Assembly: GCF_000143415.4 (NCBI RefSeq)
Contig: NW_003314296.1
Location: forward strand, 973,645-1,037,644
Length of the DNA stretch: 64,000 nucleotides
Direction of reading: 5' to 3'
Source of the DNA: Selaginella moellendorffii
Lineage: Eukaryota; Plantae; Lycopodiophyta
The notes under the pieces were generated by a model, which saw nothing but the letters and a program-made list of their open reading frames with translations, was not told the DNA's origin and made no database searches. How positions within the stretch are numbered: position 1 is the first letter of the stretch; each line of letters starts with the position of its first letter. The translations under genes and the position numbers were made by a program. This document shows, in pieces, positions 1-64,000 of this stretch.

Positions 1-494
1 ATACAGTCGGGGTGCTCAGGCCGGCACTGCGCAAACTGCAACAGCTTCAGCGACTGCAAACTGTCCGTGTAGATATTCAGCTTGTTGGACTGCCAGTAAC
101 CTCGAGCCCTGTACAGCTGCACCGCCGCGATGGAGTCGTGTATTGCAAGAAGCTCCATGTTGAGCGAAGACACGATGAGGCTGTCGACGATAGGGTTGCA
201 CCAGCCGTTCTCCTGCGGGACTTGCACCGCCATGCCCGTCCCTTTGTGGGACTCCTCTGCCGACAGGAAGTAGACGCCGTACCCTGCCGAGAGCGACTCT
301 TTATCGAAGGATCCATCAGTGAATACATTCCAAGGAGAAGATGCTTTTATTTCATCAAGTCCTCGCTCACGAGTACAAATGGTAATGGCCCATTTCTGCC
401 ATGGCTTTCCTAATCTGACTCCTACACCACCAAACACCTTCTTGTTTGCGATGGACACTTCATCCTCGCCAGCTTTGCACTTGAGAGCCATCAT
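1..494 (-). CDS. Stand-alone RNase H (RNase HI-like), copy 1; 3' end runs off the window
   Basis: Near-identical to 12192-12929: same ATGATG start, FTDGS, ELLAI and YTDS codons, plus a 9-nt in-frame deletion. No stop before the window edge. Confidence 0.75.
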   Translation of the reverse strand, partial: MMALKCKAGEDEVSIANKKVFGGVGVRLGKPWQKWAITICTRERGLDEIKASSPWNVFTDGSFDKESLSAGYGVYFLSAEESHKGTGMAVQVPQENGWCNPIVDSLIVSSLNMELLAIHDSIAAVQLYRARGYWQSNKLNIYTDSLQSLKLLQFAQCRPEHPDC

Positions 495-822
495 CTTGTG
501 CGTCTCGGAAGATTACCCTAAGTTTCGAGGCCTCAATTTCCAAATGTATAGATGGCTTTGGTCGTACGAAAACATTTTCGTACTAGGTAGATGCGAACTC
601 GCCACCCTGGAGAAACAGATAAAAGAAAAGCATGCAATTGTCCAGCAAGATGAATTGATCGACTAGCCAACTATGACTGCAACAGCAATGAAAAAGTGAA
701 AGAGGCATTTTCTTCACTGGATGAAAGCCTTCCACTGTAGTGTCCCTTTCCGCAGCCTCTCGGGAACAGCCTGAGACCACTGTATGAGATTGGGGAGGGG
801 ACCTGTGAAAGCCATCTTGTTA
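1..822. repeat. Segmental duplication, copy 1 (RNase H gene plus ~330 nt upstream), paired with ~12427-13292
   Basis: Direct nucleotide similarity through to ...gtgaaagccatcttgtta, after which the copies diverge. Confidence 0.9.
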
Positions 823-1177
823 CGAAATGATCTATAGATGAGAGAGATTGCTCACCTGTTTGATCCAGCAGCTGCACTCTAGCTCCCGTGAATCAACTGG
901 GTGAATCCCTGGGCACCTCGAGAATCGCAATGGCATTGTAGAAGCTCATCAGCCTCCAAATCCCATTGCTCCACCGAGAAATCTCTCTCCCTTTTCGACG
1001 AGGACGCGAGGACGCAACATGGGCTGCTATCGCAATACAAGTGGATTAGACCTAACGAGAAGATATAATTCCAACCAATGGATAGTCACTTAAAGTTTAA
1101 GGCTTCGTCTTGTTTTGCTTCGAGATGTTGGCTGGGCTGCGCGTTTGCCTCACCTTTTTGTTTCCTGACAGTTTCAT

Positions 1178-1420
1178 GTGTGGAGCTACCTGACGAGTGT
1201 GTCTGCTGGATCTTGGTGTGGCTCCCCATTCCAGACCTTGTCTACTGCAAGGTTGTATGCAAGTGCTGGAAGTCACTCATTGAGGATGCCACTCACTGGA
1301 GAAGCTTGCCCCAGTTGCATGAGTTTGGAAGCTACTCACCAAACAAAATCTGTTGCGTAAGTGTGGCCCTAACGGCTTGGTCAGCTGGCATGTCCTGTGT
1401 CCTGAGATGTTGGACTACCA
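1178..1420 (+). pseudogene. F-box protein fragment, truncated by the copia relic
   Basis: VELPDECVCWILVWLPIPDLVYCKVVCKCWKSLI matches the F-box pattern LP..(I/V)...IL..LP..DL.....VCK.W..LI. Confidence 0.6.
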
Positions 1421-3810
1421 GGGTGCCACCTTCAACCAACTCATGCACATAGTGAAGTTGGACTTAACGTGCTTGAGTGAGCATGGTGGACGGGGTTCTT
1501 GGACATGGCAATGCTGCTTCAGTTATTGCACCAAGAAGTAGTGGGGCCAGCTTGTGCACATCCCAGCTCAACAAGTAACCCCCAGGCCCAGACCACATCC
1601 CTGCTACCAGTAGTGAGTGTGACGTACTCTACTTCTGCACTAGAAAGTGCCACCACAGATTGTTGTTTGGAGGCCCATGTGATGGGCACCTCCTGAGAAG
1701 GAAAAGCAAATGCCAGAAGTCGAGTGATGGCCTTTGTTGTTGGCAAAGCTAGCATCTGTGTAGCATGTCAATAATGCATTATCCCCTGAATAAGCAATGC
1801 TGCACTTCATAGTGCCCCGGAGGTATCTGACAATACACTTGGTAGCTTGCCAATGTATGGTGGTTGGCAATGTGTTGTAGTGACTCAAGGCAATAGTCAC
1901 ATATGTGATAAGTCATCAGGGCCAAATATATGGGACTCCCTATTGGCATCTCATTAGTTGCCTCAGGCTCACTAGACTGCTCAACTGTGAGATTGATAGC
2001 ACCAACAACCATTGGGGTCTTGATGGGGTGGCAATCATGCATACCAAACCAATCCAACAAGACTTTGACCTTACGTCATTGGTTAAGCATATAGCCACCA
2101 AGCTCAGGATTGCATATGACCTCAAAGCCAAGAAAGTAAGAGTCTTGGCCAAGGTCCTTCATCTGGAATTGCTGGTTGAGAGCAGCTTTTAGAGCAGTAA
2201 TGGCATTGGTGTTATCACCCATGATGAGCAAATCATCAATGTAGAGGGCCAATAAGCATGCTCTCAGCATGATCATTCACATACACATTGTGATTAGCAT
2301 GGTAGCAATGAAAGCCTTGAGCACGTAGGGTGGCATAAAAATTTTCATACTAAACACAAGAAGCTATACAAAGCTTTCCATAATTGCTATATAGTGCCAC
2401 TAGAGGCAACATCATCCTCAAAACCAGGAGGTATATACATGTAGATGTCCTCTTGCAAATCCCTATTTAGGAATGCTGTTTTGACATCCATATGGTGGAC
2501 TTGCCATTTGTGAGCAATTGCAAGTGCAAAAAGGGTACGGAGGCTGGCCATTTTTACAATTGATGAGAATGTTTCATCATAGTCAAAGCTATATTCTTGG
2601 CAAAATCTGCAAACAACAAACCATACCTTATAAAATACCACCTGACTATCTTTCCCATACTTTTTGGAAAAAATCCATTTTGGATCCAAAACACATCGTC
2701 CCGATAGTGCTGAATCCACTAGAAACAAGTGTCATTAATCTGAATGGAAGCAACTTCTTCCTCAATGGCTTCCATCCAAGATGGAGCCTCAGGTCCTGAG
2801 ACAACCTCATCATAGGTCATGGGGATGCCAACATCAACAAGGCTACAAAACTCATTAAGCTTTGCAGCATCTTCTTCAACATTTTCTGGGACTTTCAACG
2901 AGGGCTAATGTTCCTGGGGGTGATCAAGAATTGGCATTGGATCAAGCATGCGACAATGTTGACAAGGTGGTGGAGGTGTCAGAGGCCTATCCTTGATTGG
3001 AGGAGAGCGTCAGTTGATTCAAGCATGTCTAGAATGGAGGATTCCCTAGTGAAATCTCTAGTGGCAACGATCTAAAGGCAGAGGCAAAAGTGGATCATTT
3101 CCCATAAGTGGGATCAAAGGAACAAAGTCAAGTCTTAGCAATGAAAGAAAGATTTTGAAAAGCCTTTATATGCATGGGAAAGTCATTTTTGTTGAACATG
3201 ATGTCCATGCTTCCTTGTGAGATGCAAGATCCCATAGCTTGTAAGCTTTTTTCCTGATGGTGTCATTCTATGCATATCCCATAAAGTTGAATTTTTTTTA
3301 CTTTTAGGATCTAGCTTTTTCTGAATTTGATTAGAGGTATGCATGTATGCTGCACAACTGAAGATCTGAAAGTGGGACACATCAAGAGTATAATTTGTCC
3401 AAAATGCTTCAATGATTTTTCCATCCAAAACAGCTGTGCAAAACGATTTTGGACATGCATTATTGTGGCTATGGCCTCTTGCCAAAATGACTTGTCAAGA
3501 TGTGTATCAACTAACAAAGCACAAGCAACATTGATAAAAGTGTGAATCCTTCCTTTCTGCAACACCATTTTGCTAAGGGGTGTAATAGGCTGTGGCTTGT
3601 AGTTGTATGCTTACATCATGACAGATGTCCCAAAGCTCATTGTTGAGGTATTTACCACCACTATCAACTCAAAGAGCTTTTATCTTTTGGCCAAGGAGGT
3701 TTTCAACATAGGCCTTATATGTTGAAATGTAGCAACTACATCACTCTTGTGCATCAAGAAGTGGATGTATGTCTGATGGCTATAGTCATCAATGAATGTG
3801 ATGAAATTGT
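1420..3810 (-). mobile_element. Degenerate Ty1/copia pol (integrase, RT, RNase H)
   Basis: Motifs KWIFSKK, DYDETFS, HHMDVKTAFLN, LYIDDLL, YTDASFA, KQQSVVALSSAEVEY and SFWQEAIAT appear in copia order (INT-RT-RH), with many stops and frameshifts. Confidence 0.9.
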
Positions 3811-4449
3811 GAGGATGTAGTACATCTGAGATCACCATATTGCTAAGACATATGGTGACACATAGTGGATCTGGAGAGTCACAACTCTCACCTATATATA
3901 TATATAGTGATAATGATATATGAGCAATAGAGTTTTTCTCTTCTTCCTTGGTATCGGAGGTCAGGGATTAAATCCTGGGCTGAATGGAGGAGGAAGAGGA
4001 GGAAGACAATAAGCCCCTTGATCTGGAGCGGCTGTGAATTGCAAATATCAAGATGGAGGTTTTCTTGTTTATTTTGTCTTATGCAAGCAACCCTAAAATA
4101 GAGGTGGTTCTTGATCAAGACTTGGATTTGAATTGGAAGGGTTGCAGCATTGCTTGCTACCACTAGAGATAATCTGATGCCCCTATTGCTACAAGGGAAG
4201 GCTTCCTTGGGCTGGAGATTTGCTGATGCTGCCAAGAGACTTCTCTTCTTGCTGGGCACTAGACGTGGAATTGCTGTGTACAAGAGCCTTAAAGCTGATG
4301 GAGAGATCACATTTGAGTGGAAGATATGGGCATGATATCTACATTAGCATGGAACAATATTAGCAGCTGTATGCTAGTACCTCAAACAAGAATAAAAATT
4401 CTAGGAATAAACAAAGTGATCATAAACAAAGGGTGGAAAGAAGGTTCTG

Positions 4450-7150
4450 CCCTAGAGGCTCACAAGCAATGGTTAACAAAATCCTAGGCCCTCTATTCCT
4501 CCTTCTGGTGGGTACAAGCAATAGCAACCTATGAAACCTACTCCTAGCAGAATAGGTAGTATGAGTCATTGCTTACATTGTGAAGAGTTAGAACATAGGT
4601 CCTCGAAATGTCCCAACAAGCATAAGACAAGGTCTTGTGTTAATATCATGAGGGAAGACGATGGTGGTGAAACTGAAGGGGTTGATGAGTTGGTCAATGC
4701 AGATTATGAGGAAGAGGAGGTGAATTACTTTTGTTACTTTCCTCAAACTTTTCTCGCAGTCAATGCAAACACTGATCCGTTAATGTATCTAGTAGGCTTT
4801 GTCCGCAGACACTAAATTCGAGTGATGATTGACACGGGAGCTACACACAACATGATATCTGAAGACATAGTTAAGTTGTTAGAATTGAATGCTGAGCAAA
4901 TGTCGTAGGTACACTTCTAGTTTGCAAAAGGTGGGCAAGTAGCTAAACAATTTGTGAATGATGTTCCAATAAAAATATCCAAGTGGAAAGAAAGAGTGAA
5001 CTTGGTAATGTTGAAAATACCAGATATTCAAATGGTGTTTGGTATAGACTTCTTCAACAAATATATTAAAGGGATTTATGGTGCTGGACAAAGTTGCATC
5101 ACTTTGAAGTTAAAAGGACATCCTTATGTGTTCTTCCAATTGCAAAAGTGCTCCTCAAAGGATTGGGATGTTAGGTTTTTTACTGTAAGAGGCACTCAGA
5201 AAGTAGCTAAGAAGGGATGTCAGACTTTTTGGGTTCAAGTGATGGAATTTGAGGGTGATGGTGACTTAATTCAAATCAGTGATGGGGTTGATTATGTACC
5301 AAAGAAGACATTGGAGTTGTTGGCAAAGAATCATGATATCTTTCCAAAGGATTTGCCACTAAAACTACCTCTTAGCCATGAGGTTAATCATTGGATTAAG
5401 GTCACTTTAGGTTCTAAACCACCTACAAAACCTTTGTATTGTTTGAACATCAAAGAAATGGCTAAACTCAGAAAGCAACTCATGGAGCTTCTTAACAAAG
5501 GTCATATCTAACCAAACAAGTCATCTTATAGAGCGCTGATCCTTTTTGTTATGAAAAAGGATATATATTAATTATCAAGCACTCAACAAGATCACAGTTA
5601 AAAACTATTATCCTTTACTTCACATTGATGACTTGTTTAACCAACTTTTAAGGCTTTTAAGACTTGATATGAATCTTATGAGTTCCTTGTTATACCATTT
5701 GGGTTATGCAATGTTCTAGCAACATTCAACACAATGATGGATAGAATATTTGGAGATTATTTGGACACGTTTGTTGTTTTATATATCAACAATGTTCTAG
5801 TCTTTAGTGAAATGTTGGAGGATCATTCGAAACACTTGGAGCTAGTGTTTTAGAAATTGTATGAACATAAACTATATGCTAAAGAAAGTAAATATGCTTT
5901 TAGACAATTACATATAAACTTTCTTGGACATATAGTTAGTGGTGGTGTAATTAAGGGGATTCAAAGAAGGTGGAAGCGGTGAAATCCTGGGAAGTCCTGA
6001 CTACTGTATCAGATGTTCATTCTTTTCTCGGTTTGGCGGGATACTATTGCAAATTTGTCCACAATTTTGCAAGAATTGCTCTTCCGTTGACTGAGTTAAT
6101 GAAGAGTAGTGTACCATTTCATTGGACACTAGCTTGTCAGTGTGCTTTTGTACAGTTGAAGGAAATTTTGACTATGATTCCTATTTTTAGGATCTTAGAT
6201 TTTGTTAAACCCTTCAAAGTGAATTGTGATGCACTTGGCTATGCTATTGGTGTTGTGTTGCAGCAAAATTGTGACAAAATGGTTGATATTATGCTAAGGC
6301 GACATGGTTATCCTATTGCATTCTATTCCAAGAAATTGGATGAAACTCAACGAAGATGGCCAACACATGAGAAAGAGATGTTTACTATAGTGTCAACGTT
6401 GGAACACTAACGACATTATTTTGGTGGACATACCAAGGTTTATACAGATAATAACACACTGAGCTACTTTTCTACATAACCTAAATTTATGCTAAAGCAA
6501 GCTCATTGGCAAGAGAAGCTTGCTAGATTTGAGCTTCTTCCTTTGGTTAGCAAAAAAGTTATAGGATCTTGCTTTTTGCCTCAGCTTTAGGCAATATTGG
6601 CAATTAATACAGACTGGTTGGAGGATGTTTGGGCTTCTTATGATAGTGATCCATTGGCGAAGGCAATCTTGCACTATGTGGAATTGTCAAAGCAAAACCT
6701 TGGTAGTGAAGCGAAGAAAGTTGCTAATCAAACTAATGTGAAGCTTCACTACTCAGTTCAGGATGGGCTTATATTCTATAAGAAAAAAAGATTATATCTT
6801 CCCTTTAAGGATTTGTAGTAGTTGTTTCTGTGGGAACATTATGATGTTCTAGCAGTAGGACATGGTGGAAAACGCAAGACTCTTGTTTTATTGGAAAAGG
6901 GATTTTTCTGGTCTAGTATAGAAGGTGATGTAGCGAACTATGTCCATTCCTGCCCTATATGCCAACAATGTAAGCACATAATTGAGAAGCAGGCTGGAAA
7001 GTTGTAATGCATTTCAGCACTAGCATAGCCATTTCAGAGTGTGGCACTTGATTTCATCACTTGCTTGCCAAAGTCTAAAGGTTATGATATTTTGATAGTG
7101 GTTGTGGATCGGTTGTCGAAGATTGCACACATCATTCCAGGCTAGGTGCC
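4450..7150 (+). mobile_element. Degenerate Ty3/gypsy gag-pol, 3'-truncated within integrase
   Basis: Zinc knuckle CLHCEELEHRSSKC, protease IDTGATHN, RT remnants, RNase H (FLGLAGYY, NCDALGYAIG, WPTHEKE), and integrase HHCC (HYDVLAVGHGG...CPICQQC). Confidence 0.9.
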
Positions 7151-7244
7151 TTGCTTGTTAACACCCATGCATGGTATACTAGCATATTGTGGGTTGTGGC
7201 ACTGTGTGGGGCAGGGCATGGTGGCTACAATGTTGTGTAGGGTG

Positions 7245-7830
7245 TGCCGCACATGATCATAGAATGAGATTTAGATATATTTTCATTGTGAATCTTTGGA
7301 ACTTTGAAGGATAAATGTGAATAAAATAACCACTAAAAGCTCTTTTATCAAGTAATTGCTTATTTTTCGGTTGCCTTAAGGAGAGCTATTAATTTAGGAA
7401 TCAAACTCATGCCATTTATTCCGATACTATATGTAATGCACTTTATTTCTCCCCCCTTTTCAAAGATGTTAATGGCCTCATTAACTATTGATTAACAACT
7501 TTTATTAAAATAAGGGGAATTAACATCTTTATTTCTATACTAAATCTACCAATCCATCTATACTATAATCCTATGGTGGATACCTTCATCTGTGGTCCAC
7601 AAGAGGAAAGATGTACACATAGATGCCCAATATATACAACTTGAGTAGGAATATACCTTACTTAAAAGTATATTATATTTTAACTAATCGGGGGGTTATG
7701 TGATCAATTTAGATATATTATTACTGTAAAACCTTAGAACCAAATGGGATAAAATAGCTATTAAAGGTTTTCTCATCAATTGCCCTTTTTTTTACCCTTT
7801 TTCCAATTGGTTTAAGGGGAGTGTAGCATA
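7245..7830. mobile_element. Degenerate copies of the TRIM-like small LTR family, in both orientations
   Basis: 7247-7385 (+), 7432-7690 (-) and 7698-7828 (+) resemble the element at 17354-18136 (GGATAAA...CACTAAAGGCTCT..CATCAAG.AATTGCCC..TTAAGGGGAG). Confidence 0.65.
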
Positions 7831-8049
7831 CTTGAATTTAGAGTTGAACTTTAAGCTTGTTGCACTACGAAACGAGGGTCCAGTACAATCCCATGAGCAC
7901 TAACTCCTCATATCTAACACTTGCATGCAAAATGGTGTTAAATAGTGTCTGGCATAATTTTAGTATACCAATAGCCTAACACAAAGAGAAGGGTACCCCA
8001 CCGACTAAAGTTATATGGAGTTTAGGCTTAAATCTAAGATGGATGTAGA

Positions 8050-8500
8050 ACAAGAAGCCACACAAGCCAAACTAATGTCTTAGATGGTTAGACATGCATT
8101 GTAACCACTATAATTACTATATATTTATCCTCCTCCCACCCTCCCTTGAGGAACACATGTTTTGGGCTTTCACCCCAAGCCTCCCTTAGTATCAGGAATT
8201 AGTCTTTGGACAAGCTTGAAACTTATTAAATATGAATATTCTTAAATTGAGCATTTGGACATGGGATGAACACCATTGTGTTCAAGACAATCTCTTCATT
8301 TTATAAATATGCCAAATGAGCAAATCTAAACAATTTTCATAAATAGCAATTGAGACTAAAATGAGACTAACACAAAAAGCATGATAACGAGGGTGTTTGG
8401 CAAACATAGTAAGCTATCATTAGGCGATATTGAGGGACTAGTCTTAATATGCAAGGGTTCTTGCCAAGCTAGTGCAAAATAGAGCAAAAGAGAACTAAAA
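8050..8500 (-). mobile_element. Degenerate chromovirus-family LTR fragment, related to ~19780-20340 and to the LTRs at 39971-41530 and 44086-45234
   Basis: TTGGGCTTTCACCCC..TTAGTAT is the reverse complement of the LTR motif ATACTAA..GGGGTGAAAGCCCAAAG. Confidence 0.45.
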
Positions 8501-9319
8501 GCTCAGGTAGAAATACATAAAAGTCCCTACCTTATGTTTATTTGGCTAAGTAAAGATGCTAAACCTAGTTTACTAATACTTGGACAAGAGGGGCTAATGA
8601 TGGGAACTAGCAGTACCGATATCTTGCCGTCATGGTAGTAAAGAAAGAGTGTCTATAAGAACTGGCTGATAAGTATCTTTCAATACTTGAATTCACATTC
8701 ACAACACTCTCCCCCCCTTAGGGAAGATTGATGTTTTCGGTGATGCATACTTGAGTTTAGTAAACTGTTAAGGAAACAACTTTGAAAGTTAACAGAAAAC
8801 ACATTATATGGGAAACACACCAACTTAAATAAGTTATGGAATTACTTCTCCTTTACGTCCAAAGACGTTAAAACTTAGACACCGTTCGGTTGTCATCGAA
8901 AAGAAAATGACTAACAGAGTTAGCCACCCTTTTTGCTTTAACTACCACTTAGCTTACAAAAGAATGATACATCCCTGCCTGCAAGGACATAGGGAAAGGG
9001 CTAGAGGCCCAACTTCCTTTGAGCAAGAAATCAACCCCATCAGAAAGATTTAGACAGCTATTATAAATTGGTAGATTAAATTGTTTATATGACCATGCCC
9101 CTTTTCAATAATGAGTCAACAAGAGAGAGGCAAGGACTTGTGATCAGTCTATAATAATTATCCCCATGGTTATAGATTGAACTCATGCACTGAAGTGCCA
9201 AAGTTAACTTACCAAAACTGACCCAAGTACTACAAACAAACTTTGATTTATAGAATAACATTACTTTATTGATTTGCAAGATTTATTACAAGATTTATAA
9301 AGTTATTCTTTATGACGAT

Positions 9320-10265
9320 TCTCATACTCCATGACAAGCTCATGAGCATGTGTAAAATTCTTAAGAGGCTCCCAAGTTGATTCACAAGTTAGGTAACCTT
9401 TCTATTTAACTAGATACTTTTGACATTTAGAACGTTGAGTCCAATAATTATCCAAAATAACTTTAGCTTCATACTCAAGTTCACCATCAATGAGCGTTGG
9501 TGGAGGACGAATGTCCATAGAGTGTTCCCTAGCAGTGTGATATGGTGCTAGTAAACTAACATAAAACACATTATGTATATAGGACAATTCATCGGGAAGA
9601 TAAAACTTATAGAATACATCACCAACTCGCCTCAACACCCAATAGGGTCCAACATATCTTGGTAATAGCTTCCGAGACAATGAGCCTTTGACATTTAAGT
9701 TCTAGGAAGATAGCCACACCTGATCTCCTATTTGATAGGATACATCCCAATGATGTTGATCCTTATCATGTTGATACCTATCTTGAGCTTTGCTTATTGC
9801 CTCAATAGCTCTAAACCAACCTTGGCATAGCTGCTCCGCATAAGTCTCAATGGCCAAGACTAACACTTCGGACATTGGTTTCGGTACAACAATCTATTAA
9901 GGCACCCCATGAGCATTCCCTTGCAGCATCTCCTATGAAGAACAACTAATAGCACTATGAAATGTGTTGTTATAAAAACTTTCTGTTGTATCTAAATGCT
10001 CAACCTACTTGCATTAGTCCGCCGGGATATAGTTATGTAGATAATCCTCAGCTTGAGCATTCACACGTTCCATTTGCCCATCAATTTGAGGATAATAAGC
10101 CGTATTAAACTTCAACTTGGTACCGAGCAACTAGAATAATGTGCCCCAAAACTTCCCTATAAATCTTGAATCTCTATCTGAGATCATCTCTTTGGGAAGA
10201 CCATAAACCCACACTACTTCATGGAAAAAAAACTTTGTTACTTGCTTCACATTCACTATTTCCAT
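9320..10265 (-). mobile_element. Chromovirus integrase C-terminal half plus chromodomain (degenerate, no introns)
   Basis: GLPKEMISDRDSRF, AYYPQIDGQMERVN, RKLLPRYVGPY, HNVFYVSLL, EYEAKVILD..YLVK*KGY..STWEP. Confidence 0.9.
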
Positions 10266-10696
10266 GCTGGCTAGGCTAGGACCATAGGGCACAAGGGCCA
10301 CAACATCATGCCCTGCACGGTACACTGTCCCGGCCCGACACGGGCTGGGCACTCAGCTGCACCTATTATACTAGCAAACTAGCCTGACATGGGCCAGGCA
10401 CCTCCAGAGAGGGAAATCCAGGCAAGGATTAGACTCGGTTTAGCTACCTTCTTACTCTGACTAGTACTTACTGGTTCTATACAGGCATTTGTGATGCCTA
10501 TAGGGAGGACCCTGCTAATTCTTGTTACACATTCAACATAAGAGAAGTGTATTATGCTGTGAGACTTACCGACATTTTGTATGCAGCATCTTTTTCTTAG
10601 TGTCACGGAGCCTTCTCAATGATTCAAACCTCTAGGCATTAAAGATGAATCATAATTTAGAGTATATCTGTAACTTTTTGCTTCTCTTTTTTCCTA

Positions 10697-11590
10697 GAGG
10701 GCCAAAGTGATGAGCAAGCTTGAGACAATGGGAACTGAAGATCAGGAGCAGCTATACCCAGAGCTACTGTTGGGATTCAAAGACCTTTCAAAGCAACTTC
10801 AGGTGACGTTTCCCTTGAGTTGAATTTCTGTTACAATCGTTTTTAGGCTGACATGTGTCAGAAGGCAGCTGCAAGACGAGGCAATCTCTTCAGATACGAA
10901 CAGGCTACAGGCTACTGAAAGTAACATGAAGCTGGTGAGCTTTGGATGCCACAGTGCCTTGCATCTTAGCTCTCCCATTTTTTCACAGTTGCAAAGACAT
11001 TTCCAGGTCATCACAGCACCTTGGCTCCAAAGGTTAAGACCCAAGGAGCAGCTGCTGCAACGGAAGATGTTAAAGGTCTGTTTAGTTTTTCCACAAGTGT
11101 GGGGGTTTTCTAACTTGTTTTCCTTTTCCCAGCTTACGAGGATAATCAAAATGCTTGAAGCGAAGGGCCTTTGACAAGGTCTGATGCCTTTGACAAGGTC
11201 TGAAACACTTATGGATGGGAGAAAAGTTACGAACTCTGGCAGGACAAGTCTTTCTTTGATACGACGTAGGAGCTTAAGAGTGCCTTTTACCTTCTCAGCT
11301 CCAGCCAACGACAGAGCTTCCAAGGAAAGTGAACTCAGTCTTGTCGATTTCACACCTGCGCACAGGCATAGGAAATGCGTCATTTCTACCAGGCCAACTC
11401 GACGAGCAAAGCTTGACTGACATTCAAGAGGTGCAGCCTTTTGTTTCCAATGGTAGCTCTCCATTCTTATCGGGATGTGTTTGTATTCCAGGTTCTACAC
11501 AAGCAAACTGAAGCTATATCATGTCTCGCTGGTGTGCTCAAGGAGAGACATCGAGATTATAACCAAGGATGAAGGTCGCTTAATGGGCAT
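10697..11590 (+). pseudogene. NUP54: Nucleoporin NUP54 C-terminal part with introns, disrupted
   Basis: Exons MSKLETM..QLYPELLLGFKDLS, LQDEAISSDTNRLQ, LQRHFQ..RLRPKEQLLQRKML and LPGQLDEQSLTDIQE match plant NUP54 as recalled. In-frame TGA at 11172 and no 5' exons seen. Confidence 0.7.
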
Positions 11591-11749
11591 CGACTTAAGC
11601 AGAGCCAAGGTGGACTTTGCTTCCTCCAATAGGTATTTTTGAGAGCTTGTACCGTAATTTCTGGATCCCGAGCCCGAGTATTTTTGTAACGATATCTTTC
11701 GCTCTTCGTGTTAACTAAATGAAAATCTAACAAATAAATGACGTGTAAA

Positions 11750-11822
11750 GCGCTTGTAGCTCAGTGGATAGAGCTTCTGTTTCCGGAGCAGAAAGTCACA
11801 GGTTCGAACGCTGTCCAGCGCA
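11750..11822 (+). tRNA. tRNA-Arg(CCG), with one acceptor-stem and one T-stem mismatch (possibly non-functional)
   Basis: Cloverleaf: GCGCTTG/CCAGCGC, A-box TAGCTCAGTGG, anticodon arm TCTGT-TTCCGGA-GCAGA, T-loop GGTTCGAAC. Confidence 0.8.
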
Positions 11823-11885
11823 CTCATTACCTTGCGCTCTTAAATTCTAAATCTGATTCCATTCCAATCATCATTCACTGTTTAA

Positions 11886-11949
11886 GGCCTATTAGCTCAG
11901 CTGGTTGGTGCTAATAATGCCAAGGTCGCAGGTTGACCTGCATGGGCCA
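11886..11949 (+). pseudogene. tRNA-Ile(AAT) pseudogene with deletions in the D-arm and T-loop
   Basis: GGCCTATTAGCTCAGCTGGTT[del]GGTGCTAATAATGCCAAGGTCGCAGGTT[del]GACCTGCATGGGCCA followed by a T-run. The 3' end and downstream flank are repeated at ~12090-12140. Confidence 0.75.
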
Positions 11950-12191
11950 ATTATTTTTCTCGCAATTTAAAGTTACCTGTTTTCTTTCCCTTTTTTGTGA
12001 AAAGGTTACAAAACATAGTTATTAATTTATAAATAATTTACAAGCAAAACTTTGTTATTTACTAAATTGAGCTAGGATAAAATGAAAGCCGAAACCTGCA
12101 TGGGTCAAATATTTTTCTCGTAATTTAAAATTAACTGTTATTTGGTAGACATTGGTAGTTAACCTTTTGAAGAAAAAGGGAGAAAAATGTA

Positions 12192-12929
12192 TCACACTTT
12201 AATCTCATTATATTTCACAATTTCACAATCGCTAGTCGACTTAGCAGACCTTTCTGCATGGAACCACTGGATCTTCCGCCCCTCGAGTTGGCGCCCTCTC
12301 CTGGCGAGCCCGTCCGCTACATTATTCTCATATACCTTGTCGTGTGCCTTGACTTTGCACAGCCGGATCTCCATCCCGCTCTTTGCTGCCGCACTAACGA
12401 TGCACTGCAGGAGCGGCTTGAGCTGGATACAGTCGGGGTGCTCAGGCCGGCACTGCGCAAACTGCAACAGCTTCAGCGACTGCAAACTGTCCGTGTAGAT
12501 GTTCAGCTTGTTGGACTGCCAGTAACCTCGAGACCTGTACAGCTGCACCGCCGCGATGGAGTCGTGTATCGCAAGAAGCTCCATGTTGAGCGAAGACACG
12601 ATGAGGCTGTCGACGATAGGGTTCCCGTTTTTGCACCAGCCGTTCTCCTGCGGGACTTGCACCGCCATGCCCGTCCCTTTGTGGGACTCCTCTGCCGACG
12701 GGAAGTAGACGCCGTACCCTGCCGAGAGCGACTCTTTATCGAAGGATCCATCAGTGAATACATTCCAAGGAGAAGATGCTTTTATTTCATCAAGTCCTCG
12801 CTCACGAGTACAAATGGTAATGGCCCATTTCTGCCATGGCTTTCCTAATCTGACTCCTACACCACCACACACCTTCTTGTTCGCGATGCACGCTTCATCC
12901 TCGCCAGCTTTGCGCTTGAGAGACATCAT
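12192..12929 (-). CDS. Intronless stand-alone RNase H (RNase HI-like), 245 aa
   Basis: Full catalytic set in order: VFTDGS, ELLAI, IYTDS, KVKAH, NNVADGLAR. Basic N-terminus (KRK...KK). Confidence 0.85.
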   Translation of the reverse strand: MMSLKRKAGEDEACIANKKVCGGVGVRLGKPWQKWAITICTRERGLDEIKASSPWNVFTDGSFDKESLSAGYGVYFPSAEESHKGTGMAVQVPQENGWCKNGNPIVDSLIVSSLNMELLAIHDSIAAVQLYRSRGYWQSNKLNIYTDSLQSLKLLQFAQCRPEHPDCIQLKPLLQCIVSAAAKSGMEIRLCKVKAHDKVYENNVADGLARRGRQLEGRKIQWFHAERSAKSTSDCEIVKYNEIKV

Positions 12930-13377
12930 CTTGTCGGAAGATTACCCTAAGTTTTGGGGCCTCAATTTCCAAATGTATAGGATCCTTGGCTCAAAAGGTT
13001 CCGTGGCTTTGGTCGTACGAAAACGTTTTCGTACTAGATGCGAACTCGCCACCGCTTTCAATCCACTGGAGAAACAGATGAAGAAAAGATAAAAAACTGC
13101 ACTTATCCAGCCAAAGATGGATTGATCGATTAGCAAACTATGACAGCAACAACAATGAAAAAGTGAAAAGAGGCATTTTCTTCACTGGATGAAAGCCTTC
13201 CACTGTACTGTAGTGTCCCTTTTCGCAGCCGCTCGGGAACAGCCTGAGACCACTGTGTGAGATTGGGAGGGGACCCGTGAAAGCCATCTTGTTATTCACT
13301 TGATCAAACTTCCGCCAGTTCACCCGGTTCCTCAAATCGTAAGCGCTTCAAGTATTAGGAAATGGAGAAAGAAAAAG

Positions 13378-13855
13378 TCTTACATCCATGAAGATGATCA
13401 TGTGATTTTTGTCAACAAGGCTGCCGATATGGTATGTAGTCGAGAGGCTTTCGCTTTGGGCCTGGCTAAAAACAAGTTTTCGCAGGTTGTGCATCCGGCT
13501 CCTGGACATTACGGTGGGACTTTGGTGAATGCTATCCTCCATCACTGCGGCCTTCCTGCTGTCGAGGTTTATCTTCCAGTAATGATGGACGAGGAATCCG
13601 ATGACGATGAAGGAGAGGAGCTGAGTGAAAATGGAGATCAAGACTATGAGAAAGATGAAGTCGAGGTGCACAAAGTTAGAGGCGAGACTCCTTCAAGATT
13701 TTGGGGTCCGAGACCGGTGATAAGGCCTGGTATTGGGCATAGACTGGACAAAGGTACCAGTGGACTCATCGTCATTGCAAAAGTAAGGTAAGACACGTCT
13801 TGTGTTATCAGGTGATGAGTATGCCTTGATATTTTCAGGATGAACAGTTCCAGCT
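13378..13855 (+). pseudogene. RluA/RluD-family pseudouridine synthase, N-terminal half
   Basis: EDDHVIFVNK, VVHPAPGHYGGTLVNAILHHC and RPGIGHRLDKGTSGLIVIAK, with GT-AG introns. Confidence 0.8.
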
Positions 13856-14165
13856 GAGTTTGAGCGAGTTTAGTATCAGAGCTCCTGAAAAAGAATACGA
13901 ACTTGATGAGTTCTCCCTGTCTCCAGCTTCCACTGAACAAGAGCCACACCACCATTTGCGAGAACGTCTGGAACCTTGTACCTGAAATGATAATGAAATG
14001 AAAATACAGAAGAAACTCGTTGCTACATACCTGCTTGCAGCAAAACGCACATTTTGGGCGGATGGAACAGTATCTGACGTCGTCATGCGTTTCCGATCTC
14101 GCGGATCACGAAGGATTTCAGCCTCAATGCGGCCGCTCGTCGTTGAAGGTGTACCGCACGAAGGT
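13856..14165 (-). pseudogene. RluA/RluD pseudouridine synthase, downstream exons in inverted orientation
   Basis: GTPSTTSGRIEAEILRDPRDRKRM, AASRY/KV and WKLETGRTHQ lie on the strand opposite the N-terminal half. Confidence 0.75.
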
Positions 14166-14299
14166 TCTTCGGACTTTATGAGATTTAAATTCCTAAACCT
14201 TCCAGATAAGAGTTCATGCACGGTACATGTTTCCCACTGCTTGGGGATGATGTTTATGGAGGAACAGTGGGAAAAGCGAATTCAACACTATTTCCCGCT

Positions 14300-16081
14300 C
14301 TAAGCGCCACTAAAACGAACAGCCGAAAGAAAATTCAGGAGTACATTCGTCGCCCTTGTCTGCATGCCTATAGCCTCGGGTGAGGTTTAGTATAAGTCCG
14401 AGACAAGCCTAAGTTTTCAGCGTTGGTGGCCTTGGACAACACCGAAGCCTCTCTGGACCATATCATCTAGCAGCTCGAGAGCGTCCTCATCGCGATTGGT
14501 CTTACCAAACGCAAACGCGAAACGCATCAATGAGAAGGTTATAAGTCCCGATGTTTGGAACACAGCCCTTCACTACGAGCTAGATCAAGCATACCAACAT
14601 TATAAAGGCCAGTAATCAGTGTGGAATACGTTATAGAGTTTGGCAAGCACCCAGGCTCCTCCAGCATCTTTCTATACACTTGACAGGCCTCGTCGACTTT
14701 CTTCTCTCTGTGAAGGCCATCGATCACAGTGTAATCATACATCACCACGTCTAGATTACAACGTCTTCTTCGGGTGTTTCGACGAGCTCCATGGCATCGG
14801 TGGACCGGTTAACTTTACACAGTCCCCGTATCATGATATAACGTTAGGACAGTCCATCTCCTCCAGCATGAACTTTCGGGCCTCCTCCAACTGGTTTGCT
14901 GTGCAGTAGCCATCGAGGATGGATAGACTTTGGGCGAGCAGCTCTACCTCCTCATTTTACCGAGGACATGCACAGCGTCACTAAGCCGGTTCTCTTGACA
15001 GAGCCCGTCCATCAAGCTCGTCAAAGCCGGGGTGAGCCGCCATCCTCTCCAGCAGGTTCATCGCCTCTCCCATCCTACAGAAGCCGCTGATGAGGGAGTC
15101 CGTGTGCGGCATACAGCTGCCGTTCTCGACCATCCGGCCAAAGAGATCGATCGCCTCCTTGAGCCTGCCTTCCTCGGGATGGAAGCCTCTGGCAACCAGC
15201 TGCTCGAAAACTCGGAGAGCATCATCCGACTTCTTTGACTTGCAGAAGCCGGTGATGAGCCTGGTTTACGTGAAGATATCCGGAATGCAGCCGCTGTACA
15301 CCATCTCCTCCAGGTGGTCGTAGGCCTCGCTCGCCCGCTCAGCCTTGCAGAGACCGCTTACCAGGCTGTTGTAAGTCACAGCCGTGGGGACGCACTTCTT
15401 CCGCATCTTGGACAGCAGCGCCACAGCCTCGTCGACCACCTTTGTAGAACCCGTCGATGAGAACCGTGTACGTGACAACGCTTGGAGTGAGGTTCTGGTT
15501 GGCCATCTCTTCCAGAAACTTTCGAGCTTCTGGAGCCGGTTCTCGATGCACAGGGCGTGGATGACGGCAGTGTAGGTGTAAACGTCCCGGTGGAAGCCTT
15601 TGGAGACCATTTTCCCCAGGAAGACCAAGGCCTGCTCCAGCAGCTTCACCTTGCAGAGTCCCTGGATCAGGCTGGTGTAGGTGACGAAATCAGCCGAGCA
15701 AGAGCCTACACGGCCACGGCAGCATCGAGCTTCTTCCCACGAGCACCAGACCTCGAGGAACTTCTTCCTCGGATGACTTTGCCGGCGTGAGATCCCCGCT
15801 CCATGCATCTAGCGCTTCGGCCTGGAGGATGTGGAGGAGGCTCTCGATTTGGAGCAAGAGGTCGGGGAACTCGCCTGCGCCACCCATTCGTGAGAGTCGA
15901 TTTGGAGGCCTGAGCTTGTGCTTGCTCGAGTGGGAGATGGAGATTGAGATGGAACTATCTGTGCAATGGTGTTGCGAGGGCGAAAAGAACTGCAGTGGAA
16001 GAATGGAATGTTCTTGGTCAAGGAGGGCAATGGTGATAAGATTAGACGAGATGAGGATGTGAAGATAAAGATGGCAGCCAT
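14300..16081 (-). pseudogene. P-class PPR gene with transit-peptide-like N-terminus, frameshifted and internally deleted
   Basis: Repeats DFVTYTSLIQGLCK, DVYTYTAVIHALC, TAVTYNSLVSGLCK and NSITYSTLITGL are spread across several frames. Confidence 0.8.
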
Positions 16082-17353
16082 GGAACTAGAATTGAGTGAA
16101 GAACAGGTAGCCTGCCAATGTGTTTTTGTTTTTTAAAAAAGTAAAATTTTAATTTACATTGCAAATGAAGTGTAGTTTATAAAATTCAAAAGTAAAATTC
16201 GTATATTATTTTATATAGTACAGGTATATGTCTTTTTTTATATATAATAAAATATGCCTGAATATTTTGAATGCTTAGGCCAAACAAAGTGACACATTTT
16301 TGTCTATTATACTATTAATAAAATAGTATTTTAGTGAAAGAGTTACTAATATTGCTGTTGAAAAGAAAAAAAAGATGGCTTATAAAGCACCATGGCCATA
16401 CACTTTAAACATATTTTGGTGTTAAAATTACTGAAGATATAACTTATTTCAATAGTTCTTCAAGTTCTTCAAGACCCACATAGACTTTATAATATCTATG
16501 GAATTATTTTCAAAAAATTCTGATGGAATGTAATTTCATTTTTTTGTATATTGTTTTGCTTTTTAGGGTACTTAGTTATCAAATACAAATATTATTTGGA
16601 AGTTAAGAAGTCAAATATATTCACAAATGAAGGTTTTTACTCTTAGTTGGCATAAACAATAAATATGTTTACTATTTAAGCAACAGTATATAATATTTAT
16701 ACAAGAAACTTGTAAAATCCAATTGTTAGATTCAAACTCCAGATTAACCATGTGGTGACTTTATAGCAAAATGCCATTTGTTATGACATACAGACTAATC
16801 ATATGATGACTTTTGTAATGCACTTGAATTTAGAGTTAAGTTTGTAATGCACTATGAAAGAAAGGTTTGATACACTCTTAATCTTACAAACACCAACTCT
16901 TAAAATGTTGCTATGGTAATGAGTTGGAAGTGACAAAGCCATGGTAAAGCTTGCTTTTCCCTACTTTCTACAGTTTATTAAATTTAAACTTGGGACTAAT
17001 CATGTAGTAACTTTACAAAAAAAGAGCAGACTAATCTGGTGGTGACATTACAATAAAATGCTGCTTGTTAGATTGCACAATACCATATTAAGGCTTGCTC
17101 TTCTTTATTTGCTGCAGCTCTCTGAATTCAAACTTGGGACTAATCACATAGCAATGTTAGAGCAAAATGTTATTTTTAATGATAAACTAAAATAACATAA
17201 CACCATAGTAAAGTTTGCTTTTCCCTATTTTTTGCAGCTCATTGGATTTAGACTTCAGACTAATTATATGGTGATTTTATAACAAAATATTGTTTGTCGT
17301 GATGAATGGATTAATTTGGGGGTGATATTACAATGAAATGCTATTTATGGTGA

Positions 17354-18136
17354 TGTAGCACATGTGATCATGGGATGAGATTTAGATATACTATCACTGT
17401 GGATCTTTAAAACTTAGGGGATAAATAGGGATAAAATAGCCACTAAAGGCTCTTTCATCAAACAATTGCCCCTTTTTCAATTGGTTTAAGGGGAGAGAGA
17501 TAAAGTGCGTTATAGTTGGTATTAGAGCAAATAGCACGGGTTCAATTCTCATTGATTAGTGGCTACTTATAAATATAATATACCCTTGAGCAAGGTATAT
17601 TTTGACTCCTAAATTTGAAATTATACATATTAAGCAAGGTATATTCTTACTCCTAAATTTGAAATTATACATATTAAGCATCCATGCATACGCCATAGGA
17701 CTACGGTACGGGTGGATGATTAATTGCCTCACATGGAATAACTGGACACCATGGGACTGCGGTACGGGTGGATGACTAGTTGCTTCATATGGAATAATTG
17801 ATCTACACAATAAAAAAATTGGTAGATTTAGTGCGAAAATGGGGGTGTTGGTGCTCTAGGGGATAAATGGGGATAAAATAGTTACTAAAGGCTCTCTTAT
17901 TAAGCAATTACCCATTTTTCAGTTGGCTTAAGCATGAAATAGCTAGTCTACACAATGGAAGGATTAATAGATTCAGTGCGAAAATGGGGGTGCTGGTGCT
18001 TTAGGGGATAAATGGGGATAAAATAACCACTAAGGGCTTTTTCATCAAGCAATTACCCTTTTTTCAGTTGATTTAAGGGGAGAGAGATAAGGTGCATTAT
18101 AGATGGGTTAAGGGGAGAGAGATAAAGTGCACTACA
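17354..18136 (+). mobile_element. TRIM-like non-autonomous LTR element with tandem terminal repeats
   Basis: TGTAG...CTACA termini, 5-bp TSD GGTGA/AGTGA inside a satellite unit, tRNA-iMet PBS TGGTATTAGAGC at 17517-17528, and purine tract GAAAATGGGGG before the downstream repeats. The 5' ends of the repeats differ. Confidence 0.7.
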
Positions 18137-18899
18137 AGTGACGAGTTAGATTGCACAAGACCATATTAAGGCTTGCTCTTCTTTACTTTCTGTAGCTTAT
18201 TGAATTCAAACTTCAGATTAATCATGTAATGACTTTAGAGAAAAATGTTACTTATGGTGATAAGCTGAAATAGCATAACACTAGGTAAGGTTTGCTTCTC
18301 CCTATTTTCTATATCTTATTGGATTCAAATTTGAGACTAATCATGTAGTGACATTATAACAAAATGTTGTTTGTGGTGACAAACTAAAAGTGCATGAGGC
18401 CATGGTAAAACTTGATCGTTTCTATTTTCTGTAGCTTGTTAGATTCAGACTCTGGACTAATCACTCAATGACTTTATAGAAAAATATTACTTGTGGTGAT
18501 GAGCTAGAATTGCATGATGCCATAGTAAAGCTTACAACTCTCTATTTTTTGTAACTCTTTAAATTTAGACTTGGATTTAATTGTGTGGGGACTTTTAGTA
18601 AAGTTTTGCAGTTTATGAGAAGTGGACTTCACAGTTAAAGAGTAACAAAAGAGATGAGTCTAAGTAATGCCAACTTGACAATGCAGTAAAATAGCATCTT
18701 TTGTCAGAGTTTATTGGTGGCAATGGTGGTTAGGTTTTGGATCATCCTCTAAGTACACCCCCAACTCCTTGGGTATGTTCCAGCATTTATTAAAAGTAAT
18801 TCAACTACCATTTCAAGGACTCGTGTCCTTATCCATATTTGATGGTTACAACTATACTGATATGCCGGGCCTCGGATGTGTCTAGCCCTGGATATATCC

Positions 18900-19075
18900 G
18901 AGTTTTATTTTGACACGTGGCATGGCTTTTGGTTTGATCTCATAGAGTTTTATGGTTTTCAATGTGTGCCACATTGACACGTGGCATGTGCTTTGGTTTG
19001 TTTTGAGTTTTATAGTTTTCAATGTGTGTCATATTGACACATGGCATGCCCTTTGGCTTGTTCTCATTGTTAGAG
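18900..19075. repeat. Three ~60-bp tandem repeats containing GACAC(G/A)TGGCATG
   Basis: Direct inspection. Confidence 0.6.
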
Positions 19076-19337
19076 TTTAGTGTCCTTGTATGCCATGTGA
19101 CATATATGTTTGGACTTGCTTGCCATGCCATGTGGTGACAGTCATAACACATTTTTTGTGACTTATATCCTAGTTAATAACTAACTAATGACACAATTTG
19201 GCAAATACACCTTACATTGACAATTGTAAGTAGTATTTAAGGACCATACACTTATATGCTATGGAAAAATACTCAAAGTTTATATATTAAAACAGTAATC
19301 TTACAAAAATAAATGACTTGTAAGGAAAAAAAAAAAA

Positions 19338-19388
19338 GAGGGGGTCACTTGGACTTCCTGGGTGGTCACCCAGCCCAGTACTATTCAA
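19338..19388 (-). pseudogene. 5S rRNA 3'-half fragment followed by a poly-T tract
   Basis: Minus strand reads GAATAGTACTGGGCTGGGTGACCACCCAGGAAGTCC...CCCCTC then T12, resembling the 5S internal element/C-box and 3' end. Confidence 0.65.
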
Positions 19389-20849
19389 GTAGTATTGGGC
19401 TACTTGAATAGCCCAATATAATATAGGGTTTTGTATATTTTGGTACTATCTTGTTGGTTACAGCAAATTAACTAACTTTACAGCAAAATGGTGCTTGTGG
19501 TGACAAATTAGAGTTCACAAATCCATGGTAAAGCTTGTTTTTTTCTATTTTCTATAGTGCATTGGATTTCTAATTATGTAGTGACTTTATAGCAAAATAT
19601 TGCTTGTGGTGATGAATTGGAAGTGCACAAGACCATTGTAAGACTTGCTCCTCTCTATTTTTTGTAGCTTGATGGATTCATAATCACTCATTCATTTTAT
19701 AGCAAAATGCTACTTATTGTGATGAGTGGATGATTAGCAGGAGGTTAATATTGTTAGACCCTTTATTAGTCTTCACCCAAGCTAGTTGAAAAACTAGTCA
19801 TTATGTATACATTTATGCTGGATAAACATAAGATAGGAAATTCTAAATGTTTCTTCTTGAGTATACTCAGCCCGGTATGAGAAACTCATATATTGGCTTG
19901 CACTTGCTAGTGTTGGGAATCTTTACAATATTGAGTTTAGTCCCTCAATATTTGCTAAATGATAGGTTACCATGCCCCCCAAGGCACTCTCACTATCATG
20001 TTTTATGTGTTGGTTTTGTTCGGTTTTATTAGCTATTTATAGAGTGTCTAGATTTGTTAATTTGGCATATCTATGGAATGTAAAGATTGTCTTGAATACA
20101 ATAGTGTTGATCCCATATCCAAATTCGCAATCTAACATCATTCCATATTAAATAGGTTTTGTGATTGCCTTATAGACTAACTTCTAGTATTAAGGGTGAA
20201 ATCCCAAAGTATGTATTGAAAGGTGGCGGGGGGGGGGGGGGGAGGGGGGGTGGTGGCTGTAGGGTGGGTGGCTATAAGAGGTTTCAACCAAATATATAGT
20301 AGGGATAGTGGGTAAATTGAGCATGGCCGACTAACTTAAGGCATTGTTTAACTCCCGTTTATGTGTTTATCCTTATTTACATCCCATTTTGGGTCTAAAC
20401 TTAAGCTTTTATGCTAATTGATAAAGTACCTATATCCTTATGTTAGGCCATTAGTATGCTGAAATAACACTAAACTTTGTTTGGTCTTGGTATTGGGATG
20501 TTGAAAGCTTTAAAACTATTTTAATGTTACTCCATGCTCTTGTCCTTTTACTCTTTGAGCTAAATACTTAAAAGTCACTTTGTGCTTTAATTCTTTCACT
20601 CTTTGGCTATAAACTTAGGAGTTTAGCTTCATTCCTTCATTCAGTGGCCCAAGTCCTTGAAACTTGGGTTTTGCTCCATTGTCCTTGGATATGTGGCATG
20701 TGGCACATCATATATAACACATAGCATATAGAGGGTTTATGTAAATCACCACAGGATAAGGGGTGAAAACCACATGTGCTACAATCACAACCACAACAAT
20801 ATCCTCACCCTTATCCTTGAACATGAGCAATAATAGCATTAACCTCCAT

Positions 20850-21350
20850 CAAAATATAACCATCTTCTATAAGAAGTGGAGCTAAAAGATTTGTAATGAG
20901 AAATAAAAGAGATGATATTTTATAATATTGTGTTAATCTAAGAGCATTATCAAGGGTGGTTGGAGCATTTGTATGCATAAGACTTATAAGATCTTGATGA
21001 AGTGTTAGCTATAACATTCATAACTTAATTTGCTCTAAAGATTTTGGAAGTGAATGCTAAATTACATCATTAATGCAAATGACCCTTGATGAAGATGATG
21101 TAATTGTTGGAAGGCATCATCAAAATTGTTGGTATATCCAAATATACATTTAAAAACATTTGGGAGAATGTTCCAATCCGCACAAGTGACTACATTCAAA
21201 CTATTATACCATTGCAATGCCATCTCTTGAAGACACGTGGGAAACTCATACAAATGCTAAGCATCATCCCAAAAATGATATATGGCATTCACTTTAAAGT
21301 GATTGAGCTAATGGTACACATCATCCTCAGAATTCCTACGGAAGAATTCT
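20850..21350 (-). mobile_element. Degenerate retrotransposon gag fragment
   Basis: FPTCLQEMALQWYNSL...DWNIL...F...AFQQLHHLHQG fits the retrotransposon gag pattern. Confidence 0.5.
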
Positions 21351-21481
21351 AAGCTGACGCAAAGATTAACAACAAGAGAAAGAGGAGTTGTACTATATGT
21401 TGTGAATGCCACTATCAATTGAGTCTGATTGTTCAATTACAACTATATAGCATTGAACAATTGCATCAATTATTGCTTCAA

Positions 21482-21581
21482 NNNNNNNNNNNNNNNNNNN
21501 NNNNNNNNNNNNNNNNNNNNNNNNNNNNNNNNNNNNNNNNNNNNNNNNNNNNNNNNNNNNNNNNNNNNNNNNNNNNNNNNN
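21482..21581. other. Assembly gap (100 N)
   Basis: Run of n. Confidence 1.
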
Positions 21582-21823
21582 ATGTGTATATCAATTAACC
21601 CAAAACCCTAACTTATATACAAGAGTGAGTGATCCACATTAAAACCAATCCAATAAAATCCCACTACACTAATATTAGTGTACAGCCCTTTAATATTAGT
21701 ATTCAGTATTGTCATTGTATATTTGGACCTCACAACACTTATTTTAAGTATATACATTAACTAAAGCCATTAATTAGCAACATTAAATGTTATTTAAGAC
21801 ACAAGTTATCTAATGACTTTACT

Positions 21824-22834
21824 TTATTTAATTGCTTTCCACCATTCCTTTCCACTTTGCAAATCATATATTATAATACTGCCATTGTCTTTTGGGACTA
21901 AACTTGTTCTGATATTGCAAGGTTGATGACAAAAAACATTATTTCCCCATACTCTTTTATGAAATTGATTTTTGACAAAAAAATGACCATCACTTTGTAG
22001 ATGTGCATAACATTTATAATGTACTTTGCCATCTTCAATTTTAGTAAACCATACTATAGATTTATCAACAGTTTTAATATATTTTAGTATACAGTCCTTC
22101 ATTTCAAGTTTATAACTCCCTTTGGCTGAGATAATACTTTTCCCTTCCATTATATAGCTTCCATATATGTATTGGACTTCATAACCACCACCAATAATGC
22201 TTTTTATATAAGGCCAACAATATGTATCAGTATCATAATCAGTATCATGTAACTTATAACTGTTTGTGATATTATTATTTTGAAGTACCATATCATCAAA
22301 AAAGACCAGTTCATATTTAATATCAAACTCTAAATAGTTATACTCTCCCTTTCCTGCAAAAACTTTATTTGGTTCTGATGCTGCATTTAAGATTATATGA
22401 TTATGAATTGCTGTAAAAGCTTGTATAAAAATATTATCATTAAACCCTTGTGGAATTGTAGGATCAGCTGTACAAAATATATGAACAATTGGAAGATTTA
22501 CATATTGTATAGAAAGAATCTGCCTAAGGACACTAAAGGTAATTTTAATCATTTTTTTTTTATCAATTTCAACAAAAATCTCCTTGAATTGTTGTAGAAA
22601 ATCATTGAAAGTATTTATATATCTTGTCATTTTAGCAATTAACATACCAAATTTCTTAAGAGTCAATGAAAAAGGTTTACCAATTGCAGTAATAGTTGGT
22701 CTTTCTCCTAGAGCTACAAATGCTATAATAAGAAATGTAAATATTAAATTAAAGCTTAAGTTGAAAATCATTTTAAGAGAAGATATATAAACTTTTGTAT
22801 ATTTAACTAGCAAGAAAATCAGGTTGGTAAACAT
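21824..22834 (-). CDS. AT-rich intronless 336-aa protein: hydrophobic N-terminus, unknown middle region, C-terminal bulb-type (GNA-like) lectin domain
   Basis: Long open frame in very AT-rich DNA. The C-terminus (EGKSIISAKGSYKLEMKDCIL..VW..CYAHLQSDGHFFV..VW..LVPKDNGSIIIYD..WW) fits the B-lectin three-repeat pattern. Confidence 0.6.
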   Translation of the reverse strand: MFTNLIFLLVKYTKVYISSLKMIFNLSFNLIFTFLIIAFVALGERPTITAIGKPFSLTLKKFGMLIAKMTRYINTFNDFLQQFKEIFVEIDKKKMIKITFSVLRQILSIQYVNLPIVHIFCTADPTIPQGFNDNIFIQAFTAIHNHIILNAASEPNKVFAGKGEYNYLEFDIKYELVFFDDMVLQNNNITNSYKLHDTDYDTDTYCWPYIKSIIGGGYEVQYIYGSYIMEGKSIISAKGSYKLEMKDCILKYIKTVDKSIVWFTKIEDGKVHYKCYAHLQSDGHFFVKNQFHKRVWGNNVFCHQPCNIRTSLVPKDNGSIIIYDLQSGKEWWKAIK

Positions 22835-23218
22835 AACACTGATTGCAAATTAAAAAAACAGTTTGAGAGTGAGGGTGATGTATTATTATAGTTCAATTAT
22901 ATAGTGGGTGCTATAAGAAATAAAAATGTATATTATTATTATTATATAATAGCTTTATTAGTAGCATTTTCCCTACTTATAGTAAAACCTAAACACCATT
23001 AGGCAGGTTATAAGAAATTAAGATAATATATAATAACTATTTAATATGGTAATAATATAAATTGTTTAAGAACTAATATAATAAAATATAAATATATTTA
23101 AATTAATATTTAACAAACATATTTTGCAACTTTTCTATCAGTTTTCTCTTTTATTTTTATAGCCAACTAAAAATATTTTAATTTTTGCATATAATGTTCC
23201 TAATAACACAACTAACTA

Positions 23219-23610
23219 TGACATATGTGATCATGAGATCACATATGGTCTCATGATCACCATGGATATATGGTCACTCTAAATTCTTAGAACCTTGGGA
23301 GATATATGGGATGAAATCAGCCATTAAAGGCTCTCTCATTAAACAATTCTTTTTTTTTTTCTAATTGGCTTAAAGGGAGAAATAAGTAATATCAAAGTAA
23401 ATAGTATTGGTTTGATTCCTATTGATTAGTAACTACTTAAAATATATTATACTCTTGAATAAAGCATATTTCTACTCCTAAATATTAAAATTATATGTGT
23501 ACAATGGACAAGAGAACTGATATACACAATAGAAGAATTAGTAAATTTAAACATGGAATAGATAGTTTATATAATAGAGATTCAGTGTGGAAATGGAGGT
23601 GTTGATTTCT
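23219..23610 (+). mobile_element. Degenerate copy of the TRIM-like family
   Basis: Similar to 17354-17850 (TGTGATCATG..., CCATTAAAGGCTCTCTCAT, GATTAGT.ACTACTT, GGAAATGGAGGTGTTG). Confidence 0.6.
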
Positions 23611-25588
23611 AATAAAAAATTAAAGTTAAAAGTAATCATTAAAATTAATTATTCTTGTGTTAATTCTGTGTGTGTTGATGGAGTTACTATTGCATTAATT
23701 ATTGCAAAGGTCATATCACATTTGTTAGATTTTTAAGTTGAGACGACTCCAGATTTGAGTGTCACTAAAAGTTTTTATTTCATAATTGTTGTTAAGAATA
23801 TCTAAGCATATTATCCTCAAAACCTATTCTTGACACCCAATCTGAAATATTTAAAAGTAAAGAATTGCAAGCTTAAGCTAAATTTATTTAAATTACTATT
23901 TAAGGAAGTGGAGAATTGTGAAAAAGAGTTGAATTAAAATCAAGAATGTAGAGTGCTCTAGAGACTCAGAAACCTAATGTAAAAGAACTTTGTCGTAGGT
24001 ATAAATATTGTTTTTGTTTGCACTTGCATTGCTTCTCCTCTTGGTGCCTGTGCAGCCTCTTATCTCCTTGTGAGTGATGTAGATCGTCCTATGGACTTTT
24101 TATTTCCCTTTTTGGTATACATGATAGAAGAATATACCTTCTAAATCAAAGATAAGTTCCTCAAAAAGAGGGAGTAGACTTTCTATTCATAGTTTGATTA
24201 ATACTAATTTAGGAAAGTTCTATAGATGAAGATGGACTTTTATATCAAATAATCTAGTAGTTTATACTTTCGTGCTTAACCTCAAAACATTTACATGCTA
24301 TATGAGATTGTGATATTGAATTCCATTTGTTAATAATCTTACATGAGAAGTATCAGGAATCAGGGCTCTCAAGATACACTATTTTCGTAGTGATGGCAAA
24401 TTTAGCATAACTAACTTTAGACTCTTTATATAAACCTTTTAATTCAATCAAACTGTTAAAAGTATAACATCCTTATCTTGTATTTTGATACTTGTGTTTT
24501 TAGCCTACAGTCTAATATAAAGTTTTGCAAATATTCCTAAAATGGTGTGAGCTAAAATTTTGTCCTTGGATTTGGGCACACCATTAGCCTTCTCTTTGGT
24601 GCTCTGATGTTGTTATTGAAATGTTTGGGCCACTCTATATATAAAATATTCTTCAAATTGTTGCTTGGTGAAAGTATCCACTTATTTATGTTTTAATTTT
24701 AGAAATGGAAAATTACCAATACAACTCTATGATAATTTTTATATTTTTCCCAAATTACCCTTACAATTTCAATAATTCCAAAATGTGCAATCTTAACTTA
24801 TATTTTCTATACAATGAGTCATTACACATTGTTGATTCATCCTAAAACCAAGAAACTCAAGGAAAACTCAAAAAAATTGAGGCTTACATTCTTCCCTCCA
24901 AGAAAATCGTCCAAATCTTTTCTGCATAGCTTGTGGCTATGGATGATTGCATAGCTTTGTTATGGAAGGAGATGACAAAGCTAGCAAATGACTATGCTAC
25001 CCCTTGGATCCTCAAGGCTAAGTTGTGGCAACAAGGCATTTCCAACCTACCCATGTAGAAATGTTTACAATATCTTTCAATTGCAAGTCTGTATTAAGAC
25101 CAAATGCATCCGGAGGGCTAATCACATCTAGCCTTTCACAGAGACGGTTAAAAGCAAGCCAAAGCCATTCAAAATGTACACTTTTCTTGAGTTTCCCTAC
25201 AGATTTTTGTGAGTTCCCCTAGGATGAGTCAGCAGTGTGTGATGACTTTGGGAAGTTTTTAGATTGTAGGGATAGATTGAGAAATATGCTTGCAAATATA
25301 ATTATAGTTCTCTTTAATCTGTGTCTTTATTTGAATCTATGTATGCTGAAAATCTTCAAAAATTCTAAATTCTATATGATTGAGGTTTGGGCTTCGATCA
25401 TATCACTTACAGAATGGCCGTGCTGTTGACCATTTCAGCACGTTCTTTTCTGTGATTTACTCAAAGAAACCTTCTTATTTTTTTAATCAATCTTCCACTC
25501 AAGAAGAAAAATGATAATCGATTTCTGTCTTCCTCTGAATGCCTCTGTAGAGCTCTTTAAACAACACCCACTCTTTCTTGTTTCATTC

Positions 25589-26543
25589 CTAGCCCCAGAT
25601 AGATCTCCGCATGAAAAGGAAGATCAACACTACGGAAAGCACGATCACAACTGGTGCCCACTTTCGAATGAGAGCCTGCAAGTTTCACGTTTTTTCATTA
25701 GCGGTGGTAAGGAAACTTGCGAGCAGATACCTGTCTGTTGAGATCTCGAGCTTTGTCCGAAAAGATGCGTGATTCGGCCGTCAAGCGGGTTGAGAGCTGG
25801 CTTACCTCTGCGAAAGATGAAAATAACGTTAAAAAACCAAGAGAGGAAACAATCGAAGAGGAAGAGTTTGACGAAGACGAAGAGAAGAAAGAAAGCTTAC
25901 GATCGAGCTTGTCACCAACGCCCAAAACCTCTTGAATGTTTCTCGTCATTATCTGCTGGACTTCGTACAGCTCGTCGTTGAGTCTGGACAAGTTCCGCTG
26001 CGTTCTCGTGTCAAGGTAGAGCTTCCTGGTTTTCTGGATGAATATATCTTTGCAAAACAATCGCATCGTTAGACTTACACAGTCAAAACAAAGAGCAAAA
26101 ATCACCCACCAAATTTGACAAAGGCATACGGCCTCGCAACAGTCTCGATCTGCGAGTGATTCAGCCGCTCGAATTCCCTCTGCAGCTCCTCCAAGTATTG
26201 AAACGCGAGCTTCTTCGGGTAGGATCGATCGCAAAGAGTAAGGTAGCAAACTCTCCCTTCAATGAGATAGCTACAATCGAGAAAGAAAAAGAAAAAAGAA
26301 ATCAATCTCAACCCCAACGAGCTCAAATTCTCGCGAAGAATCCAGAAGAACTCACTGAAAAAAATAGGGGCCAGTCTCCACTGACATCCTCGACGGCTGA
26401 TTCTGCCCATGCGACAGCCGCTTGAACAGCGACTTGGCCTGCTGCTTGTAAAAATCCAGTTCCTTCTCCTCTAATCCAGTGTCCATACCTTCGGCGAGTG
26501 GCAAGCCATCAGTGATCCGAGCTATAACTGTCAGCTTCACCAT
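25589..26543 (-). CDS. SEC22: SEC22 longin R-SNARE (multi-exon)
   Basis: MVKLTVIARITDGLPLAEG, YLTLCDRSYPKKLAFQYLEEL, RPYAFVKF, IMTRNIQEVLGVGDKLD and a C-terminal TM segment, with GT-AG introns. Confidence 0.95.
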
Positions 26544-26741
26544 GCCTGTGATCCGGATCTGGCGCTCTTCCGCAAGAACCCTAGTTTACCGCCATAAAGC
26601 TTTCACACCAATACGCCTCTCATTAAAATAAAATACAGATGAATTAAAATGGACTTAACTTAATTACCAGTTAAGCATTTTCTAGGTATATTCCAAATAT
26701 TCAAGCTTTGGTTTCTTCTTCAATGGTTCGCCGAAAGCTGG

Positions 26742-28772
26742 ATGAAGATCTTGAGGGAAGAGCTGCATCGATCAATCCTGGAGCTAGAGAGATACCCGAT
26801 ACAATCACGATTCACTGTTTTGATCCGTCACTGTGGCAAATCCTTGGCTCTGGAAGAAGGCCGTCGCTTGCACAGGATTCTTGCGAGAGATGGCGCAGAC
26901 CAAGAAACTTTCATGGGCAATCTGCTCGTCCAAATGTATGGCCAGTGCAGGGACCTCGCTCAATGCAAGCAAGCATTCGAGAAGATCAGGAAGAGGAATC
27001 TTTACTCTTGGAACATAATGGTCGCGGCATATGCCCAAAACGGGCATCTTGATCTCGCTGCGCGGCTCTTCGGGCTGATACCAGAGACGAACTTGGTGTT
27101 GTGGAACGCAATGATATCTGGGTATGCGCAAAACAAGTCGATAGATATAGCGAAGGATCTCTTTGAAAAAATGCCCGAGAGGGATGTTGCGTCTTGGAAC
27201 TCGATGATTTCGGCATTTGCTCTACATGGGGAATGTAGCAACGCAGTGGCGCTTTTGCTGGAAATGGACCTGGAAGGGATCCATTGCAACAGGATCACAC
27301 TCTTGAGCATTTTAGACGCTGTCGATCGCATCCATTTGAAGTTCCTCCACGCGGAGATTTGCAGCCGAGGACTTGACACCGAGGTGGCGATGGGTACGGC
27401 ACTGATCAAAACGTACGGGAGGATGGAATCTCCGGATCTAGCGCGCAGTGCGTTTGATAGAATCTTGGAGCGTAATATCGTCAGCTGGAACACTCTCGTT
27501 GAGGCTTGTTTTTCGGATGAGATACTCCGTCGGATGCCTCTATGGGATCTTGTGTCGTGGACTTTGGCGTTAACGGCATATGCCCGTGATGGGAATTTGC
27601 TGGATGCCATTCGCATCTTCATGGGCATGCCCGAGAGAAGCAGCGTGACGTGGAATGCCATGCTGGCGGGCTGCGTCCAGCATGGAGCTTTGGGCGAGGC
27701 CGATTGGCTGTTTGAGGTGATGCCCGCTAGGAATGTGGTGACGTGGACGACGATGATCTTTGGAGGGGATCACAGGAGGTCTTTGAGCTTGTTTCGAGCC
27801 ATGGATTTGGAGGGTCTTCAGCCAAATAGGATCACGTTTTTGAGCCTCATCGATGGATTTGGATCGCCGCAAGCTTTGGACGCGTCGCGAATCGTCCACA
27901 AATGTGCCGCGTACGAGAGTCTCGATCTGGATCACGAGGTTTTGTCCAGTCTCGTCAAAATGTACGCTAGATGTGAGAGTCTAGTCGATGCGAAACTCTT
28001 GTTCCAGAATGAGATGAATCGATCAAGTTTGGTGTACAACTCCATGCTCTGTGCTCTCTCGGGAGAAGAAGAAGAAGCGCTAGTGTTCTTGCGAGAAATG
28101 GACTTGGAGGGCGTCAAAGTGGAGAAATCTTCTCTCATCGACACACTTGAGAGCTGCAAATCCATAGCCCAAGGCAAAATCCTTCACAGCAGCATTCCCA
28201 GCGAGCTTCTCCGATCGGACACGGCCCTGGGAACTTCCGTGCTCTACATGTACGGCCGACACGGGGACGTGATCACCGCCCGTACAATCTTCGAGGAACT
28301 CCACGAACGAAACCTGGTCGCCTGGACAGCGCTAATCTCAACTTACGCACAAAACGGACGTGGAAACACGGCCCTGGAGCTCTTTCGTCTCGTGGGATTG
28401 GATGGAATCCTCCCGGACACCGTCACCTTTGCAAAAATTCTCATCGCATGCAGCCATGCAGGGCTCGTCACCCACGGCTGCCAATTTTTCAGCTCGTTCA
28501 TGGGGGATTACAACCTGGTTCCATCGCTGGATCACTACAATTGCCTCATCGATCTCTTGTGTCGAAATGGGCGTTTGTTTGATGCCCAAGAAGTGGCCGC
28601 AAACATGCCATTCGAGCCAAACCTCGTGTCGTGGGTGACTTTGCTGGGCGGCTGCTCGATCCACAGCGATCCAGAGCGAGCATTTGGAGCAGCCCAGCGA
28701 GCGAACGGAGTCGACAGTCGCAGCACCGCTCCCTATTCCTTGCTCTCCAACCTTGTAAAATCCCTGAAATGA
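26742..28772 (+). CDS. PLS-class PPR protein with E domain and no DYW (putative organellar RNA-editing factor), 676 aa
   Basis: Single-exon P/L/S repeats (RNLYSWNIMVAAYAQNG, RDVASWNSMISAFA) and E domain MPFEPNLVSWVTLLGGCSIH...APYSLLSNL. Confidence 0.92.
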   Translation: MKILREELHRSILELERYPIQSRFTVLIRHCGKSLALEEGRRLHRILARDGADQETFMGNLLVQMYGQCRDLAQCKQAFEKIRKRNLYSWNIMVAAYAQNGHLDLAARLFGLIPETNLVLWNAMISGYAQNKSIDIAKDLFEKMPERDVASWNSMISAFALHGECSNAVALLLEMDLEGIHCNRITLLSILDAVDRIHLKFLHAEICSRGLDTEVAMGTALIKTYGRMESPDLARSAFDRILERNIVSWNTLVEACFSDEILRRMPLWDLVSWTLALTAYARDGNLLDAIRIFMGMPERSSVTWNAMLAGCVQHGALGEADWLFEVMPARNVVTWTTMIFGGDHRRSLSLFRAMDLEGLQPNRITFLSLIDGFGSPQALDASRIVHKCAAYESLDLDHEVLSSLVKMYARCESLVDAKLLFQNEMNRSSLVYNSMLCALSGEEEEALVFLREMDLEGVKVEKSSLIDTLESCKSIAQGKILHSSIPSELLRSDTALGTSVLYMYGRHGDVITARTIFEELHERNLVAWTALISTYAQNGRGNTALELFRLVGLDGILPDTVTFAKILIACSHAGLVTHGCQFFSSFMGDYNLVPSLDHYNCLIDLLCRNGRLFDAQEVAANMPFEPNLVSWVTLLGGCSIHSDPERAFGAAQRANGVDSRSTAPYSLLSNLVKSLK

Positions 28773-28874
28773 AGAACCCTAAAAGAAAAACCCTCCCTCT
28801 CTATTGGGGCTAGGGTTTTGGGGTTCCTCCTTCCAAGATTTGCCATTCTTTGCGCCGCGCGCTGCCCAGCCGCA

Positions 28875-29572
28875 ATGGATCGCGACCGGCTCATGAAGAT
28901 GGCCACCGCCGTGCGGACGGGAGGGAAGGGAACTGTGAGGAGGTAAAGATTTGGGATTAGATTGGAAGATTTTGGTGAGAATTCTGGCAATCGCAGGAAG
29001 AAGAAGGCAGTGCACAAGACCGCGACCACCGACGACAAGAGGTTGCAAAACACGCTCAAGAGATTGGGCGTCAACACCATCCCCGGCATTGAGGAGGTGA
29101 ATATCTTCAAGGACGATACCGTCATTCACTTCGTCAATCCCAAAGGTAAGAATGGAAATCTCTGCGTGGACGAATGGTTTGATGGATTTCTTCTTCTATC
29201 TTTTCGCAGTTCAAGCTTCCATCGTTGCCAACACTTGGGTCGTGAGCGGAGCTTCATCCACCAAAAGTATGTCCATCTCTCCTTTTTTTCTTTGCTCTTA
29301 CTGGAACTTTTCTCTCTTTCTCCATTCCAGAGCTTCGAGATTTGCTACCAAGCATTGTAAACCAGCTGGGTACGTTTCTCAAATCCTTTATTTTCGTTCG
29401 TTTTGAAAGAAACATTGGATCTCCATTCTTTTCTTCTTTTTCAGGCCCGGACAATCTCGCGAACTTGAAGAAGATTGCTCAGCAGTGGCAGACTAACTCC
29501 GGTGCCGACGACGACGATGTTCCCGACCTGGTTCCCGGAGAGAACTTCGAAGAGGCTGCTAAAAAGGAATGA
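28875..29572 (+). CDS. BTF3: Nascent polypeptide-associated complex beta subunit
   Basis: [66 protein letters not shown] and DDDVPDLV, with 4 short introns. Confidence 0.95.
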
Positions 29573-29659
29573 GTGACACGGAGCTAGCTGACGCTGCTTT
29601 GTTTCCTTTTTCTTACCCCACTCTAGCTTTTTGTAATTTGCGGTACCTTGTTTCTGGTT

Positions 29660-31362
29660 CTAGGCCGGAACAGCAACTTTGATCCCCAGTTTCTCCAGAA
29701 TCATATCGTCGGTTGAGAAATCGGCTGCTTTACGAAACGTTCCCAGCCCGAAATCGAGGTTGTAGGAATCTGTGAGACCGTCTACCAGTCCATACTTGGG
29801 ACTCCAGCCAAGATCATTCTTCGCTTTTTCGATCGAGGTAAAGAAATGCTGCAACAAGGCCGATGAGAAAACCGCATGAGACATGAGCTAGAAACTTTTA
29901 CTTGATCGCGCAGCGGGAATGATTTCTTCTTTCCAAAGTCGAAGTCCTTCGGGTTGTAGTGGACCAGCTCCGGAGTGGGAAAGCCACCGGCCTGTAATTG
30001 TTTTGTTCGTTGCTTTTAATTCCAAGCAGCAAAGTCTGTTCATACCTTGGCACAAGCTCGAGCAATGCCAGCAAACGTTACATACTTCGCTCCCGAGATA
30101 TTGTAGACTTGACCAAATGCTGTTGGATTGTCCAGAACGCGGACAAATGCGTCAGCCAGATCCTGCAATCGTAGACGTGAGTAACGAATAAAGCAGCCGC
30201 AAAACCAAGCACCTTGACGTGACCAAGTTGCGTGATTTGAAGGCCGGAGTTTGGAATAGGAATTGGCCTGCCAGCTTTGAGGCGATGGAAGAACCATTCT
30301 TCCACTGGATTGTAGTTGAGAGGGCCGTAGATGTAAACTGGTCTGATGGAGGTCCAGGGCACTCCTTTGCTTTGCAGCAGCGCTTCAGTGTCAAGTTTTC
30401 CTTTGTGCCTGCTTTTCGGATCAGTAGCATCAACCTGCACAGTGGAATTCAGCAAACGTATGATCCTTCAACAAGCCTCACCTCAAAATGGGGAAGTAAG
30501 TCCGACTTTAAGTACACTCCAGCCGAAGAACAATAAATGTATCTGTTTCAAGAAAGCAAGAGAACTTTTTCGTTTCTTGAGAAGTTCACTTACTGCTTAA
30601 GGCTTGGAATTGCGTCGATAATGGGCTCAACTTCGACAGCCTCCCTCCCTGTCAATAGAAACTTCATTTCGAGAGCACTTGTGAATTACTTTACCGTTTA
30701 TGTCATAAACAATCTCGAAACCAGCACTGGCAATTTTGCTCTTCATTCCATCGAAGTCTTGACGATCTCCTTGAATGTGCTTTACCTAAAGACAGCAACT
30801 AAAAAGATAAAAACCAACTGCAGCTGGTGACAACGTACTTTAGAGGAGTATTCTGCGTATTCTTGGTCCGTTTCGCTGGCAATCTTTTGAGTGACTGGTG
30901 TTTTTCCACGAGTGAAGAGAGTCACCTGCAAAAAAACTGTGAACTTTCACCTTCTATGTTAAAATAGATTTTCAACCTCGTGTCCAGCTTTCACAAGCAA
31001 CCTTGCCAGGTAAACTCCAATAAACCGAGTTCCTCCCATCATCAAGATTTTCTTCGTCGGAGTATCGCTGGAAGCTGTGGTAACAATGGACACTCGTCGG
31101 ACTGCTTGAGTTCGAAGCCTCGTCCGATCTGTGGCCTGCATCTCAAAGCAGATTAGCGAGATAGAGCCGCAAAGATCAAGTTTTCAGAATCTACCTGCCG
31201 GACGACATTCTGAGTGAAATCCGAAGCTAGAAATTGGTCAGTTCTCGCATAAGAGAGGCTCCTGTTTTGACATGTTCTTGCTGTATCCTTTCGTGCCTGC
31301 ATTAAACCATCAAACGATGCAGCGGATGCGCCATAGCCTCTGATTGCAGAGGACGCAGCCAT
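29660..31362 (-). CDS. CSP41B: Chloroplast stem-loop RNA-binding protein CSP41b (NAD-epimerase fold)
   Basis: KKILMMGGTRFIGVYLAR, DPKSRHKGKL, WTSIRPVYIYGPLNYNPVEEWFFHRLKAGRPIP and GTFRKAADFSTDDMIL. Confidence 0.92.
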
Positions 31363-31448
31363 GACGAAGAGAGTGGAAAACAAAAGCCTCAAAGAACAAT
31401 CCTCATATTTTGAATGTGCACCTCAAGAAAACAACGGGCTTGATGCAT

Positions 31449-31458
31449 GCCACGTGTC
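31449..31458. promoter_or_regulatory. G-box (GCCACGTGTC) ~90 nt upstream of the CSP41b ATG
   Basis: Perfect G-box in the 104-nt KRR1/CSP41b gap; function is inferred. Confidence 0.45.
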
Positions 31459-31466
31459 AGAGAGCA

Positions 31467-33109
<1,643 letters not shown>

Positions 33110-33158
33110 AACCCTAGAAATATTTCGAAATTAGGGTTCTTGGGAAAAGAAGGAAGAA
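33110..33158. promoter_or_regulatory. 49-nt divergent spacer with inverted telo-box-like motifs
   Basis: AACCCTAG-AAATATTTCGAAA-TTAGGGTT lies between the KRR1 and AIG2-like start codons. Confidence 0.5.
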
Positions 33159-33824
33159 ATGGCCAACGGCAATGTGTTCGTCTATGGGACGCTCCTGGCA
33201 GATGAAATTGTGCGCATCCTGATCAAGCGCGTTCCATCGAGCTGCGACGCTGTGCTCGCCGATTAGTAAGTCGCTCGATCGATCAAATTCCACTGCTGAA
33301 TTCATCGATGTCGTATTTTATCGCAGCCATCGATTCAGCGTGCGCAATCGCGTCTATCCCGGTGCTACTTACAGGAAGGGGGACAGAATCAAAGGAAAGG
33401 TATAGAGCTTCCGTGAATTCTTTTGATCCTTGACGATAGAAATTCGTTTGAGAAGGTTCTACTCGATTTAACACACGAGGAGCTTCAAGTCATGGACGAT
33501 TTCGAGGGAGAGGAATATAAGAGACTTACTGTGGAGCCTTGCTTACTGGTGATTCCCTTTCCTTCTTTCGCTAGATCACAAGTTCTATGATTATTTTCTT
33601 TGTTCTCGCAGGATCAAAGCATTACGCTCACAGCTTTCGTGTATGTTTGGGGTGATCCGGAAGACAAGGATTTGTTTGGAAGCTGGGACTACGAGGTAAA
33701 ACTCTTCCGGATTTTCGTTTCTTTTTTTCTTAGATCTTCCTTTCAGGAATGGAGATCGAATGATCTGGAGAGATACGAAGCAATGTGTGAGGAATATATG
33801 GACACGGGAATCAACGTTACTTGA
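33159..33824 (+). CDS. AIG2-like gamma-glutamylcyclotransferase family protein
   Basis: NVFVYGTL, HRFSVRNRVYPG, ELQVMDDFEGEEYKR and YVW...GSWDYEEW, with GT-AG introns. Confidence 0.88.
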
Positions 33825-33896
33825 GGTGAGAAGAACTCGCGCGGGATTTTTATTCGATCGAAGAAACAGGTTGTATACAAACGATGAATTCATCGT

Positions 33897-35360
33897 TTAT
33901 AGTCGCTTAGAGGGAACTTTAGCGACCAGCTCTGGAAGCGCCTCGAAGAGATCCATAGCAAGACCGTAATCCGCGACCTGACGAGAAAGAAAAACTCGAA
34001 ACTTGGAAAACCAAGTCAGGGAAAGAACCTGAAAGATTGGAGCGTCTCGATCTTTGTTGATAGCAACGATAACTTTGGAGTCTTTGATTCCAGCGAGATG
34101 CTGTATAGCTCCTGAAATTCCTACGGCAATATAAAGCTCTGGCGCCACAATCTTTCCAGTCTGTCCAATCTACAAGACATTCTCAGGCATTAAAAACTGA
34201 GAGCAAGAATTCTTCGAGTCGATCACACCTGCATGTCGTTCGGAACAAATCCAGCATCAACTGCGGCTCTCGATGCTCCCACTGCATATACATTACGAAT
34301 GAAAACAGGACGAAACAAATATAAAAACTTTACCAGCGGCTCCAAGCTTGTCAGCAAGTTTCTCTAGCAACTCAAAGTTCTCTGCGCTTTTGAGTCCCCG
34401 GCCCCCAGAGATCACGATTTTTGCGGCACCCAGCTCTGGCCGCTCCGTTTGCTGCGAAGACAAACCAATCCACTTCGACTTTCCAATCGCTCCTGTGGAA
34501 CTCATCACGTAAATTTCCTCTCTATTCTTCAGTTCTTAAAAGTTTCTTGAAAGCTTACCCGAAGAAAGAGACGAAGCATCGAAGTCGACGATGGAAGGAT
34601 GGCCAACTCCGGTTAATGCGAGCCCGGGAACTGCTGGAAAGGATGTTGCTCTAATGCTTACAATGCATGGACCGGAGCCTTTAAACCTCACAGTAGCCAT
34701 AGCATTTCCTGCATAGATTGGTCTTGTGAAGGAAGAAAAAGAAAGAACACAAAGAAAAAATCATCAAGCTCTAGCTTAAATCAACGAGAGAATACCTGAT
34801 GTACGTGTGTTGATCGATCGTTCGAGTCACGTCTGTGATTGGAGAGACTCCCAACAGCGCTGCCGCTCGGGGCAACACATCCTTTCCAAACGACGAAGAC
34901 GCAGCGAATATGTGAGAGTAATTTCCCTTCTTCTGGGCTTGGACAAGAAGCTCCGCCCATGGCTCCGCCAATGGCTGCCCCAGCAGCGGCGATCGAGCTA
35001 CCAGAACCTGCTCTATAACTCGATCGAATCGACCAAAACAAACGAATTTTTGCTAGAACCTGAGAGACTGCCGGATGAGCCGAGCTCGCGTGCTGGATTG
35101 CCGCGTCGAGCTCCGCTCCCCCCGATCCAGCTACGAGCAACGTCACGGGCGAAGAATCGCCTAATGCGGCCGCAGCGGCAGCGACGGCGCTGATCGATCC
35201 GTTCTTCACCGATCCTCCTCCGTGCTCCGCGATTACGAGCGCGCTACTCGCCTGCGATGGATCAATCACACAAACCCTAGAAAATCCTTCCAGCGCTTAC
35301 GAAATTCCTGGCGAGCTTAGAAAGAGGGCGCCATTTCCATTTCCATGACGATGACGCCAT
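33897..35360 (-). CDS. ETFA: Electron transfer flavoprotein alpha subunit (mitochondrial)
   Basis: [43 protein letters not shown] and [45 protein letters not shown]. Confidence 0.95.
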
Positions 35361-35436
35361 AGCAAAAACACGAGTAATAGGTCCGGGGTTCGAATCAAAG
35401 AGGGTATGTTACAACCTAGACCGTCGGATCATTAGA

Positions 35437-36230
35437 TTAGATGCATCTCGTGAAGTGCTGGCCGTTGATGTAGCCCCCAGCCATGGATCTCTTTACGTTG
35501 GCCTGGAATTGTCTGGGGTGATCTCGCAACACCTCGGCCGCTTCGTGATTTAGAGGATCGTCGGGATTGGGATCCTATAGCAACGAGCAAAGGATCAAAA
35601 CTTTTGCTAGAGATTTGGAAGTAGATCGCTTACTAGGAACAAGTATTGGAGGCCGTAGACAATGGAGTTTATGCTCAGCACGGGTTTCCAATCTTCTCTC
35701 AAGATGTTGAGGCAAACGTTTCCTTCCAAATCTATGTTCGGGTGATAAACCTGCGAGACAAGCTAGTGAAACAATGAAAGGAAAAGAGCAAACTTACCTT
35801 TGTTTTGCATTTCACTTTGGGTGCCTCGTGTGGATATAAAGGAGAGATCTGGAAAGAGAAAACAAATGTTCCATCTCTGGAAGAACCAAAACGCATTACT
35901 TAGCTAGAAAAAAATCGAAACTTTCGCTGGGAACTGAGAGAACTCTTGCTTACTGGTAGTAGCCTTCATCGGGACAGATCGTGATCTCGAAATTCAGTAA
36001 GTTGTCCTTTCCCATAGGAAATGTGATCGAAGTGGTCTTGGCCAGATTAAGCTCCGTGATATCTGAAGAACAAAGAAAGGAAGAAGCTCTCAGTCGATTG
36101 GTGGATCGAGTGGATTACCTTTCTGGACGCGCAGCTCTCCAGGGCTCTGCTTCTTGATCGGCGCTCTCCCATTCGCATTGTTCTGCGCAGCCTCCTGCTG
36201 CTTCTTCTTCACCGAGAAGAGATTGATCAT
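35437..36230 (-). CDS. UBC12: NEDD8/RUB-conjugating E2 (UBC12/RCE1)
   Basis: [59 protein letters not shown] and DPLNHEAA. Confidence 0.92.
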
Positions 36231-36444
36231 GTTCCTGTAGCACCGACGCGCGAGAGAGAGATCGATCAAAACCGAAAATGCAGCTCATCGATCGCACATA
36301 CCTAGCTCGGATCGCGCACGCGGCGGAGCTCCAGCCCCCCAAAACACCGCCCTCGCCCCTGCCCTAGAGCTGGTTCTCCTTTTTAGGGCTTTGCCAGAAA
36401 GAATCGTAGATCATCACGCAAAGCAAAATAAAAAATTTCCGGCC

Positions 36445-36840
36445 AATGATGACGTGTCACCAATCGAATGATGACGTTCTATCGTTGCACGAGAAAGTTT
36501 CAGAGATGGGTGGATCCTGGAAGATATAGGTAGGAACCACGTTGAGACCAATAGTCAACGCTTTAGTTAGAACCCTAATTTTCGAGATTCGCGGAAGCTC
36601 GAGCTTAAAAGTCAGCACACAAAGACCAACCCCATACACAAGCATAATGTGTGTGGTTTTCTCATAGCTCACGAGTTTAATAAAGCTTTCACGTAAGAAA
36701 CTACGTATGAGCACGACACGACTGTATAGTATTGTCCACGCGTCAGCTTTGTGGCACGCCAACTGTGAGGGTGTCTAGCGCGACACGTAACTTTATGTTG
36801 GAAAAGCACACCCAGGGACGAACGAAGTATATAAAAGCGT
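36445..36840 (+). promoter_or_regulatory. Shared UBC12/EF-hand promoter with ABRE-like ACGT boxes, an ACGCGT motif and a TATA box
   Basis: GACGTGTC ~36451, CACGT motifs, CCACGCGTC ~36736, GACACGTA ~36782 and TATATAAA ~36828. Confidence 0.4.
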
Positions 36841-36963
36841 TCAATGCCCCAAATGTGTAGATAGGAGATCTCTTTCCTTGTCCTCTATTCTTCCTCATTT
36901 TTCACTGAGAAAAAGGAAGTTTTTTCTTTCGTTCTATCGAGTGATCGATTTGGGCGACGAGCT

Positions 36964-38409
36964 ATGGCGACGCAGCAGCAGCAGCAGCGGGAGGACGAGA
37001 TTGTTGGAATGGGCAACGATGGAGTTGTGGATGGATCGAGCATCAAGGCGCTGGTGGAAGACAAGACCGCATTTGCGAGGTTCGTGGACGGGAAGTTTAG
37101 TGCGCTGGATGCGAGCCACACGGGGGATCTCACGCCCCAGGAGCTCAAGCCCGCGGTTCTTGGGATCGGTGGAGCGCTTGGCCTCCCTCCACAGGGATCT
37201 TCTCCCGATACTGATCCCATCTACGATCAGGTTGGTTCTCCTAGCTAGAAAAGTTGGATGACATGGTGTTCCTGATCAAGAAAAACATTCTTGTAGGTGA
37301 TGAAATCCTTCCTGGATGGACGAGCTAAGAAAGTTTCCAAGGAGAAGTTTGCGGTGGTTCTTCGTGAGATACTCCTGGGACTAGCGGATGGTCTGGAGCG
37401 AGAGCCGATCAACGTCATGTCCCTGGATGGATCGAAGCTCCGGGAGTATGCCCGTCACCCCGACGCCGAGATCAGCGCTGTGAATGCTTTCGTGGAGAAT
37501 GATCTTGAGAGCACTGGTAAAGTTAAAGCGTCGGTTCTCAGGGACGCTTTGAAACGGCTCTCGGTCGACCATGGAGCTCCACCGTACGCCGAGGTACATT
37601 CTTCCAAAAGTTTTTTCCTCCAGCCTCTGGATATTTGATCTTATTGAGTTGTCAATAGTGTTCTTCTTTGGGGTTGTGTGAGCTTCCTCGGAGTGTTTAA
37701 ACTCTTTTTCTTCCAGGCGAGTTTGCCCGTGGTGGATGCTGCTCTCTCGAGATCGGGAGTTAACGAGGACGCCCTGATCGATCAAAACGAGTATGTGGAG
37801 CTCTTCAAGAAAGTTTTGCTGGAGATGTCGACGATCATGTCCGAGAAGCCTCTCACTGTGGCTCACGTACGAAAGAAATTCGACGGCCAAAGTGTCAAAG
37901 CCTTCCTGAGCGACAAGAAAGCATCCAAGAAGGTAAAAGCACAAAATTCCCTCCATGTTACATCTGATAGGTTCTCGCTTCGCGCAACAGGTAATCTCCG
38001 AGGCCTGGAAAACGCTGCCAAAAGAAAAGAACGGCTCCATAAAAAAGGATGACTTCATCTTTGGCTTGGACTTCGTCTCACCTCGAGCTGGTTTGCCACC
38101 GCTTGGAGCAATCGAAGAGGTGAATATACTTCTTGTGGGAGAAAAGAGTTCCAACTCTGGAACAACTAAAAACCTTCTTCTTTGTAGATGGATTCCGAGA
38201 TCATTGGAGCACTCAAAATGATGGACAATGGTGGAGCGGCCTCGCATAAAAACCACCATGAAAATTTGATAGACAGGGAAATGTTCGAGCAGTACCTGAG
38301 GCAAGTTCTCGGGAGTATGATGTTGCAACTGGAAGGGAAACCGATTGTGATCCAGAGCAGCGCCATCGTCAGCGAGGCCCAGGCAGGAAACCCCGCCGCC
38401 ATTTTCTAG
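36964..38409 (+). CDS. EF-hand calcium sensor, SCS (SnRK2-interacting calcium sensor)-like
   Basis: VDGSSI..FVDGKF..LD...G.L...EL.PAV..IG.ALGLPPQGSSPDTDPIY, LSVDHG.PP and LGSMMLQLEG.PI match plant SCS-type proteins as recalled; 5 exons. Confidence 0.8.
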
Positions 38410-40859
38410 ATCACAATCTTTTTGACTTGTACAGTACACTACTTAAGAATACATTACACTAAAGAATAACACTACCTGTGATCGAAATCCAAGCTCATCG
38501 CCAATGCTGCGGGCGAGATAGCTAGATTGTTACTGTGCTAGCGGTAGCGCAGCTTCCATCACCCAAGTAGTAAGATTGCAAAGCATTGTCACGGTGGAGC
38601 TTGATAATCCTCCCAAATGTCAATCAAAGACATGCTCAGAACTACTTATAAATCCATCTAAATGAAAATGAGGAAGAAGCAATTGTGCAAAACAGTCTCA
38701 CCTGAGATTCAGCCTGAAGTATTACAATGACAAGGAGTCAAGGTCATCAACAGTTCATGACTATAGTAAATATGTCATGGCACCCAGCTGAGATCCAAAT
38801 TAACCTCTGGCCCTGAGTTCTAGCTAAACCTCAATCACAGAGCATTGTGAGTTTTTTTCTATTGATGAAATGCCATCAAACTTTCCATCAAATGGCATGC
38901 AACTTGTTTGACTTGTAATAACAATAATTTGCTACCCCTTGCATGTAGGAATGCTTGATTTTTTTAATAATAGTGTTATTCTTACTTATTAATAAGCATG
39001 TTTGTAATTTATAAACACAAGATTAATCTTATTGCATATCAATCAGTAGATAATAAAATAAAAAAGAATATACTAGAAAGAGTTAAGAAATTTTATAAAT
39101 TATAAATACAAGATTAATCTAAATGAATAATAACCATTAGATAGTAGAATATCCTAAAATATCTAAGCATATTTTAGGTATATTCACTACCATCCCAATC
39201 CCTATATAGGTTTGTTTAAGCAAATAAAAAATCACCCAAAGTTTGATTTTGCATTAAGCAGCTCTTTGAAAAAGTGATATTCTTTTTTTTTTTATTAATG
39301 TTGGTTGTTCTCATTATTAATAAATATTATAAACTTAAGATTTTAATAAGTATATTTATTTTCTAAGTGTAAAGTTTGTAAATACATGTGTATATGCATA
39401 TATTACCCTAGCTAGGTAATACACTAATTATAATACTATAGTATATTGATTGTCCATTTGGGAAGTCCATCTATTATTGTATATAAGCAAGGGTCTAAAC
39501 CTTAATTAATATATATATTTCCATATCCTGAGCACTTACATTGGTGGAGATGAAGGGCATTGCAATTTGTCGTTAAAGGGCAAAACTTTTTGACAATACT
39601 TTGCTTTAGTATTCAGGATTGTGCTTTTTATTCATATTTCTTCTTTGAAATTTAAATTTATATTAACTTTTTGCAAGATTTAGAACTCTAGCCATCACTA
39701 TGTTTAGATTTATTTTTTCTTCTGATCTTCTTGCATTCTCTTCTCCTACCATGCAACGCTGTCATTGATCAAGGAGTATATCACTTGAAGTTATTAATGC
39801 TACTTCATTGGATCGAACTTTTGGTATTGTGAGGTGTGATTATGTTAATATTGCTCCAATTTGTAAGCGACTAAATTTTCCATTCTACTTTAGTCACTTA
39901 ACCACACCTTCAACCACTTGGAGGAGTTTCACTTACAACCTCCATAAATCATATTTTGGATTTAGGGACTTGTTAACCCCCCAAAAATGGCATCCATGCC
40001 ATTCAACCATTGCACTTGGTCCAAGTGCTCCATGTGTCCGATCCCATGACCAACACCCCAAGGTACCACCGATATATCAGCCCGTTACGCTAAGGCCATG
40101 CTCATTCACCTTGGTCACATTGGTGGTCTGACACCACCTACATTACAGTCCCATCTCTCAAAGACTAAGTCATCTGTGCATGAGTGATCATCCCAGATCC
40201 ACTCTTTAGCATCCTTAGGATGCCCACAGATATGGGGAATAGCCTTCCCCAACATCCCCTTTCTAGTCCCCACTAAGTCCCTTTTCTGCCCATGGCCGTG
40301 TTCGCCAACACTGCCACTGGATCAAGGCCCACAAGCCCGACCACTAAGTCCCACGGTCCTCTGGGACTTCCTCCTCACATGACTACATCCTTGGTCTCTA
40401 CACTATATGATGGCTCCTCTTCCTTTTCACAGTCTAGGACCTTGGGGCAACATTTTGGAACACCGTGGTCTTACGCAGACCTCCTGGGTACTCTCCCCAC
40501 CTTCTACCTTTGGGTGCTTTAGCCATGGGCTTGGAGCGAGGTTCCGTTGAGCCACACCAGGTATCCAAATAGGTAGTGCCACCCACACTTGGATTGGGAG
40601 CATCGGCCAATCGATCTCCCAAGGGAACTAAAGTTGGCTCTTGAACACTTCACCAAACTACCCCGCTTCTCGGTCCGTATTCACTCTAGTCTTGGACTTC
40701 CCAGTGGGCAGCTCATCACCCAACACTGGGTATAGCCTTCCTGGGCCAAACTAGCCTTTCCTGGCCAAACTGGCTCCATTGTAGTCCTCCCCCTTACTAT
40801 ACTTTTGGAGTTCACCAAACCCCCCAGGGTCTAGGAGATGAACGCTTTGGGCTTTCACC

Positions 40860-41300
40860 CTCTCAGACTCGAACTCGAACTCGGACTCAGACTCAAACTC
40901 GGACTCAGACTCGGGCTCGGACTTGGACTCGGCCTCGGCCTCGGCCTCGGTCTCGGTCTCGGCCTCGGCCTCGGTCTCGGTCTCAGTCTCGGTCTCGGTC
41001 CCGGTCTCGGTCCCGGTCTCGGTCTCGGTTTCAGACTCCATCTCGGGTCCTTCTCGGACTCCATCTCGGATTCCATCTCGGGTCCATCTCGGACTCCATC
41101 TCGGACTCCGTCTCGGTTCATCTTGGACTCCATCTTGGATCCATCTCGGACTCCATCTCAAACTCTGTCTCGGTCCATCTCAGACTCCATCTCAAACTCT
41201 GTCTCGGTCCATCTTAGACTCCATCTCAGACTCCATCTCGGACTCTGTCTCGGTCCATCTCAGACTCCATCTCGGACTCCATCTCAGGTCCATCTCGGAC
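40860..41300. repeat. Hexamer/12-mer tandem repeat (CTCGGA/CTCGGT/CTCCAT) within the element B LTR
   Basis: Direct inspection. Related arrays occur at 44170-44445, 50555-50800 and 52230-52430. Confidence 0.9.
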
Positions 41301-44085
41301 ACTTCCACGTGTCATGTGTTGGTCCTTTTGGGTCCCTTTTTAGGGCCTCATTTATTGCTCACTTCGTGCTCATTCCTCGAGCACTTTGTTGGGAGTTCCA
41401 TTCCCGCTCTCGACCTTTCAAGTTAGAGCTTTTAATCCAAACGTGTTACGCTCATTTGGTTTTTGCTTTGGCCACTACCACGAGGCGCCCTTCCGGCTCC
41501 ACTTTGGGGCCTAGGGATTTTGTGTCTTACAACTCCACCACCCATAGACAAAGTTCGATATCCTCATTGAACGGTAAACCCTTTTTATAAAGTAACACCC
41601 GCATGTATTACCATTTCCATCCTTGGCACCCAGCCAAAGTTTGTCTATGGTTTGACATTGAGGGCTCATTATGCTTTGTCCATCCTTTAAGGAGTATAGT
41701 CTCTCCAACTTATTGACTTATTTGACCACTTGTGGTGATTCTCTCCGTTTATTGGTTTAATCCTCGCTAAACCTTTTAGAGACACCGTCTCTATCTTAAT
41801 CCACTACTCCTTCTCAAGTAGTTTTAGTTTCCATCGATATAACCTTTGCACTTTGGAACTTTTACTTTTGACTTCTCAAAGTCAATTTCTTAGGTGTCTC
41901 CGACATTTTGCATTGCACATATTATGCAACTCCACTTCCCCATCCTAAGAAGTTCTCTACTTCAAAGCACCATCATCCTCTCTTCTATTTCATGCCACCT
42001 TAGGCACTAAGTTCTAGTTATTATACTTTGTGCTAGGGCTGTCTATGGCCCTATCATTTGGCTACCTTACCGTTCCCTCCCTTGGAGTTTCCACTTTCAC
42101 CAAATCGGAGCAATTGGGAATCCATCTTTAAAAATACATTGTCTTTCCCATAATTCGTTAGCACCTAACACATTAGTGTTCTTGGCCTAATTTTGTCTTT
42201 TGGATTCTTTCCCATTATTCTCATGGCTCTTTTCTTAGCCACTAGTCTTTTGCTCCTATCCTTGATTGTTACACCTAGCAACATCGGATCGCTACCTCCA
42301 TTCTCGAGATATCCCTTCGGTTCTATAGTAAGGACTTTGTTTTGCTAAGTCCAGAGGGTGTTCACCCCTAGTAAGTTTCTTTAGCATTTTCTGCTGTGGG
42401 TTCTATCCCTAGCCCAACTTTGTGACCCCCCCCATGGGTCTCTTATAAAGATTACTTTCTTTGGACTCACTATGCTATCGCATTGCCACAGATCATTTCC
42501 ATTAGGTGTTCTTCCCACTTGGTCACTTTGACCAAGCCACACCATCATCAATAGTTCAATTCAACACTTTGAACTAGGAACCTTATCCGTTAACCTTACA
42601 AGGACCTTGTCCTTGTTTTAGCTATAAGATCACCTAGTGATCACATGTTAGCACCTTAATAAGTTTGCCAATAGGTACTAATTCTTTAAGACCTTTAAGT
42701 TGTTCACCATGACCCCGGGGGCATCCCCCATACTTGGTGGTGCACCCAAGCCAGCCCTTCCAGCTAAGGGTCTATAGCAACTAAGACTGGGTGTCCCCAT
42801 CTCATTCACCACGTCCTTGGTGCCACTCGCACCAAAGTGGTCAAGTTAGATATGCCAAGCCACACTAAGCAATCTAACCATGCATCACGACTCCGAGGCA
42901 TCCCTTGTTTGGCGGTGTGCCCAAGCCAGTCTCCTCACTGAGAGTCCATGACCACCGAAAAATGAGTGTCCTCATATTCCAAACCATCACCATGCCCTAG
43001 TGATTTGGGACTCGAACCCAAGCACTAGAGGGTCGAGACTCGAACCCAACCTCCGTATATGCATCTATGGATGGCATCGCACAGGATGCCTGGCGTGACT
43101 CCCTACGCTGGTGCACCAACATGTACTTAAAGTGTGTTATAGATCACAGCTTAGGAACCTAGTTCCTCTGCATTGCCAAGTCCTGTCACTTGACAAGTCT
43201 GTGATCATGTATGGACTCCTCCATGCTCCGCCCCATGGGCCACCCCTTTTGAAGTCAGCACTTTCAACTAAGGGATTTGTTCCCCTGACTCACCAATCTC
43301 ACTTAGCAAGTCATTTGGCCACTGTAACATGGTTCATTCATAAGCGTGAAAGTCTTTAACCATCAACTTTCGTTCAAAGCCCTCTCTTTGAACACTCGGG
43401 AACTACTTCCCCAACCTTGATAGCCTCGCCTCATAACCAGCTTCAAGACCACACTTCTGCTGCGCCACTTTGATTTCGCACGCTCTAAGAACCATTTACA
43501 CTTGGCTTTCTAGGTACTTATTTACCTAGAATTATCTTCGGGAACCTTCAAGGAACTCTATTCCTTAGCTTGCTAGGGTTTTTCCTTCGTAAGCTCCCTA
43601 CTCACCATATGGTTTAACATGGATAATTCTACATTTTAGACTCTTCATAACATCGCAATTGCTAGTAACAACATCCTTGAGCACCCTCTTGATTCTCCAT
43701 TCCCAACTTGCATAACCACTGTTGGTTATGCTCTTCGATTTCTATGGTTCAGTTCCATCCCAATATTTCTTGCCTTTTGGCCTCATATGTTTCCTTTGGT
43801 TATTCTCCTCCAGACTAGGAGGATAGCTTTACACCTTCAGCTAGTATTCATAAGGATGAACCTACCTAATAGCTTAGGGAGTGGTTCCTCAATTTGGGCA
43901 TGCTCACCTTATAATCCCACACACCGGGATTACTGTTGCTACTTATGGGCCTTTATATGCCCATCACCAGTCTTGCCAAAATCCCATTTTTAGCTTTGTC
44001 CAAATCGAGTAGACAGATTTCTTCTATCTCCAGAACCTTGGACATTTGGATAGCACCTCCTATCCATCATTCGCTAGGGACTCAG

Positions 44086-45234
44086 TGTAAGGAACCAACT
44101 CGCCGAGGTGTCGTAGGCTAAAGGAACCCCGAAAGAATGACCAAAGTGACAAAGAGTTCATCGGATGGGACCAAGTCGAAGATCGAGTCCAAGACCGACT
44201 CTAGGACCGAGTTCGAGATAGAGTCCGGAATCGAGTCCAAGACCGACTTGGGGACCGAGTTCGAGTCCGAGTTCGAGACCGAGTTCGAGACGGAGTCCGA
44301 GATCCGAAATCGGGTCCGAGACCGAGTCCGAGGTCGAGTCCGAGGTCGGGTCCAAGATCGGGTCCGAGATCGAGTCCGAGATCGAGTCCGAGACCGAATC
44401 CGAAGTTGGATCCGAAATCGGGTCCGAGATCGAGCCAGAGACTAAGTCCAAATACTAATACGGGTCAAGGGGTGAAAGCCCAAAGCGTGCGTCTCCCAGG
44501 GGGGGGGGGGCTGCAGGGGGTTCCCAAAGTACAGTAGGGATAGTGAGGTCCAAGAACTAGTTTAGAAGGGACTCTCCAGTGGGGCTCCTAAACTGACTTG
44601 AGGTTGGGACTGGGACCGAGGGGCCTTGGGTGGGAGTGAGCATGGACTTGGTTGGTGCCGGAGGGGCCATCCAAGGAAGTGCTCAAGAGCAGCTCCCACT
44701 CCCGAAAGGGAAATTGATTGCGGTGCTCCCGGCTCGTGTGGAGTGGTGCCCCACTTGAGTACCATGTGGCTCATTGGTCCTCACCCTTCCTAGGGGCTTG
44801 GGCCTTCCTTCGGGATGGAAGTGGGGGGCGAGAGGTACCCATACTGGGCCGATAGGCCACAGTGTTTCTCCCCGGCGTCCCGAAGCAAGTGTTGCACTCA
44901 AGACTTGGGATTTAGAGGGTCCCATGATCAAGTCTTGTGGTACCAAAGGATGTTAGGAACCTGGAAGCTTGGTGTGCTTGGCTGCTTGTGCTTGCGGGGA
45001 GTGTAGCCGAACCTTAAGTCCAGTCTAACCCGGGGAGGGGGATTGGGAGTGATTTGGGAATCCGTGGATGGATGGCTAACACTCCATTGCTCGTGCAGTG
45101 TGTAGCTGAGACCAAGTAGGAGCTGGTACCATAGGCGAGAACCTTGGCAAGGGAACTTAGCAAAAGCCAAGGTGGTGTTGGACGGATAGACGAGGTAAGC
45201 TGGCAAATTGGAAAGGAAAAATTTGTGGCTTACA
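44086..45234 (+). repeat. 5' LTR of element C (1149 nt)
   Basis: By-eye comparison with the 3' LTR gives about 33 substitutions (mostly transitions), two 12-nt repeat-unit indels and one poly-G indel. Confidence 0.95.
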
Positions 45235-48200
45235 ATTTGGTATCGGAGCCTTTATCTCAGTTCTAGCGAAGGATAGAGGCGGATTGCTAGGAGATGGCAA
45301 GGGCAGGGCGTAAGCGAACCCAGGCGGAGACGGAACCTCCGCCGGAGCTGGAGCCTCCTGTCGAACAAGAGGCTATGGATGAGGAATCCTTGCATGAGGA
45401 GGACTCTAGTGAGGAAACTTCCAAACAGGAGTCCGGTGGCGAGGTTCGGTCGTCCAAGGCTCGATTGGACGTGCTAGAAGGACAGTTGGCACAGACCAAT
45501 GCCCTGCTGGAAACTCTCGTACGCAAGCTAAAGCGTGACGAGAGGCGGAAGAAAAAGAAAAAGACTGCGGATGCTGGCAGCGCAGAAGGTGCGGATCTTT
45601 CGGCCGGGACTGAGGCAAAACCAGACAAGGTCGAACAGACCGAAGTAGAATCAGTCCCTCAGGCAGTTCCCAAGTACAAACCAAAGCCCCCACCGGTCTT
45701 CAAGGGAGTGAACGACTATAAAGTGGTGGAGGATTGGTTTTACGATATGGAGGACTACTTCCGAGCGTTGCGATTACCAAGCTCGGAGAAGGTCCCATGT
45801 GCAAAACATACTTGGCAGATAATGCCAAGTCTTGGTGGAGAACGACAGAGGCCAACGAAGGACCAGTGGCCACTTGGGACATGATGAAGGCGAGGATCCG
45901 CGCAACATACGTTCCTCCGAATGCCACTCTGCATCTGAGAGATGAGCTGAGTAGGCTGAAGCAGACTGGAACCATCCAGGAATATGTGAATGGGTTCATG
46001 GCAAAGAAGATACTTGTCACGGACATGGGGGATATGGATGCGTTCCATGCCTTCATATCAGGTTTGCAAACCTGGGCTCGCAGTGAGGTGATGCGGTGGA
46101 ACCCGACCAACTACAAGGAAGCGTTGGATGCGGCCATCAAGGTGCATTTCAACGATAACCTGCGAAAGGGGAACACGACGGGGTCGGGATCCACATTTAG
46201 CAAAGGGGCCAAACCAAGGGGAACGTATAGCAAGGGGAAATTCAAAAAGAGTTTCTCTAAGAATGAGTCCTCGGGGTTCCGGAAAGGCAAATCCGGTGGC
46301 CAGCGAGCGAGTACGTGGGGGAGTCAAGCGAAAAAAGACAAACCCACGGATAAAAAGGTCAAGTCGTATAGCAGCGTGGGAAACAACGTATGCTACAACT
46401 GCGGCGAAGCGGGACACTTCTCGAGGGAATGTCCCTACCCGAAGAAGGCCAGAGCCAATATGGCCATCAAGTCGGGTGAAGTCCAAACTGAGGTATGTGA
46501 TTCAGTCCCTAACTCAAAGTTACTCATTACACGAGCAACTTTGGTAGAGAGTCGTTCGCGACATCTACTAGCCCTCCGAGGGAAGCTCGAAGGTAACTTT
46601 GTTAAGATCCTTATTGACACGGGTGCTTCGGATAATTTTGTGGCTGCAGACATAGTCCGGCAAGCCGGACTAACGGTGCAGCGGCTAGGCGAACCAAGGA
46701 CTATAGATTTTGTTCAGGGTAGCCAAAGCACCGATGAGGTACTTTGACAAGCGAGAGTCGAAGTGGGGACATGGAAAGTGGACATGGATTTCACCATCTT
46801 GGACATGGCGGGATTTGACGTGATCTTCGGAATGGATTGGTTTAATCGGTTCGTGGTAGCCCTGCATGGGCAAGGTAGGAACCTTGTGGTATTGGCGAAT
46901 GCCCAAGGAAGAAGATCTAGGGTGGAGGCCCAGGATCTAAAGGTAGGGCAAAGCAAGGCCAAAGAGTCATGCTTAAACCTGGTGTCCACGAGAGGACAAC
47001 TCACTAAAGGAACTAAAGCAGCCTTTTTGTGCTTACTCTCGGTGAAGAGTGACAAAAAGACAAGAACGGAAGAAGTACCTTTAGTGATCCAGCAGGTGCT
47101 GGACCAATTCCAGGATACCATGCCGGAGGAGCTACCGGCGGGGTTGCCCCCCGCACGACCGATAGAACATAAGATTGAGCTGGTCGAGGGTGCTGAGGCG
47201 GTGGTTCATCCACCCTATCGATTGAAAGAAAAAGAACTCAAGGAGCTCAAGAGCCAACTAAAGGAGTTGGTGGACAAAGGGTATGTTAGGTTGAGCAAGT
47301 CGCAGTATGGGGCGCCGGTGCTATTTGTGAAAAAGAAAGATGGATCTATGCGCATGTGCATAGACTACCGGTTGCTCAACAAGTATACCAAGAAGAACAA
47401 GTACCCTTTGCCAAGGATCGAGGACCTGTTCGATAGGTTGGGAAAGGCAAAATACTTCTCGAGGATTGACCTAAGGTCAGGATACTACCAGATCAGGGTA
47501 GCTGAGGAAGATGTCGAGAAGACAACCTGTCGAACGAGGTATGGGAGCTTTGAGTTTCTGGTGATGCCCTTTGGGCTGTGCAATGCGCCGGCAACGTTTT
47601 CGGCATTGATGAACCACATCTTTGTACCCTATCTGGATCACTTCGTGGTCGTCTATATCGACGATATCCTGATCTATAGCGAGACGCTAGAGGAGCATGC
47701 CGAACACTTGGCGAAGGTGTTTGAGAAACTAAGGGAACACAAACTGTATGCTAAAGAGAGCAAATGTGACTTTGCTCAACAAGAGGTAAAGTTTCTCGGG
47801 CATGTAGTGGGTCAGGACGGGCTCAAGGTGGACCCGGAGAAGGTCCAAGCGATCTAGGAATGGGAGCGGCCTTCGAATGTACATGAGTTGAGGGCGTTCT
47901 TGGGGCTATGCAACTACTATCGAAAGTTTATCAGACACTATTCGAGAGTAGCCCTACCCTTAACGGACCAAACAGGAAAAGGGAAGATGGTTTGGACAGC
48001 GGAATGCGAGGTGGCATTCGTCCACCTCAAAGGGAAGTTGAGGAAGGCTCCGGTGTTGGCATTACCAGATTTTGGTAAGGACTTTGAGGTAGACACGGAT
48101 GCTTCAAACTTTGCGTTGGGCGCAGTTTTGAAGCAAGACAACCATCCAATAGCGTTTTTCTCAAAGAAGTTGGACAAGGCTCAAAGGAAGTGGCCTGCCC

Positions 48201-49166
48201 ACGAGAAGGAATTGTTTGCGGTGGTCAAGGCGCTCAAGGAGTGGCGACACTACCTTGGGAGACACTTCAAGGTTTACACGGACAATGTGGCAACGAAACA
48301 CTTCTTGTCACAGCCCGACCTAAGAGGGAAACAAGGTTGGTGGGCCAATGCCTTGGCCAAGTTTGATTGCGAGATTCTGTACAAGCCTGGGAAGAGCAAC
48401 ATCGTGGCAGATGCGCTAAGTTGAAAAGCGAGCTTGAGGTTGGCGATATCCAGCGCAACAGCAACCTTCTGGGACGATGTGCGGACAGCATATGAGAACG
48501 ATGGTCTAGCACAAGAAGTGTTGTTGAGGAATCTAGAGGCGCGGGAAGCTCACCAGAGAGGTGAGCTGCTAACGGAAGAGAAAACGGGCTATGCGGAACG
48601 CAACGGACTCATTTATTACAAGCAAACGAGGGTATATGTTCCAGAAGGGGGACTAAGGAAGGTAGCCTTAGAAGAGTGTCATGACGGACCTCTTGCGGGA
48701 CACGGCGGAGTGCCCAAGACGATGGGCTTACTCAAGAGGAAGTACCATTGGCCAGATATGGCTAAGGACGTCCAAGACTATGTAAAGACATGTCCAACAT
48801 GTCAGCAAGTCAAAGCCGTGACTAAGGCTAGTGGGGGTTTGTTGCAAAGTATCCCAATTCCAGATCGTCCGTGGAAATGTCTTACGATGGACTTCATCAC
48901 GGGACTACCCCCAAGCGAGGGGTTCGATGCGATATTCGTGGTGGTGGATCGATTTTCGAAGATGGCACATTTCATACCCACCACAACGAAAGTGGATGCG
49001 GAAGGTGTGGCGAAGCTGTTCTTTGAACAAGTGGTTCGAGTGCGGGGAAGGCCAGAAGAGATTATCTCAGATCGAGATAAGATCTTCACTAGTAGGTTCT
49101 GGAGGACCCTCCTGGAACAGTATCGCACCAAGTTGAAATTCAGCACAGCCTATCACCCACAGACAG

Positions 49167-49213
49167 GTATGGGGTATTAAGTCAAGTTTGGTGGTCCTAA
49201 CACTTCTTGACAG
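49167..49213 (+). other. GT-AG intron (47 nt) in the integrase catalytic core
   Basis: ACAG|GTATGG...CTAAC..TTGACAG|AC; removal restores YHPQTDGQTERVN. Confidence 0.85.
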
Positions 49214-49631
49214 ACGGACAAACGGAAAGGGTGAATAGGTAGCTGGAGGATTATTTGCGATGCTATGTCTCGGGAGACCAGACCGATTGGGTAAGTCATT
49301 TGGGACTTGCGGAAATATGTTATAACAACTCACCACATTCAAGTATCGGGGTGAGTCCATGGGAAGTCATCAATGGGCGAGCTATTGAAGGTCCTGTGGA
49401 ACTCGGCGTGGCCGAGTATCATGGAGAGTTACCCGCAGTGGAGGCATTCACGGCGGAGAGACTCAACATTTGGAATCTAGTGAGGGATTCCTTGGAAAGG
49501 GCTCAACAAAGGCAAACCAAGTACGCGAACCTAAAGCGCCGGGATGTAGAGTTCCAAGCTGGGGAGAAGGTGTGGCTGAACACCAAGAACCTCAGGCTAC
49601 CAAGTGGGATCAGCCGAAAGTTGACCCAAAG

Positions 49632-49683
49632 GTAAAAATGCATGTATTCCTGTAAATGAATTGATCTTGAGTTCCTTAAGCAG
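49632..49683 (+). other. GT-AG intron (52 nt) in the integrase GPY/F module
   Basis: CAAAG|GTAAAA...TTGAT..TTAAGCAG|G; removal restores KLTQRFAGPY and the frame into the chromodomain. Confidence 0.85.
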
Positions 49684-50468
49684 GTTCGCGGGGCCTTACG
49701 AGATTGAGGCACGAATCGGTAAAGTGGCTTACCGACTCCGACTTCCTCGAGAGATGGGGAAGATGCACCCAGTGTTCCATGTGAACTTACTCAAGACGTA
49801 CTTTGAGGATCCGCTTCGCAAGGACCAAGTAAAACCTTTACCTGAGGTTATCCAAGGGGAAGAGGAATACGAAGTCAAGGCTATCCTCAATGCGCGCAAG
49901 AGCAAGCGACAAGGACGCGAGGTGAGAGAGTTCCATGTGAAGTGGAAAGGATTTCCACACTGCGAAGCAACATGGGAACCGGAGGAGAACCTAGCGAACG
50001 CGCGAGATCTAGTGGAGGAATTTCTGTAAAGCAAAACTCTATGTACTTATGCAAAGTTCAATTAAAAATATATATTTGCAAAGTTGAGCAAGTGGCATAT
50101 GTTGGGACCCGAAGGCGCGCCGAAGGTGAGCTAATTAGCATGGGTTAGCTAGGTCGACCCGGCGTAGGGAGCTACGCCCGACTCCCTGCGGGGATGTCGA
50201 ATCCGTAGACGTATTCTACGGAGGTTGGGTTCGAGTCCCAACCCCCTAGTAAAGCAAGGCTGGGTTCAAGTCCCGACCCCATACTAGGGCGTGGTGAGGG
50301 GAGGAGTATAGGGACACCTATATTCCGTTGTCATGGGCTCTTGGCCGGGGAGGCTAACTTAGGCATACCGCTAAGTGGGGGGATGCCCCCGGAGATATGG
50401 TCAACAAGTCATAGGATAAAACGAGACGTTCGATGTGGGCATCGAACTTCTTCTATGGGTGGTGGAGT

Positions 50469-51594
50469 TGTAAGGAGCCAACTCGCCGAGGTGTCGTAAG
50501 CTAAAGGAACCCCGAAAGAATGACCAAAGTGACAAAGAGTTCATCGGATGGGACCAAGTCGAAGATCAAGTCCAAGACCGACTCTAGGACCGAGTTCGAG
50601 ATAGAGTCCGGAATCGAGTCCAAGACCGACTCGGGGACCGAGTTCGAGTCCGAGTTCGAGACGGAGTCCAAGATCCGAAATCGGGTCCGAGACCGAGTCC
50701 GAGGTCGAGTCCGAGGTCGGGTCCAAGATCGGGTCCGAGATCGAGTCCGAGACCGAATCCGAAGTCGGATCCGAAATCGGGTCCGAGATCGAGCCAAAGA
50801 CTAAGTCCAAATACTAATACGGGTCAAGGGGTGAAATCCCAAAGCGTGCGTCTCCCAGGGGGGGGGGGGGCTGCAGGGGGTTCCAAAAGTATAGTAGGGA
50901 TAGTGAGATCCAGGAATCAGTTTAGAAGGGACTCTCCAGTGGGGCTCCCAAACTGACTTGAGGTTGGGACTGGGACCGAGGGGCCTTGGGTGGGAGTGAG
51001 CATGGACTTGGTTGGTGCCGGAGGGGCCATCCAAGGAAGTGCTCAAGAGCAGCTCCCACTCCCGAAAGGGAAACCGATTGTGGTGCTCCCAGCTCGTGTG
51101 GAGTGGTGCCCCACTTGAGTACCATGCGGCTCATTGGTCCTCGCCCTTCCTAGGGGCTTGGGCCTTCCTTCGGGATGGAAGTGGGGGGCGAGAGGTACCC
51201 ATACCGGGCCGCTAGGCCACGGTGTTTCTCCCCGGCGTCCCGAAGCAAGTGTTGCACTCAAGACTTGGGATTTAGAGGGTCCCATGATCAAGTCTTGTGG
51301 TACCAAAGGATGTTAGGAACCTGGAAGCTTGGTGTGCTTGGCTGCTTGTGCTTGCAGGGAGTGTAGCCGAACCTTAAGTCCAATCTAACCCGGGGAGGGG
51401 GATTGGGAGTGATTTGGGAATCTGTGGATGGAAGGCTAACACTCCGTTGCTTGTGCAGTGCGTAGCTGAGACCAAGTAGGAGCTGGTACCATAGGCGAGA
51501 ACCTTGGCAAGGGAACTTAGCAAAAGTCAAGGCGGTGTTGGACGGATAGACGAGGTAAGCTGGCAAATTGGAAAGGAAAAATTTGTGGCTTACA
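50469..51594 (+). repeat. 3' LTR of element C (1126 nt)
   Basis: Direct repeat of 44086-45234. Confidence 0.95.
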
Positions 51595-54500
51595 CTCAGT
51601 CCCTTGAGCTTTATCTAATGCCTTTGCAACACTAAACACCACTTCCTAGTGTTTTAGAGTGTTTGGGTGTATTAATGATGGCCTTCTTTAGCAATGAGCT
51701 TTCCCTTTACAACATTGACTTACTATTTCGCAACATAAACAGTTTCTGCCCCATAAGGGTATATTTAACTTCCTTATCCCCATAAGAAGTCTTAGGTAGT
51801 TACCTTCAACCAATTTAACCAATTATCTTGCACCTCTTGCTTAATTGCCCCATAGTTGTCAAGTCCTATAACTCATTGCTTAGTGCTTCCACACCTCCAT
51901 CATTATCTGGGTCACCACACTCCAACCACATGCTTTCTAGCTTAGGCTATGCCATTCCCTTGGCAAGGGGTTCCCATGAACCCATCAACATAACCTCAAG
52001 GTATCTCATTTTGTCACATTTGGTGTCTCCACACAGCTCTACGAGCCTACCTCTATAACACTTCTTACTACACCATAGTGTTTATACACAATTCTATGCC
52101 AAAGTTGCTTTCTTTTTGGGGAACACCTTTCCCACGACTTTAGCATAGCATATTCTGCTATTGATGAAATACCCTCTGTTTTCATCCTTGGATCTTATGA
52201 TCCCCCCCATCCTTTAGTCTCAGTTTCAAACTCCATCTCAGGTCCTTTTCGGACTCCATCTCGGATTCCATCTTGGGTCCATCTCGAACTCCATCTCGGA
52301 CTCCGTCTCGGTTCATCTCGGACTCCATCTCGAACTCCATCTTGGGTCCATCTCGGACTCCATCTCGGGTCCATCTCGGACTCCATCTCGGATCCATCTC
52401 GAACTCCATTTTGGGTCCATCTCGGACACTTCCATGTGTCATGTGTTGGTCCTTTTGGGTCCTTTTTTAGAGCCTCGTTTATTGCTCGTTTCGTGCTCAA
52501 TCCTCAAGCACTTTGTTGGGAGTTCCACTCTCGCTCTCGATCTTTCAAATCAGAGCTTTTAGTCCAAACGTGTTATGCTTGTTTGGTTTTTGCTTTGGCC
52601 ACTACCACGAGGTGCCCTTCCGGCTCCACTTTGGGGCCTAGGGATTTTGTGTCTCACACCATCTTTGATGTGTTACCATCTCCAACTTCTGTGGGACATA
52701 ATTACATAGTTTGTTTTGTTCTTGATGTTCTACCATCTCTTATTAATATCGAGCATGATTATAACATTGATTAGTGAGCTATAGATGATGCAATTTAGTT
52801 CTTGGAGAATGTTTGAAGATTGAGTTTATGGGAAGACAATGTATATAAGCTTGAATGGATTTTAGATTGTGATGATGAGTTTAATTATTATAAAGATAAC
52901 TTTGGAGTCGAAGTGGAGATTTCATAGGGTAGGTGCTAATCCTTCAATTTACCATTTGATTCTTTCTCTTAACCTCTTACTCTTTCCCAACTTTTTCTTA
53001 TTTTTCAGCATGAGCCATCTTCTTATGTTTTTAGTATTTTTTCCTTATCTGTAGTGTTTCTTTTTCATAACATGTTAATCATGTGTGACTCTCATGATTC
53101 TCATTCTCAATCCAATGTTAAGTTGAGTGTTTTATGTCCTCCTCATACTAATTTAAATGTTAAGTATATGCATGAAGTTGAGAATCTTATTTTTATTTCA
53201 TTGGTAGAGTCTTTAATTAATTCTAGTGTTAAATATTCCCATATTCTAAAGGCTAAATCATTTTGGCTAGAGTTTTGGGTTAAATGTGTGTCCCCATTTG
53301 TTAATACTGTTGAAAGTTTTTATTTTACCATTGTTACTAAGGAGTTTATATATTCCCTTGAAAGTATGGATATTAATATTGATTTTTCCATCTCAAGTGT
53401 TGAGGAAGTTGAGCAGTGTAAATCTTTTGCTTATATTATGGTGGTTAAAGTATTTTATGATAAGAAGTCCTTTATTTTCCAAGCTTAGGCACATGTCCTT
53501 TTTTTTATTTCCCTATTTTTGCATTTTTTATCTACTGCAAATTCTTTTTTCAATGCATTTTTATCCACTTTTTCTTCTTCCATACTATTTCTTCCTTAAT
53601 TTTTTTTTGCTTTCTCTTTTTTGCCCCAATGCTTCAAACTTTTTTTTCTTCAAAGGAGGGGTTAAAAGGGATAGACTAGAGTCTGGTACGAACGACATTC
53701 AAACAAATGATACATCCTGCACCCATCAATAATCCTCCACGACTATTGTTAACTTAAACTCATGACCATAAATTATTTTTTATCATAAGTTATCTTTATC
53801 TAACACTACATATGGGAGATTGGACTCACTCCACTTATCCTCTACATCCTCTTTATCCCCTCCTTGAAGGAATTTTTTTTTTTGAAGTACCAACTTTATT
53901 CAGACTCATTATGTTTATTCTTACTCCACTATTTATATTTAACCTCACTCCACTATTACATTTATTTGGCCTTACTATATAAGGGTTAGATGTTCCATTT
54001 AGATTCCCTATCCTTGTCCTCACTCCACAATTTATGTCATTCGTCTTTGCTCTAGTACCATATTCATTTGTCCTCACTCCATTTTATAAATTACATTGGT
54101 TCTCAAAATCCTTTGTTTTGGTTCAAAATTATGGTTTCAATGTTGGTTCAAGTATTTGGCAATTGCATATGAAGTTACAACTAGTTCATTAAGATTCTGT
54201 AGTCTACTAATGCTTATACCATGGCTTTGGGTTTTCTTTCAATCATGGTTATTAGCAACTTTATTGCTAGTTTTGTGGGAGCTTTAGATTCATATAGTAA
54301 TTTATCATTGCCTAATAGAAGCTCCAGATATTCCACCTAACTTATTGTCATCTTCCAAAGGGGAGGATGGTGTAAAATTTGTAAATACATATGTGTACAT
54401 AAATGTATTACCTTGGCTAGGTAATACACTAATTATAATACTATAGTATATTAATTGTCCATTCAAGACTAAATTTGGTCTATCCATTATTATATATGAG

Positions 54501-56071
54501 CATGGGTTTAAACCCCAATTAATATACCATATCCCAAGCACTCATATAATCAGAATTTCATACATATAAAATGATAATGTAGAAATATAATATAATTTCA
54601 CCATTTTCTTCTAAGTTTTAGTTTTCTTATGCAAAACTATAGAATGTGGTAGTGGATATACTTAGAATATTCTTAAATATTTTAGGATATTCTACCATCT
54701 AATAGTTGTTATTCATTTAGACTAATCTTGTAGTTATAATATATAAACATGTTTATAATTTATAAACTTTTCTCAATAAGATTAATCTCGATTATAAACA
54801 TGTTAATAATTATTGATCAATTGATTTATTCAATAATACTAAACAAAAATGACTCTACTATTAAATAAACTAAGTGTTGATGCATGCAAAGCACAACAAA
54901 TTATTTATTTCAAGTTTATATTAATTAAGAAACTAGATAGATTTAAATATAAATGAATCCTAATTCCTTAAAAGCAGTATTTAAAATATTCTTTACTTAA
55001 TGAATCTTGCTATGTTATGGTTATGAAAAAAGTGTTAGAACACTATTGATGCCAGAAAAACTTTTGACAAACTAGAACACAACAATGTTGTTTCATGAAA
55101 CATGATGGTTTTGCATAGCAATCTCTCAAACTAAGCTCTAGTTAAAATATTGTATAGTTCTTATTGAGATTGCTCTAATTCTTTATCCAAAAGTTTTTTG
55201 TGTAAAGAGTTCTCTCTAATGACCATAAGGCAAAGAGTAGAGGCCAAAGTTTAAGTATAATTGTTGGTCTTCCATTATACAGGAGTGAGATAAAACTAAA
55301 GCTTTAAAACTGTTCACATATCTAAGGCAAATGTTTCTCAGTTGGATGAATTCTTGATAAACTAAATTGTTCTTCAAATTTACTCATGGATGGTAAACAT
55401 GATCTATTTTGATCAAAGAAAATTTTAAGAGGAGAAAACAACCATTAGATTAAAGAATATTTTAAAATATATCTGGATATTTAGGTATATTTCTTACACT
55501 AAAAAGGTCAGTTTTCTCTTTTTATTTTTTCTTTGCGTAAATTTGGTTCGGCCTAATGCCTCCAGTTGAGTGCTACATGACCCAAAAACATGTATATATA
55601 ACAGCAATGTCCTTACTGGTATTAAGGTATTAGTGCTAGCAAGATCTCTCCCTATAGTCACTGCAGAGCATTACTTCTATTACTATTTCCTACTCTCCCT
55701 CTCCTCCCTCCGAAACGTTGGATTGAACGCATCGATCGATCAAGGTATGGCATAGAAGAATCTCGGTGACTGATTCGAAGGCGACTGTTGCATCACAGAT
55801 CGCATAATTCTTCTGGGAGGCTGGATGTGATGGATTCTTCCTGGAGCCAGGTTGCGAGTGATAAACATTCAGGAGTCCATCACCAAACCCGAGGTTGCTC
55901 GGGGGAAGGTTGGATCGGATGACCCCCCCCCCCCCCCCCCGGGATAGTGAAATTAGCACCCTCATGCACTGGACGACCGTCCCTGGCCCTGGTAGTTCGT
56001 AGGAGATTCGGGGATGAATTGGAACGGAGCTGCAAACTGGACTAGGCAAAGTTCTTGAGCGGTGTAGAGGT

Positions 56072-56125
56072 GGTGCAGGTTTCGACCCTGCGACCTTGGC
56101 GTTCGCTCTACCAACAACTATCCCC
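56072..56125 (-). pseudogene. tRNA-derived fragment (Ile-like 3' half, anticodon arm missing)
   Basis: Minus strand reads TTGGTAGAGCG-AACGCCAAGGTCGCAGGGTCGAAACCTGCA and shares GCCAAGGTCGCAGG with 11886-11949. Confidence 0.5.
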
Positions 56126-56319
56126 AGTCATTTCAAAAAAAGCTGGCCCATACCTGCTAAATTAGCCCGTTCCTCAATCAGTTCTCGCTAGTTTTCGTGC
56201 ATTCAAGCAGCTCCAAAGCACCAACACTATGTGATGGTTTTTTTCTTCCCTTATGCTCTTTGAAAATTCCTGTGGCCTCCTGTTACTTACTCCTTTCTTT
56301 TTTCTGCGCTCTTGCAGCA

Positions 56320-57075
56320 GGGTACAAGAGAAAAAGTAAAAGTATGCTTGTCATTGGCTTGAGTTTCCACACAGCTCCAAGCTGCATGAAAACTGGCAAT
56401 TCCCGAGAGTGATTGATCTCGAGTCATCAAGGAGCTTTGTAGCTTGATCCGCATCGAAGAGGCAACAGTTCTTAGTACGTGTAATCGCACAGAAACCTAT
56501 GTTCTAGCTCTCCATGGATGCCAAAGGTAAATTTCTTTGCTTTCTTACGTTTTCTTAGCTCTTTCTTTTTCTCCCGACAGATCAGTGGAGCCTCTGTAGA
56601 GAGCTGAGACCACATTTGTTTGTCTTCCGGGAAGATGATGCTGTCTTTAAATCGCTCGAGAGGCCGGACCTCTCACTCGGGCCAAGACAGAAATCTCAAC
56701 AGGAGCAATGTCGGTCAGTGCCGCTGCTGTGGAATGGCAGCTCTCAAACTCGGTGTAATTGAGCAGCTCCAGCGCTCGAAAGTTTTGATCGTCAGTGCTG
56801 AAACCATGGTGAAGCTGCTCGTGAAGCATTTGGTTTCCAAGGGCTGCTCTAGGATGGTAAAACCTAGACCAAAGGTACAGTCGAGCACAGGAGCTTGGAG
56901 ACATTTTAAGTTTGTGCTGGAGAGGCTGACATGATGAGTCTGGCTCCTAGAGTGCAGTTCCTTGAAACGTTGGAGCCTGCCTGGAGGATGTTCCAAATGC
57001 CAGAGTTTTCAATGTGGATGACCTCAAGGAAGTGGTGGCAAGAGGCTGCTCGAGCGGAAATTCTGATCAAGAAAG
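56320..57075 (+). pseudogene. HEMA: Glutamyl-tRNA reductase fragments with deletions and frameshifts
   Basis: [57 protein letters not shown] and VFNVDDLKEVVA. Confidence 0.8.
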
Positions 57076-59639
57076 AGCTTGCTACTTCACATGGTGCCAA
57101 CTATCAAAACGTTGCAAGCTTTTGCGGTGGAGATATGGTAGAGAAAGACCAAGATGCTCCCTAGATGGGGAAGAACTCTGATTTTAGTTTCAAGTTGTTG
57201 CTTAAGTTTAGAAAAAATAGCTTATTATTTGTTGATATTTCTAAAAAAAAATAGTTTTAGAAATTAAGTTAAAATGTTATTGTGAGTGCATTGGCCCTCA
57301 CATTATTAAATATTGGTAGTCATTATTTGTAACTAGGTTTCAAGTGTCAATTAGAAGTTTTCTTAAGTTAATATTTATAGTTTCTACTTGCTATATATGA
57401 CTAATAGTTAAAAACAAAAAAATATATATAGTTGTTATGTTTAGTTATTATTTTTTACTAAAGTTTTTACTAAATGTTATATTAAATTTTAAGTCAAAAA
57501 ATATAGTTATAAAGATGAGAATTTAAGTCATTATATGTAATTATAAACTTGTTTTAAAGACTTTGAATTTTTCAAGAATAAGTTTCATTCAGATTCTTGA
57601 CATTTTATTGTGTTGTAACTTACATTAAATTATTTTTTCAACTTACATTTTAATAACTTTAGCTTTTACCACACCTACTTTTGGTTATAATTTTTTTTTA
57701 TATTGATTATTCAATATATACGTGATTTTACAAAAGCTTTAAACTATTATTCCAATTTATACCTCCACAAAAATAATTTTATATTTACCTGAAAAATCTT
57801 ATTTTTTAAATTACAAAAGTTTGAAATTAAATCTTTGCAAATTTAATTAAGATCTGCTCCTATTGTAGTTTAATTACTTTTTGATAGCATATCTTCCTTT
57901 GCTATTAACTTCAAGACTCTGTTGCTCACTCAAATTAGCTAAAGAAAAATTAAAAAATTAAATATCTTTATAAAAAAAACTAAAACAATAAAATTTTTTT
58001 CAATACAAATAATGATTTCTAAAATGGATCATTTATATTTTTAATAGTACAGGTTTCTAAATAATATAGTTTTTATAATGATAAAAAAACTTTAAATAGC
58101 ATTAGATAGTGCATGCTTTTTTATTCTTTTTGTTTGATTGTCTTACATACCACTTAAATGAAATAGATAATAAACAATTAAATATATAAGAATGTTACTA
58201 GAAAATTTTTAAAATATGAAAGCTCATAAAAGATGAATAATCATTTAATACTATTAGGTAGCAATATCTAATTTGAGTTTTATGATTCATACAGATGAAT
58301 ATTAACAATTTTCATGGGCAACATGATGATTCTGTAAGTAATATAAAAAACTTAGCTGCATGTAAAATGAAGCAAAATATATGGTTATGCCATAATGAAA
58401 ACTTTGATAATAATACTTTAATAAATCATTAGAATATATTGATTATTGATAGTATAAAGGTCTTATTACTATGATTTATTATCATTATATAGAAAACTAT
58501 TACTCAATCAATGTGCCACCAACTTTAGAAATTAAGCCTTTATTTATATTTTGTATTACTTACCTGATATATTAAAACTAAATAATACAAATGACTCCAA
58601 AATAATGGGCAACATATTATTTGGTTTTTTCATTAATTTTATTAGAGAAATATAGTTAGAACCATATGAAATTGTATATTTCTTGAATCTTTGCAAAATT
58701 TGGATAATCATATTTAAACTTTTTTCAGATTGAACTATCTATAAGCATCTCATTATTCCATTAGTGTATTAATGATTAAAATGGTGTTATTTCTTTATTG
58801 AAATTGTTATTGTAGTCAAGGAATAATAGGAAAATAGCACATAGTAATTTTCTCATATATATTATTATAAAAACTTTATATTTGTTAATATTATCAATTC
58901 AATAAAATAGAAGGTCCTTATTCTCCTGATAAAATAGATAATAAATTTTCTTTATTCCTATGTAACCATTCTGAAAAATAATCAAATAAATTACCAATGT
59001 TATCATTGCTACCAAATTAATACCACTACTTAAATTAATACCACCATCATCTAGAGCTATAAAACTTCCACAAATTTCAAAATGCTACTTTTATAGAATA
59101 ATAAATTTATGTAATAAAATGCCCTGAATATCTTTCATTGGAAACCATGCATCATGTAGTGCTAAAGTATGTCTACCATAAAGACAAATACAATTTGTGA
59201 TAATTTATGAGGTGAATATAATTACCTCCACACATCAAATAACAACATTTATAAATCCTAAACAAAACATATAATATGGATTTGAGAAGGAAAAATATTA
59301 CAAAGTTTTGTGTTAAAGAATTATGAGTTGATATAACTATTACTGAAATTTATGACTAAAACTTTTGCAATTAAACTTACAGTTTAGTTACTAGAAACAT
59401 ATATAAAATGGTCTAGTTTAAAGAATAAGTTTTAAGTAGTGATAAAAATTATGATATATATTTCAGTTGTAAAGTATAAATTTAATTTCCAACTAAATGT
59501 TTTGTGAATATAAAATTTATCACAAATTACAATATAATTTTGTAACTAAAGCCAATTTGCTACTAATGCTAACTTAAATTAACAATAACTTTAAAAAATC
59601 ATTAAAATAATATATCATTATAAGGCATTTGTAATCCAG

Positions 59640-59890
59640 TAGGCTAGCAGCAACCAATATCATTCCCTCGAGCAATAGGCAATGGAAGAGATAGATGGCC
59701 TTGTGGAAATCTCCTGACTGGACGTTAGCATTGGTGATTGCGGTCCAAACAAGCTTGCCTAGAGCCAATATTATATTAAAGACTCTAGCTTCAGCGAGGC
59801 TGCCACATTTGATATACACTGGTTTCCAAGGTGGTGGTCTCGATCTAGCCCAGGTCTGACGATCTGCAAGTGGATTATTTGAGCAGTATC
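59640..59890 (-). pseudogene. PLS PPR fragment
   Basis: YIKCGSLAEARVF..LVWTAITNANVQSGDFHKAIYLFHCLLLEG. Confidence 0.6.
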
Positions 59891-60849
59891 TTCCGGGAAT
59901 GATTGATGTTGATGAACAGGGGGAAGAAGAGTGAATTGCTGCTAAAGGAGGCCTTGAAAAGGAAGAGGAAGTTCTTTGTTAGAGTGAAAGTTTCCAAGCT
60001 TATACCAAACATTTGAAAACTCCTTTCTCAGGGCACCACAATATATTGTAAACCTTCGAAATATATTATAAACCTTCGCACGTGAAGAATAATTTTTCAG
60101 GGCACCACAATATATTATAAACCTTCGCTAATATAAGATGCAAAGAAAGCAAGCAAAAAACATTCAACAGGGGATCTAGAACAGATAGATATAACTATTG
60201 GATGGTTAGACAGTTGGAGAACATTGAACATTTTGGAATTCCAGAATGCCCCACTATAGCCTGATTAGACTCTTGTAACTCCACCACTGCTAACGATTGT
60301 GATCAGATATCCTACCTCTTTATACTGGGGAGCTTCAAATAGCAATCACCATGCCCAAAACTGTGCTTGAAATACTACTCTAGAGAACCATCTAGATTAT
60401 TGCCTTTTTTTCTGTGAAGACCCACAATGAGATGTAAACTAACCTCGCTCACCCGCCGAGCTATTCTGTCTATCTCAGCCATCACTCTTGAGTTGCAGCT
60501 TCCTACAACTTCCTTTCCTCCTTCTCATCTAACTGGTATAGTAAGTAAGGGCGTCATCTTGATGCCGTGCTCCCATTGGATAAAATATATTGAAAAAATG
60601 GATGAGGATGTCATGGTTGGTTCTCCCGTTCCATTTCTTTAGTAAACTGTTCTCACCCTTCTCTTGGGCCACGGGCTAGACGTGCTCTTTTGTCTCTTCC
60701 AAGCTTCAAGAACTCTGGGGCACATGGACTTTCTGAACATCTGGTCCATCCAGTCCAATTTCAAACAACACTGAGGCATTAGAAACTTTGACTCTCTTAC
60801 TCAAAAAGTTGGAGGATATGCTAAAAAAATTCTGAGCGTCTGGACGAAT

Positions 60850-61020
60850 ACTGTGAGTCTGGCAAGACGTATGCAAGCAAAGAGGAGGAGATGTACCGCT
60901 TCGGCGTGTTCAAGCAAAACTACTTGTGGTGCAGGATCACAACAGCAACCCACACGCAGCTGGGCTCAACAAGTTCTCAGATATGGACATGAAAGAGTTC
61001 ACTAGTATATACTGTGGTTG
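60850..61020 (+). pseudogene. Papain-family cysteine protease I29 propeptide fragment
   Basis: GKTYASKEEEMYRFGVFKQN /frameshift/ VQDHN...GLNKFSDMDMKEF (ERFNIN and GxNxFxD motifs); no mature domain follows. Confidence 0.6.
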
Positions 61021-63033
61021 CAAGTCCCCCACCAGACCGTATGTAGCGTCTGGGTAAATCAAAGGAAAGACGTTTGAAATTCTTTGACGAGTCGGAATCG
61101 AGAACCTTCCTGGAGAAAGAAGAGCCCGACACGACTGTGCATGTACCGTAGCTTTGAGAACTCTTGGGTTCCATCCAGTCCATGCATTCTGGAGCAACAC
61201 TAGCTCCACAGATCGTTTAGTCTGAATTTCGATAAACTTGAATTCAGATTAAGGAGCAGCCTCAATCAAGGATGATGCTTCCTGGCCTCAGATCTTTGAG
61301 TTTAAGACTGGATTTCTAAGGGCTTGGCGTCGAGTGCGTGTTCTCTTCACTTTGACATTTCGACTAGTTTTTTCTCTAGTTGGCACGGGGCGGGAGACAA
61401 ACATATGCTTCCTGTGCTTCCTGTCGAGGAGATTGGAAAGGAGTTTTCAAAGTGGCTCAAAAGGTGAAAGTATGTCTCCCTGTGCGAATCTTAAGCCGGC
61501 CTGCTCAGGGATCTGGCCTGGAGCTACAGGAGTCGACTTTCTTTCTTGTGATATTTTCTGTAGAACCAAAGCTTGGAGCACGACTACTTCAAGGGACAAG
61601 AGTGTTTTCAGGAGGAAAGCATGCATATCGCGACTGGTGAGGTTTCTCTCTTTTATGTAACTTAAACCTTGTCTGCTACTTGACTTGAGCAGCTTCTCGA
61701 TAAAGATAAACTCTCGCAGGCTCAAAAAGACTATGGTGGTGGAATTAAGGGTATGCAACTCTTGCATCACCGTGCCATGGCGTTTCAGATAAGCTTCTTC
61801 GTGCTCATCTCTGATTTTGCCTGAAAGACCGGGGAGAAGCTGCCTAATTAAACCGACATACAAATCTGAACTTGGGGGTTTATAAAAAGATATTAAATTC
61901 TATTTACATAAACAAGTATCAATCATCAACTAGAATACATTTGTAGTATTTGAAAGAGATCTTTGATCTAGATAATAATACTTACATCAATTCTGCTCTG
62001 TTCCATGGGGGCTCATTTGAACACAACTTTTGCTCTTTTAAGAATGGTATTGGTGGCAATATTCCTCAAGTTTGGGCTTCACTCTGCACTGGAGGAACTT
62101 CAAATAGCACATAACACTTTCACTGACCAGCAAATCTTTGTTGAAGTGATGTTCTCAAACTTTGTTCTTTCTCACCACTAGTCAGGAACAGCTTAAGTGG
62201 AAACCTTGGCATCAAGAACAGCAGTAGCCATCTTGTTTTCATAGACTCAAGCAGGAACCAGATCATTAGAGGCAAGTGAGTTTTGTGGCTCGATCCTTGA
62301 TAGCCCAGTTTCACAGCACGCACTTCCCATAATTTTAATTTTAACACGTAAATGATAAATTTTATGTTAATATATGTTCATATGCATTACATAACATTTC
62401 TTAAGCCACTAGTCCAAATTACATAAAATACTTTACATAAAATTCATATTAAACAGTGGGTGTGAATAAACACTCATTATAATCTTTTCAAAGTTTCTAT
62501 TGATCATTAAAAAATAAAAATAAAAAATAAAGAAAAATAATTTAAAATCTAGAAGCTAATCACTAACAATCTTTGAAACTTTCCACAGTAGTTTTTCCTT
62601 TTCTTATTAATCACTAATATTTGATCATGTAACTTTGAAAAAAAGGATTTTTAGAGTAAAGGTGTCAACAGAATATTTTAAGTAATAATTGATTATTCAT
62701 AGACTAAAATTCTCCATAAAATAATTTGGTTTGGCCTCTGTTTTGCCACTTAAGCTTACACACTTGAAACACTAAAATTCTGCCACCCTCTTGATCCGTC
62801 AAAGAAACTTGGTGATAAAGAAAAACTCCCTCGTTTGTCTATGCTCTACTACTGAACCTTCTTGCATTTTTTGGCAAATCAATGCTTGGCTTGTTTGCTG
62901 CATGGCTATTGCCGCGTGGAGAGCGCTAGTCTTGCATGGACCTCTTTTTAGCTAGGGCTTCCTTGTCAAGAGTAGCGCCTTGAATCCATCCTCTTCGATA
63001 ATCTCCTGGTTTTTCCTGCAAGAATCGGCGGCA

Positions 63034-64000
63034 ATGGTGATGAGATTCGTGTTCTTGCTGCTCCTGGCACTGGGATTCGCCAGCGCCAAGGACTCGTCGG
63101 ATCTCGTGCTTCCCCACCCCAGGAAGGTCGTGAAAGAGAAGGGCGGGAGGATTTTGGGCTGGGATCGCGACGCCACAGCGTTCGAAGAGATCGGCGTCAA
63201 GAGCGAGATCATCCATTTGAAGCCAAATGGTTTGGTGCTGCCAATGTATGTGGATGCCGATAGCTTGTGCTACGTCTTGGAAGGGAGGGCTACTGCTGGA
63301 ATCGTTCGCCCTTCTGGAGAAGCCACAAACACGAGGTACTTTGATCGAATGATCTTCTCATGCTCTTTAGATTCATGTTCTCTATCAAGTTCTTCTTCAG
63401 ATTCGTGTTCTTCTTTAGATTCGAATTCTTCTCATGCTCTTTAGATTTTCTCTATTAAGTTCTTGTTTTTAGATTGTTTTCTCAAAGCCTTGAAATCTTT
63501 TCCAGATATGTGAGAGTTGGAGATGTTGTAGCTCTTCCCGCTGGATGGATGGTTTGGCTATGGAACACTGGTGGATTGGGCATGAAGATGTTTTGCGTGA
63601 ACAAGCCAGTCCTCCAGGAAGATTGTAAGTCGTGCAAGACTTACTTTCTTGCCGGATCCGAGGAAAGCAAGAAGGGCTCTTTCCTCCACGGATTCAGCGA
63701 CGAGGTTCTCAAGAGGACGTTCCAAGTTGATATGAAAGAAGCTCGCAGCATCGTTGAAGCGCAGAAGAGCTCCGTGTTTGCGGACGCAAAGGCAAGCTTT
63801 TTCTTCTTCCTCTTTCGAAAGATGGTCACTGGATTTTGTTTCCCCGCGTAGGAATTCGACAACGAAGTTAGCAGTGATCAATCTGACAATGGAGAGATGC
63901 GAGGTGATCTTTCTTTCAACATGGAGATTGCTCACCCGGATGTGATCGAGTCCGGTGGCCGTATGACGCTCCTGGACGATACCAAGATGAGGATCCTGGA
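63034..64000 (+). CDS. Vicilin/7S-globulin-like bicupin storage protein with signal peptide (3'-partial)
   Basis: Signal peptide MVMRFVFLLLLALGFASA, LKPNGLVLPMYVDADSLCYVLEG, GDVVALPAG and SFLHGFSDEVLKRTF; introns 63336-63505 and 63792-63851. Confidence 0.85.

Follow-up and report, generated by a model that had tools for sequence, protein, structure and literature searches.

Two spliceosomal introns inside the integrase of a Selaginella moellendorffii LTR retrotransposon, likely SM1-Galahad, point to a splicing-gated life cycle

An LTR retrotransposon with a divided integrase

The window, by which we mean the whole 64,000-nucleotide stretch of DNA that was analysed, contains an LTR retrotransposon of 7509 nt on the forward strand (44086-51594), flanked on both sides by the target-site duplication (TSD) CTCAG (44081-44085 and 51595-51599). 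Its 5' LTR (44086-45234, 1149 nt) has TG..CA ends, 12-bp tandem repeats and a G12 tract, and its 3' LTR (50469-51594, 1126 nt) carries a G13 tract. The two LTRs agree at 1092 of 1125 aligned bases (97.1%; 29 of the 33 differences are transitions; K2P 0.030), in keeping with the identity of about 97% and the intact TSD reported in a preliminary description of this DNA. At a plant substitution rate that we assume, uncalibrated here, this divergence would correspond to about 1 million years. A primer-binding site of tRNA-Met type lies at 45238-45249, where we take the complementarity to tRNA-Met as given and which agrees with the primer site of SM1-Galahad (see below); an imperfect polypurine-tract-like stretch occupies 50457-50467. 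Scanning the LTRs for promoter motifs returned no canonical TATA pair and one weak TATA-like site.

Pfam matches within the element follow the order Gag, zinc knuckle, protease, RT, RNase H, integrase zinc finger and core, SH3-like domain and chromodomain, giving the PR-RT-RH-IN order and C-terminal chromodomain that characterise chromoviruses. The coding region falls into three forward-strand exons. Exon 1 (45294-49166), delimited by Pfam and sequence, encodes Gag, the zinc knuckle, protease, RT, RNase H, the integrase zinc finger and the first two catalytic Asp residues; exon 2 (49214-49631, 418 nt), recognised by sequence comparison, encodes the catalytic Glu of the D,D(35)E triad and the remainder of the integrase core; and exon 3 (49684-50029, 346 nt) encodes the SH3-like integrase C-terminal domain and the chromodomain (Pfam matches PF24626, E 6e-16, and PF00385, E 2.5e-15).

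The segments between them, a 47-nt GT..CTAAC..CAG at 49167-49213 (intron 1, with CTAAC resembling a branch point) and a 52-nt GT..CAG at 49632-49683 (intron 2), lie exactly where the preliminary description had placed them. It had also proposed that removing both restores the integrase motifs and the frame, and this holds: intron 1 falls after the first base of a codon, the total removal of 99 nt puts exon 3 in the frame of exon 1, and excision of intron 1 leaves exactly 35 residues from the second catalytic Asp to the Glu. Mapped without gaps onto Ty3 Gag-Pol (7q5b), exon 1 reaches as far as residue 1267 and the match of exon 2, itself weak (E 0.039), begins at 1281, the start predicted by 10 intervening codons plus 4. 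If intron 1 is retained, the frame stops at a TAA ending at 49180, ahead of the catalytic Glu, again as first described; if intron 1 is removed and intron 2 alone is retained, a stop follows at the next codon.

G+C content is 0.43 in intron 1, 0.33 in intron 2 and 0.51 in the coding parts. At the intron 1 branch point most of the family is nearer to the canonical motif than the window copy; intron 2 of the window copy has no CTRAY, and a CTRAY-type motif in intron 2 is visible in a loose contig end from another subfamily. The preliminary description had likened both segments to host introns in size. The first intron of a BTF3-like gene is 54 nt long, and all eight host introns that we picked by eye (54-123 nt) are longer than those of the element. 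Compared with the remaining window DNA, the introns showed nothing alike except one 12-mer.

A long paired stem is predicted between the exon sequences flanking intron 1, with the intron looped out (49139-49247). This was one of two regions folded (z -2.51, with 5 of 200 shuffles equally good), the predicted fold around intron 2 being unremarkable (z -0.76), and we regard the stem as a weak lead for splicing control.

Family assignment and state of the window copy

The family is likely SM1-Galahad, a chromovirus of Selaginella moellendorffii, the match being one of structure. SM1-Galahad is described as about 7.5 kb long, with LTRs of 1076/1146, a poly-G of 11-25, TG..CA ends and a tRNA-Met primer site, and as present in hundreds of copies (PMC3350952); the window element has 7509 nt, LTRs of 1149/1126, tracts of G12/G13 and, likewise, its chromodomain in the last ORF. 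In the published consensus, a 3885-bp ORF whose end lies in the integrase core is followed by two short ORFs (316 and 309 bp), the last of which holds the chromodomain, a layout taken as three ORFs (PMC3350952). From the ATG at 45294 to the TAA at 49180 the window element, a frameshifted copy, measures 3887 nt against these 3885 bp, while its exons of 418 and 346 nt differ from the short ORFs of 316 and 309 bp. Splicing accounts for the oddity of a split-ORF SM1-Galahad. The words "intron" and "splic" have no occurrence in the main text of PMC3350952, and the call made there in 2012 that no intact copy was found, as given in the sections available, may stem from unrecognised introns. The sister family, SM2-Galahad, has a single 4731-bp ORF and hundreds of copies (PMC3350952). 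Placement in the Galadriel/Galahad clade is borrowed from the same source. A PPR protein encoded in the window (26742-28769) belongs to a 90% cluster with XP_024540212.1 of Selaginella moellendorffii; of five window proteins looked up in the protein collection, this was the one present.

The window copy itself is dead: a gag frameshift near 45800 and in-frame stops at 46745, 47855, 48422 and 49240 rule out live status. The last of these stops (49240-49242) lies in exon 2, nine codons past the first junction, and is private to this copy, another letter being found in 96% of DNA depth and in all four likely-RNA runs. The preliminary description, which lacked the frameshift and the four stops, had argued from a young element; its LTR and TSD evidence survives, but the copy is dead, and it is therefore the family, not the youth of this copy, that carries the case.

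Retention of the introns in family DNA

Whether other family copies carry the segments, a check proposed at the outset, could be addressed with the 16,874 family contigs that aligned at 85% identity or more in one DNA run (X1; 4512, 6038, 5207 and 1117 contigs in falling identity classes). Both segments are kept across these contigs, which rules out a copy-specific insertion. Summed depth, which is not copy number, is 0.71, 0.77 and 0.88 million in the intron bins against 0.92-1.15 million beside them; the coding bin 49510-49554 drops further, to 0.61 million, which shows that such dips are not confined to introns. No indel was listed in this run at the 5% setting. Variants within the introns, including intron 1, are common to many DNA contigs, and because the introns carry such shared variants they predate the spread of the family.

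Family-wide retention leads us to infer that the template of reverse transcription is unspliced RNA. Alternatively, spliced RNA might be copied too, and its intronless daughters be lost or unable to spread through poor export, silencing or excess integrase. Introns affect both expression and silencing in plants, which counts for such a loss, as does the fact that spliced RNA still has its primer site and polypurine tract. The best 15 of 19 DNA joints, the lowest of which has a depth of 115.6, include none that skips 47 or 52 nt; the four low-support joints lie outside this set (one of them has a depth of 2), and an intronless copy present at single-copy depth or less would be compatible with it. 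Dead daughters would, however, still be in the genome, in numbers that reflect how often they arise, and should have appeared among these joints, and the intronless SM2-Galahad attains hundreds of copies (PMC3350952). We consider this explanation very unlikely, and retain unspliced RNA as the probable template.

Splicing in likely-RNA contigs

Contigs were aligned from four of the six likely-RNA runs listed, each from a different study; the RNA label is a guess. The joint 49161>49209, which skips 47 nt with GT..AG at cut +5, was found in two of the four (X15 and X17), and the joint 49629>49682, which skips 52 nt with GT..AG at cut +2, in three (X15, X17 and X19); these runs contain no other joints. 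One contig of 1083 nt (X15 record 2) covers 48841-50022 ungapped and without either intron. Intron 1 is retained in two others (X18 record 8 and X19 record 11), and the X18 contigs terminate within intron 2. The search for junction-spanning sequences that the preliminary description had called for has thus yielded spliced joints in three of four likely-RNA studies.

These exact joints rule out a chance occurrence of GT..AG, and both the 47-nt and the 52-nt segment are genuine introns. Both show what is expected of U2-type introns, namely GT..AG ends, presence in DNA and exact removal in likely-RNA contigs.

At the 5' side of the X19 contig, 252 letters are unrelated, which marks the contig as derived from a truncated copy. 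Likely-RNA contigs break at 49133 (X19) and 49462 (X17), where they fuse truncated family sequence with unrelated sequence. Fragments of the family are thus transcribed within other transcripts, where intron 2 is spliced, and part of the splicing may be host read-through.

Raw RNA reads were taken from three runs, about 12% of each (27.6 million records), and contained 5, 3 and 0 family reads, a total of eight that is too few to gauge splicing. Bin depths suggest that one 149-nt read lies over 49121-49316 with a 47-nt gap and that three reads reach about 25 nt into intron 2, no joint being listed in either case.

Selection on the exons

Among the best-supported 40 of 95 variants, 33 coding variants were classed; six in intron 1 and one at the stop were left out. 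Below 85% frequency, 20 of 21 are synonymous (9/9 in exon 1, 6/7 in exon 2 and 5/5 in exon 3). Downstream of intron 1 this amounts to 11 of 12, where random transitions should yield a fraction of about 0.34 (binomial p 8e-5). Of the 12 sites with a frequency of 85% or higher, most of which belong to the window copy alone, 7 are synonymous, as are 11 of 16 further sites seen only in likely-RNA contigs. Exons 2 and 3 were therefore under purifying selection while the intron-bearing family spread and, given the 11 of 12 synonymous variants behind intron 1, a protein that can be read only after splicing was conserved.

This pattern bears on two further explanations. In one, the family is non-autonomous, the segments having crippled its integrase, which an intronless family such as SM2-Galahad supplies, with splicing as incidental host read-through. 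Such a reading could draw on the death of the window copy, the unrelated 5' part of the X19 contig and the 2012 failure to find an intact copy, as stated in the sections available of PMC3350952; it could also draw on the exon 2 protein search, in which identities among cluster representatives were at most 48%. It is difficult to reconcile with 11 of 12 synonymous variants behind intron 1, with the retained D,D(35)E spacing and chromodomain, and with canonical-ended introns that are removed exactly, both of them in one contig; moreover, the 2012 call may itself follow from unrecognised introns. We give it only a slim chance.

The other explanation, that copies spread as DNA by segmental duplication or capture and that the introns never met an RNA stage, gains something from the facts that a TSD was seen for only one copy and that summed depth is not copy number. 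The clean TSD and 97% alike LTRs nonetheless mark the window copy as a product of reverse transcription, hundreds of copies have been reported (PMC3350952), and duplication would not yield 20 of 21 synonymous variants. This is highly improbable, the more so than either of the preceding explanations, and replication through an intron-bearing RNA remains our preferred reading.

Origin of the introns

Distant relatives were scored at both intron sites in 36 metagenome loci that are 29-56% identical and, coming from four assemblies, not independent. At site 1, 29 of the 30 scorable loci have 0 extra nt and one has -1; at site 2, two of 30 have 0 and 28 have -3. Inserts were thus found in 0/30 loci at site 1 and in 0/30 at site 2, and the same scoring applied to the window element as a control returned 47 and 52. 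A related fragment within the window, given in the preliminary description as 9320-10265 and as uninterrupted, does have 0 extra nt at both sites (as the remnant 9324-10256), but it is only 35-54% identical and so represents another family. Taken together, the insert-free distant relatives and the single-ORF SM2-Galahad point to gain of the introns in this family. The last five exon bases (GACAG) are repeated at the end of intron 1 and intron 2 lies within an AG|GT repeat, end repeats that would fit a gain through a small duplication or repair event.

Protein searches brought up no near relative of the family: RT matches were 39-65% identical and crowded by unrelated elements, integrase exon 1 matches had at most 58% identity, and exon 2 had no match at E 1e-15 among longer proteins. 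Viral contigs searched for relatives of the family gave no matches, and short integrase protein matches that were checked for ends at the intron 1 junction showed no pile-up there.

A proposed life cycle

We consider it highly probable that the family, likely SM1-Galahad, carries two spliceosomal introns in its integrase, that spliced mRNA is likely the sole source of whole integrase, and that the unspliced pool is likely what is packaged and reverse-transcribed. The splicing-gated interpretation offered in the preliminary description is supported by DNA retention together with the spliced joints. Unspliced RNA would give at most Gag-PR-RT-RNase H and an integrase cut before the catalytic Glu, and doubly spliced RNA would give the full polyprotein including the chromodomain, with the only whole integrase. 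In a one-ORF element, splicing may also reduce integrase relative to Gag and RT.

Loss of an intron is one-way, and near-complete exclusion of spliced RNA from copying is therefore needed. Spliced RNA retains gag together with its primer site and polypurine tract, and no DNA joint lacking either intron was seen among the best 15 of 19; sorting should therefore be near all-or-none and independent of any single intron. About half of our expectation falls on a BARE-like route, the most likely, in which an R-bearing genomic transcript would escape splicing and a capped, spliced mRNA could not be copied. Somewhat less favoured are routes in which Gag would capture nascent RNA before splicing, or in which splice-marked mRNA would be kept out of particles. 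Signals within both introns would be the least favoured route and are rather unlikely. The fuller proposal, to which we give an even chance, is that an autonomous LTR retrotransposon gained host-type introns in a catalytic domain, that a splicing-immune pool of genomic RNA keeps them there indefinitely, and that splicing acts as an on-switch for integrase only.

Comparison with known systems

Losing an inserted intron is the classic proof of the RNA route of LTR elements (PMC12786077), and the exceptions with introns that the accessible text of this 2025 review lists for plants are Ogre and EVADE alone. Closest in logic is Ogre (Ty3/gypsy, Tat), in which an intron is kept in DNA and a subset of transcripts is spliced for the downstream enzymes (PMC6317226, PMC12786077, PMC3735527). 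The Ogre intron, however, lies between ORFs (PMC6317226), whereas in the window element a single domain is divided by two introns of host size, which would gate integrase alone. Judged from its sequence, the element would work in an Ogre-like manner yet is not an Ogre, both introns being inside integrase.

BARE1 and EVD/copia resemble it in having a short intron in a single ORF, with spliced RNA translated and, in BARE, unspliced RNA packaged (PMC3735527, PMC5580714). In BARE, a system with two promoters, packaging is confined to unspliced, uncapped, R-carrying RNA, and DNA copies of the spliced form fail to be amplified (PMC3735527). The sign is nevertheless opposite: in BARE1 and EVD, as described in these sources, splicing switches Pol off in favour of Gag and unspliced RNA codes for everything, while unspliced RNA of the window element cannot code for whole integrase. 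Penelope-like elements likewise keep spliceosomal introns after retrotransposition but are non-LTR elements with no integrase, as far as the available text describes them, and another replication mechanism (PMC8557442). Foamy viruses make their Pol enzymes from a spliced mRNA and package them with an unspliced genome; their splice, by contrast, removes gag sequence to give a separate Pol, and the sections available describe no mini-intron within a domain (PMC7828637).

What is already known from Ogre and BARE is thus that an intron can be kept in DNA and that some of the proteins can depend on splicing; the novelty lies in having an intron inside the integrase core, where it splits D,D(35)E. 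According to the preliminary description, splicing in Ogre, EVD/copia or env mRNAs is not known to fall inside this core, and our literature search met no counterexample: none of the reports it turned up describes introns within the integrase of an LTR element, although subscription papers, Repbase and large REXdb supplements may contain one. In the same search, only two papers mentioned Galahad together with Selaginella. The available portions of PMC5718144, PMC2864245 and PMC2911113 hold nothing on introns in LTR-element pol.

A high-copy family of this kind is a natural reporter of how genomic RNA is discriminated from mRNA, any leak leaving a countable intronless copy, and its sister family, which lacks introns and shares this small genome, provides a built-in control and a datable intron gain. 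Families may be misjudged as dead when the call is based on ORFs, as the three-ORF SM1-Galahad warns; if our reading is true, other families that repeat libraries record as having a split ORF and no intact copy may be live and intron-bearing.

Other features of the window

On the reverse strand, a 336-aa ORF (21824-22834) adjoins a 100-N gap (21482-21581) and 120-145-nt repeats at 16.7-23.5 kb; it gave no Pfam match and no exact-sequence match in the protein collection. A 245-aa ORF, also on the reverse strand (12192-12929), appears RNase H-like by eye, with no exact-sequence match in the same collection, and is covered in part by a duplication (1-799 and 12427-13272) whose copies are 92-98% identical and 12.4 kb apart. 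Two decayed Ty3/gypsy remnants of other families lie at 3950-7140 and 9324-10256. Flanking the element is an older LTR-like pair (41019-41531 and 52217-52658), 86% alike over 442 nt, with 12-bp repeats that are about 70% like those of the element's LTRs but on the other strand; from this arrangement, the insertion probably took place within a related element of greater age.
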